The notes under the pieces are model-generated. The model saw nothing but the letters and a program-made list of their open reading frames with translations. It had not been told where the DNA came from and did not search any database. From assembly GCA_003971905.1 (NCBI GenBank), contig RSEE01000017.1, positions 186,001 to 250,000 of the forward strand: a stretch of 64,000 nucleotides of DNA. The letters are read 5' to 3'. Source of the stretch: Moniliella sp. 'wahieum'. Its lineage: Eukaryota. Of this stretch, positions 1-64,000 are shown piece by piece; within the stretch, counting starts at the first letter, position 1, and every line of letters begins with the position of its first letter. A program made the position numbers and the translations under genes.

Positions 1-1230
1 CGCTGGTCCCTTGTCCGATGAAGAATCCATGGGTAGCTGGGTATCGGTCGAAACCAGCGCTTCTACCGATTCGTCCTTGCTTCGCCACCCTGCCTTTGCC
101 CAGCGTTTCTTTATCCTCAAGTCGCGCACGGTCGCTGAGTTGGAGAAATCGGTAGAGACGGGTACCTGGACCACACAGCCACACAACGAAGCAGTATTGG
201 ATCAAGCCTTTCGCAATTCAAAGGACGTGTTTATCTTCTTCTCGGCCAACCAGAGTCGATCTTGGTTTGGTTATGCTCGCATGACTTCCTCCCTTAATTT
301 CACCGACGAGCCCTTCCAGCTTCTTTCCCATCCGCCAAGCGGCCAGAGCCGCACGAAACACACGTTGGCTAATGCTGGTGGTACTGCCGCCCTTGGCCCC
401 TCACCGGCATGCGTTCCCGACAACCACAAGGAGGGAGAAGGAGAACCAGCCGAAGGCACGCCGGCCAGCCCTGCTCAGCGGCCCCCCTGCACCATACCTC
501 CTCGGGCTTTTCCGTCTCCTCTCCCTCGATTTTGGAAGGGTTGGCGCGGTATACGTTGGCCAAAGCTGCAGGCATTCGATGGGATCCGGGGCAAGAGTAC
601 GACCCCCCTTCTCCCCTCGTATCCCCCTCTTCGAACGACGGGTCGATAACATCCACAGTCGCCCACTCGGCCCCGGCTGTCGTGCAAGCGCAGCACGCGG
701 GCCGATTGTTATGCGACTTGTCTGACGGAACGGGGAAGCAAGACCGATCCCTTTCTCCTACCTCGACGTTTTCGGGAGGCAAATCAACAGCCCATCCGCT
801 CTCCCCCGAACCCAAAACCTTTTCCATTGAGTGGATCAAGGTGGAGACCATACCGTTTGTTGCGTCACGTGGGGTGCGCAATCCGTGGCGGGGCAACAAG
901 CAAATCAAAGTGTCCCGTGATGGGACCGAGCTCGAGCCAAGCGTGGGCCGAAGCCTCAAGGCGCTGATGGATTCCTACTCCTCTGAGGCTCTCACCGCAA
1001 GAGGAAAGGGCAAGTTAGTGGATCAGAGAGAGTCCACAGCATCCAGCCTGCCCATCCCTACTCATGCCCCATCGTTTAACTTACCCCTCTCCCATGGCAC
1101 CTCCCAAACCCAAGCAGCCCCTCCGCTTCCCACCAAACCTTCCACCTTGGTCCCAATTATTCCTGGCAAGAAACGGGCGGGTCTCGACGCAAGGGAGGTA
1201 AGAAACCAAGATCAAGCTAGGGGGAAATAA
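1..1230 (+). CDS. YTH-domain RNA-binding protein (YT521-B/YTHDC-like), 5' truncated by the window
   Basis: RFFILKS...SVETGTWTTQPHNEAVLDQAFRNSKDVFIFFSANQSRSWFGYARM (ORF 11..649) and FSIEWIKVETIPF...RNPWRGNKQIKVSRDGTELEPSVG (ORF 409..1230) are the two halves of a YTH domain. They are separated by a low-complexity insert and a frameshift. Confidence 0.85.
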
Positions 1231-2131
1231 CTTATCCACCTACATCCCTCACTTGCTATCTCGCATCTTTTCAATGCGGTCTCCAGCCTGGTCCCTCCCA
1301 TGGACTTTCCACCCACTCCAGCATATTTTATCATATCAGGGCAAAGTGGCGCTCTTGATGCGGGGGAGAAGGCGGATGAGACAACATCGATGATCCAGGG
1401 AGAATTAAAACAAGCGCATCCTAAAACACGAATGGTGTGCTTGGCCCATCACTACTCTCCCACGGAGCGGAGAACAAGAAAAGACAAAGTACCATGTGCG
1501 TTGCTAAACACGAATCCTGCACTCGGCCCATTCTTGTGTCCTCTGCCAGCAACAAAAAGAGGAAACACATTGAAGCGTGCCCATCACACCAAACACGAGA
1601 TGAGCGGTACGCTTGCCCAACCTTCCTCTTCTTTGTCTGCTGTCATCCCCCCCCGCCTTTACCCCCATACCTCTCTTTCTCTATACGTCATATGGGCCTC
1701 ATTCGTCGCAGGCGGCGCCCCATCCCCCAACACACACACACAGAAAATAAGAGAAACACTCTATTAAAAGACACTTTCGTAGTTGTCGCCTCCCCCCCTC
1801 ACGCCTCCATCATACATAATCCTCCTTTATCCAATCCATTCGCATTCTTGTGTTCCATCCATATGTCATTCAATTCTGAGAATTGGTCGGACCCCTGCCT
1901 TTTCCCTCCATTCCACTTTTCTATACTGTGTGCCTCCCCGTTGCTCTTCACTTCATGCGCCCTTGCTGTTACGATTGGATCACAGGCCTATATACATCTC
2001 GGTGTACAGTGCACTCCATATAGTCGTCCTTGCACTATACCATATGTGCTATACCTAATAGCCATCTCTATACCAACGATGCCGTCCCAGCAACGCATCC
2101 AGCCCCCTTTCCCACGTCTTCCCTTACTCTG

Positions 2132-3150
2132 TGTCACGCACACCAGACTGACAACTCTGTCCAGCATGTGACTACTGTATGGACGAACAAGGTGAATAAG
2201 ACGACACCAAAAATGATGGATCGTGTGAGGCAAAACTACCAACCCCAGTACTGATTGCTTACAGGCAGGAACTAAAAGGGAAAACAACACTGTAGATGTG
2301 GAGAACGGGGTGATGGACAAGGAACTAGTAGGGTGCAGTCTGTTGGCCTATAGGGAGCCAGATGGCCAGAAGGATGGGGAAGGTGATAGATTATTGGAGC
2401 CAGAGTTGGGTCTGGGTACCCGGTACAGAGGCATCTATATAGGAGGCCAGGCTATAGGTACGGAGCCAGTGAGACACAGGAGAAATGCAGGGCACAGGGA
2501 CAGCAGTGCCATGCGCTGGGACGATACCCTCAGCGTGGAAGACGATGGAACCGAGGAGAACCTGGTCTACCGACTGAGAGACGGAGGATCACAGTTGCCC
2601 CCAAGAGAGATCAACCCCCGGCAAAAGGAACAGGAGATACAAACGGATTGGCAGCGCCCCCTCACTCCGTTATTGGATGCTATTTTTGTGCTACACTTCT
2701 TCTGCGCAGTGGCCCTCAAGTTGATCGGTGACACGTGACGCTCGCCTAGTCGGGCGGAAGCGTTCCGCTCACAGGCTGTGCACCCGCTGCCCACTCCATC
2801 TCCCTCTCTTTCCTGTCTGTTTCCCTTGAAGCTTGAGACGTTGCTTGAAGACTTGTGGCTGATCGCTGATCACTTTGCCTTCCCGCCTTGTCTGAACATC
2901 CGAAGGCTGCTTTGCAGCTCGGGTGCTGGTGAGCACTGGCTGAGCCCTCAAGCTGAGCAGCTCAGCACTGCTAAGAACACTGAGCGTACTGACGCGTACT
3001 GAGCGCCCAGGCTGAGCACTGAGCTGAGCCTCAGACTGATCCCATAATAGGATGCCAGAGTGCCTCTCCCGACAATACTCCCGCCGATATTCTTTCATTC
3101 ACTCTCCGGTCCGAGACCCTGTATGTGTCAGGCCAGTGTGACGCGTGACG
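2132..3150. mobile_element. Possible degenerate LTR or other transposon relic
   Basis: Intergenic, begins TGTCAC (2132), has GTGACA at 2728-2733 and a TATA-like CTATATAG near 2435. The start is loosely similar in inverted orientation to 3126-3149. No target-site duplication found. Confidence 0.3.
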
Positions 3151-3858
3151 GGTCAGTTGGAAGAAGCTTTTAAAAAGGCCGAGAAGATGGGCTTGGGACG
3201 ACTGAGCAGGAGGCAGACACGAGGTGTGGCGTGCACGCGGGCCAGGCGCGGCCGATCGAGCTTGGGAGGAGAGACGGTGGAACGCGGGGACGAAACGAGG
3301 GGCGTCAGGCGGTCAGTATTCCAGGCGATATTCAATGTTGCATCCTGGAGTTTAAGTTTCAACCTGCCAAGGGAGGCCTGGGGGGCCGGAGGCCGGAGGG
3401 TTGTGCTCGGCTGTGCCAGGGCGGGTGCTGTGACATGTGACACGTGATGCATGTGACCGGCGGACCGGGAGCTTGCGGCGGTGCGCGGGGCGAGTGTGTG
3501 ATGTGCGGTGTGCGGTGACATGCACGGGGATGCCGGGGGCCCAGACCCTGGCGCGCTCCACAGCCAAGCCACAGAGGCGGGGTGGGCAGTAGGGTTGGCG
3601 GGCAGCGTGACGGGCGCGGCACACGCAGGCACGGGGGGGCTGTGCGCCACGCGTGTCGCAGGCGTGGAGCAGCAGCACGCAGGCCACGCGCCGCTGCGGC
3701 TGGGCGGTGGCTGCTGTGTTGCGTGTTGCATTGCCTGCAGTGCTCCTCCCCATGCCTGCGCCCGACACCCCCGCCCCGGCACCCCCGCCCGCGCCGTCGC
3801 CACCAGCAGCGGCCCCAGCAGCCTCGCCGCCCCCCCCGCCTCCGCTCCTGGCGCGTCC

Positions 3859-6039
3859 ATGCCGTCGCCCCCCGCCCCCGCCCCCGCCTCCTCCTCCTCC
3901 GCGCCCTCCTCTGCGTCCCCGCCCCCGACGCCAGCGACGCCCAGCGCACCCAGCGCAAGCTCTCCCTCCACCGCGCCCTCGCCCATGCCCAGACCGCCGT
4001 CCAGCACGACAATGCCGGCGAGCATGCCCAGGCCGCCGAGGCCTACCACGCCGCCGTCGCCCTCCTCGACGTTGTCCTCGCCCACACCTCCCACAAGCGC
4101 CAGGCCGAGCGCCGCCGTCTGGCCGACATCCGCTCGGCCTATTCCGAGCGCATCCTCCGCCTCGCCCGCTATACCCAGCCCCGCCCTCTCCTCCTCCTCC
4201 CCAGCCCCAGTCCGAGCCCGAGCCCTCCTCCTCCCGCCCTGCTCCCCCGCCTCCCTCCCGCGCAGCGGCACCGAATCCGACACCGCCTCCCACCCCTCGC
4301 TTGGTCCCCGCAACTCCTCCCGTCTCCCCGCCACCGCCGCCGGCCAAGGGCAACCTCCCGCGCCGCTTGCGTCGCCACGACTTACCCGTCGACGCTCCAC
4401 CTCCGCCCCCCAGCTAGTCAATTTGCTCCTCGGCCCCGAGTCCGCCAGCGAGGACGACCGCCCTCCTCGCCAAAACAGTCGGCCCCTCCCTCCGCTCAGG
4501 CCGCAGCCCCCATCTCCATCCCCATCCCCATCACAATCCCAGCCCCAGTCCCAGCTTCCGTCCAACCCCACTCCTGCCTACACCGAGAGCAACCCCCCTC
4601 CGGCGACACCGTCACTACCCTCCCTTCCTTCTCCGCCTACGCCCACCACGTCCCATGCCCGTACTCGTCTCCACGTTCTCAGTCCCGCCAGTGTCGCCCT
4701 CCCCCCTCGTTCCACTTCCAGCACGCCCAATCTGTGGCATCGCGCCACCCCACCGCTTACGCCTTGGTCCCTCCTCCCGATTCTTCCCCGCCCCGGGCCA
4801 AAAGCGTCTTGGCACGCAGTCCTACGCCCACCAGGCGACGCACCCCACCCGGCTCGCCCACCGGTCTCACCCCGTTCCCCACCGACCGACGACGCGTGCG
4901 CAAACGCGCTCCGCCGCTGCCTGCCTTCTCTGCCTTCGGCCGAGGAAGAGGAACCGAACCGGGTGCGCAGCCTGAGCCAACCGCTCACCACGGGCTACCA
5001 CCTGCCCCGGCCCCCCGCACCCAACCGAACCGAAGCGGCCTTCGTCTCCTCACTGCCGACCTACCCAGCTGGGCCCGACCAACCCGTTCCGGCCCGGTCC
5101 TGCCCCCACCTGCGCCGCCAGGCACCGACGCCAGTTTGGTCGTCGCACGCATGCTGGCCTCTGCCTTGCCTGGGTGTTCCTGGCCTGGGGGCGAGGGCCA
5201 GGGCGGGAGTGGACGACTATTGTTGCCCCCCTCGGCATGGACGTTGCCCGTGGCCCATGCGCGCGGGAATGCGCCCGACGCGACGCTCAAGTTGCTGGAC
5301 AGGTGGGCTCGGCGTTAGCCTCGGCCGCGCAGTTGGGCATCAGCTTGCTCGCCCCCGCGCCTGCACCTACGCCCACGCCTCTGCCGCGCTACCAATCGAG
5401 TCTGGTGGTGGTCGGGCCCGTCGGCAGCGTCGGCAGCGTCGGCAGCGCAGTTTGTTGCTGCGCTGGATGCGGTGGTGGGGGCAGTACGTGCGTGTCAGTT
5501 GCGCGCCGGCCGAGCTACGGGCACCAGTCGCGTCCGAGCTTAGGGCGGAGCAAACATCGAGCCACGCCGTCGCAAGGTCGGGACGAGCTGTTGTTTGCGT
5601 CGGGGCGCAGCGACGGTGCGCGCACCCCGTCGCCGCACCCGCCTTCGTCGGCGGGCATGGCGAGTCGCATGGCGTCGTCGGGGGCCAGACGATGGGGATG
5701 GGACGACGAGTCGGGTGAGCGGGCACACGTTGCGCGCGAGCTTGAGCGATCGGACGGGGCAAATGGCGTGAGCCAGCACGCACGAGCCAAGGCCCCGGCG
5801 AAGCGTATGCGTTGGCCTTGGCGCGCGTTTTGGGCGGCTTGGCGGCGCTCGAGGCGCATCGGGACAGCTGCCAGGGAAGGTACGCTTGCTTGCCCACCAG
5901 CACTCGTACCCTCGTCCACAACAAAGTCGCCACCACCACCGCCTTGGTCGGCGGCTTGGTCCTCGCCCCAGCGTTAATCGACGTAACGGCCGTGTGGGAA
6001 AACTACTTGTCGCACGGCGCCTTGAACTGGATCGAGTGA
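3859..6039 (+). CDS. MIT-domain protein with long Pro/Ser-rich linker
   Basis: LHRALAHAQTAVQHDNAGEHAQAAEAYHAAVALL...RRRLADIRSAYSERI matches the MIT three-helix pattern. Helical C-terminus ends ...DVTAVWENYLSHGALNWIE* at 6039. Spread over several frames; start codon inferred. Confidence 0.7.
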
Positions 6040-6235
6040 GGCCGAGGCCGAGCCCGACCGCTGCGCAGCGTAGCCTACTTGCCTGCTTGCCTACCCTGCC
6101 TCTCCTCCCCTTGCCCGTCTTTCCACTCTCCTACCTCCTACCTCTGGCTTGTCTCTGTTGTTGGTGCGCGCATTCATAGTCATCTGTAACGCTCCGTTCC
6201 CCTCTGATGGGGCGAAGGGAGGGACGGGGTAGGCG

Positions 6236-9200
6236 TCAAGTCGCTCGTTTCGGACCAAGCAGAGTGGCAAGGTAGTCCCGCTGCTCATAGGCGAGCGAGA
6301 AGGGGGAGGAGGACGACGACAGCGTGCGCGAACGCGAGCGAGACATGGGCGAACGAAGAGGGGAAAGGGAGGAGCGGGAAGAGTCCAGCGAGGCAGGCAA
6401 CCATTCGGCGCCAGGCATCCCCCCCATGGACGTGAGCGCGCTGGAAGACGATGCCAAACTCCCCACCTCGGTCCGAGGCGACAAGAAGCCAGTCCCAGGT
6501 TCCTCGGTATCTGTCGTGTCCCCGACAGTAGGGGAGCGCAGCGTGGCAGGCGTCCGCGAAAACGAAGTGAGCAACGAGGAACAAGGGGGGGAGGAAGCAA
6601 GCATGCCTTGCTCCCTCCCAGACAGCACAAGATCGCTGAGAGAAGACGCGTCGCTGAACCGGTCCGGCCCCGCAACAAGGAACGGCTCCCCTCCTCCTCC
6701 TGAACCGACTCTTCTTGCGTCCATTCGTCCACCGACACCTCATCCACCTCATCCATCTCATCCGGCGAGGCATCCGGCTGCTTTAGCGTACCCCCCTGCT
6801 CACCGGCCCTCTCGACGTGTGCAACATCATCTTCCAGCTCCCGCCGCCGTGGTGGTACCCCGCCGGCTGCCCAACCGGCTCGGTCTGCATCCTAGGCGAG
6901 TGCGCGTCGATCGACGTGGTCCCGACCGGGGCGTCACCAGGGTCCCTGCCAAACGGATCCTCGGCACGCGGCAGCAGCACGGCCCCATCTCGCCCAGGGC
7001 GGGGCAACGCACCCGAAGCGACCAAGGACACGCCATGGGGAGTGGGCCTGGCACGCTCGTCGACGAAGGATACCTCGCCTTGCGTGGTGCCGGGAAGCGT
7101 CTCAGGTACAACCGACGCGCCCTCGGCGCCCAAGGGGGGTACTCTCGTCCTTCGTTCCATCGAGTGGGTAGCCTGAAAGCCAGAGGTGCGGTCCCGTTCC
7201 AAATGGGGTTCCGTCTCATCCCTCGGCTCCGAGAAAGCGACGGGGGGTGGCTGTGGTAGGGGCGCGTTACCGCCGCCCCCAGAATCTCATGATGGTTCGC
7301 TGGGCCAAGGGGACGTGCGGCAGGGGGGCAAGGCAAGGGTGCTGTCGAAAGGGCCAGCGGTGGGCTCATCCCCGTATCGAAACTTGTGCCCCTTGTGGTT
7401 GGGGGCGTCAAGGGGGCAGCAGAGGGGCGGTTTGGTTCGGTGGGCTCTGCCTGGCCCGGGCGGGATGCCACGGCGGGAGTAACGGCCCAGGCTATTCTTT
7501 CCTCGAGAGGATGATCTGGCGGTTGGTGGTTGGGGGGTGGGACAACAAGCTGTAAGGCAGTGGTAGTGCTGGTATCCCCGGCAGCGTCGGGATGGATGGG
7601 CCCATCTCCTGTTGTTCCCTCCCCGGTTATGTGAGACGGTTCAGGCGGAGGCCTATGGATTGTTGTGCCGAGTAAGGCGGGCGACGGATCGTGTCCCATC
7701 TCTTCTCCCCCAGAGGAAAGAGGGACTGAAGTTGCGGCACGTCTTTGGTCGGGAGGAGGTACCTTGAGCACCGACGGTTCCACCCTGTTGATAACGACAT
7801 CGGGATGCAATGGAGTGGGCGGGCTGCGGACGGGATGGGCGGCAGGCAGAACTCCATCTTGCTCGGCCACAGTTGCCTCGAGTACTGCCCTCTCTTGGTG
7901 CCTCGGCCTCGGAGGAGATTGGGGTATGCTTTTTCTTTCCAGACAGCCTCGGGTGGCCTCGAGGACATCCATGGCGGCGTTGGGCCATGTCCAGATGTAA
8001 GATCTAAAGCAAGTCAGTCGACGCTCTCGTATATTGCAACCAATACGTACGCGCCATCCCATTGGGTAGGTTCCACCACGTCCACCGGCTGCACCGGTAG
8101 CGCCGTGGACGCAGGGCTGGGCAGAACCCATGCCAGTCGATGAGCAAGGTAGGCGACGATCGTGTCGGCATTGCCCAGAAGCAGAATGTCCGGTTGATAG
8201 TGGGGTACCGGGGTCTTGTTGATCATTATAACTGGCACCCGGTGGGGCACCAGCGCGACCAGGTCCGCTACCGGCGCCACATTCAGCGACGTCCCCGCCA
8301 CAATGACCAGGTCCACCAGTGGACGATCAGCCTCGAGCAACTGCTGGAATTGGCTCGGGACACTTTCGCCGAAAAAGGTAATGTCGGGCTGGGTATGCCA
8401 TTAACAGTAGCAGCAACACGGTCAGCCAGAGTACCCGCAACCGCCAGGGTCCGAGACTTACCTTGAGTACGCCCAAGCCCGGCAGATCCTCCTTTTCGGC
8501 TTTGGCCACCCAATATTCCTCCCGACTGGGTTTGAGGCGTTTTTTGCGTCGGTGGTTCTGCGCACGCTCTTCGCAGACAGGACAGCTGGGCACTTGCTTG
8601 GCCATCACGGCGGCCTTGATGTGGTCCCCCTTCACTTGGGTCTTGCAGGTCGGATCGGTACAGGTAGCGGTGGCGAAGCTGCCGTGGCATTGCAGCAAGC
8701 GCGTGATCCCGGCAGCTTGCTCAAGTGTGTCGATGTTCTGGGTATAGTTGCGTAACAGTTGGCCGCGATCTTGGAGCAGCTTGACAAATCGATGGGACAA
8801 TGACGGCTGGAAGTTGGAAGGGAAAATAGTATGCCTATAGCGTGTAGCATGTCAGCCTTCAACCTCCAAGCTTCAACCTTGCCAGGTATAGTTCTCAGGG
8901 CGAAGAAGGGCGTTGGGAGGCCTTAAGGGGGGGGGGGGGACGTACGCAAAGTCGTAAAAGATGCTCGGATTGGATAGAAAGCAGTCCATGTCAAACATGT
9001 CTTCTGGTTCCTGGAGGTCATACTTTCCCTCTAGGAATTTATAGATGCCATTGGGGGAGCGAAAGTCGGGGATGCCGCAAGACACGCTGATCCCTGCGCC
9101 GGTCAGGACAATGATGTTGCGTGCCTTGAGAATCAAGTCGACGGCATCGTCCGGAGTGTTGTATTGCTCCAAACGAGCACGTTTGTGCAAGCTAACCACG

Positions 9201-9793
9201 GTCAAGAATGTCAGATCTGGTTCTGAGACAAACACAACACGTACGCTTGAATCATCCTCTTGGTGAGGATTTGGACCAATCGGTCTTGAGAAAAGTCACG
9301 GTCCACAAAGAATTCCGGCTGAAGGAGGGGGAAGATGGTCAATGCGCCATGCCATTACGCGTCCCGAACGCACGGAATAGCACCAACCTTTTGAAATCCC
9401 TTGGCGATGAGGAATAGGCGAATCTGGAGTCAGTCAAACCAATGTCAGCGTTCTCGCACTCTACTCTGCGAATCAATCCAGCAGGCACCAACGGACATCG
9501 AAGGCGCGTTCATACCGCTGCAGCCAGCGCTTCAGGCCACATTCTTGCAGTTCCGCATCGAGTTGACCGATGCGCTCCGGGGGAAACTCTCGTAGGGCTG
9601 GTCCAGCATGATTGATGATGTGGGGGGTTAGCGACGCGTCCTATCCTGCCAGCCCGCCGACGCGAAACGCGGGGGTGGCCGTGGCGTTGGGGGAGGAGAG
9701 AAAGGAACGAACCAGCGTGCTGGAGATCATGCGCCTGCTTGCCACCCTCCCAACCCGCCAGGGCGGCGTTCTGACGGCTGGGGCAGGCCGCAT
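6236..9793 (-). CDS. SIR2: Sir2-family NAD-dependent deacetylase (class I sirtuin), several introns, long low-complexity C-terminal tail; both ends approximate
   Basis: IIVLTGAGISVSCGIPDFRS, NYTQNIDTLEQ, QCHGSFATATC, CPVC, KPDITFFGE (across an intron), GTSLNVAPVA and INKTP motifs in order. Confidence 0.9.
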
Positions 9794-10047
9794 GAGGCCA
9801 AAGGAGGTGTCGAACGCGAGAAGGCCCAAGGAGGAAGCGCACAAATTGCCCAGCAGGTGTGGTGGCCGGCGCGTCCGCTCTGCGCTCGAACCTTGAGTGG
9901 GAGCGGTGATGGAGTGGGGGAATCGATGATCTGGTGCCGTGGGAGGAGCCGCGTTACGTCAGCGCGTCGCAGCGCGTCTGCCCTTAGCCAGGCCAGGCCA
10001 GCTCCACGCGGCCAGAGCGGCTGCGTCTGCCAGACGTCCCCACCACC

Positions 10048-10595
10048 ATGGTTTCTGAGGCGCCCGAGGTGATCCAGGACTTGGCCATCTATGCCATCGT
10101 TGTTCCCGCACTCCTGATCCTGGTGGGCATCATGTACGGAATCGTCATGTGGGGCGAGCACACGGTGCGCGAATGGAACACGCCGCGCACGCCCTTCCAC
10201 ACGGGGCACCAAGGCCCGCTGGGCTGGAACGGAGAGGGCCAACGACGAACGTACCAAGGTGCATCGGTGTCGTCCGACTCTGCATCGCAACCCTTCTCTC
10301 CAAGGACACGCCCACCATCCCCGAGGAAGACCAAGATGCGGACGCAGATGATGCGACAACGGTGGTGGGCGAAGATGCAGCGAGCGAGGTCACGGCCGTC
10401 GAGGGGTCCCGGTGGAAACTGCGACGAGAAGGGTTCAGTACCACGTCGCGTGCGGGTAGTACGGCCGCGCGCCCGGAGCGCCCTCGCAGTGGGAGGGGAC
10501 GAGGACAAGGACGACCGCCGCGCTCGCTCCGAGGAACGGTGCGGATCATTGACGAGTCGGGCCAAGAACGTATTATCTATCCCCACAATGTGTGA
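10048..10595 (+). CDS. Hypothetical small single-pass membrane protein
   Basis: ATG in strong context (CCACCACCATGG) followed by a hydrophobic segment LAIYAIVVPALLILVGIMYGIVMW. An acidic tail continues in another frame to 10595. Confidence 0.45.
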
Positions 10596-10872
10596 CCTTG
10601 GGTGGTTGCATCATCCTATTTCCCAGTGTACTTTTTTCTTCTCGCAACAAGGTGTCTCGTGCATTTTTTCATTTTTGTTCCTTCGGCTCCCTCATTCGCC
10701 CCACTCCCTCTGCAAACGAATGGGACAAAATAGGCAAGATCCATTTGGTGGTGATGAGGCTCATGGGCTCAATGAGGCAGAGGCTTGGAGACATTCTTCT
10801 ATTATATATAGTCCCCCCAAGGGAGCTAATCTGTGCGTTTCAAGAGGTTCATCGTTTTCACTGTACCTTCCA

Positions 10873-13346
10873 TCACGACCGCGTCGTCGCCCGTCCACGT
10901 AGCGAATCCTCCGGCTCAGATTGGGGCTGGGCAAGGACAGAATCGTACGAAGGGGGCAGGGCCTGGTCATCCTCCGTCTCCACCAGGTCGTTCAAACGGG
11001 GGATCGCCTCGGCCAAATCGGGATAGGCGCGGACCCGGGAACGGGAGCGTGACCCCGCGGATCGGCGTTGTCATCCCTGATCCCCCGGGGCTTGGGGCCA
11101 AAGGAAGACGAGAAAGATGGCCGGCGTACCCATCTAGGTTCTCCGTACCGGTGGCGCGTCGCCGAGCGCAATGGAAGGTGCGCCGTCCTTACCCACCTCA
11201 GTCACCGGGGGGGCGAGAAGAACGCTCGCGCGAGGTGGCACGCGAAGGGGAGGCAGAAGGTGCACCACTCGGACCCCCAGAGGAGACGGAGGAAGAGGCA
11301 GTAGCCGAGGGGCCTTGGTGGGTTGAGGAGGACGCACTTGGTTGGGAATTGCGCGCCAACGCGGAATCGTCAATGGGGGTGTACTCACCAATTTTGCCGC
11401 GGCTGCGGACTTGGTTGATCGGGACATCGTACCCAGGCGTGCGCGGGAGCATATTGCGTTCCTTGGCTTCGAGATCGGCCAGGCTCATGCCACACACACA
11501 AAAGTCATGCCCAGTGGGCTGAAGCGGGCCGGCAGCGATGGACCAAGGCGACTGTTCTTGCTTCAAGGCCTCGGGAACGCGGTACATGTTGCCCGTCCCG
11601 CGCTGGGACAGCTCCTTCTCCTCATAGAGGGGAAGCGTGACGGCGTGGTAGGCAACGCAGCACGAGGGGATAATCACGGGCTGACGCAAGGCGAATGCCT
11701 TGAGCTTGCGTTCCGTCTCCGAGGGGAGGCCCTCCAAGCTCGGATCGCGCGAGTGATGACTTCGACAACAAGCGTGTGACTGAAACGAATGTCCCCCTTG
11801 GAGCCAGGCAGGGTAGTTGGGCGAATCACATTGTCGTCGGGAACCCGGCAATGCCTTGAACGGACCAGGCATGATCCGTGCCACAATTCCGGATAATGTG
11901 TTCCTTGGCTTTGGGCAACTCCATATCACTGGGGCGGTGCGGGATAAATCCCTTCTCAAACAGGCGGTGCTTGATGGGTGGGACCGACTGTTTTCCCCTC
12001 TTGGCCGTATACAAATCGATCTGCGTCTCAAGGGAGACACGGACCATGTAGACGATCAAGTCGGTGGGAGGGTTAGGCGAGTGGACATCAATGTTGAAGA
12101 TACCGCCGACAGAGATGTTGTTGGAAGTACAGGCAATGCTCAGCAACCCGACGTAGGGTGAAGATCATTGTACATGACCGCCATGGCCGTCGATGGCGAC
12201 TCGATACTCGGCACCGTCATGGGGAAAATTTCTCGCACCGCATCCACGTTCGACTTGGCCCGCCCTGCGCCAATCGCAGTCGCCTTGATCGTATACCGAA
12301 CCCGTCCATACGGAGAGCGTTCGAACGTGGCGCAGTTGGAGGGCAGAATAAACGCAAACTCAAATCTGTAGAAACATCGGGGTCAGCGTACCGACGTTGG
12401 CTCGACGGCTGTGCAAGGGACATACCCATGAATCCCCTTGGCGACAAACATGCCCTCGTCGTCGTCGGCCTCAAACACGGAATCGTCGTGGGGACGCTCA
12501 GAGCGAGAAGGTGCACGGGAAGTCAGTCCCTTGCTCGGAGAGCGAGATGGCTGCACGGGGTGGTGATGGTTTGCGGGATTGGGTGGGGGCGCTGTCCCTT
12601 CTTCTGGCACTATGGAGGGACGGTGGTGAGGGCGACCGCGGTGCTCCTCGTCCGTCCGCCCGAGAATGATGGGCGAGACACTCTGCGCCCAGGCACAGTA
12701 GCCGAACTGAACAGTCCACCCGGATGGACGGGATTGCGGGAGCTGGATCGCCCGCGGCTAGAGGGGGAGACAGGGCGCGAGGGTCTACTGGCGGTCCGGC
12801 TGGACGAGCGCCCGCGCATGGCCGCGGCAAGCGCACCGGCCAGTCCGGTAACACTTTGATCGCGACGCGTACGGGACGTGTCACGGCGCTCGGCGCGTCC
12901 ACGATCTTCACACTCGCTATCGCTACTCTCCCGCTCGGGGAGGGGGCGCGACTGGTCGATCGGGAGGGAGCGCGGGAAACCGAGCGGCTGGTCGAGGCGC
13001 GGACACGACTGTGGCTGTGGCTGTGGCTGTGCCGGGAGCGGGAGGCACGCCGATCTCCAGGGTCTTATCCATGATGATGCGCTCGTCCCAGTTGACAGGC
13101 ACGGTTGAGGTCTGTTGGTCCAGAATGCCAATCATCTCCGACGCACGGAGACGGACGCGGATCCGCCAATGTGCCGGTCGCTGGGCACCTGCAGCTCAAT
13201 CAGCCCGCGCACCAGCTCGTCATCTGCCTGGGGCGGAGCGTCGGGGTTGGCGGAGCGGACGGGGGCGGACTCGGGGGGTGGAGGAAGATGACGTTTTGGA
13301 GCAGATGGATCTTGACCTCCGAGGGCTGGAAAAAGGTGGAGAGCAT
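10873..13346 (-). CDS. Alpha-arrestin-like (ART family) ubiquitin-ligase adaptor
   Basis: N-terminus MLSTFFQPSEVKIHLLQNVIFLHP; beta-sandwich-like segments (RFSHTLVVEV, LRQPVIIPSCC); PY-type motifs LPLY and a C-terminal LPPSY; stop at 10873. Multiple frameshifts. Confidence 0.65.
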
Positions 13347-13949
13347 GCTTCGTCGTTGCTGGGGCCGACGGTCGAGGGCCAGCAGCGAGCACGCGCACAA
13401 GAAAAGAAAAGAAAAGAGAGGATGAGGTGGTGGCGCAGAGACCAGAGCAGCTCGCAAAAGCGGGGCTGGCAGGACCGCGCAGGCAGGACAAGGTGAGTGG
13501 GGCGATGTGCCAGCGAAGGCAACCGAAGTGTGCTGCGTATCCTAGCCGGTGGATCGTGGCTAGTGGCGGGTTTGGGCGTGTGTGGGCCATGTGCTTTCGG
13601 GCGGCGGGCTGGCGAGCGGCCGCAAGACAAACCATCATCACCGGCATCACCGCACTCACCGCACGCGTCCCAGTCCTCATCCATCCGCATCACCACCACG
13701 GACCATCACCAGCATGTCACATGTCAGGCCGCCGGTGTCATGCATGCCACATGTCAGGCCGGGCGCCGCAGACGAGCTTCGGGCGGGGGCGGAATGCGCG
13801 GAATCGACGGTAGTGTCTCACTTTAGCCGGCGGTTTCCGAGCGGCGCTGCCTCCGTGGCCGGCGCACGAGACAAGGCTCGACAGGCCGTGGCTGGCCCCA
13901 GAGGCAGGTACACGCAGGTACGACATGGCCGGCGCCACGAGGCGGCCAC

Positions 13950-14128
13950 TGTCACAGTCGGGCTAAGCGAGGGAGACCAGGATCGGACTAGGCCAAGGGG
14001 TGTAGCAATCGTTCGTGGGGAAGAAGCAAGAACAGAGGACATGGTGCGAAGTGGAAGGAACAGGGAAGGAGCGAGACGCTCGAGACGAAGAAATTGGAAA
14101 TGGGAGCGAGATCAGCCAAACTATGACA
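13950..14128 (-). repeat. 3' LTR (179 bp)
   Basis: Identical to 17399-17579 except for two single-G losses in G runs. Confidence 0.95.
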
Positions 14129-14141
14129 TTGCCCCCTTTCA
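14129..14141 (-). other. Polypurine tract
   Basis: Minus strand reads GAAAGGGGGCAA directly before the 3' LTR, overlapping the integrase ORF stop. Confidence 0.85.
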
Positions 14142-15620
14142 GACCTCATCTCCCGGGCGGCGACGGAGGCGAGAGAGGGCGAGTCGGCGGGCATGGGAGA
14201 CAGGCTTATCGGGGTAGAGGGCGTGGAAACGGACCACTGGCTCGGCGTCATGAGACATGTCCGCAGCGGGTACCCACTCCCGCTCGTGGACAGGATAGCC
14301 CGGAAGTGACAAAGTACTCAATGCGGCCACCACGACCCTTGCGGCGAGAGTCGGGACATGTTCAACCTCGTGATGAACCGCACCATCATCAGCATACTCG
14401 GGAGAGGAGGCGGGGGCTCAATCAAGCGGGCAGGGACCACGTCACCAGGGGTAGGCTCGCAAGCGGGACACATGGAACACGTCATGGAGGTGTAGGTAGT
14501 CGGGGAGGCGGACCTGGTATGCGGCGCGGCCCACGGCGCGGACAATGGGAAAGGGGCCGAGGTAGCGATAGTCGAGGCCGTCAGAAGGCCGCTGGCTGGC
14601 CACATAGCCGTCCCGACGGACCAAGACAGGCTGGCCAGCAGTGAAGGAAGCCGCCTCGGTGCGCTGCTGATCGGCATAATGCTTGTAGCGGTCCTGGGCC
14701 GCGGCGAGCGTGCGGCGGGCCACCGCCTGGGCCGAGCGCAAGTCCTCCAAATATGGCGCAGCATCGGGCACGGGCGAAGTGGAGGGCTCCAACTCCCCCC
14801 GGGGAGAGTAACCATAGGTGAGGACAAAGGGGGACTGGTGGGTGCTCGAGTGGGAGGACGAGTTGTAGGCGAATTCGGCCGTGGGGAGGAGGTCGAACCA
14901 GTTGGACTGCTGCTCGTCGAGGTAGCAGCGGAGGTACTGTTCGAGGATCTGGTTGAGTCGCTCAGTCTGGCCGTCCGTCTGGGGTGGACGCGGTGCTGAG
15001 GCTCGACTTGATGCCCAAGTCGGCACACAAGGCTTGCCAGAAGTGGCTTGTGAAGGTCGGTCCCCGATCACTCACCAGATCCCGGGGAAGGCCATGGTAG
15101 CGAAAGACATGGTGTACAAACTGGCGTGCGAGCTGGGGCGCAGTGTCCGTCGTGTGGGCGGGAATGAAGTGACCCATTTTGGTACAACGATCCACCACCA
15201 CCAGAATCGCGTCGTAACCATTGGATCGGGGAAGCTGGGTATGTGGTCCATCGTCAAGTGGGTCCACGGGCCTTGGGAGGGGAAAGGGCTGAAGGGGTCC
15301 GGCGGGTTGGTGGCAAGGCGCTTTGGTCCGTTGGCAGCGGTCGCACGAGCGCACGTAGGCCCACACGTCGGCGACGGGGCCACCAATATTGAGCGCGGAC
15401 ACGGGCCAACGTCGTCGCGCCCTTCATGGCCCGCCAATGCCGAGTCGTGGGCTTGGTGGAGAATGGCAGCGCGGATCGGCCGGTCGCCGGGGACGTAGAC
15501 CTGGTTTCCGTGCCACAAAAGACCGTCGCGGACCGTCAAAGCATGGGAGGTGGGCTTGGAGCCGTAGCAAGGGACCAACGAGGGTCACGAGCACGAGTTG
15601 GCGGATGCGCTGTCGAATCT
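14139..15620 (-). CDS. Retroelement integrase: HHCC zinc finger, DDE core, GPY/F-SH3 region, chromodomain (frameshifted)
   Basis: ILHQAHDSALAGH, YVRSCDRCQRTK, ILVVVDRCTKMGHFIP, VSDRGPTFTSHFW, PQTDGQTERLNQILEQYLRCY, YLGPFPIV, HDVFHVSRLRAY, then the chromodomain-like GYPVHEREWVPAADMSHDAEPVVRFHALYPDKP. Confidence 0.92.
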
Positions 15621-15849
15621 CGTCGGCAGACGCTCGCTCCACCACCGGTGTATCGGGGTCCGCCGCCATGAGCTTGAGGGCGGCGGCAGAACGTTCGGAC
15701 ATGGGCTCCGCCAGTACTTGAGGTGCCCGCGCCAGCGGGCCGGGAGGGAACCGAGGAGGGAAAAGGAATCGAGTTGACAGAGGGGGGCGAGATGGGGTTG
15801 ATGAGGAGGTGGACTTGGCCGGGGCCCGGGCGAGTGCTGGTGCTGGTGC

Positions 15850-16070
15850 GTTAGTCTTGGTCTTGGGCTGGTCTGGGTGCTGGGGCTGGTCTTGGGGTGG
15901 GGGCTGGTCTTGGTGCTTGGGCTGGTCTTGGGCTGGGGCTGGTCTTGGGGCTGGGGCTGGCTTGGGGCTTGGGCGGGAGTTGGGGCTTGGCGGGAGTTGT
16001 GGGCTGGGGCTGGCTTGGGGCTTGGGCTGGGCTTGGGGCTTGGGCGGGAGTTGGGCTGTGGCCGGGGTAC
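15850..16070. repeat. Degenerate G-rich tandem repeat (GGGCTG/GGTCTT units) encoding a Pro/Gln/Ser spacer between Gag and integrase
   Basis: Directly visible repeat with 6/18-bp periodicity. Confidence 0.8.
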
Positions 16071-16099
16071 AGTCGTGGAAGGCATATGGTGATCACGGC

Positions 16100-17235
16100 A
16101 CTGCGCCTTGAGCGCGGCGCTCGGTGCGCGGGCCGCCGCTTCAGCGGTGGCGGTGACTGCGCTGAGGTCCATGGGCTCCGCTTCGGGCGACAGGGCCGAA
16201 CCAACTGATTGCCGCCCGATCCGGGGAGATGGCGTACCATGAGCGCCCAGCGATTGCGATTGGCGATGTCAATGGCCGCTTGCGCAGTTGTTCGAAACTG
16301 ATCCGTCCCAAGTGAGCCGACTCGCCGCGGGAGGCGATTGCGTCACGCACCGCGGCTTCAAGCCGTACAGAAAGCAATAGTAGCGGTCCTCATCCGACGC
16401 GCTGGGGTTCCAGCGACGCAGCAGAACCGTGAACGTAGCGGAATAGTCCGCTGCAGATCCCGTCTGCCGAAGACGACGACGACGAAACTCCTAACGCCTT
16501 CAGCGCGGGTTGCGCTCGCCCCACTGCTCCAGGAAAGCTGCGCGAAACGCAGCCAAGACTGAGGGCGGGGTGTGGTGCGCGCCTCCAGGGGAAGGGCCAC
16601 CTCCGAGCCGAACTGCTCGACCCAAGTGAGGGCCTCTCCCTGCAGCAGGCCCATGAAGCGGTCGATCCATGCCGCGCCCCATATGCGTGAGGGGACGACG
16701 CGCGCGTAAATCTCGAAGGAGGTGACGACGTGCTGGGCCTGGACCCGGTCACGAGAGTTGGGATTCGCACCAGACGACGGGCGGAAACGAACGGGCTCGA
16801 ACATCTTAGGCTCCGACACCGTGTTCGGGATGGCAGTCAGATCACCATAAGGCCCAGGGGCGGGAGCGGGGGCGGGGCCGAGGACACCACGCCAGTTTGA
16901 GCCTCCCGTACCGAGGCGGCCAACCGGGCCTCTCCGCGGCAAGCGCCGCCTCCTCCCGCGCTGACGGAGGCGGTGCTCACGGCGCTTCGCCTCTTGCTCA
17001 TCCTCGAAAGCGCGGCGCTGGTCCTCCTGGGCTGCAAGGTAGGCCTGATTTTCCCGGGCTCCGTCAACAGAAGCTGGCGCATTCTGGGGGCCTCATCGAC
17101 CCGACGCTGAGCGGCCTCGAGGCCCAGCCCGGACAGGTCGGAGGCAGGCAATGTATACCCGGGGGCGCGGGCGCAACAGACGGAGCTGCATGGGGGGGTC
17201 CAGAGGGGCCAGCCGGGTGGAACCACTCGGGCCAT
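16100..17235 (-). CDS. Retroelement Gag (frameshifted)
   Basis: FMGLLQGEALTW, LRQTGSAADYSATF, FLYGLKP and EPMDLS are Ty3/Gypsy Gag capsid and C-terminal motifs; ATG at 17235. Confidence 0.8.
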
Positions 17236-17387
17236 CGTCGTCGAACGGAGCGTCAGAGGGGGGGTCGGACGGGGGTCGGATTGGGCCGCGCCGCGCGATG
17301 GGTTGCGCGCGCGCTAGGGTTACTGGGGTCAGGGGGGTTGTCGTGGATCGAGGACATCTCTGGTCGGGCTCGCCTGTTGACGGTTAG

Positions 17388-17398
17388 ACGAACGATAA
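17388..17398 (-). promoter_or_regulatory. Self-priming primer binding site (non-tRNA)
   Basis: Minus strand after the 5' LTR reads TTATCGTTCGT with no TGG. ATCGTTCGT is complementary to ACGAACGAT inside the LTR (17467-17459, minus strand). Confidence 0.8.
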
Positions 17399-17579
17399 TG
17401 TCACAGTCGGGGCTAAGGCGAGGGAGACCAGGATCGGACTAGGCCAAGGGGTGTAGCAATCGTTCGTGGGGAAGAAGCAAGAACAGAGGACATGGTGCGA
17501 AGTGGAAGGAACAGGGAAGGAGCGAGACGCTCGAGACGAAGAAATTGGAAATGGGAGCGAGATCAGCCAAACTATGACA
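17399..17579 (-). repeat. 5' LTR (181 bp)
   Basis: Direct repeat of 13950-14128. Confidence 0.95.
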
Positions 17580-18037
17580 GCCATCCATAGCCACTAGTCA
17601 GTACGATGCCCTTCTATTCATCCAAATCCTCTATTGCCCACTAAACTAGCCCATGTCAAACCATCCATCATCAATCGAGCGTTTGAAAATGGTTTGGGAG
17701 GACCGGCACACCCAAAGACACAGCGTGGCCTTAGTAGCCCCTGCGTGCATCAGCTGCATTAGCTGCATCGCCCATCGCAGCCGCAACTTTCAGTCCAAGC
17801 TGAACCCATTCCGACGCCCCACAACGTTTCAGCGCCTTATACTATAGGGTCGCTAATGGGCTTCCAGACCTTCAAGGTCCGGTCGCTGGTCACCGCGTGA
17901 AAAACGCTTAAGCGTGGCAGGCGAAACGCTGAATACGATTCGGCTGTGTTTTGTTGCTGCCCCTGGTGCCGTCGTCTCCAGCGGCTTTCAACCGAGGGGG
18001 TCAATCGGACGTCATTCTCGCGTTTCTTGCTGAACAC

Positions 18038-18276
18038 GTTGAGCCAGGAGGCACAGCTCATGTGTTTGACTAAGGCCCCTTCAGTCCCTCGGCCTCAGGC
18101 CTCAGGCCGAGGGGCTCTGGCTTCTCGCTTTTGTTTTCCTTGTTCCTCAGTGACTGTGTGGCTGCTGTCTGTCCCTGTTGGGCGTCGTTGGTTGGCTTAG
18201 TTCGACCACCATTATCACCGGCACCACCAATAGTGCAATCGTATCACCCTCGAGGACCACCAAAACTCCAGTTCTC
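18038..18276 (+). repeat. Dispersed diverged repeat, copy 1
   Basis: Aligns colinearly by eye with the reverse complement of 42201-42434, including an exact 17-mer ATCACCCTCGAGGACCA. Confidence 0.8.
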
Positions 18277-18786
18277 CTTCACCCGGCGGGGTTGCCCATC
18301 GTATCATCATCTCTTTCGCCATCATCATCAAAACTACTAGAGGGTCTATGTAGCTGATGCAAAACTTGCATGCATATTGGTGGGCTCGCGACTCGAAATG
18401 CAACGTGGTCAACAGGAGGATAACTTCTTCATGTCGGCCGCGTTCTGTTGATGAACGCATCGCATTGAAACGCACCAAACGTATGAAAAAGGCTTGGACC
18501 AGGGGTATGTGTTTGCTTGTGACACCGCAAGGCCGTTGCGGTTTGGCTAATTCGACATGCTCCGTCAACGCGTCAACGGCTCCCTAAAGCGAAACAGACC
18601 AAAACGGGGCACCTGGGGCTCCATAATGCGAACAATGCAGAAGTGACCTGAAGAGCAGGGCGTGAGGGGCATGCCGCCATCATGTTCAGTGCCACAAGAA
18701 TGAAGACGGTCTGCGGTCTGGGGTTGAGTGGCAATTCGCCCAGCCATAAAGTCCAAAATGATGATGTGTTCGCCCGGATGCTGATT

Positions 18787-19206
18787 CTAGGGGGAAAGAC
18801 AGCTAGAAGCATTTTCTGGGACGGAAAATCGACCCGGATCAAAGGAAAGGGGCGGGAGAGGAAACAGACGTGCGGGGAAGGACTCCTCCCGAAAACACAT
18901 CAAGGTTGGCTTTGTGTGGTGTGCTTGCGGCGCGAAGAGGGAGGCCTCGGTACCCTGGGGAACTGGTGCAACACCCAACCGCTGAGCGGCCGAGAGGAGG
19001 CCGCGCTCATGTGCCCGGACATCGGCCGGGTGCTGAGACGTAGGTGCAGGCACGGCTTGGCCATTGGTTCCGGGGCCAGTGGGGTGGACATCATGCGCCC
19101 CGGGCACGGGCTTTCCTTCAGCCTCAAGCACTGCTTTGCGCGCGGAAATCGCATCCTCGACATTTTGAGTCGAGATGGCGATCCGGGTGGGCGGACGGCG
19201 CAGCAT
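18787..19206 (-). CDS. CDC26: APC/C subunit Cdc26-like small protein (3' end uncertain)
   Basis: Starts MLRRPPTRIAISTQNVED, matching the Cdc26 N-terminal MLRR.PT.I/L motif; ACCACCATG context. Confidence 0.7.
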   Translation of the reverse strand: MLRRPPTRIAISTQNVEDAISARKAVLEAEGKPVPGAHDVHPTGPGTNGQAVPAPTSQHPADVRAHERGLLSAAQRLGVAPVPQGTEASLFAPQAHHTKPTLMCFREESFPARLFPLPPLSFDPGRFSVPENASSCLSP

Positions 19207-19618
19207 GGTGGTCGTTACCCTTTCAAGGTCGGATGGAGGTGGCGATCGCGTTTCCAGCCGAGGGTCGCCGCCAGTGTTGCTTGGACACGCGCCACACGCT
19301 TGGGCTGGACGGCGGGGGTGCTTACGTACCGCATACGTCTCTCTTTGTCGGCTGCACGTGACCAGCTGAGGACAGCGATGAAGAAATAGGGTTGCCGCCA
19401 AAGCGGCTCTGCTGCAATTTCTAAGCTGCAGGCGGGCACGGGGGCAGCGCTCACGTAATGCACCTGACAGCGCACGGTCAGAGCCGGCGGCGCACAGGAG
19501 CAGTGTGCGGGTCGGACGGCCCCCGTGCGGTCTTCCTGGCGAGGGGCGTGGGTGGTGGTGTGCTGGTACCAGGGCAGGCCGGGCGGTGGTTCTTGGGCCT
19601 TACCCGCCATCCCCCGCC

Positions 19619-20824
19619 ATGTTCGCTCGTGTTGCTGCTGCCCGTGCCCTGCAGGCCACCTCGGCCGCCCCCGCGGTCCGTGGCTTCCACGCCTCCGCCG
19701 CCCAGGCTGCCACGCTGCGTGAGCTGGAGCAGCGCATCAAGTCCGTCGGCAACATTGAGAAGATCACCAAGTCGATGAAGATGATTGCCGCTACCCAGCT
19801 CAACAAGGCCCAGCGCGGCATGGAGGCTGCCAAGGCGTACGGCAAGGCTAACCAGGGTGAGTGCTTGTTCTGACATGGTCTGATTCGTTCCAAGCTGTGA
19901 GAGCTTTGGAAGGTCCCAGAGCGGCCTGCATCGGGCTTCTGCCACAGAACCATCTTGGCCCGTCGCCGATTCCAATGGCACCCCCAGTCCGCGTGGCTAT
20001 GGCGCCATCTCGTATTCACCTCTGGCACCTGGCGTACGCTAGCTCGTCCGGAAGGGGAGGGGGATGGACTCAGGAGGTGGGACGCGGCTGGGACTTGTCC
20101 TACGCTCAATGGACCAGTGCCATTTCTTATATCGACTCGTGCTGACCCTTCCCGTCATCAGAGATCTTCAAGCAGACTGGCGCCAAGGCCCCGGAGGGCG
20201 GCAAGCAGCTGATTGTCGTCGTGTCGTCGGACAAGGGTCTCTGCGGTGGTATCCACTCGGCGGTGACCAAGAAGACGCGGCAAGAGTACGCTGACGCGGC
20301 CGAGGGCGACAAGCCCCAGATCATTGTGGTCGGTGACAAGTCCAAGGCGCAGCTGCACCGTGCTCTCCCGGAGGCCCTTGTGCTCTCCTTTAGCGGCTTT
20401 GGTAAGGAGAACGCCACGTTCGCTGACGCGGCTGCTATCACCGACCTGATCTTCGCCCAGGGTCTTGAGTTTGACTCGATCAAGATTGTGTACAACAAGT
20501 ACATGTCTGCCATCGTTTGAGTCGGTCGCCGACAGTGTGTACGCCGAGAAGGTCCTTGCCGAGGCGCCTGAGTTCAACGTGTACGAGGCGGATGAGGACT
20601 ATGTGTCGGACCTGGCCCAGTTCTCCATCTGCAACGCCATCTTTGCTGCGTTGGCCGAGGGCCATGCGTCGGAGATCAACTCGAAGCGGAACGCTATGGA
20701 CAACGCCTCGAAGAACGCCGGCGAAATGATCACCAATCTCAACATGGCATACAACCGTGGTCGCCAGGCTGCCATTACCAACGAGCTTGTCGAGATTATC
20801 ACGGGTGCGTCGGCCATGGAGTAA
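19619..20824 (+). CDS. ATP3: Mitochondrial F1 ATP synthase gamma subunit; intron 19857-20161
   Basis: Presequence, then ATLRELEQRIKSVGNIEKITKSMKMIA, SSDKGLCGGIHS, AMDNASKNAGEMI, RQAAITNELVEIITGASA. Intron GTGAGT...GCTGAC...CAG. Confidence 0.97.
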
Positions 20825-21409
20825 AGAAGGAGCCTCTTTTGTTTGCGCGCCTCATCGCCAACGAAGAAAAGTATTCCATGCATCCCCGACCTGTTAGGTT
20901 GTGTCGTTTGGCATTGATAGCTGGTGTTTGCTTTGGGAGTGAGGTTGGTTGACGCGTGGCGTCAATGCCCAAGGCAGGACAGTGGTTTCGAGGCCGACCA
21001 GTGGGCTAAAACGGGGTCGAAGTCAACGTGAATGAAAAGCGGCTGCAAGCAGAGGCGCTGGCGTGGTTGCCCGCTCAGCTTGGCCCACGAGCTGCATGGG
21101 CGGCCGGTCGTTGACCTTCCTTATGGGGCCTGGATCCGGCCGGGTAGGGTTACCGCAAACCGCCGGCGACACTGGCGATGTGCTACGCGTCAATTCCGCC
21201 TGTTCGTTCCGCCCGGCCCAGGCCCGCTTGGGGCCAGCCCGCGTCTGATGGGCCTCGATGTCCTTCCTCACCGACTGCCCGATCCCGTCACCGCCAAGTG
21301 GCGTCGCCAGGCCATCCATTCTCGCGCGACCGCCGACGTGTTTCCTGCCTCGTCTTTACCGGCACGGCGCTCTGCTTTGCCACACCGTTTGTCTGTTCTC
21401 TGCTGTGCC

Positions 21410-24074
21410 ATGATCGAGGAGCGCAAGCGTCCTCTCGACTCCTCTGAGCCTGCTGCTGGGAGCCCGCTCAAGCGCCTACGCGAGGAACCCAGCACCAATG
21501 GCGCCCCTGAGGAGGAGAGCCCGGCCTTTAAGGATCTCGAGGTTCGTTCCTCCCTTCCGTTGTCTTCCCCTCCCTCTTCTGTCCTCATCTCCGCCACGCG
21601 CCGGTCGCTGACACGTGTGCAGACGTTCCGTAAAGAAGCCATCTACCGCCGAATGCTGGAAGCCCAGCGCGACGTGGCCCGCGTGAAGAAGGCGCGCTCG
21701 CTCCAGCGACAACTGGATGGGCTGGAGGAACGGACGAGCACTTTTTCCAAATGCTGGCTCACGCTTGTGGCCGACATGGAAGGGCTGCTGCTCGACTCGC
21801 CCACGCGCAAGGAAGGTAAGACCCCCCCCCCCTCCTCCCGCTTTTTGGAAGCCAGCCTGACCCTTTTTAGCTCTGTCCCAATCCTTATCTGCGTTCCAAA
21901 ATGCCTCCGACTCGGAGGCGCTCCAACATGCAATGCAGCAGACAACTGACACATTGCGCAAGGTGGTCTCGGCCTCGTTGCTACGAGAAGGAGAGGGCGG
22001 TTTGGACGACAGGAAGATCTTGGATCGGTGCCATCTGCTCACTGAAGAGGTACGTCCCGTCTCTCCGTTTCTTGGGTTCATACTGACCCGATCCAGGCCT
22101 CGGCACTGCGACAACAAGTACTGGACCAGCGGCGTGACCTTGACATGGCCCATGCCGAGTTGAAGGAGGCGGTGCAAAAACTGCGCATTGTAGAGCGGCA
22201 GCGGGACCGCTCGTTGGCCCCAGGAGTGTGGGCCGTCGAGCATCCCAACGAAGAGAGACCCGAACCGGTGCCCGCGTCGGACCCGACCCCTGCACCTGCA
22301 GAAGCGTCCAAACCAGATCCTTCCAGTACGGACGACACGCCCGCCGTGCCCGCCGCTAAGCTGAACGCGCTCGAGATGGAAGTGCAGGATTTGTCGGCAC
22401 TGGCCAAAGGGCGTTTGGAGGAAATTTCTGCTGTGCGACAGGAGCTGGTTCAAGCCAAGCAGGAGATGGAGAGGATGCAGTTGCGTTGGAAAAGGCTCAC
22501 ACGCCTTCGCTGGAGCAGATTCAGAATGCGCCTGCGTACCTCGAAGCGCAAGCTCGCGCTGAGCTGGCTGAGACAAATGCTCGTCGCGCCGCCACTCTGC
22601 GCGAAGTGGAAAAAGAGGAGAATGTGGCTCTTCGCGCGGCTCACCAATCTCTGGAACGGCTGATCGGACGTGAACAGGGCCGCACCTTGGAGGAGCTGAA
22701 ACAGCAGTTGAAGGCACGAGAGTCTGACCTGATTCGTCTTCGTGGTCAGAGGGACGAAGCGGCAGGCAAGTTGAACGAGTACAAAGCGCGGGCTGGGGTG
22801 CAAGTGAGCACAACACAGGAATTGAGGGCTCTGGTCACGCTCAAGGAGAGGAAGGCGGAACGGTTCCGTGCCGAGGTGCGACGTCTGCACCTAATTCTCG
22901 CTGCTAAGGCGGGGGATAAGACGACCTGGACCCAAGTCAAGGAGTCTGGCGCGGCCGAGTTGGATGTGGAGGGGATGCTGCGACAGGCCAAGGAAGAACT
23001 CCAGCATTCGTTTGATGACCTACAGACGCGGTATGATGCTCTTGTTGCCTCATCGACGCAAGACCGGTGGACGCGGCGCAGTTGGCGGCGCAGCTTACTG
23101 AGCTCCGCCGGCTTCTCGTCGTCGCTACGGAGGGAGAAGCCGGGGCCGACGTGAGCGAAACCCAAGCGGTCGAGATCTGGAAGGAAAAGCAGGCATTGCT
23201 CACCAAGCTCCAAGCTCAAGTGGACGCTGTGGACTCGACGGTAAACGAGTTGTGTGCCGAGATTGATGCTCTGGGCGCATCGAGTGCGTCAGAGGAGCGG
23301 GAGACAGAACGAGCACTGACACAACGCGTGGTCGAGGTGGGCAAGTTGGAGGATAAGGTACTACGTCTCACCGCCGAGAAGGCCAAGGCGGACAACAAGT
23401 ACTTCAGTGCGATGCGGGCCAAGGACGCGCTAGAGGCCGAGAAGCTGCTTTTGACACGAGAAGTGGAGAAGCACAAGGCGGCGATGGACAGCTTTGTGGC
23501 TGCAGAGAAGGCGTTTTCCGCCCAGCAGGTGCTCAATGAGGGCGAGGTCAAGGCTGCCCGAGACGCGTTGGAAGCCCACAAGGTAGAGCTGGCGCAGGCC
23601 AAGGCGCAACTGGCCAGTTTGCAACGAAGGAGGCGGATGCGCATCGTGTGCTTGCGTCGAACGAGAAGAGGATGGCGGAGCTGGTCCGGTCTGAAGAGGA
23701 CGCCAAGTCGGAAGCGCGTCGGGCCGAGGAGCGGGCACAAGGCGTGGCACATGACCTTGAGGTGCGCGCAAAGCGGCTGCTGCGCCGCGCCGCGGGTCGG
23801 GTGGGAGCGGAAATGAGGAACTAGAGGCGCTCAAGTCGCTGTTGATTTGCTCGACGTGCAAGGAACGGTATCGGGGCAAGGTGATCACCAAGTGCATGCA
23901 CACCTTCTGCCCCGAGTGCATCGACTCGCGTATCCAGACCCGGCAGCGCAAGTGCCCACATTGCGGCTTGGCGTTCGCCATCAGCGATGTGCAGCCCCTG
24001 TATTGTATGTCCCATTCTTTGCGCGACGAATGGTTTGAGTGTACTAACGAACGGACGGTTGCACAGTGCAATGA
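21410..24074 (+). CDS. BRE1: E3 ubiquitin ligase Bre1 (H2B ubiquitination), with introns
   Basis: FRKEAIYRRMLE, long coiled coil, AEKAKADNKYFSAMRAKDAL, C-terminal RING CSTC...KCMHTFCPECIDSRIQTRQRKCPHC. Confidence 0.92.
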
Positions 24075-25026
24075 ACTTGCTGTGCGTCATCCCCTCACGC
24101 GCTACGTATCAGTCTACCCTGTCGCTGCCACTCGTCTCCCCTCTCGTCCCCACCGTCTGTCAATGCTCTCAACAATGGAGGCGAGGCAGGCAGTCGCGAT
24201 TGCAGCCGAGCCACGGCAAGTACCCAAGCAGGCTGGTTGGCAACGTGATCCGGATAGACACGTTGTCCATGAGGTAGCGTGATTGTCTAGACCTTCGCAC
24301 ATAGCCTTTGGCAACAAGGCGACGCGCCGTGGGTTCTTATAATGGGGCGCGTGGGGGTCAGTGTACCTGTGAGCTCGACTAGGGCGGGAGTGAGTGCAAG
24401 GGTGGGAACGGGGAGCGAGATTGGGTGCGAGCCCAGCTAACTCTGAGCGGCGAGAAGGGGTCGGGGGTGGGCATGATGCAGAGGGGGTGCAGAGGGGGTG
24501 GGAGAAAGGGGGAGGGAGGCGAGCGATGAGCGGGCTCAGGCTGACAGCGGTGGGAGATGGGAGTTTATGCTTGGTCGCGTGGGACAGCCGAGACGATCGG
24601 GGGAGCCAGACCCGAGCCCTGGCAACAAGGGCCCCGCCTTGGTCGTCAGCATGTGGAACGATCCCGCCTCCGATGTCGACATCCGTTGCCACATGAGCAA
24701 GAGAAGGAAGACTGGTGGACGCTCTGCTACGCGCAGCAAGCCTCCTCGCCACTGGCACCTGCGTATGCTCTGGATCGACACGAAGCCGGAAACACACCTG
24801 GCCGCCTCACCTGGCTCACCCCCAGGGGAGTGGCCAATGCCGTTGGGGCTGCGGTAAGCCTGGATCGTGAGTCTGTCTACCTTGGACTTTCCATACCCAG
24901 CGTATGGCCACAGCGTATGCCCAGTCCCAAGTGCAATCAGTAGTATCGTATTGCATCTGCTCTGTATAGATGGCGCCTACCAAGTGTCCGACAACGAGGC
25001 TTTCAAAAAGGGAGCAGGCCAAGGAA

Positions 25027-28000
25027 TTACTCCCCAAACGCCTGGTGGAGGTCAATCACCAGCTCGCTGTACTGTTCCCTCGCCAGCGCCAGGCCCTGCT
25101 CCATCGTCCCTGCATTCTCCAACGCAGGCGGCTCGCTCCCGGCCGCTGGACCCGTACCGTTGTCCAGCCCAAGAATCAACTTGAGCACCGCACTGTACTC
25201 CTCAAACGTATACTGGGCTCCTTGTTGCTTGAGCCGAGCCAGCACATCCTGCGCAAAGAGTAGATTGGGTCAGTAGCCTAGCCCACAAGGCGAACAACGC
25301 TATGGACATACCTCGGGAGAATGAAGCAGCAGATCAAACAGCGCGCGCGAGCGCGGCAGCGTCACATCCACCGTCCCCGCCGCCGTATTGGAAAGGGCGA
25401 GAGACTTGATGTTCTGCTCAAGAGCAAGGATGTTGCGTTCCATCTTGGTCACGCCGTGCCGGTTAATCGCACGGATCCTGAGCACCGAAGCGACCAGGAG
25501 CGTGTCGAGGAAGCGCGCGAGCCCAACGTAGAGGAACATGCGGTCTGCGTCCGTCAAGACCAGCGAAAGCGCATCATCCCACGACGCCAACTTGTCGTTG
25601 AACGCATTGATGTTTGGGTCGGGCTCCTGAGATGCTTCCTCATTGATAAAGGGCGAGCTGGACACATCGCTGGTCTGAGCGTCGCTCTGCTGGTCCGCAG
25701 TGGCGAGGTAGATGTGCCATGCAGCCTGCAGTCGTAGCTCGGCATGGAGAGTGAAGAGGATGGTGCGAGCCAGATGGGCAAACGTGGTAGGCAAACCTGT
25801 GAAGCGACGAACCATCTCCTCCGTGAGCGGAAGCTCAAGGATGGTAGACGGCTTATCCATCGCCTCCGGATCCACCTTCTCGGGCAGCGTAGCAACTGGC
25901 TTCAATCGATGCAAAAAGGTGGTAAAATTATCAACCGAGTGCTTCAGCGTCGCCAAGGCCACCATGCGTCGGCGCGCCGGCTCGGGAAGAAGCTGCTCCA
26001 TCGTCACCTTTGCCCGTCGCCCGAGAGGAAGAGAGAAGCGCCACTTCGTGCATCAGCAGTGTCTCCCGCCTCTTGTCCGTCGTCTCTCCCACAGCTTCAG
26101 TCAGAATGGAGACAAGATCCGGCTTGCTCGCCCACACAGCGCAGGTGTACTTTCCCTTGCCCTCAGCTTCCGAATCCCGTGTGACGAGCGCTGTGTAACG
26201 CGCGGTAGCCCGTTTGTACAGTTCGACCACCAGTACCACCATCAGGCGCGCAACACGGCGTTTCTGGAAGGGCATGTGCTGGAGGATGAGGTATGTGTCC
26301 TGCAAGAGGCGAACAGTGTTGGGCACAGCCTTGGACACGGGCTTTTCCCCTGCACCGCTCGCACCATCCGTCTCGAGGGAAGACATGAGAGCAGGAGGAC
26401 GGTCGCTCCCCGTCATAGTCTCGGGACGGAGAGACTCCTCGTCATGGCTAGGCACCACATCCAGGCCCGAGATGGCAGTGGTAAACTGCGCCTGCACCCG
26501 TGCCTCCAGGTGAGGGAGGAAGTGTGCCGCACAAACCGGCGTAGGAACTGGAATACGAGTCGTTTACTACCGTGCCAGGGTCTTCCTCTTCGTTCTGGGC
26601 CGCACGCCGGCGCGAAAGGGAGGTAGACTCCTCCTCGTCTTCCTCTTCCTCGTCATCCTCCCCAGCCCCCTCCGCATCAGCGGGGAGCACCTGCTTGGCA
26701 CGTGCAATGAAGACGAGCACCGGGGTAAAGAGTTTGGACAAACCCGCAATATCTGGTTTGGCAAGCGTACGGTGTGCGTTCGCTCCCGTCTCGGACCCGG
26801 GCGCATGGCCAACCGCGCCCAACCAAGCGCTCAAGTCGATGGCTGCCAGCTCCGAAGCAAACCCGGTGCCAACGGGGCCGGCGTCGGCCGATACCAAGCC
26901 GGGAAGGTAGGTACGAATCGTCTGCATAATCTGCTCTTCGTACTTGCGTGTCGTATTGCGGTCAGCCGTTGACACAACGCCCACTCCATTGGGCGGGACG
27001 CTTACCCCCCGTCGGGGGCCAAATTGAACAGCCGTTTCTTGCTGTCGCGCTCCACACGACCCATCCGCAGAACTTCATTTACATCTACCATCGTCCTGCG
27101 TGCCGACGCCGCCACCGCACCAGGGGAGAGATGCGCATCGTTCGCCCCTGCCGCCAAGTGAGAAGAAAGAATGCCCTGCAGTTGATCCTGCATATGCCGC
27201 CAAAGATTGCGGGGTTTGACTGACGTCCGCTTGTCGCCCCGGGTGCCTCCACTGCGGGTGGAGAGTCGAGAGCAGACCTCGTACACCACCCGGTAGCACT
27301 GCAGCACCGCATCAAACTTGGCAAACATGGTCCAAAACAAGTCACGCAACGTCTCTTCGTCCCTCGCTTGGGCATAAACCTCGGCCGCGCTCTTTCCTCC
27401 GAGAGCGCCTGGGGCAAGATTGGTTAGTGCAAGCAAGGCCGAGTTGGGAGCAGCCGTGGGCCCGCCCGAGAAAGTGAGGGTGCGTGCCCCTCCATTTCGG
27501 GCCACAAGGCTCGATCGGTTGGCCCATGGAGCGGTAGAACCCCGGCGATTCAAGTTCGTCCCCCACTGTGCTTCGGCATCGTGGCGCCGCTCTACCTCAT
27601 CAATCGTACCTTCGACGAGTTGGTGCAACTCTGCTTGCTGCCGCTGTAAAACGGCATCCAGCACTTCGGGCAGCTTACCCAACCGGGCAGCGCTTTCCAG
27701 CAGCATTTCAATGTATGCAAACGGATCGCTGTCCGCTCCGTGCCGAGGCCCAAGCCTTCCCCGTTCCCTAGCCCGAGACCGACGTGAGCCCCACGGATGC
27801 GGGACCAGAGGCGGCCAATGTAGGCGCATCCGCCAAGGTTACTGTTGCTCCCGAACGAGCCGAATACCCGCCGCTCGTCCCTGGGGCCGAGAGATGGTTA
27901 AGGAACCGATCCAGCGAGCAAGGGGGGTGGCAGGTTCCGTGTCATCCGGTTAGCTCATTAGTTGCGATATCGGTGTCCGCATATGCATCCACATTTTCAT

Positions 28001-29749
28001 CGCCGCCATTGGCCGCGGCCGCTGCAGTTGTGGCTGCTCGGTCCAGAGGGGAGGCTCGCAGCTCGGCTTGTCCGGGCTCATACGGGCCCAAGAGCGTCGT
28101 CGGAGGGCTTTGAGGTAGAGATGGTTGTGCAGCTCCTCCGTGATGAGGTCCAAAATGGAGTGCTGCTGTTGAGCAAGATAGTTGCGTACGTCGGCAATCG
28201 CTGCAATGTCCTGCATTTCAGGTGACGTGGCGGTACGTTCGGCAGCCATAATGAGCGTCACGGCATCATAGAAGAGCTTGTTGGCGATCAAGCGTTCCAA
28301 CGCAGGAGGCGTATCGCGCAAGCGTCTGCCGTGTAGCAGTCTAATCGACTCTTGTACTGCTTGGGACTTTTGCCACAGACTGACTAGATCCCCCCTGCGA
28401 GCACTGAGAGCATCCGTGCGTCATTCAGCTTGCGCCGCGCTTGAAGCACGTTCTTCTGCGCTGTCCCCAAGGCCGAGAGCACCTGATGGTGCGGGTGATG
28501 GCCGCCGCAAAGGCCTCGTAGTGGTCTTCCACCGAACCCTGCAACGCGGCATCGAGTAGAGCCGACATGCGCTGGAATTCTCCGCAGTGCCCTGAGCTGG
28601 TGATCAATGATATCAAGGGCCAAGGCAGCCGGTTAATATCATCGGACCAAGGTACCCATCCAACCGTGCTTTCTGCAGGACAGCAGCGATAGCTAATAGC
28701 TCCGTGGCGTGCGGCGCCTTCTCGGCCCCGTTCGTACGCCGCCAGCGGCCGCCGTTTGACCTGCAACACTTGCTCAATCCCCATCGGATCAGACGATGAG
28801 GGGCCCTCATGTCCTGCTCCGGCACGTCGGATCCGATCCACTTGGTGTTTACGCCCTGCCGACTGGAGGGCAGCGACAGCACCCCGCAGCGCCTCGGGAG
28901 CATCGCTCTGTTGGCCGGTCAAACTGCCCAATGGGGCCAGGTCCGAATCGACAGTACGCGCGCGTCGGGGTTACGGACATTGGGGTGATTGTGATGATGA
29001 TGGTTGCGGGATTTCGACGTGGGTGCTTGCGCGTGGGCCTGGGGATAGGGCTGGTCGTAGCTTTGATCATACGCCTCGTACGCCTCATCATAATGCTGGG
29101 GTTCGGTCTGGCGGCGCACGCGGGGATCCGTACCCCTCCGTGGGACACAGAAAGGGGATCTTGGGAATGAACGCGGGACGAGCGGGGGAGAGGGATGCCA
29201 GGCTCCTCGGGGTCGAATGATTCGTCAGAGGGAGAGACGGGGCGACGGTCGGGGCGCATGGAGGCCGGGAGAGACGCGGCGGGAGTGGCGACGGAAAAGG
29301 TCGGCTGCTGCGAAGGGCGACGCACAGAGCGGGCGGGGCGTGCGGGCAACGGGGAGTCTGGGCGGGGGAGGAGGAGGAGGGCGGCAGCGGGGGGATGAGG
29401 CCGTCGGAGGGCGAGTCGAGGCCGGGGGCATAGGGAGCAGGGTGGAGGGAGAGGGAGGGCTGCTGCGGGGCGTGGTGGGGCGAGCGTGGGGGGGCTGGGG
29501 CTGGATGCGCGACGGCGCAGGCGCGTAGCCCAGGTCGGACGGGGGGCGCTCGTCGATGGCGGCGAGGCCCTGGGACGGAAGGCGCGCGGCGGAGAAGGCC
29601 GAGGGGGGCCCTGGACAGCGCCCATGCCGAGGGCGGTGTTCTCATGGCGGATCTTGGCGCGGACGCGCGGTCCTTGTCGCGCTCCTGTCGCGGTCCTTGC
29701 CCTCGGTGAGCTTGCGCAGCGAGAAGGAGCGCGCGACGCGGTCCACCAT
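25027..29749 (-). CDS. SEC8: Exocyst subunit Sec8
   Basis: LERLIANKLFYDA, EELHNHLYLK, DSDPFAYIEMLLESAARLGKL, KMERNILALEQNIK, YTFEEYSAVLKLI. Multiple frameshifts and introns; start inferred. Confidence 0.88.
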
Positions 29750-30354
29750 GGCTGGGTCGGGGCGGGCGATGGGGGCGGCGGTGCTGGCTGGATGCGCTTG
29801 CGGTGGCGGCGCAGGCTCCGCTGCACGTGGCGCCCCGCCTCACGTAAGCGGCTGGTTACGTAACCCGCTTCCCCGCACGCACGGCCTCTGCGCAACGCGG
29901 CCCGCTTGGACGCAGGGCGGGGCAATGCGGTGGATGAGCTAACGGCGCCCCGGGGGTTATCGGTACAACTGGGCACGTGCTGCACGCGCCTCAGGCCTCA
30001 CGCGGCCTCAGGCCTCACGCCTGCCCCACGGCAAGTGGCCATCATGCATCAGACAATGCTCACAGGGTTGGCTGAGTACCCGACAGGCTGCCTGGATGCG
30101 TGAACATTTCATTCATCGATCATCCGACGGAGGCTGGCCAGCGGAGAAAAGCTGATACGAAGACCACGCCATCCGGCACGGCGCCGTAGTCACAAGTCGC
30201 TTGTCACTACGTTGCCCATTTGTAGTTACTAGTTAGCAGTTACTAGTTACTGCGGCTAATAAACGGCATCGCTCCTTTCGACTCAGAAGCATCGCAACCG
30301 CTTTTTTTTCGGCCAGCCCTGTTCCTTCTTCCCGCCCACCACATCTCTCACACC

Positions 30355-32668
30355 ATGGCCCAATTCTCCCACCCCCTCATCCGTGACGGCTGGTTCCACG
30401 AGATCAACTCCCAATGGCCTGGCGAGGCCATGGGCTTGCAGGTGGTCCGCATCCTCCACCACGAGCAGAGCAAGTTCCAGGACGTACTCGTCTTGAGAGC
30501 ACCACCTTTGGCAATGTTCTCGTTCTCGACGGCGTCATCCAAGCCACCGAGCGCGACGAGTTTTCGTACCAGGAGATGATCGCCCACCTCCCCCTGGCCA
30601 GCCACCCTAACCCCGAGCGCGTGCTGGTCATTGGCGGTGGCGATGGCGGCGTGCTGCGCGAGGTGGTCAAGCATGACTCGGTCAAGGAGGCCGTCCTGTG
30701 CGACATTGACGAGGCTGTGCCCCGTGTCAGCAAGCTGTACCTGCCCCACATGGCCCAGGGCCTGACGCACCCTAAGAGCACGGTGCACATTGGCGATGGC
30801 TTTGCCTTCCTCAAGCAGCCCGAGAACAAGGGGGCATTTGACGTGATCATCACGGATTCCTCCGACCCTGTGGGCCCAGCTCAGGCGCTATTTGAAAAGC
30901 CGTACTTCCAACTGCTCAAGGAGGCCCTCAAGCCTGGCGGACACATCTCTACCCAGGCCGAATCGCTCTGGTTGCACCTTCCCCTGATCCGCGAACTGCG
31001 TCAGAGCACCAAGGAAATCTTCTCTGTGGCCGATTATGCCTTTACCACCATCCCCACCTACCCCTCTGGGCAAATTGGCTTTGTCATCTGCTCGACCGAG
31101 CCGACGCGCAACGTGCGTGTGCCTGTGCGTGAGGTTCCGGGGTGCAAGTACTACAATGCCGATGTTCACAAGGCGGCCTTTGTCCTCCCCGAGTTTGCTC
31201 GCGCGGTCATTGAGGATGGGGCGGCGGCGCCGGGCCCTGTCGTGGCCTCGGGCGATGGTTCGGGCCCTGCGTCCCGTGACGCTAAGAAGATTCTTCTGTT
31301 GGGCTCGGGCTACGTTGCGCGTCCGTTCGCCGAGTACGTTCTGCGTTACCCGAGTACAGCTTGACGGTCGCATCGTCGCGGTTGGCCAATGCCCAGCGCC
31401 TGGCTGAGGGTCTGGCGCGTACGACGGCCACTTCGGTTGATGTGAACAACCATGCTGCTCTGGCCGAGCTGGTGGGGCAGCACGACATTGTCATCTCGCT
31501 CATCCCCTACATTTACCACGCCAAGGTGATCGAGGCGGCGATCGAGAAGAAGGTGGATGTGGTTACCACTTCCTACGTCAGCCCTGCCATCCGCGAACTG
31601 GCGCCCAAGATTAAGGCAGCGGGTATTACGGTGATGAACGAGATTGGTCTCGACCCTGGTATTGACCACCTCTATGCCGTCAAGGCCATTGCCGACATTC
31701 ACGCTCAGGGGAAGAAGGTCAAGGAGTTCTACTCGTACTGTGGTGGTCTGCCTGCCCCCGAGGCGGCAGACAACCCGCTGGGATACAAGTTTTCATGGTC
31801 CTCGCGTGGCGTTCTGCTTGCCCTCCGCAACACGGCCAAGTTCTGGCAGAAGGGGAGTAAGGAGCCGGTCACCATTCCTGGCCCTGAGCTGATGAAGTCG
31901 GCCAAGCCTTACTACATTAGCCCCGCCTTTGCCTTTGTCGCGTACCCCAACCGTGACAGCACGCCGTACCGCGAATGGTACAACATCCCCGAGGCTGAAA
32001 CGGTGGTCCGTGGCACGATGCGCTACCAGGGCTTCCCGGAGTTTGTCGAGGCACTGGTCAAGCTCGGGTTCCTCGATGACTTTGCCAAGCCTTACCTCAC
32101 TCTTCCCAACACCAAGTCCTGGGCTGAAGTTTTGGCGGCGGTGACGGGCTCGCAGAGCACGGAGCCGACTTCGCTTGCGGCCGCGGTGCGCAAGATTGTG
32201 GACTTTAAGACGGAGGAGGAGGCGGACATGGTGCTCCGCGGTTTGCGCTGGCTTGACCTCTTTAGCTCAGAGGTGACCGCCACCGTTCGTGGCACGGCAG
32301 AGCAGGAGAAGGAGCGGCAGGGTAACCTTCTGGACTCGCTCTGCGCTACGCTCGAGCTTAAGTGCCAGTACGGTCCCGAGGAGCGTGACATGGTCATGCT
32401 TCAGCACAAGTTCGTCACCGAGGACAAGGATGGTAACGAGGCGACCCTCACCTCGACGCTGCTCGACTTTGGTGTTCCCAACGGCTTCTCTTCGATGGCC
32501 AAGACGGTGGGTGTGCCGTGTGCAATCGCCACCAAGCTCATCCTTGAGGGCCACCCGGGGCTGAAGAAGCCTGGCGAGATTGTCGCCCCGCACTCGCTCG
32601 ACGTTACGGAGCCCATCCGTGCTGAGCTTGAGAAGGAGGGCATTGCTCTTGAGGAGCGCTGGGTCTAA
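30355..32668 (+). CDS. Bifunctional spermidine synthase - saccharopine dehydrogenase (SPE-SDH, Spe3-Lys9 fusion)
   Basis: [14 protein letters not shown] and [13 protein letters not shown] (spermidine synthase) run in frame into [14 protein letters not shown], followed by [18 protein letters not shown] and YKFSWSSRG (Lys9-type). Apparent 1-nt losses near 30493 and 31350. Confidence 0.97.
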
Positions 32669-33662
32669 GCGAACTGCCAAGACGTTATTGCGCTCTATCT
32701 ATTTCCTGTGGAAGCCGAACTTGTTTGTCATAGCATGAAGCTTTGGCAGTTCCCATACCTTCTCAGTAGTATTACAGCAATAAGCACAACTATAGTAGTA
32801 AAAGTACCTGTTGGTAACGTTTTGCAATCTCTCTTTCGCTTCATATTTCCGTCAGTCTGATGTAGAACTCTCAACAGTGAGGCTTGATGGTAAAATGGAT
32901 AGCCGTCCAAGACCCACAGCCCATTTGCCCGACATGCCGTCTGCGCTGGCGACGAGCTACGCTCTTAGTAGACTGTGTCCACGATGATGCATATCGTACT
33001 CTTCAACATCTTCGACCGTATCATGAACGGTTACTTGGGCTTCTGTATAAGTAACCAGAGCTTGGCCAACACTCTTGACCCATGTTTTTCTGGTCGGCCA
33101 CATCTGTAAGTGGATGGTTGATTGTCCTCGAGAATCGACGCCCAACAGGGATATGTGGCTCGCCCATCACAAACGGAGCGGCTGTTTTTAGTGAGCGAAG
33201 CCCTTGTAAATCATGAATATGAACACCCAAGTGGCCAGACAGGGGATTTGAGATCTCTTCCTCATATCAGATTGATTATGGGTTGACGTATATTATGCCG
33301 CTGCGGAGCTCCTTTTTTCTTCTTCCTCTCCCTATTTCCTCTCTTTACCTTCTGCATCTTTACTGTTATGGCTATTGGTTCATAGACCATCACACCATAT
33401 ATGGCTCCTTTATACCAAAGATGTAATCTATCTTCTTTCTAGGTTATACGCAATCGCCGCCTCTAAACAAGTAGAAAATCTGTGCAAGTGAATGAGATGG
33501 ACGGCGGTTTTCCTCACGGTAGAAATGCCTTGAAATAGTGAAACTATGATTGCCTCCAAACCAAAATTGATCTCTCCGCCATCATGCATCACACCCAAAC
33601 CACTCTTCACTCCATCACTCTTTCTTCTTTCCTTTCTCTCCCCGCCCCATTTCCTCATCACC

Positions 33663-34761
33663 ATGTCGTCTGAGGTGGAAGTGACGAGCGATGAGGCATA
33701 CCGCATGCTCAAGCTCCAACCGGGAGCCAGCGAAACACAGATCAAGAGCGCCTATCGCAAATTGTCCCTGAAGCTGCATCCGGACAAGCGTCGTGACGTT
33801 TCGTCCGAGGTGGCCGCGCATGAATTTCACCAGCTTTCGGCCGCCTATGCCTTGCTCAGCAATCCGGAGCAGCGCCGCAAAGCCGAGGAGACCGCTGCGG
33901 CGGATGCTGCACAAGCTGCACGCAGGGGGAGCGTACGATTCCAGCGAAAGGCCGCCGCCGAAGACCTCCTTCGCCGCGAAGAAGAAGACAAGAAACGCCG
34001 CCGCGCCGCTGCCAAAGCGCAAGCCGACCTTGACACTCGACTGAGAGACGCGCAAATGGAGAGCGAACAAATGATGGAGATGGCTTCCAAGGCTCGGGAT
34101 AGCGCTCCTGCACCACCATCTATGCCTGACCTCTCTGCTGCCAGCGATGACCCACCCCAAGTAGGTTCTATGGACAAGATGGTCCTGATCAAGCTTCCAA
34201 TTTCACAGACGTCTTCGCTTTTGGGTGTTTCTAGTGAGGCGCTTCTCTGGCCTCTGCACTGGATACAGCAAGCACGCGCTTGGCGCGTGCCTTGGGGCAT
34301 GCCTTCGGTCCTGTGACCCATATCGTGGTACAGCCTCCCAAACGGCGCAAGAAGACGGGGAATCTCAGTTCCGAGGTGAGCGTATTGGTTGAGTTTGAGG
34401 ATGTGATGGATGCCTATGCAGCGGCGACGGCAGGGTCCAGTTTGTCTGCCCCGCCACCACTGGACGAGTGCTGGATGGGGTGGGCATCGGCGAGCAAAAA
34501 AAGGATGCTGTACCATGGGAACCTCCAAGGATCTCGTGGATGCGGTCCCGAGGGCTCCTGCCTACCTCGGCGAGCCCTAGACCAGGAGCGATGGCACCAA
34601 ACACATCGGAGCATGCCTCCAAGACGCCCCCCGCGTCTACTACCTTTTCCTTTAAGCCACCCAGCGGACAGACCGGTCCTGATTTTGAAAGTGCGATCCT
34701 GCAACGCCTGCGGGACGCAGCAAGGAGACGAGCGGACCGAGAAGATGGGGCGACTGGCTAG
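33663..34761 (+). CDS. DnaJ-domain protein, Cwc23/DNAJC17-like
   Basis: J domain IKSAYRKLSLKLHPDK, coiled coil, degenerate RRM-like segment and C-terminal DFESAILQRLR. Confidence 0.8.
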
Positions 34762-34936
34762 ACGGAAAATACGATGGTGTCCGTCCACGTTCCCGTGGCT
34801 GTGCGGATCATAGGAGCGATGTTGCGTTGAGCCAGTGTAATTTGTGAAGCTGAACGCCTTGTTGCAGCACTCAATTTGAAATTTGCACGCCAGCTGGAGC
34901 GATGCAAGGTCTAATCGTCCCTTGTGCCTACTCCGT

Positions 34937-36364
34937 ATGTCTGCTGCCGTTGCAACCACCATGGGGTGCGGCGACTCATCCCAGACGCCTCTCCCGCGTG
35001 TCGGGACGCTGGGAATGTTCATAGTGGACACCTTCCAATACTCCACCCGGACGGATCCCCCGAATCCCCACCAGACCGGGGTACGGCGCCCAAGTGGGCG
35101 GCGGGGCACTTACGTCGCTGTCGGTGTGTAGCTCTTCCTCCTCGTTCCTGAGCCCAGCCCCAGCTGACTGTTTCTCCTCTCTGGTGTGTGCCAGGGGCCA
35201 GCATGTGGTATGTGTTCATGCTTCCTCCTTCGAATTCCCGAGTGGCATCTGCTGACCACCACGCTTGGCCAGGGTCGCATCCAACCGAGTGTGCATGCTG
35301 GTCGATCGCGGGTGCGACTGGGCTGCCGATTGGCAACGCCAACTGGACCAATACGTTGATGCATCCTCTTTGCGTGAAGGAGAGACGGGCATCTGGAAGT
35401 ACCGCGCTCGTTTGGACAAAACGACGCTGGCCGTCAACATTTTTACTGGTGAAACGCGGGACTTCCAGTATTTGACAGCCAAGGTGCGTATCGAGCCAAA
35501 GGACCTGTTGATGAAAGACGTTCATTCGGGCATGATTGGACTGCCGGAAGTGATCCACTTTGTGTGCTCACCCGAGCGGGCGAATTCGATTGCCGATGAG
35601 ATCAGCAAGTATGCCTCCCAAGGGCAGGGGCTTTCCGCAATGGCGATCAGGACCCCATGCCAATGCTAATCTGGGAGCCCATGCCGCCCGATGCGGTACC
35701 AAAGAACTTGGACGCTTGTATTGCGCTCTTTGACAAGGTCCACCTCTTCAGCCCGAACCACGAGGAAGCTGCCTGTCTCCTCTCAGTAATCCTTCCCCCT
35801 GATGAGGATGAAGAGGAGATGAAGTCCGCTGTTGAGGGAATGGTCTCCAATTGTTGGCTTTGGCGGCGAAAATGACGTGCAGCAGGACCCCCGTGATTGG
35901 CCTGAGATCGGGCAAGTTGGGGACCTACGTTGAGCCCGCCCATCTCTCCCCTCATGTGAGGAGGACCGGATAGGCTTCTGGGTCCCGGCATACCATGACC
36001 ATACTATGGCCAAGCGCGTGGTCGACGTGACCGGCGGAGGCAACGGTTGGCTTGGTGGGTATGCATCTGGGATGGCCGATGCGGTTGCGACCCACCCCAA
36101 GCTCGTAGCCATGACCGACAAGGAGATCTTGCTGTGTGCTGCTGACGGGGTAGCGTTTCTGCATGTAAGTTCACATTCCGAGTTCGTGACGGGACATTGA
36201 CCGATGGCCCCTTCAGCCTATAGATTGAGCAACCATCACTTCCTCTGGCTTCCAATTTTCTTGCTGGCGCACCTGCCTTGGCAGCGAGGAAGGGGTTGAT
36301 GAAGGAGTGCAAGCCCGTTTCGACCGGCTCTATGGGCGAATCACTGGAACCAAATCAAGCATAG
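34937..36364 (+). CDS. PfkB/ribokinase-family protein, Mak32-like
   Basis: TLGMFIVDTF, GGGTYVAVG, LIWEPMP, FSPNHEEA, VVDVTGGGNGWLGG; introns and frameshifts present. Confidence 0.82.
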
Positions 36365-37415
36365 TGCACTAATGTACATCTGTGCTCCTCGTAACCAAAG
36401 GAGCCAATAAGAATCATTGCAAACAGAGAAAACTGCCCACATGTGTTATGATGAGGAGCGAAAACGAAAGAACGAAGAAGGTACTAGTAGGAACCTCGGT
36501 ATGAGGTTGGCAGATCGCTGGCGCCAACAAAGCCGCTCTAGATGCTCCTCCGGCCGTTGCACCTTTCAATCCTCCACTCCTTCGACAGTTGTCCCCGGCG
36601 CTGACAGAAGAAGACTGCGGACACCGACCGGCAATGTCGCGCTTTGAAAGCATCTCCTCAATCGGCACGATACCGCATTACTACCCACTGGCACATCAAA
36701 CAGGCCATCCGTATCAAGGTCAAATTGAGGTTAGGGCGTCTCCTGAAATGTCTCGCCCTTGCACCAGTCGCACGCACGGCTGCCACGACAAATGGTCTCC
36801 ACGTCGTCATAGACCGTGCCTCGGGCGGCTGGATGTCCTCCTCGTTTGTGCTGTCGGGGCACCTGGCTTCCGTATAGGATGGAGCCCACTGGGGATATGA
36901 CGCAACCCACGAATGTACAGCAGGAACTTTGGCCGGAGGTTTTGCTGCAATGGATTTACAAGAGGATGGACGGTAACTGACCGCGGCGCCGCGTTCCACC
37001 TTCAGACTTCAGAGTGTGCCATTGATACCCTTGGTCGAAACATCAGCAAACGCACCATCGCATCTCAGCCTGCTCCGATCCAGCCAGGTCTTCCATCGAT
37101 TCGTCTGTCCCCCAACCACCGAAACACGCGATGAGCGGTCGTCATATAGCAGAACAGAGCAGAACAGAACAGGACAAAACAATCGCGGTTGAACGGTATA
37201 ATGCATTGGAAGCTTGCATATCATCATGTTACATTTGCATCGAGCACGGCGTGTTTGCCTTGCTCGAAGGGTTAGGAGGTTCGGCCTCACGTCAAGACGC
37301 AAGGACGCTGGATCTCGGCACCTGGTCGCGGTTGAAGGAACAGGTAGCACGAGAACGATGGGGGGAAATGAGGATCAAACGAGGCATGGCAGCTAAACAG
37401 CTGGCAACGGGCTGC

Positions 37416-40314
37416 TTAGAACAAGCCCTGCACCTCGCCATTTTCATCCAGGTCAATGTCGTAGTAGCCTGGACGAGTCGAGAGACCCGGCATGGTCTGC
37501 ATGGCACCCAGCAACGGGTAGACAAACCCAGCCCCAGCAGCGAGCTTGACCGAGCGAATGGGGACGGTGAAGCCCGACGGGCGGCCCTTAGCTTAGGGTC
37601 GTGGCTGAGCGACAGGTGGGTCTTGGCCATGCAAATGGGCAAGTGGCCAAAGCCTTGTTGGGTGTAGGTTTCGATCTGCTTGGCCGCCAGCTCGCTGAGC
37701 TCAATCCCATCCGCCCCGTACATCTCCTTGGCGATCGTCTCAATCTTGGCCGGGATAGGCAGGTTGGCGTCGTACAGGAACTTAAAGTCGGATTGGGTGC
37801 CCTCCAGCTGCTCAATCACCGCCTTGGCCAGGTCCACCGCACCGGCTCCACCCTCCTCCCAGTGGTTGCTCGGCACCGCCGCATCAGCACCCGCCTTGAG
37901 CGCCTCCTCCTGCACCACCTTGATCTCGGCCTCCGTGTCGGTAGCAAAGCGGTTGATGGCAACAATCACCTTGAGACCAAACTTCTTGGCATTCTCAATG
38001 TGTTTGGCCAAGTTGGCGCACCCGGCCCGCGTGATCTCAACGTTCTCCTGGGTGTACACATCATCCAGCGGCTTCCCCGGCGTCACTTCAGGACCGCCAC
38101 CGTGGGTCTTGAGGGCGCGCACCGTTGCCACCAAAACGGCCGCGTCCGGACCAGCCCCGACTCACGGCACTTGATGTTGCAGAACTTCTCCATCCCAATG
38201 TCTGCCCCAAAGCCAGCCTCAGTGACGACGTATCCGACCTGGTCCGGAGCATCCCCTTCCTCAAGACCAGCGAGCTTGAGTGCGATCGCATCCGCAAGGA
38301 TCGAGCTGTTGCCATGGGCAATGTTGGCAAACGGACCGGCATGGACAAAGACCGGGGTGCCCTCCAGCGTCTGCATCAAGTTTGGCTTGATCGCATCCTT
38401 CATCAGCACCGTCAGAGCACCACCGCAACCAATGTCGTCGGCGGTAACCGGCTGGCCGGACTTGGAGGTGGCAACGACCATGTTGCCCAGACGCTCACGC
38501 ATGTCCTTCAGGTCGCGAGCAAGAGCCAACACAGCCATGCATTCCGATGCAACCGCAATGTCAAAGCCTGTCTTGCGGGTCAAGCCCTTTTCCGTCGGGG
38601 CCTCGCCCACCGTGATCTCACGGAGGTACCGGTCGTTGGTGTCCACCACACGGTGCCAGGTAATCGTGTCGGGGTCAATGTCGAGACGGGCCCATTTGAC
38701 CCGTTCCTCGGCGTCAGGTCGTCAGGATTGGTCTTGTCGATGCCCAACTTCTTGAGACGCTTGAACATGACAGGTGCAAATGTCCGCACACCCTTCTTCT
38801 TGGGCAGGCGGTCGAACAAAGGACCATCCTTCTGGGTCGCCTCGTGGAACATGCGTGCATCAATGGCAGCCGCCAAAAGGTTGTTGGCCGCCGTGACAGC
38901 ATGGTTGTCGCCCGTCAAGTGCAGGTTGAACTGTCGCAGCAACAAGTGTCAGATCAACATCAAAACAAAATAGCAAGTCACGTACCTCCTCCATAGGAAT
39001 AACCTGAGAGAATCCTCCCCCGGCCGCACCACCCTTGATGCCAAAGGTGGGGCCCTGGACGGCTGACGCACGCATGCAAACGCAGGTTGTGCAAGTGGGC
39101 CCAGAGCTTGAACCAGGCCGATCGTGGTAGTCGACTTGCCCTCACCCAGGGGAGTAGGGGTGATACCAGCGACGACAATGTACTTGCCATTGGTGCGGTT
39201 CTTGAGCCGGTCCAAATGTCAGAGAGACCTTGGCCTTGACATCGCCGTAGGGCTCAAGCTCCTCGGACAGGATGCCTACTTCGTTGGCAACCTCCGCAAT
39301 TGGGCGCGGGGTCTGCGAACGGGCAACAATGATATCGGCAGGAACGGGCTTGATGAGCTTGATGGGGTTGGGGGTAGCAACCCCACGGGGGTTGTACAGG
39401 CCCTTTCCCAGCAAACGCTGAGCTCCCAACAACACATTCTCCATTAAGCAAGCGATGGTCATCGGGCCCACACCACCGGGGACCGGGGTGATTGCCTTGG
39501 CCACCTTAGATGCCGAGGCAAAGTCGACATCCCCAACCAGACGGTGGCCCGACTTCTTGCTTGGGTCAGGAACGTAGTTGATTCCCACATCAATCACCAC
39601 CACGCCGGGCTTGAGCCACTCGCCCTTGACGAATGCGGGCTTACCCATCGCAGCCACGACAATGTCGCATTCTTGAGGTACTCGGGTAAATTCTGGGTAC
39701 GGCTGTGCACCTGGGTCACCGTGCAGTTCTTGGAGCGCAACAGACTCGACACGGGGTTCCCCACAATGTCCGAGCGGCCAATCACAGTGGCGGACAAGCC
39801 CGACAAGTCGGTGAGACCAGCTTGGGCCAAAAGTTTGATGCAGGCGGCCGGGGTGCAGGGCTCAAACATCGGGTTGGCCGCCTTGGAGGAGAGGTGACCA
39901 ATGTTGAGTGCATGAAAGCCGTCGACATCCTTGGTAGGAGACACCTCTCCGTCACGCGGCGCTCAGCGTCTGCATCAATGTGGTCGCCGAGGGAGCTGGA
40001 CGAGCACGCCGTGAACAGAGGGGTCCTGGTTCAGCAGACGGACCTGTTTGCGGATCTCCTCTGGTAGCACCATCGGGGAGCTGGACGTGGGTGGCTTTGA
40101 TGCCACACTCCTCAGCTGCCTTGAGCTTGCCGCGGATGTAGGTGCTGCTGGCGCTCTGAGCGCCGACCTGGACGATGCAGACGTGGGGACGGAAGGTAGA
40201 AACCTTGGCGCGCGTCTGCTCAATCGTCTCCTTGACGTGGGCACGGGTGGCCTTGGCCAGCTCGGTTCCGCTGATAAGCGCGGCACCCCCCTCGGAGGCG
40301 GACAGGGAGGACAT
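37416..40314 (-). CDS. ADE3: Trifunctional C1-tetrahydrofolate synthase
   Basis: [84 protein letters not shown]; ends VQGLF*. Confidence 0.96.
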
Positions 40315-40584
40315 GGCGTGGGCAGCGGGGTGGGGGGGGGCAGGAAGAGGCACCAGGTGGTGGTGGTGGGGTCGGGCGACGAAGCGAGGCGCCGAGAGAA
40401 GATCCAGACGGGGCGGCTGCCAGCGGAGAAGCAGTGGTCGACCGGTGAGGTGACCGGTGATGACCGGTGTCGCAGATGGGGCTGGCCGGACGGCGGGCGC
40501 AGGGGCAGTGTCCGGGGCAACCGGCACGGCCGCAGCGCGGCGGGTGGGCGGACTTGTGCCGTGGGCCGAATCGGATGCGAATTC

Positions 40585-40654
40585 ATCTGCAATCTGCAAT
40601 CTGCAATCTGCAATCTGCAATCTGCAATCTGCAATCTGCAATCTGCAATCTGCA
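40585..40654. repeat. Perfect tandem repeat (ATCTGCA)x10
   Basis: Counted directly; about 270 bp upstream of the C1-THF synthase ATG. Confidence 0.97.
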
Positions 40655-42200
40655 ATGCAATCGCCCGTCTGCACTCGGCCGCCGCCAGCAGCCCAGATGG
40701 GACTGCGTCGCTGGTGCACACGGCGACGGACAAACGATCTCTGCATCGACCGAGTCTCTCGCATCCCAATGTCACATCTTACTCTTACCGCCGCACCATT
40801 TTCTCCCCAACGCCCCTCCTTGCCGGACAAAGCCGTTGCCGACTTGCAAATGGCAAGGGGAAAGCGGGAAATCGTCCCAGCCGCCAGAATGCTACGACGC
40901 CGTGTCCCCGACCGCCTGTCGCATCACGTGATGAGCGCACGAGGCGCGGTTGAACGTTGAAGGTCTTTGTCCCCCCCCATCGGTTTGAACGTCTCCTCCT
41001 TCTGGTCCTGAGGGCGTCACTGATGACAGCCAAAATGGAGATGATGTGCAAACCCATGGACCCGATAGTGAACTGGCGTAGGGACTCTTTCCAATGCTCA
41101 AGCGGCAGAGAAACTCATCATACCATCAAGCAAGTGTGGAGCGGGAGCTTGCGGTCTCTATTTATAGGAAACGACAGAAGGGAGAGAAGGATCCCGCCTC
41201 AGTCTGTCGTGTGCTGATGGTCTGATGACCGGCCGTGACCACGACGAGCAAACTTAATAGAGGCGCAGAATTGTGCTACCTTCGGGTGCACGGATGCATA
41301 CGAGCACGAAATGCAGGGCGACAACATGGACTCAGTCTGGCATGAGCACGAACATATGGCGTCTCTTCCGCCTCAACAGCATGTACTTGAACAAAGGGAG
41401 GCAAGATGTTTGCGCATTGGAAGGATTGCTACTTACTAAGTCTCAATGGAAATGGTTCCTCGCTGGGATATGTCAATCACGTTCATCCGTGTCCACACAA
41501 CGCGCTATTACCTATAGGGTACGGGACCGGATGGCGAGAACCAGAGGGTCCTGATATCCTGGCGATCCCCTGATTCCTTAACCTTGGTGGCGCCTCCAAG
41601 TAAACCCCCACAACTTGAACGGTTCGGTTTAGACGTAGCGATTCCCCTGTTGTCCCAGCCTTAAGCTCGGTCAATGATATGGATGCAACTTAGGGATGAG
41701 CCAAGGGCCCACTTTCTCCGTGTTGCGACGGAAAGGTGATTCTGGGGAGCTGATGCGCTGATGGTTGATGTCGATGAAGGTCTTCAAGTGCACGGATTCC
41801 ATCCGCCAGAGGACAGTGACTCCGCTGATAATGTTCCCTTCTGGGTCATTCCTTTTCCCCCGCGAGTACTCGCAATTCACAGACTGAGGAGGATATCGCG
41901 CAATGAATGATTTCACAGTTTACCCACTGTACGTTTTCGTACACTGCGGTGGTGCTCACTGCGGGTTTGGAACCAAGCAAAATTATACCAAACACACGCT
42001 GCCACCGAAGCATCACACATGTCACACCGCTACAGGCCATGTCCCCCCGTCCACCACTTATGGTCTTCATTGGCGCAGTCACTAGCCAGGTACTCAATAT
42101 GCAATGTGAGTACTGAGTACTGAGTGCTCAACGCCTGTGCAAGAACGGGAATTGACAACTGATGCCGGGGGCTCCCTGCGCTCCATTGACATTATGATGA

Positions 42201-42434
42201 GAGACCTGGAGTCCAGATGGTCCTCGAGGGTGATGCAATCGCACTAGTGGTGGTGGTGGTCTAAGCCAACCAGCAACGTCTACAGAGGAACATCAAGCAG
42301 CCAGTCGCCACCAGGGGCTAAGCTGCGGAACAAGGAAAAACAGAAGAGAAAAACAACGGAACTCCTAGGCCTGAGGAGGAACTGAAGGGACATTGCTGTT
42401 GGCCAAAGCACGAGCCACCTGTTGATGGCTCAAC
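42201..42434 (-). repeat. Dispersed diverged repeat, copy 2 (inverted relative to 18038-18276)
   Basis: Shared colinear blocks GTTGAGCCA, CCCTTCAGT, CCTCAGGCCT, TTTTCCTTGTTCC, TGGTTGGCTTAG, ATCACCCTCGAGGACCA. Confidence 0.8.
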
Positions 42435-42641
42435 ACATTATCGTTGACAGGCATGACAAGAGTGACAGCATGCGATAGCCAAACGCATCTTGCCTTTTGC
42501 ATCATGGGGCCGCCGGGGAAGCGGCACACGGGCTATATCAAGGCACAGAGGCCACACAGGGCGCCCGTTGTCGCACGCGTGTTAGATGCGCCGTGCATCC
42601 AGTGGCGCAACCCCCAGTCACATGTCACAGGCCTCAGTCCC

Positions 42642-42683
42642 TCAAGCTTCAAGCTTCAAGCTTCAAGCTTCAAGCTTCAAGCT
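42642..42683. repeat. Tandem repeat (TCAAGCT)x6
   Basis: Counted directly. Confidence 0.95.
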
Positions 42684-45600
42684 TTTCAGGTCAGCTTCAG
42701 CTTCAGGCCTCACAGGCTGAGGCCGGCCTCAGGGCAAGAAGGTGAGAGGCTCAGCACTGGCTCAGCAGGGCTCAGGGCGCACACAGCAAGGCTCAGCATG
42801 GCTCAGTTGCGCTAGGGCACATGCAGGCGAGAGAGTGAAGTCGAATTAGCGCCCCCCCACACCTTTCCTGCGGCCCCCCGCAGCCGTAGGAAGTAGGATT
42901 TGTCCTGCTTTTGTCCTGGTTTGTGCCCCCCTTATCCCCCCCCCATCACTGCATCAGGCGGACCGTTGCGCCGGCCATCTTCAGGGGTTTCAACTTGTGA
43001 CGTGAGAGAGCTAAAGATGTCGAGTGAAACGCCCAACTACCCCTTATACCCCGTCAGTAATATGACGACAGTCCAGGGGGCTGTTTGGGAGACACGCCAT
43101 GTTGACTGCCGTCCTCCGGCTTCCAATCGGTACAGAGCAGGTTCGCCTCGGATCTCCGCCGGTTTTCACGCTGCGGACATCGTGCCAGCGTGGTGCTGCC
43201 CTGCTCCCCTAAGGCCTAACATTTTCTCCTGTATGCATAATCACTGGTCCTGATGTACCCAGTCCGGCCTCCTCTACGTGGATGTCTTTGTACCCATACC
43301 CAACTCATCTGGCTCCGACCCATATAACCTGCCATCCTTCTGCCTATCGGGTTCCCTACTAGGCCAATAATACAACATTGGATCTGCTGATAGGATACAT
43401 GCTGTGGTAGTGAGGCCTGAGGGAGGAGGGTTCAGCCAGTCAGCTTGAGCGCTCGTCGCAGCTTCGCGATCCCTTCTTTTTCCACGGTTTACTCCCCCTT
43501 GTGGCGGACCAGGAAGAGCCGTCTGGCGTGCGGTGGGTATAGCCAACGATGGAGAGTGATATGGCGATTTTGTGATTGATGAATGAACGCGACAAGTATT
43601 CAATGTCCTTAGTAGTATACGGCTTAGTATAGTATACGGCTCACTTCAAGCTGGCTGAGTACTTGAGTACTCACCCCATACAGCCACGAGCCAGCGCTGG
43701 GTTTGAACGTGCACACAACAATGCGGCCACGCTCGGCCAGCATGTGGCCGAGACTCAGCGCGCTCAGAGCTCAGCCTGAGCGCTCATGCGCTCATGCCAG
43801 CCTCTATGAACAAACCTGATCTGGACGGATGATCGAGATGCGTAGGAGTGTCGTTGTAGAAAGACGGAGAAGGGATCTGAGGCCAGAGGCCCGTTGAAGG
43901 AACCCCGACGTATGGTGTACCGCGCGACTGCGCACACAGATAATGCCTGCTCGCCGAGTTGGCCCATGCTCATTGTGAATCGATGCTGCATTAGTACCGT
44001 TAGCTCGAGAGGGAGAGCGGGTCTCATCTACATTTTTTAACGGTGCGTCCGCCCAAGTGGGTCGGGGGTGCAAAGCAAAAACGCCCTGAGATCCTGAGAG
44101 TAGCGTTTGTTTCGAAGAAAATGGTGCCAGTCGTCTGATGCGCTGGTGGCTCATCTTTGTCTCTCTCCTGCCCCCCATTACGAGTTGAACTATGGCGCAT
44201 GACATTCATGTTGACATTGTGAAGTGACATTGCATGACATGCATCAAACAATCAAGCGGTGTGAAGGATGATTAATGATTGATGCGCCTGATCTAATGTC
44301 CTTTTCTCTTATATCCCCGGCGTGAAGAAGGAACCGAGGCCGAATGCAATAAGACCAAGGAGGCGGGGAAGAACAGGTAAGCGCGGTGTGGTTGGTAGAA
44401 GGGTGTAACCCATAATGATGTCTGCGGCGGTGCTGTGGCATTAACAGCGCTGCTGGTGTTGGATGTTGGGGACTTTTGTGGTCTGAGCGTCTGGGGTGGG
44501 CGTTTGTGGGCGTCATTAATCATCAATGGCCTGTGGTGCTGTGGCAGCTGCGCACGTTGACATTGATTACACTTGCGATGCCACTCGAGTGAAAAGGAGC
44601 CTGAAGCTGGCATGGGCTTGGAAATTGGACGGGACATACTGGGAAGAAGGCGAAGCGCTTGTCTAATGTACTGCGCAGATGCGAAGAAAGTTTGATTCGG
44701 GCCAGGAACACAGGAGGGGGACGCGGGGGCGAGTGGGGCGATGATGCATGATGGATGGATGATTGAATGCAGGTGCCTAGTGCTCGTGCCTCCTGCATGG
44801 GGGCAGCGCAGTAGCACAAGGCGGAGCCCCACACCACCGGCACGGGCGCTCTGATCCACTCCAATTTCCAAGCCAAAGCCTCAGCGCCTCAGATGAGATC
44901 GATGATCGATGATCGATGAGTTAATCATTCACACTGTACGAATGTCACATGCATCACACACGATGAACCCTCGGCCTCAGCGGTGCGGCGGGAGCACAGG
45001 AGTCCCCACCCTGAGATGTCAGAATCCCACATCTCTTCAGATGGGTGCCAGCTGGTGACCGGTGGGTGGTGGCATGCGTGACATGGCCCGTGGTCGATGA
45101 TACGGTGACACGAGTGACATTCGGCCGATGGGAGCATGGGAGCATGTGAACGCGTGACGCGTGATGCATGTGACATGTGATGCATGATGCATGATGTCGG
45201 TGCATGGCATCGATCACCCATCTTCCATGCTGGAGTGGGCGTTGGTCGGGGCATTCGGATGGTGCGGGGGCGGGGGACGGGGGCAGTGTCTCTCCGCATT
45301 TGAGTCCTGTCGCCCCGTGCGTCATGCATCATGCATCATGCACCATGCACCGTGCATGCATGGCCCGCCTCTGGCCCCATGCGCCGGCGGTGTGCGCAGG
45401 GGGCAACACAGGGCGACACTGGGGGGTGCGGGGGCGGCGCAGAGGGCCGACGGCTGCCGGGCTGCCGGCCATCCTGGATGAATACGACCAGCCAGGCCAG
45501 GCCACGCCAGCTGGCGCTGCTGCCATGTCCACCACCGTCTCCACCACCGTCTCCACCACCGTCTCTGCCCTCACCACCACTCCCGACAGCGCCGCGCGCT

Positions 45601-45697
45601 GTGCTGTGTAGGGCCAGTCGTAGTTGTTCCACGCCCTCGCCACCTCCACCCCCCCCCCCCGCCGCCGTCGCTGCCGCTGCTGCCGCTTCCTCTGGCC

Positions 45698-47763
45698 ATG
45701 CCCTCCTCCGGCACTGCTACCGCCAGCGGTGCACCCGACCGCAGCAAGATTCCTCGCCCCTACCAGTGCCCGCTGTGTCCCCGCGCGTTTTACCGTCTGG
45801 AGCACCAGGTGCGTCCTTCCCTACGCCGTGTTGGTTCCCTGTCCGGTACCCCATGCTGACCGTTCCCGGCTTCGCCCGCCGCCGCCATGCAGACACGCCA
45901 TATCCGCACTCACACGGGCGAGAAGCCCCATGCCTGCCAGCACATTGGCTGCGGCAAACGTTTCTCCCGCTCTGACGAGCTGACGCGCCACTCGCGCATC
46001 CATGTCAACCCCAAACGCATCCGCATCCCCCACCCCGCCCCACCCGTCCCCTTCGTCCCAGGCCGCGCCCCGCCCCCTCCATGTCTCCCGACTTGGCCGC
46101 GCGGGAACCTGGCACCCTCCCCTTTGTCCCTGCTATGCCTGTGCCGGTCCCGATGGCGATGCCCATCCCCATGCTCCCGCCTACTGCGCCACGAGCCGTG
46201 GGGGAAGACGGCTGCCCCATGTCGTGGGAAGAATACTACCCTGGGGCTCGGGCCATACCAGGGAGCAGCCATCCGCCTCGTCCGCAAGGCGGGCCGTTCC
46301 GGTTTGTAAAAGATGCCGATGTCAGCATGGAAACTGAGCCGGAACGCGAAACGCCCTACTCCCGCTCCTTTCCGCCGCTCGGAGGTGGGAACAATATGAA
46401 TGCGCTGGCCATGCTGGCTGCAGAGGAGCTCGAGGAGCTGAATCAGTCCGCTACTTCCCCCCGGGCCCAGCCACGTCGCACTTGGGCCCAACACGACCCG
46501 CATGCGAGCACGAAGGGTGTATGGAATCGTACCATGAACAGATTGCTTCGGCGGTGCGAAGCAATTTTCCTGTCCCTGTTCCTGCTCACGGCCGGCAGAG
46601 TCCTCACTATGCCCACCCTGTCTCACAGTCTGTGCCTGTGGATCGCTCCTACTCTGGTTCGGCCTATCGCACCATGCGCCCCGCGCCCGAGTCGGTGGTT
46701 AGTTCCATGGCACCATCGCCCCGGATGAGCGCACTGGACCGCCCGGGGTCTGGGGAGGACGTTGAGTCGGACGGGGAACTGCCGCCTCCGGTCAGCTACG
46801 CATCTGGGTCGTCGATGCCTGTGTCTCAGCGGGCTTCTGCCAGTTGCCGGCCCCGTACGTTTTTCACGCCGTCGGGCTCGCCCATGTTGGGTCCGCTGCG
46901 CAACATGAGTCTCCGCTCGGCTCGGACCATGCCCAATACCCTCACACTTCGCGTCCTGGGTCGCCAGTGCATCTGCACCGCTCGCACCCGTCTCATTCGG
47001 CCATGGTCTCGCCCCCGCTTGGGCCGCGGGCGGGGGCGGCCCAAGGCTTGGACATGGTAGCGTCCGACTCTGGGCTGGTCCACACGGGCGCCAGCCACCA
47101 TTCTGTCCACCGCCACCGTTCGCACCCGTACAGTCCTGGCTCCACCTCTGTCAGCTCAGATGCGGCACGGGCTCGGGCTGGGGTGGCACGGTCGTTGCAA
47201 TTGACTGCCTTGCCTGTGGAGAGGGACGAGGCCGAGGTGGGATCACGTCCTTTGGCCCGCTCGCGCTCGTTTGGTGCCCATCGACGTGAGGAGGACGGGG
47301 TGGAGGAGATGGAGATGGTGGGAGCAATGGGGATTACAACGGCGCCCAAACGGCGAAAACGAATTTCGGACTTGTTATCGGCCGCACCGGGGCCTCCACC
47401 TTTGGCGCCCCGCCCTTTCCCCGGCGCCCGCTCTGCCCCTGGCAGTCCACACAGCAGGACACGCGGCATCACGCCCGTCACCGCACGTGGCTCCGCCGAC
47501 TCGTCCCCCGCGTCGGAACCGCGAGAGTTGCCCGGGCTGACCTACCATCCTTCGGCCGCCTCGTCGGTTTCCCATTTGGCCAGTGCTACCGGACCCAGTT
47601 CACCTACCGACACGAGGGCCACCTCGCGCCTTCGTCTTTGCTTTCCTTGGGCAAGTACAAGTTGCCTCCCCTGAGCGCCATGACACCCATTGTGCCCAAG
47701 GAACACGCATCCTCCCCGGCCGCCACGGCGCTGCCGACGTTGCGGACGTTGTTGAGCGAGTAG
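45698..47763 (+). CDS. C2H2 zinc-finger repressor, CreA/Mig1 family; intron about 45809-45892
   Basis: Spliced sequence [66 protein letters not shown]-terminal LPTLRTLL. Confidence 0.9.
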
Positions 47764-48286
47764 ATTTTTTTTGTTGCACTTATATTGTACCTTTTTTGCG
47801 GTGGCGAGCTTACGGTCCTGCCTCCTTGGGGTGCTTGCATCGGTGCCAGATGGCACGACGAAGCGAACCCAAGGAGGGCAGGGCCTGGACAATTTCTGTT
47901 GGCATTGATCAGTCCCGGTGTTGGTCCCCGGAGCTGACGCTTCTTCGTTCGTTCCAATGTACCATGACGCACGAAGGAAGGAAAGAGAGCAGCTTTGGTC
48001 AATGTAGGGGGGAGACGCTGGTGGGTTCGATAGATCTCTCCACCTCTGTTCAGTCAGGCCCCAGCCACGTCGCTGTCATGGGGGATGCGGTGCTGCGCGC
48101 TTGACGCACGGTCTGAGGAGAACACAGTGCTATGGTTTCCAGGCCTGTTGTTGACCAGGCGGAGGGGGGGCTACCACAGCTTCTTCTCTTTAGCACTCAG
48201 CATTCCATCCTTTTGTTGGGTGATCCACACACTCGGTCTCTCAGGGCTGCGCGGCCTGGAAAAAAATAAAGGACGCCCTGTCGGGT

Positions 48287-48367
48287 CGAACGACGCAGGG
48301 GTCGAACCTGCAACCTCCTGATTACAACCAGTCGTAGTCAGACGCGCTACCATTGCGCCAGCCGTCC
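48287..48367 (-). tRNA. tRNA-Arg(ACG) with a ~9-nt intron
   Basis: Cloverleaf: acceptor GGACGGC/GTCGTTC, D arm GCGC-AATGGTA-GCGC, anticodon arm TCTGA-CTACGA[CTGGTTGTA]A-TCAGG, T arm GCAGG-TTCGACC-CCTGC. T-run terminator downstream (48260-48270). Confidence 0.93.
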
Positions 48368-48713
48368 TTGTATGCCCATCAAGTGGACACAGCTATGAGA
48401 GGTGGACTTTGCATTAAAACCAACGTTAGTTTGCCTGGTTTCCTCAGCTTTCTCTTTTTAGCTTCTGCGCATGCATGCCTACCCCAACGCCAATACCAAC
48501 CACGCTGTCGCTACAGGCACCGCAAACAATACTTTAGAAATCCAACCTGGGCATGAGCACAACACCGAGTAGAGAGGTAGGTTGAGAGGTGGAGAGGAGA
48601 GGAGAGGAGAGGAGAGGAGAAAAAAAAGCGCAGGGAGGGGCAGGGACGACCGGCAGGTCGGTGGGAATGCGGCGACGGGGCCCGGCCACTAACCCCAGAG
48701 GGCGCGATTGACC

Positions 48714-49227
48714 TCATGAGGTCTGTGTTGGGAAGGGGAACGGGTTGTACCTCCGGGCCTCTTCGATCAACGGTTCCAAGTTACGTTCCTGCACTGCCGT
48801 GCGCACACACGCCTGGTACGAAGCAAACAGTTGGTTGCAATCGTCAAACTTGGCTTTCAGTTGGGCGCGTTTGGCCGCGGCGGCGGGCGCGCTGGTGGGC
48901 AAGTGGGCGTAGCTAGCTTGTCGCTGGCGTGGGGCGGGTTCACTCACGGGCTCTGCACCTTCCTCGGTGCGAGACCAAGGTTTCAGCAGCAGCTTCGTTT
49001 CGCCTGCCCCCCAGCTCTGGCTCGTCTCTTGGTCCGTTTCCCGGTCCCGACCGGACCGCCTTGTCAATCCCAAGGTACTCTTCGAACCAGAGGTTGAAGC
49101 ACGTGTCGTACGAGTGCTTCAAAGGCGTGCACTTGGCCTCCATTGACGGCATCCGGCCCAGTCCCGTCACGCCTTCGGCATCTGCCATGGGCGGCGAGGG
49201 CACGCGGGGAGGTTCTTCCGACACCAT
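48714..49227 (-). CDS. MDM35: Mdm35/TRIAP1-family mitochondrial intermembrane-space protein
   Basis: Twin CX9C motif: CTPLKHSYDTCFNLWFEEYL ... CNQLFASYQACV; one frameshift; start could be 49227 or 49188. Confidence 0.88.
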
Positions 49228-49867
49228 CTGCGCACCTGGGGTCAGCACGCTGGCTTCAACCAGACCCACCGGACAGGGCGGGGAGCTCAGCAAGGAGCCA
49301 AAGAGAGGAGGCAACAGGTACCACACGTAGGGTCTCGAGAGAACCGGATGATGACATGCTCGTCGGCACCCGACACCTGGTCGCTTGGATGGGGGAGGGG
49401 GGGAGTACGGACCGAGAAGGAAGGCAGGCAGGAGTGCAGAGGAAAGAGATCGCTGGGAAGGAAGATGTGGCCCCCAGTGACTAGCGAGTGAGTGACTGGG
49501 GTGCGGCTGCTTTTCCCCCCCATTGGACTGTCGTATTCCGCCCGCTCCTTCCGCCCGGCCCACTTGCCTGCGTCCCGCCGACGGCTACAATATGCGAGGC
49601 TATCAATTGGGCTTCGTATTCATCAGAGCGCCTTCTGCCAGGGCGGTGGCCAGGCAGTGCGCTGCCGCCGCCGGCGTCAGTGGGTAACTGGTAGCTGGGC
49701 AGCGAGCGTCTGGTTCTGCCTCCACCGTGTTCCAAGGTTCAACAAGTTCGTATCACAAAGAGCGTGTCAACGCGACAGAAGAAAGAGGTAGAGCAAAACA
49801 GGGTTACGCTGCAGTTCCCATTAAGGAAGAGGATATGAAGTGAAAGTGGAACCGCAAGAGGTCTCTT

Positions 49868-52043
49868 TTAATACTGGTACTCATACTGCGGTGTGTACGA
49901 GCCATGGTAGCCTTCGCCGTGGTACTCTCTGCGATAGCCAGCCTCGCGCCCCTTGCGCGTGGCCTCCTCCTCCTCCAAGCGGTAGTCATCAGCAAAAGTA
50001 CGGTCCACATACGGCTCGGGGAACTTTGGAGGCGGCGATTGGTAGTCCTCTTCATCCTCGGGAGCAATCTTAACCACCCCTCGTTCCGGTCGCTTGCCCG
50101 ACGTTGCTGCCTCGCGGAAGCATACGTCGGCCCCGCCTCCTCCTCCAAGTTGACGGGGTAGTCGTCATCATCAATCGTCGCCTCATCGAGTCCATGATAC
50201 CAGGGTAGACCACACGCCAAGCATCATGGCAAAGAGAAAGTCAAGGTGCTCGTAACCATCCAGCTCGACGCAGTGCAGCACATCCACGTTCCGCTCGTAC
50301 GTCAACAACCGATCCGCCAGTGGTTTGCCAATCACCAACATGTCTACACTCCCGTAGAACATACTGTGGGGCGGGAAGGAAGGAGGGAACCACGGCACCT
50401 CCGAACGCGGGTCAAAGATGCAGCCCCGATGCGCCCAGGCGGCCATGTACCAGTACAGCAATTCACTCGACGTTGCCACCGCTGCGGTCCGGAATACCTT
50501 GGGAATTTGCCGCTTGGGCGTGAGGCGCATGTTGAAGTTGAACATAAACGCAAACAGGGCGGCGGCAATGTGGCCAAACAGCCAGGTAGGGAGGACGCGG
50601 TGAAACAGCCCAATTGCGGGAATGTAGACCTTGACCCCAAAGGCAAGAGACCACCATTGCCGAGACCGGAAACGACGCATCAGACTGAATGGGAACCTCC
50701 GCAGCACGGGCCGGCGTAAACAGAGGGACCAAGCGCGACAAAGACACTGAGCCTCTCCCCAAGCTCTGGCACCAGTCCGGGAGAAAGAGCGGCGTACATC
50801 GATCCTGAGCCTTGAGAGTGGCCAATGTAGCCAGCCGCGGGAAGCCCGTTACCTCACAGATAAACTCGACCACGTCCTTGAGGTCCAACGCAAGTTCCTT
50901 GAGTCCAAATGCCCAGAAGCGGGGGTCGTCCCTTCCGAAATGAGTGTGGCCAGCGCCGTAATTAGAACGAATGTTGGTCAGCCACACGTCGTAGCCCTGG
51001 TCGACCAACCAAACAAGGCTTCGCTCCTCGCACACAACAAAATGCGACGAGTTACACAAGATGCCATGCTGGCAGACAACAGGGTACCCCGGCCCTCCCC
51101 GGCGACGTGGATCGCTAATCCGATGTGCCTTGAGGATCCATCCGCCCTCGGTTACAATCTCATACTCGTCGCAAACGTATCCCCAGAACTAGAAAAGTGT
51201 CAGATCGGAATCATTTCGCATGCTGGAAGAGACGTACCTCAGCGTAATACTGCACACGTGCACTGCCGCGTTCTCCCGTGATACGCGTTTCGTACTCTCG
51301 GTCAGCACGGGAGCGGGGCGGACGTTTGGCAAAGGGGTTCATCGCATGGGCTACTGAGACGAAGAGAACAGTGCTCAAGACACCAAAAGTGAGCAAGAAG
51401 GAAAAGAACTGACGCATAGCCAGTTGAACCTTTTCCGTAGGACCAAACTCGCCATAGCGCTGAACAACATGATCAAAGAAGGGCATCTCGAGTGGCTCTT
51501 CGTGCATAAAGTCTTGCCAGGTAGGGTCAAAGAACGGCTCCTGGTAGTCGCCCGGGTGCCCTACCTCCCCGGCGAGTGCATCCGCATCGGTGGGCATGTG
51601 CTCGACGGAGAAGGGGTGTCCACGGTCCGCCTGGCGCGACGAGGCGCGATGGACGAGCACCGGTCGAGGCTGTTGGAGCAGGCCGGTGGCCACCGCCTGT
51701 TGATGGGAAGGCTCGGCAAAATGAGTGCCGGCGGGGGCCTCGGGGAAGGGAACAGTATTGTCTTGCTGGGTGAAACCATCGTAGGCATCGTTCGGGTTGA
51801 CACCGGATGCATGCAGGACGCCGCGGCTGGCCGGCCGGCTGGCTGGGACGCTGCCGACGTCTTCGTACTGCGACTCGCGATCCGACTCTTCGACATCGTG
51901 GATGGTGCCGAGGTTCTGTGCGGCGGGGGTCAAGGAGACGGGGTGGACCGGATGGGCTGGAACGGGGGGGGGTCGTGGATGGCGGCACCGATGGGGGCGC
52001 TGTCGGTCAAGGAAGGGGTGCCGGTGTGCGTGGTGGAGCTCAT
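49868..52043 (-). CDS. Alpha/beta-hydrolase lipase (Tgl1/Yeh sterol esterase-like)
   Basis: LVDQGYDVWLTNIRSN, FWAFGLKELALD, nucleophile GHSQG, catalytic YEHLDFL; N-terminal transmembrane segment. Confidence 0.88.
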
Positions 52044-53311
52044 GTCGTCGGTCTCGGTGGCGTGTCGAGGTCGCTGGCGGCGGTGGTGGCCAGCGGGGGG
52101 CGCAGGTCGGGGGGGGCGTAGGGGGGCGCCTGACCCTGGCCGCGCGAGCGGGAGGGGTAGGCCGGGATGGACATGGCGGCGGCGCGTGGATGGTGGGGGC
52201 GGGGCAGCCGAGGCAGCCGCTCTCAAGTACGATGGCCGCGGCGGGCTGCGTCCTGAGTGTGAGTGCTGAGCGCCCCCCGCCCACACTCGCCGGCTGCTGC
52301 GCGGGCCACGGGGGCAGTGCGCGCACAAGCCCCAATTGCGGGGAACAAAGCCAACCGCGCGTCGCTCACCGATGGGTGCTGGTGCACGCATGAGTCGCAT
52401 GCATGATGCGGGCAGGGCGATGCGTGAGCGCCCAAAGCGACGGCGAGGGCCGACTGGCGCCGTGGCCTGCTTTTTTTTTTGAAACGATCGGCGCCCCCAC
52501 TGCCCCGCCCGGAAGCACACGGGCGACGAAACGACGGCCTGCTTGAGGGTGGCCACTGGAGAATGACCTCATTGATATTGATATTGATATTGATCAGTCA
52601 CTAGTTGCGTTCGACGTTTAGCCAACGCTTCCGGTTACCCACCCTTCCCCCCCGCCCCGCCGCCAGGGCCTCGGTCATCGCAGGCGTCGATCTGCAGGCG
52701 AGCTGCCCCCTGCTCGCTTCGCCCCACCGTCCCACTGCCCCACTGTCCTGAGCCATATACTCCAGCCCACAACGGCACGCCGTGGCAGCCTACTTTTCCA
52801 GCCTACCAACTACTGCAGCCGCCTATATTATTGACAGAAGAGCTTAAGGCTAGTGGGACAAAGAAACGCTGCGTCCAAACTACAAGCACATATCGCCCGA
52901 GAGGAAAACAAGATTGCCACGCCATCTATCGGTACCTTGGGACGTCTAATCTCGGTGGCACAGGTAGGCTGCGCATTGAGGGACAGAGAATGGGGTATGG
53001 CATTGACAGGGGCAACAGCGATACCGGCGTCGTCGCCAGTAGCAGATCAAAGAGGGGCAGGGGGAAGAAATAGAATGGGAAGATTCTCCAGTATGAGAGA
53101 AAAGAGGAGGAGAAGAAAACAGGGAGAGAGAGAAGCAGAGCCAGGTTTGGGATATCTATTGACAACAGTTGGGCCGTGGCGCCTTGGCCTTCATTGGAGT
53201 CGTAGAGAGTAGGACAGAGTAACTTTTGGTCGTTCTTTTGGTCAAGGAGAGGCACCAGGATCCCTGCTAACGTTGTTCCATTTCCTTGGTCCCACCCGCC
53301 GCGCCAATCAT

Positions 53312-54924
53312 TCAATCATAGGCGACCGCGGTCACCTCGGACAAGAGCACAATACGGGAAGTGCGGCGGGTAGGTTTGGTATCGGCGCTGGATTCCGTCC
53401 CGACAGATACGTCTCCCTCCGTGTCGGCGGAGATGTGCGTGTGGGAATGAGAACGAGGGTGCCGGAGTGTTCCCAAGAGGTGCAGTGTCTTGCTCTCACT
53501 GGATGAGCGGCGATGAAAGGAGAGCCGCAACTTGCGCAGATTGCCCGACGTGTGCCGCTTCACAAGCATCCCGTCCGCCTCACTTTCTTGGGTAGGTTTG
53601 GCCTGTCCTGATAAGGCGTGATCAAAGGAAACATGGCTTGCCTCTCCCCCCTTGGTGGGACTGCCGGTCGTATCAACGCTGCTTGTTTCTGCATTAGTTG
53701 AAGGGTGTGCAGCACGGGCAGTTGCGTTGACCCCCTTAAACGCTGAGGGGGGAGGCGGATGTTTAGCCTGTTTAGAGTGTGGACGGGGGCTTGCTGCGGC
53801 TCATCCTTGCTTGGGAGCTGGTCTGATTCTCATTTGGACGATGAAGAGAAGAGGAACGAGCCGGCACCAATGGAGTTGTTACTGCTGCCTCCGTAGCACA
53901 CCAGGAGTTACCTGCTGCGTTTCTTGCACAGTCGGTTTCTCGGCAATGAGATGAGAAACGTCCTGAATAGGAGCAGCAGCCTCTTCCGCCGCCTTGACAG
54001 AAGTGGGATGCTCAGTTTGATTTGCATGTGCAGTAGCGTCTTCCACTGGTTGATCAGACACTTGCTTTTCAACGGCCAAATCCCGTTCCGTAGCCAACGC
54101 AGGCACCTCAGGTTCGGCTTCCGATGCGGGCGTCTTAGGTTCAGTTTCCGCCTCGGTCGTCTCATGTGCCGCTTCCCCACCCGGCGCCTCCTGTGCCCGA
54201 TCTAGGGTGTCCACCGCCGGGTTGGTTTCCACTGCACCCACCTGAGGGTCACTCGACTCGGAAGCTGGCTCAGGCGTCTCGTCGGGGTTCATGCTGGCAG
54301 GTTCCAGCTTCTGCACCGAGGGGATGCGTTCTACTCCTCCGCCTCACCCTCGAGAGCCGGGGTAGTTGGTGCGGTCGAGTCCCGTTCCTCTTCCTGGGCG
54401 TCATGCTGGCTGGACGCTTGGGCCAGATCAGGAGCGGCAATGGGCTCTAGACGGTCCACCTCATCCGGGATCTTGGGTGTGGGTCGGCGATAATACCCAT
54501 TGACTTGGAGCGGAACTGGGCTGAGGGTAGCCAGCGCGTCCGAGTTGAGCTGCTGCTCTTGCTCTTTCTCTTGTTCTTTCACTGCTGCCTTGCGGTGATC
54601 AATTGCGTGCAGGCACCAAAACAACCAAAACGCATTGCCCTAGAGCAGCGTAAGAGGTACCAAAATGAGCCAAGTGCTCCGTCGCCAAGGCCGGGAGGAA
54701 CTTGGCCAAGGGAAGGTCGCATACGACGGGCGATGAAGAAGCGCCGTCCATCACGATGACTGGCAGCAGGAGCACCTTGGCTCCTTGAGCTGAACCAAGA
54801 GCCCAAGCTTAAGCGCTACCAGCGCCCCGAGCGCGGCTGGGTTGGGTGTGGCAGACCGGAGAGCAACGGCGGCGGCCTCGGTAGCGGCCAGGGCCAGTGC
54901 ACCAAGCGCGGGCGCAGCAGACAT
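53312..54924 (-). CDS. Hypothetical protein: hydrophobic N-terminus, acidic low-complexity C-terminus
   Basis: Chain of same-strand ORF fragments with coding-like composition, starting MSAAPALGALALAA; no family recognised; bounds uncertain. Confidence 0.45.
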
Positions 54925-55720
54925 GAGCGTGGGTAGGAAGGGAGAAGAGGTGGTGGTGGTAGTGGTAGCGGGGGTTGGCTTGGGGGGGAGGCAGCCAGCT
55001 TCCAACGCCCATGCGCGTCTGGGACGGGTGGCGCTGATAGGACAGCGGGATGGACCGTGTGGTGCTTCTGCGCCGGCACCGCGCTGCCGCCCGTGCACAC
55101 TGGCGCTGTGCCCGCCTCATGCATGTGGGACACAGGGGCTAGGGTGGCCGGCCGTGGCTGCCCCGTGCGCGGCGGCGCGGCGAAGGCGAAGACGATCGCG
55201 CAAATCGTATAATTTTGGGGGGGTTGCAGAAGCAAGCCAAACAGCGGAGAGAAGTTTTTCCCAAGCCAGTTTGTGCCCCTTCGATGCTATCCAGCTGCGT
55301 GTGTTCTGAGATGTACGATTTAACAGGCCATCTGTGCTCGTACACCCCTTCGCACGTCTTGCCCAGGCGCTCGCCCACCGCCAACATTCGATGGTAGAGA
55401 GTGGAAACAGATACAGACATACAAGTTGCTGTGGGTGTCTATCAATACAGATCTACCATGGTCACGCCTCAGGGGCACATCTGAAGCAGGCACAATCTGG
55501 GGTGGATTTCAGGCATCAAGGCACCGGCTTCAAGCTTCAGGGCCGCTGTCCCTACAGCGTGAAGCAGCAACTTGAACGCAGAGACTTCAAAGAGCCATCC
55601 GGGCAAAAAAGAGGGAGAGCAAAAAGAAGGAGGCAGCAGAACGAGAGTGGTGTGGGAACAGAAAGGGAGAGAAAAGGGTGAACGTTGAGCGCTGATGTTG
55701 ATGGGCCGGATCCGAGTGGT

Positions 55721-58700
55721 TTAGTTGCCCAACAAGATTTCCAGCGCCCGCTCTTGACGGTAGTTGGCCAGTTCCAGGGCACTGACCACTTGACTCCGAC
55801 CAAAGCCCATGGCAGTCAACCGCTTGACGGGTGGAATGTCATCTGCCATGGCAGGTGTGGGCGTGCGCGGCACGGGCGCTGGCGCCGGCACCGCACTCGC
55901 CTTGGCCGGCGCAAACGAGTCGTCAAACTTAAAGTCTGGCGCTTCTGAGACGCGTGCGCCGAGAAGGGAGCAGACGAATCAAATCCCGCGTTGCCAAACG
56001 AATCATCAAAGAGAAGCCAGTGTTCACATCCGGGATAGGTAGAACGGGTGCGCCTGTGCTACTCGTCGAAAATAGCTTGGGCCCCAGACGAGGCTGCTTG
56101 GTCGGCGGGGGCGGGGGCATACGGCGCGAAGTAGATCGCGTAGGCGCGGGAGCTGAGGCAGCCGCAACCGGAGCAGCAGCGCCGTTCCAAATGAGGGGGC
56201 AAAGGTAAAGTCGTATCAAACGAGTCGGCAAAACGTGCTCTTCGACTGCACCCCGGCGCGTTCGATGCAGGGAAAGGAAAGTTGTCAAAGTCAGCAAACG
56301 AGGCCGCAAAGTCGTCCATGGGGCCCAACGCAGCCGCTGAAGAGGCTGGTGCGGCTGCGGGGGGGGCGAAGCCAGTCGCGAAAGGATCTTCCTCAGCCTG
56401 AGACGGAGCAGTCTCCCGTGCCTTGGGAATAGGAGGGGGAGCCCGACGGGACTTGGTCGTGGACGGAGTGCGAACAGTCGATTGAACCGCGGGGGGCTCT
56501 GGTTTGACGGCGGCAGCTGCCACGGGGGCCGCAGCCGTGACGTCCGTCCCAATAGGGGCGAAATCGTCCCCAAATGCAGAGTCAAAGGCAGAGAAGGCAG
56601 CCTTTGGAGCCGCGGACGAGGAAGGTGCCTGGACCGGAGCCTGGGGTTCGTTCAAAGCCAACTTGCTCGCTTCGGTCGTCAGGCCCGAAATTGGATCAGC
56701 CGAGCTGGTCTGGACGGGGGAGACGGAAGAACCCTGCACATCTCGGGACGCGTCCACTGACGGGGCAGGAAGCACAGCAGCCTTCTCGACCGTCGGCTCA
56801 GCAACAACGGGCCCTTCGGAGAGAGGCCCACCAGTCGCAGGCCCAGCACCCTCAGGCTCCGCAGCTGCCGACTCAGAAGCCACAGGTGCAGCGAAGGCAG
56901 CAGCTGGCGCAGCGACCGCAGGCACGGCAGCCGCATACCCAATGGCTTCCGTCGGCTGTGCAAATCCAGAGGGGGAGATGTCTGTTGGCTCCTCCGCGAT
57001 TGTCTTGTCAACCCGCTCCGATTCGGGCTCAGCTTCACCGTCGAGCGCGTCAACAAAGTAGTCGTCTGCGCTGGACACAGTGTCGCTGCGGGTACCACGA
57101 CGTGTACTGGGTACCGGGGGAGGCGAGCGACGGGCCGGGGCCTGGGGTGGAATGGGGGCATGGTGCACATTGGGCTCCCTAACGTCGGATACGGGCAGAG
57201 CCTCCCCAGCTGCCGCAACAGGGGGCAAGACCGAGGCCTGGGCATCGCCCGAACGCAACGGCGTCTCTAGCGCGTCCTGGAACCCATCGCCCGGAGTTCC
57301 TGAGGCAGAACGAGGCAGATCAAGGCTTGCTTCGTTCTCCGTCTCACGCAGGGAGGTAGTCGCCAGGTTCACTGCAGCGGCAGGGGGAGGTGCAAGAGTA
57401 GATTCACCCTGCACAGGCTCCGCCGCGAGATCAGCAGCAGGGCTAGCAACAGGCTGAGTGGGCTCAGTGGCACTGTCAACGGCGGGCTCGGAAATGGGCT
57501 CCGTGGCAGCTCCGATCGCAGGGGTCGCACTTGAATCTACAACATGGGCCTCCGACTCGGGCTCAGCTGCAATGGGGACGTCCCGCTGCGGTTCCGTAGC
57601 AATGGGGTCCTCGTTCTTGACCAGATTCGGTTGAGCCACCTCTTCCGGCTCAGTCAAATCGGACTGTTCGGGCAGCGGATCAGGGTTAGACTTGTGCCCC
57701 CAAAAGCGAGTGCCGACACTGGAAATGCGCCGAGCGAGACCCAATCCGGCAGCGCCGGCTGCCGCAATGCCCAGGCCTAGGTGCGAATGGTGATGGCCGT
57801 GCTCCGCTTCTTCCGTCGACGGGAACGCCACCTTCTCCTGTGGCGCACTCGCGTCGGGGACCTGAGAAGCGGTAGCCGAGGCATCCTGCGCAACAGTAGC
57901 GGCCTCAGCAGGGGAAGGGGTGTCCTCAGGGACCGTCAACCCGTCCTGTACGGCAGGCTCGACGGTATCGGTCGCAGTGCCTGTGCCCGGAACGTCAGAC
58001 GTCTTCTGAGCCAACTTGATCTCTGGAGACACCGGAGCGACGGGGGCAGGACCCTCGACCTCTGTAGACACAGGTGCGACGGGGACAGGACCCTCCACGC
58101 CAGGCACATCCGGGATCGTCTCGGTATTGGGGGCATCTTCTCCTTCCGGGACAGGAGGGATGACAGGCTCTTGTGTCACTGCCGGCTCAGTAGCTTGGGA
58201 TGTTCCCACACCAATAAGAGGAGAGCTGCTGGTTGCGATTGGCTCCCCCTGTAGGGTAGGGTGTGGCTCTTCCGATTCAGCAGCGGGCGTAGCTTTTTTG
58301 AGTTCATCGGGTACATGAAGAGGCGCCTCTGCCTCCGACAAGACCTGGGTGGTTGCCTCGGCAGGTAGCTCGCCTTCGGGGGCCTGGGCCGACGTGGGGG
58401 CGTGTAGCTGGTTCAGGTGAGCCAGCGCTGCCAGACTCGCTGCGCCAGCAGCGCCCGCGCCAACGGCCACACCGGCGGAAAGGGGTGCTTCCACCTTTGA
58501 AGCAGGCTCGGTTGGGAGAGGTGCCGAGGGGGCGGGGACCGCCTCGTCCACCTGTTCGGACTGTGCCACACCCTCGGCTTGAGAAGGGAGAAGGTAGGGA
58601 GCAGGAATGGGCTCAGCCTGAGGCTCAGACACGGGGACTTGGTCGCTTGGTTTGACAGGCTCAGATACTGCGGTAGGCTCCGCCGCAGGAACGACTACAT

Positions 58701-61700
58701 CGCTTGTCAACCCCACCTCGTCCGAGTGAGCACCTGTAGCGAGGTGGGCTGGGTCGAACAGATCCTGCGGCGGCTGTGTGGGCTGAGCATCTGAGTGGAA
58801 GATCGGATCAGCCACGCCGAGCGGCTGCGAAGAAGGGATCTGAACCGGGGCAGGGCCGGTCGTGGCGCTTGAGAGAGCCCGTGCTTCAGCTTGAGCCGCT
58901 TCTTGGTCCTGCGGGAGAAGTTGCTCTCTCCTCCCAGCGTGGGCAACTGTGTACGATCATCTTCGTTGAACTCTGTCGGCTGAGATGCAGGCTCAGCAAG
59001 ATCAGTCTGAGGCTCCACATGGCCAGCAGGAACATCTTGAGGCTCCACAGGCTCCTCTGGAGGAGCCTGGCCCACAACACCAAAGTCCTCTTGGAAGCCA
59101 ATGGGGGCAGGGGCACGAGTGTCCTGCTGCACTTCCGAGCTCGGGGAAAAGGCGTTGCTCGCTTGCGAGTCCGCTTGAGTCTCGTCCAAGGAGGACGTGG
59201 GGTGAAGCTCAGCCTCAGGCGGAGACTGGTCAAGCGTGCGGGAAGATACACCGGAAGGATCGGCGTCGTGCGTGGCTGCAGAAAATGCGGGGATGGCGGC
59301 CGCACCAAGACCAGCACCAACGACCGCAGGCGCGATGGAAAAGTCATTGTCGAACCCGTGCGCGGCCGGAGGTGCTTGCTGAGCAACGGGAACACCAACG
59401 TTGTCGTCAAAACCGGCAGGGGAAAACTGGGAGGGTTCTCCCGGCAAATCACGAGCCAGGTCCGGCGAAGTAACATTTGTCTGAGAGATGGGCTCGGCCA
59501 CATTTTTCGTCAAGTTCGAGGGCGCTTCCGTGACTGGCGCCGACGGAGTTGGTTCATCCTTGCCAGCCGACAAGCGCTCCATACTCTCGCCCCATTCGGG
59601 GGGGTCCGAAGCTTCTTTGGGGTCCGACACGAGCTGAACCTGGACAGGGACCGGTGCTGCGGGTAGGAGCAGGGTCGCGCTTTTCAATCTCTTCCGCCGC
59701 TGTGGCGAAATCAGGGGCCGAGGAGATAACATCTGCGATATTGGCATCAGGGCCCCATTCGGGCGGCTTAGATGCCTCCTTGGGGTCCGCAACAAGCTGC
59801 ATCTGAACGGGAACCGGCGCCGCATCAGAAGCAGGGTCCACCGCTTCAATCTGGTCGGCTGCAGTGGCAAAGTCAGGCGCAGTAGCAAGGACGCCTGCCT
59901 CTTGCGGAGCATTTTCCGGAACAGGCTTAGATGGGACGTTCTCCCCGCACTTGGTTGAGGCGAGTCAAAGCCCGTGGCTTCGTCAAAGGAAAATGCCTTG
60001 CCAAATTCAGGAGCCGGCGCTGCTGCGGAAGCAGAAGCAGGGGCAGGGGCAGGGGCAGGAGCAAATGAGCCGCCAAACGCATCGTCAAACGAAGAGTTGA
60101 AGGCTGGCGCGGGCGCAGGGGACGATTCGTGGTGGTGAGCGAAAGCAGCGGCACCAGCACCCAGGGCCCCACCAGCCAGAGCACCCGTGGCCCAAGGAGA
60201 AACCGAAGGTGCAGATTGTTGCGGGGGGAAGAAAGCTTGATCGAAAGGGTTGGTGCTGCGCTCCGAGGCCACAGGGCTAAAGGCACCAGGGGGAGCAGGG
60301 GAAGCAGGGGAAGCCAATTTGGTGTCAGTGGCAGGGAGTCCGGATGAGGCTGCAGGAGCAGCAGCACCGGCAGCACGGGTAGCTTCCTCCTGCTTCTTCT
60401 GAAGGGCAGCCTCTTCCTCTTGCTTCTTTTGGAGGGCCTCTTCCTCCTGTTTCTTTTTGAGAGCCTCTTCCTCGGCATGCTTCCGGGCCGCTTCCGCGGC
60501 GGCGGCGGCAGCGGCCGCGGCCGCGGCAGCTTCAGCTTCACGTTTCTTCGCCAGTTCATCTTTCAGTGCCTGGATCTCAGCTTCCAGTGCGGCTGACTTA
60601 GATTGAATCTGGCCCACTTGCTCGTTGGCGGCCTGGATCAAAGACTTGTCCTGCTCCATCTGATGCAGCAGTTCTTCCTTTCTTGGCGAAGCTGGGTCTG
60701 TTCTTGTTCCAATTGAGTCAGTTGGGTCTTGAGAGCATCCAGTGCCTTGGTCTCTTCCTTGGCTTTGGCCGTCAGCTCGTCAAATGCCTTTTGCTCATCG
60801 TCAATCTCCCCACCGGCGACATTCAGCCGGGCACGCATCTCGGCCACCGCATCTTCGTCCGAGGTAATGCCCTCTTGGATTTTCTGGCGCTCAGCCTGCA
60901 CTTTTTGCAGCTCCCGCTGAGCCGCCTCGAGGAAGACGGCACTCGATTCGGCGGGAGGCGCGCGAGACGCCTGCGTCCCCCCCACTGTTCCTACCGTTGT
61001 TGTCGATGCGGCACGGGCAATGGGTTGGGGCGGCACCGAACTGGTAACGGTTGGGCTAAGCGGTTGTGAACTGGGAGGAGGCGCATTCAACGCTTGTTGC
61101 CGCAACGGTTGAGCCGCGTTCGCCACAGCCGGCACGCCCATCGGCGGTGCTGTAGTGACCAAGGACGAGTCAAAAGCAGCATCGAACGCAGACGGCGGGT
61201 AGTGGATCGACGTTTGTCTGGAGCGCGAGGCGGAGGGCAGAACCGACTCGTCAAAGGCCGTGTCGAAGGGAGTGCTAGCCTGGCTCAAGCGACGGGTTGA
61301 AGCAGCACGGCTGAATCCCTGCGTCGAAAAGGGTAGCGCTCCCGCAGTCTGCCCAGCGAAGAAGTCACGCTGCGTATCGCTGGTTTGAGGGTTAATCGGC
61401 GAAGGCAGGGCTTGGCTGCGCAAACTCGGTGGCACCAGCGTCGAAGAGAGCACGTGAGGAACTTCGGTCCCAGCCAAACGACGGTTGATCAAATGCATTG
61501 CCACAGCAAATTCGTCCCTGGACAGCGAACCCGTTTGGGTCACATCCGCCAAGTCCCTGTGGTTATCGGAATCATCAGTCAGAGATGGGACGCATCGATT
61601 GGCGGATGAAAGAAAACGTACCAGACACGAGCCAAGGTGGTCTCGTCCAATTTGGATTGCAGGAAGAAGGGCACAGCCAGAGCGCCTTGCAATTGGCCCG

Positions 61701-62796
61701 TTTTGTTCGTGTCGAGGTTGTCAAAGAAACGATTGGCATTGGCCTGCTCTGCGGGGGTGATGTCCCAGACCGGAGCACCATATGACCCGGTCGGCTGCGC
61801 GGAGACGGATGCAAACCCGGTCGCTGAACGGGATGGAAGCGTGCCTGTGCGCTGGGGGGCAATGGGCGCAGGAGAGAAGGCAGTAATGGACTGGCGCGAG
61901 GGGGCGCGCTGAACCTGTGCAGTAATGGACTGGCGCGAGGGGGCGCGCTGAACCTGTGCAGGAGTGTATCCGCGCGAGGGGGCGCGCTGGACCTGCGCAG
62001 GAGTGTATCCGCGCGAAGGAGGCCGGGCGGGAGTGTAAGATCGGGTGGGCAAGGATTGGCCACCGGAGGCTTGCTCGTACAGTCCCGGCGGCAGCGAGGC
62101 GGGGATACTGGGGATGGAACCGCTCATGACGCCCTGGATGTAGTACATGGCGATGGTGAAATCAGTCAAATCCAGTGCACCGCGCGAGTGGGTGTCGGCC
62201 AACGCCCAGATGTGTCCGAGCTTGTCGAACGGGAGCTTGGACTTGAGGAAGACTTCCTTGGCCTTTGCGCCATCCAGCAGTCCGCCTACGGGGCCGGCGT
62301 TTGCAAAGATACGCGCGTAGCGTGACTTGGACGCGGGGCTCAGGTCAATAGCAGCGGCCGGAGTGGCAGCGGCGGCGCGCGGGACGGACATGACGGAGGC
62401 CGAACGGGAGGGGGGCTGCTGGACCTGTGGATACACAACGCCGTCGAACACGGGCGGGGCGATGGGGCTCGAGGCGAGGGCAGGGACGATGGCGTGGCCC
62501 TGCTGGGCATGGGAGATGAGGCGGAGGGCGGTGCCAAAGCTGCTGGGGTGGGAGGAAGCCGACATTGTCGCTGTCGGCGATGGCCCAGATCTGGCCGAGG
62601 ACCGCGGGGGGGAGGCGGGAGGCGGCAAAGAACTTGACGGCCTGGTCGCCCACCAGCACGCCAGACTGGCCTGGATCAGCGAGCGACCAGAGATGGGCAA
62701 ACGCGGTGCGCTCGGCCGGGGTGAGTGCCACTGCGCAGGCGGGCGAGGGGCTGTCAGGATCGGATGGGGGGTCGAGGGGGGGCACGTACACGACAT
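55721..62796 (-). CDS. EDE1: Ede1/Eps15-like endocytic scaffold: three EH domains, coiled coil, long low-complexity region, C-terminal UBA
   Basis: LGQIWAIADSDN, LGHIWALADTHSRGALDLTDFTIAM and ADVTQTGSLSRDEFAVAMHL (EH domains); NPF/DPF motifs; VKRLTAMGFGRSQVVSALELANY (UBA); stop at 55721. Confidence 0.9.
61880..62016 (-). repeat. 39-bp coding tandem repeat (about 3.5 copies) between EH2 and EH3
   Basis: Encodes PSRGYTPAQVQRA / PSRQSITAQVQRA units. Confidence 0.9.
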
Positions 62797-63305
62797 GAGG
62801 GATACCAGTGGCGGGCAGCGGCGAGGGCGGGGGCGGGGGCGAGGACAGCGGCGGGGGCAGTGGCGCGGGAGGGGCGGAGGCAGCCAGATGGAGGCTGAGC
62901 TGAACGGGCGCTGGCTGGATGCATCCTTCGAGCGCAGCCAGCGCAGCCAGCAGGCCAGCAGGCGCAGTGCGGGTGCGGCGCCCTGCCAGGCACTGCCCCG
63001 TGCATGCGCCTGCCTGCGCCTGCGCAGCCCCCTTGCGTCATTGGCATCTACGCGCCCCCCGCTTGCGCCGTGCGGCCTGCGTTATGTAAGGTGCCGATCA
63101 TTGTCTGCCCAAGCCATCGTCCGCGGACAGTGTATATACACCAGCGCACCCACACAGCCCACTGCCACTCTCGCGTCTGTTTGCTGCTCCTCCAACTCCA
63201 TTGCATTGCAGGCACCCACCACCACCGGCCACAGCAGGCAGGCAGGCAGGCACTCGTAGTGTACAAGAGGGGCATTTCCGCCGCTCGCAGCCATCCGGCC
63301 CGCAC

Positions 63306-64000
63306 CTACGCGTGCCGCTGGTACTGCGCCACCAGCATCGCATGGTCACGCTCATACGGCTCCAGCGTCAGCTGCTCCCGTGGCCGGAACATCTCCCCCT
63401 GCAGCTTCTTGACCTCCGACGCAAACACCGCCTCCGCCGGTGCCGTCGAGTCAATGCACGACGCCTTGATGGAAATGACGACATGCCCTTGGTCCTTGAG
63501 GAAGTAGTGCGCATTCAGCGCCACAATACGTGCCTGGTCTGGCTGCGCCACGTCGGCAAAGATCACGTCCACCGTGTCCACCAGCATCCGGTACTTTTGA
63601 GGGTGACGCGCGTCCTCAATAATAGGAATCACATTGGTGCGCTTCTTGGCCATGTTGATCAAATCCCGCCCACTGCGATGCGAAAATTCAACAGCGTACA
63701 CCACACCCGTCGGCCCCACCACGTCGGCCACGTGCGAAACCGACGTTCCGGAAGCAGCTCCCAGATAGAGCACCTTGGCACCAGGCTGGATGTGGATGTG
63801 GTCCAGACCACCGAGGATACCAGCAGCAAGCTTCGAACGGAAAGGGTTCCACACACGGTACTCCACCTTGGCGCCAGGCACACCATCATCTTGAACCACG
63901 TCGACCGAAATGCGCTTCTCGCCATACACCGAATCACCGGGTGCCATGTTCTTGGTCACCAGCAGGTGCTCTTTGCCTTCCGCAATAAACACGCCGGCGT
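63306..64000 (-). CDS. NOP1: Fibrillarin (rRNA 2'-O-methyltransferase), 5' end outside the window
   Basis: [53 protein letters not shown]. Confidence 0.98.

Follow-up and report, generated by a model that had tools for sequence, protein, structure and literature searches.

A very probably self-priming Tf1-type chromovirus in Moniliella sp. 'wahieum' and small inverted-U3 elements that may record snap-back of its strong-stop DNA

The window analysed here is the whole 64,000-nt stretch of contig RSEE01000017.1 of Moniliella sp. 'wahieum', and it contains on its minus strand a short copy of an LTR retrotransposon. The parts of this copy are as follows.

17580..17584, minus strand: target-site duplication, 5' copy, 4 of 5 bases matching the 3' copy
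17399..17579, minus strand: 5' LTR, 181 bp, TG...CA
17468..17579, minus strand: putative U3, 112 nt, pyrimidine-rich, the portion of the LTR that is inverted in the small elements described below
17459..17467, minus strand: self-primer of 9 nt, predicted start of R and of the transcript
17416..17435, minus strand: U5 arm of the U5-leader stem, from folding and duplex computation
17397..17398, minus strand: TT spacer of 2 nt, mirrored by the AA that separates polypurine tract and 3' LTR
17388..17396, minus strand: primer-binding site (PBS) ATCGTTCGT, exact complement of 17467-17459
17356..17375, minus strand: leader arm of the stem, extending to the probable gag ATG at 17357
14141..17357, minus strand: internal region with a gag part, two deletions and the integrase and chromodomain region
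14129..14140, minus strand: polypurine tract and AA spacer, from the sequence
13950..14128, minus strand: 3' LTR, from LTR comparison
13945..13949, minus strand: target-site duplication, 3' copy

Two single-base gaps were the sole differences between the 5' and 3' LTRs. The parts of the internal region were named via DNA alignment to copies of 5.7-5.8 kb elsewhere in the genome, with which the window copy shares 90-96% identity in aligned DNA, and via Pfam searches on those copies. According to this alignment the window copy carries a first deletion of about 0.5 kb, which removed the zinc knuckle and protease region, and a second of about 1.7 kb, which removed RT and RNase H. None of the four ORFs of the window element that were tried gave a Pfam match, and their reading frames are broken. 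Among seven ORFs of the longer copies Pfam identified a zinc knuckle, protease, RT, RNase H, integrase, SH3_Tf2-1 and a chromodomain, and the closest solved RT to that of the longer copies was the one of Ty3. The chromovirus hallmarks of TG...CA LTRs, a polypurine tract and a 5-bp duplication were all present (4 of 5 bases for the window's own duplication), and normal copies made 5-bp target duplications in 4 of 4 cases checked. The element is a Ty3/gypsy chromovirus, and the window copy lacks protease, RT and RNase H.

We searched the genome of 69.5 Mb on 223 contigs and found 268 matches to the U3 start of this family, here called family A, at up to 3 mismatches. Among 22 copies whose 5' ends were read, 12 showed the first deletion of the window copy, 8 retained the protease region and 2 broke off earlier. 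Because 12 of 22 share this deletion, the RT-less form has spread as a subfamily, and the RT-less derivative was the commonest type among copies with an internal region. The frames of the element copies were interrupted by many single-base gaps. The sequence-only reading had proposed that the RT-less element needs a helper; this was right and describes an ordinary situation, RT-bearing copies of the same family being present in the genome. We consider it likely that the window element is a young, internally deleted chromovirus of the Tf1/sushi type with a self-primer of 9 nt.

Some further observations were made on the way. A tandem repeat with a unit of 17-18 nt lies at window positions 15858-16085, inside the element at its first deletion, and varies among copies. 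One long copy (L031, G000:C48:440942-446706) has its 3' LTR inverted and hence a U3 at both ends; here the polypurine tract and AA run into further A's followed by the reversed U5 end, as if unprocessed ends had been joined, and the target duplication matches at 4 of 5 bases. Outside the element, the window encodes on the plus strand at 30387-32668 a spermidine synthase and a saccharopine dehydrogenase; their frames overlap and probably belong to a single fused gene that an intron or a sequencing gap interrupts. The fusion of these two enzymes is a fungal one, and the adjacent frames point to a fungal host. Three copies of a 39-nt unit were seen inside an EH-domain gene at 61880-62019.

The 18 nt past the LTR contained no TGG, as had been claimed for the PBS, and the nine nucleotides at 17396-17388 were confirmed as the exact complement of 17467-17459, with all coordinates right. 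An LTR match of at least 9 nt was reached by chance in none of 1000 LTR shuffles, in 4 of 5000 first-order Markov resamples and at 29 of 5000 random window positions. A second inverted repeat had been described between U5 (17430-17416) and the leader (17375-17361). It proved to be real and longer than first described, with 16 bp in a duplex of -25.5 kcal/mol. Folding of the leader from 17467 to 17350 recovered this stem and missed the primer:PBS helix: the 76-nt piece 17435-17360 folded with a z of -3.80, with 0 of 200 shuffles as good, and the whole 118-nt leader reached a z of only -1.37 with a minimum-energy structure that lacked the helix. We did not count this absence against the model, because the helix crosses the stem and nested folding cannot show it. 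With the RNA cut to 82 nt, before the leader arm, the primer:PBS helix formed at pair probabilities of 0.75-1.0. A further upstream helix between the U5 end and the sequence just 3' of the primer would contribute little, about 3 kcal/mol for family A and about 2 for family B, with pairing that differs between families. The base following the PBS (17387 in the window) is a C in 7 of the 8 LTRs compared below and would face the cap G of the primer; that RT copies the cap is a guess.

Comparison among copies and families supplied the covariation by which the sequence-only reading had wanted its structure checked, with compensatory changes in the stem between families A and B and in primer and PBS in a variant of family D. 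Primer and PBS were unchanged in all 23 leader copies of family A and all 5 of its sister family B, which has the same 9-mer in a different LTR. The U5-leader stem was kept, with changes, in families B and C; between A and B, two C-G pairs of A are U-A in B and one is U-G. Both degraded copies of family C kept the stem and had a broken primer:PBS match. In the family D variant one PBS base and the matching primer base were both changed, and the match was exact in 4 of 4 variant copies fetched; a fifth, decayed copy kept the change and had two other mismatches.

The comparison was extended to eight LTRs, comprising four families of this genome and four metagenome elements from three families. 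The metagenome set held 80 loci, of which those of at least 3 kb were tested; distant direct repeats were found in 7, and after removal of two coding repeats and one without a usable junction 4 were left. For two of the metagenome loci (L140 and L166) the LTR end was placed by eye, since the contig stops within the 3' LTR. Every one of the eight LTRs contained a complement of 9-14 nt to its own PBS, in six different sequences, with lengths of 9-10 nt in family D, 14 nt in family E and 10-11 nt in the four metagenome elements. The primers began with A in 8 of 8 and were preceded by a pyrimidine in 7 of 8. A TATA-like box lay 26-37 nt upstream of the primer in 5 of the 8 LTRs; in the U3 of the window element none was seen ahead of the primer.

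The competing explanation is that a host tRNA, by its 3' end or as a half molecule, primes reverse transcription and that the LTR match is incidental. The anticodon loop of tRNA-Arg(ACG) resembles the first six primer bases, and the tRNA set is incomplete, with 63 of 2133 candidates scored. Half-tRNA priming does exist in copia lineages, according to the available part of PMC6317226. Against this stand the lack of TGG after the LTR and the finding that the PBS had no complement longer than 4 nt to the only 5 distinct host tRNA genes compared, which were those for Ala, Arg and Thr. Moreover, each of the six distinct PBS sequences has its complement in its own LTR, and a compensatory change was seen. 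We therefore regard priming by a host tRNA as very improbable. The half molecule of tRNA-Arg(ACG) was rejected as a candidate: a pattern describing an Arg(ACG) gene without an intron matched 7 times, compared with 39 control matches, and the primer sequence occurred in none of them. About 40 of the 63 scored tRNA matches share one score, and those checked were tRNA-Ala(AGC) on many contigs, possibly a tRNA-derived repeat.

Taken together, the chromovirus domains, the family-specific primer sites, the compensation in the stem and the small inverted-U3 elements described below support the Tf1-type reading, and we consider self-priming of this element highly probable. Transcription would start at or near 17467, as far as can be read from the position of the primer. 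The self-priming layout itself is already known; to our knowledge self-priming has been shown experimentally in Tf1, and elsewhere it has been inferred from complementarity alone. The new part, which the sequence-only reading had missed, is a group of small elements in the same genome that consist of LTR sequence with an inverted U3.

In these elements a complete LTR, the spacer and the PBS are directly followed by a reversed U3 that runs as far as its first base. We searched for such junctions in this one host genome and read the matches, which yielded 18 loci (13 in family A, 4 in family B and 1 in family E) that correspond to 13 insertions by their shared flanks. Normal LTR-leader junctions were read 23 times in family A, 5 times in B and twice in E. 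In families A and B the inverted form accounts for 17 of 45, about one third, of the PBS junctions read. Family D had none in 11 matches. Reversed-pattern controls for the junction searches gave 0 and 2 matches, and four loci with PBS-like matches at 3 mismatches (L093, L095, L094 and L096) were not LTR junctions and were dropped. Short inward-facing U3 pairs occurred twice among the first 100 of the 268 listed U3 starts of family A and twice among 100 of 104 of family B, in all four cases with the PBS junction. Each small element matched the LTR of its own family. In one metagenome family the predicted junction was found at 0 of 186 loci; these had been selected by their RT and test the prediction poorly.

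The terminal inverted repeats of the small elements are 121 bp long, made up of U3 and 9 nt of R, and enclose a non-palindromic core of 62 nt. Young copies are nearly identical, in an assembly with many unreliable single-base gaps; in old copies the two arms are only 76-87% alike. Perfect 5-bp direct duplications flanked five insertions (L042; L043 with L186; L044 with L045; L078; L088). The other 8 of 13 had no perfect duplication: that of L084 was off by a homopolymer slip, those of L182 with L046 and of L083 with L047 matched at 4 of 5 bases and that of L041 at 3 of 5, and at four insertions the ends were decayed or missing. Four pairs of loci on different contigs share their flanks and the complete junction. 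L186 has 5 extra bases at the junction, where its twin with the same flanks is exact. The elements L046, L182, L079 and L090 are located next to LTRs that belong to other families (B and D), in each case at the U5 end.

Two structures depart from the common layout. L083 and L047, which represent one insertion, contain only 11 nt of inverted U3 followed by a U5 end, and L183 of family E has an inverted piece of U5 on the left and a shortened right arm. A simple snap-back model does not give these structures, and they were therefore counted against it. A pattern recurring in families A and D (L083, L047 and L184) is an LTR with PBS and a few more bases, at whose end the final 8-12 nt of U5 stand a second time. 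In another odd integrated cDNA (L091, G000:C36:458673-458842) the 7 terminal nt of U5, a mutated PBS and some 55 nt of leader are fused to part of an inverted U3, within a perfect 5-bp duplication.

We propose snap-back of strong-stop DNA as the probable origin of the small elements. The RNA would start at or near 17467, and its first 9 nt would pair with the PBS inside a predicted three-helix pseudoknot, for which complementarity and covariation were observed. By analogy with Tf1, RNase H would cut after nucleotide 9 and RT would extend the primer, both enzymes being supplied in trans by RT-bearing copies. The plus-strand strong-stop DNA would then copy the primer and end as U3-R-U5-TT-PBS-3'. 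Since the element is primed by its own R start, the PBS tail can pair with R; this pairing of the 3' end might take place within one strand or between two such strands, and extension would then run over U3 to its terminus. If two strong-stop strands primed each other, the result would be a molecule of about 300 bp that bears a U3 attachment end on either side. We propose two mutually primed strands because concerted integration needs two double-stranded ends; the origin of the second strand is the weakest step of the mechanism. Integrase could insert this molecule with a 5-bp duplication, and the central bubble would be resolved at replication.

When the 192-nt strong-stop sequence was folded as DNA, its 3' end was paired to R1-9 at 0.92-1.0, and families B and E behaved likewise. 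For family D, with 441 nt between the sites, the pairing was 0.03, which is in line with the lack of inverted-U3 elements in this family, the numbers being small. Snap-back was not predicted for the metagenome element L166. About half of the cDNA in Tf1 particles retains a 3'-terminal, single-stranded copy of the PBS, as stated in PMC11042837, citing Atwood-Moore 2006. The junction of the small elements leaves room for more than one transcription start: the product would be the same if the RNA began a few bases further upstream or if the 3' end fell short by a few bases.

An alternative that we consider unlikely is that the small elements arose in the chromosome, either by annealing of PBS-tailed cDNA to the R start of a resident LTR without integrase or by fold-back of a replication fork at the 9-nt inverted repeat. 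Tf1 cDNA does insert at PBS homologies without integrase, as the consulted part of PMC11042837 reports, and the elements with odd or shortened ends (L079, L090, L083, L047 and L183) may have arisen in this way. Neither chromosomal route, however, predicts that both ends stop at the TG...CA termini and that a 5-bp direct duplication encloses the entire unit, as was seen in five insertions, and the flanks of the small elements are not inverted copies of each other. Somewhat less likely again is that an over-long RNA primer, which began in or before U3 and was cut after nucleotide 9 of R, served as the template of the inverted U3 and that DNA snap-back played no part, an explanation that would still require self-priming. 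Alternative start sites are used by Tf2 (PMC5341516, available portion), and the 11 nt of inverted U3 in L083 and L047 would fit a start 11 nt upstream. Most right arms, however, reach the first base of U3 and end in CA, and an RNA start or read-through has no reason to end exactly there. That the small elements are a MITE-like family spreading as a unit, or hairpin artefacts of long-read assembly, is most improbable despite the MITE-like look of 121-bp terminal inverted repeats and the richness of the assembly in single-base gaps, since there were separate origins from three LTR families in old and young variants, a non-palindromic core, diverged old arms and four twin pairs on different contigs; their ends are U3 termini of three LTR families and not those of one family amplified as a unit by a transposase.

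If made by snap-back as proposed, the inverted-U3 elements are a physical record of the PBS end pairing with the R start and being extended by RT, readable from the assembly. They indicate that self-primed reverse transcription has an error path of its own and offer a simple signature for other genomes, and the snap-back model predicts a molecule that should be findable in Tf1 particles. A broader idea, for and against which we see about equal grounds, is that self-priming has a built-in cost, in that strong-stop DNA, being self-complementary, uses its own R start as a template and gives rise to integrable molecules with a U3 at either end, which would form a general and unreported class of dead-end miniature elements. 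If this is true, such elements mark self-priming lineages in any assembly, where annotation would file them as MITEs or solo LTRs. Each small element is a 121-bp perfect hairpin with two promoters facing each other; searches for Argonaute and Piwi gave no match in this genome, so we propose no silencing by hairpin RNA, and the host may lack RNA interference. The integrated unit should itself be a dead end, because it has neither a polypurine tract nor a second R.

Judged from its sequence features, the element appears to work like Tf1 and to share the sequence characters of the Tf1/sushi group (PMC7175516, PMC4600332, PMC6317226, PMC2864245). In the portions of the cited papers available, Tf1 and Tf2 of Schizosaccharomyces pombe and the other members of the group (Tj1, Tosmo1-3, Tcry1 and Tcn1) show the same order of protease, RT, RNase H, integrase and chromodomain (PMC7175516, PMC4600332, PMC6317226), and likewise a PBS complementary to the R start and a 5-bp duplication (PMC7175516, PMC4600332, PMC6317226). 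The flanking U5-leader helix is common to this element and to the three-duplex pretzel described for relatives of Tf1, in which the helices cross (10.1101/2022.12.06.519325, as far as its accessible text goes). For Tf1, cleavage by RNase H that releases the primer has been shown, as reviewed in the part of PMC7175516 at hand, which gives a primer length of 11 nt versus the 9 nt found here. A difference from the group is that the most numerous copies with an internal region are here an RT-less derivative. In the literature searched we found no integrated LTR-PBS-inverted-U3 unit for any member of the Tf1/sushi group; primary Tf1 papers, most subscription journals and supplements lay outside this search, and a prior description is possible. 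MITEs are short, non-coding elements with terminal inverted repeats, and TRIM-type elements are short, non-coding and derived from LTR elements. The small elements have terminal inverted repeats as in a MITE and an LTR origin as in a TRIM, and unlike in either the repeats consist of U3 and 9 nt of R. The closest process is that described for Tf1 insertions by Li et al. 2022 (PMC11042837, in the part available), in which the same annealing of the single-stranded PBS copy at the cDNA's 3' end to a complementary sequence left aberrant insertions. In that case the pairing partner lies in the chromosome and a tandem or truncated element results, whereas in the elements described here the partner would be the element's own R start, and the product carries two U3 ends and a 5-bp duplication.
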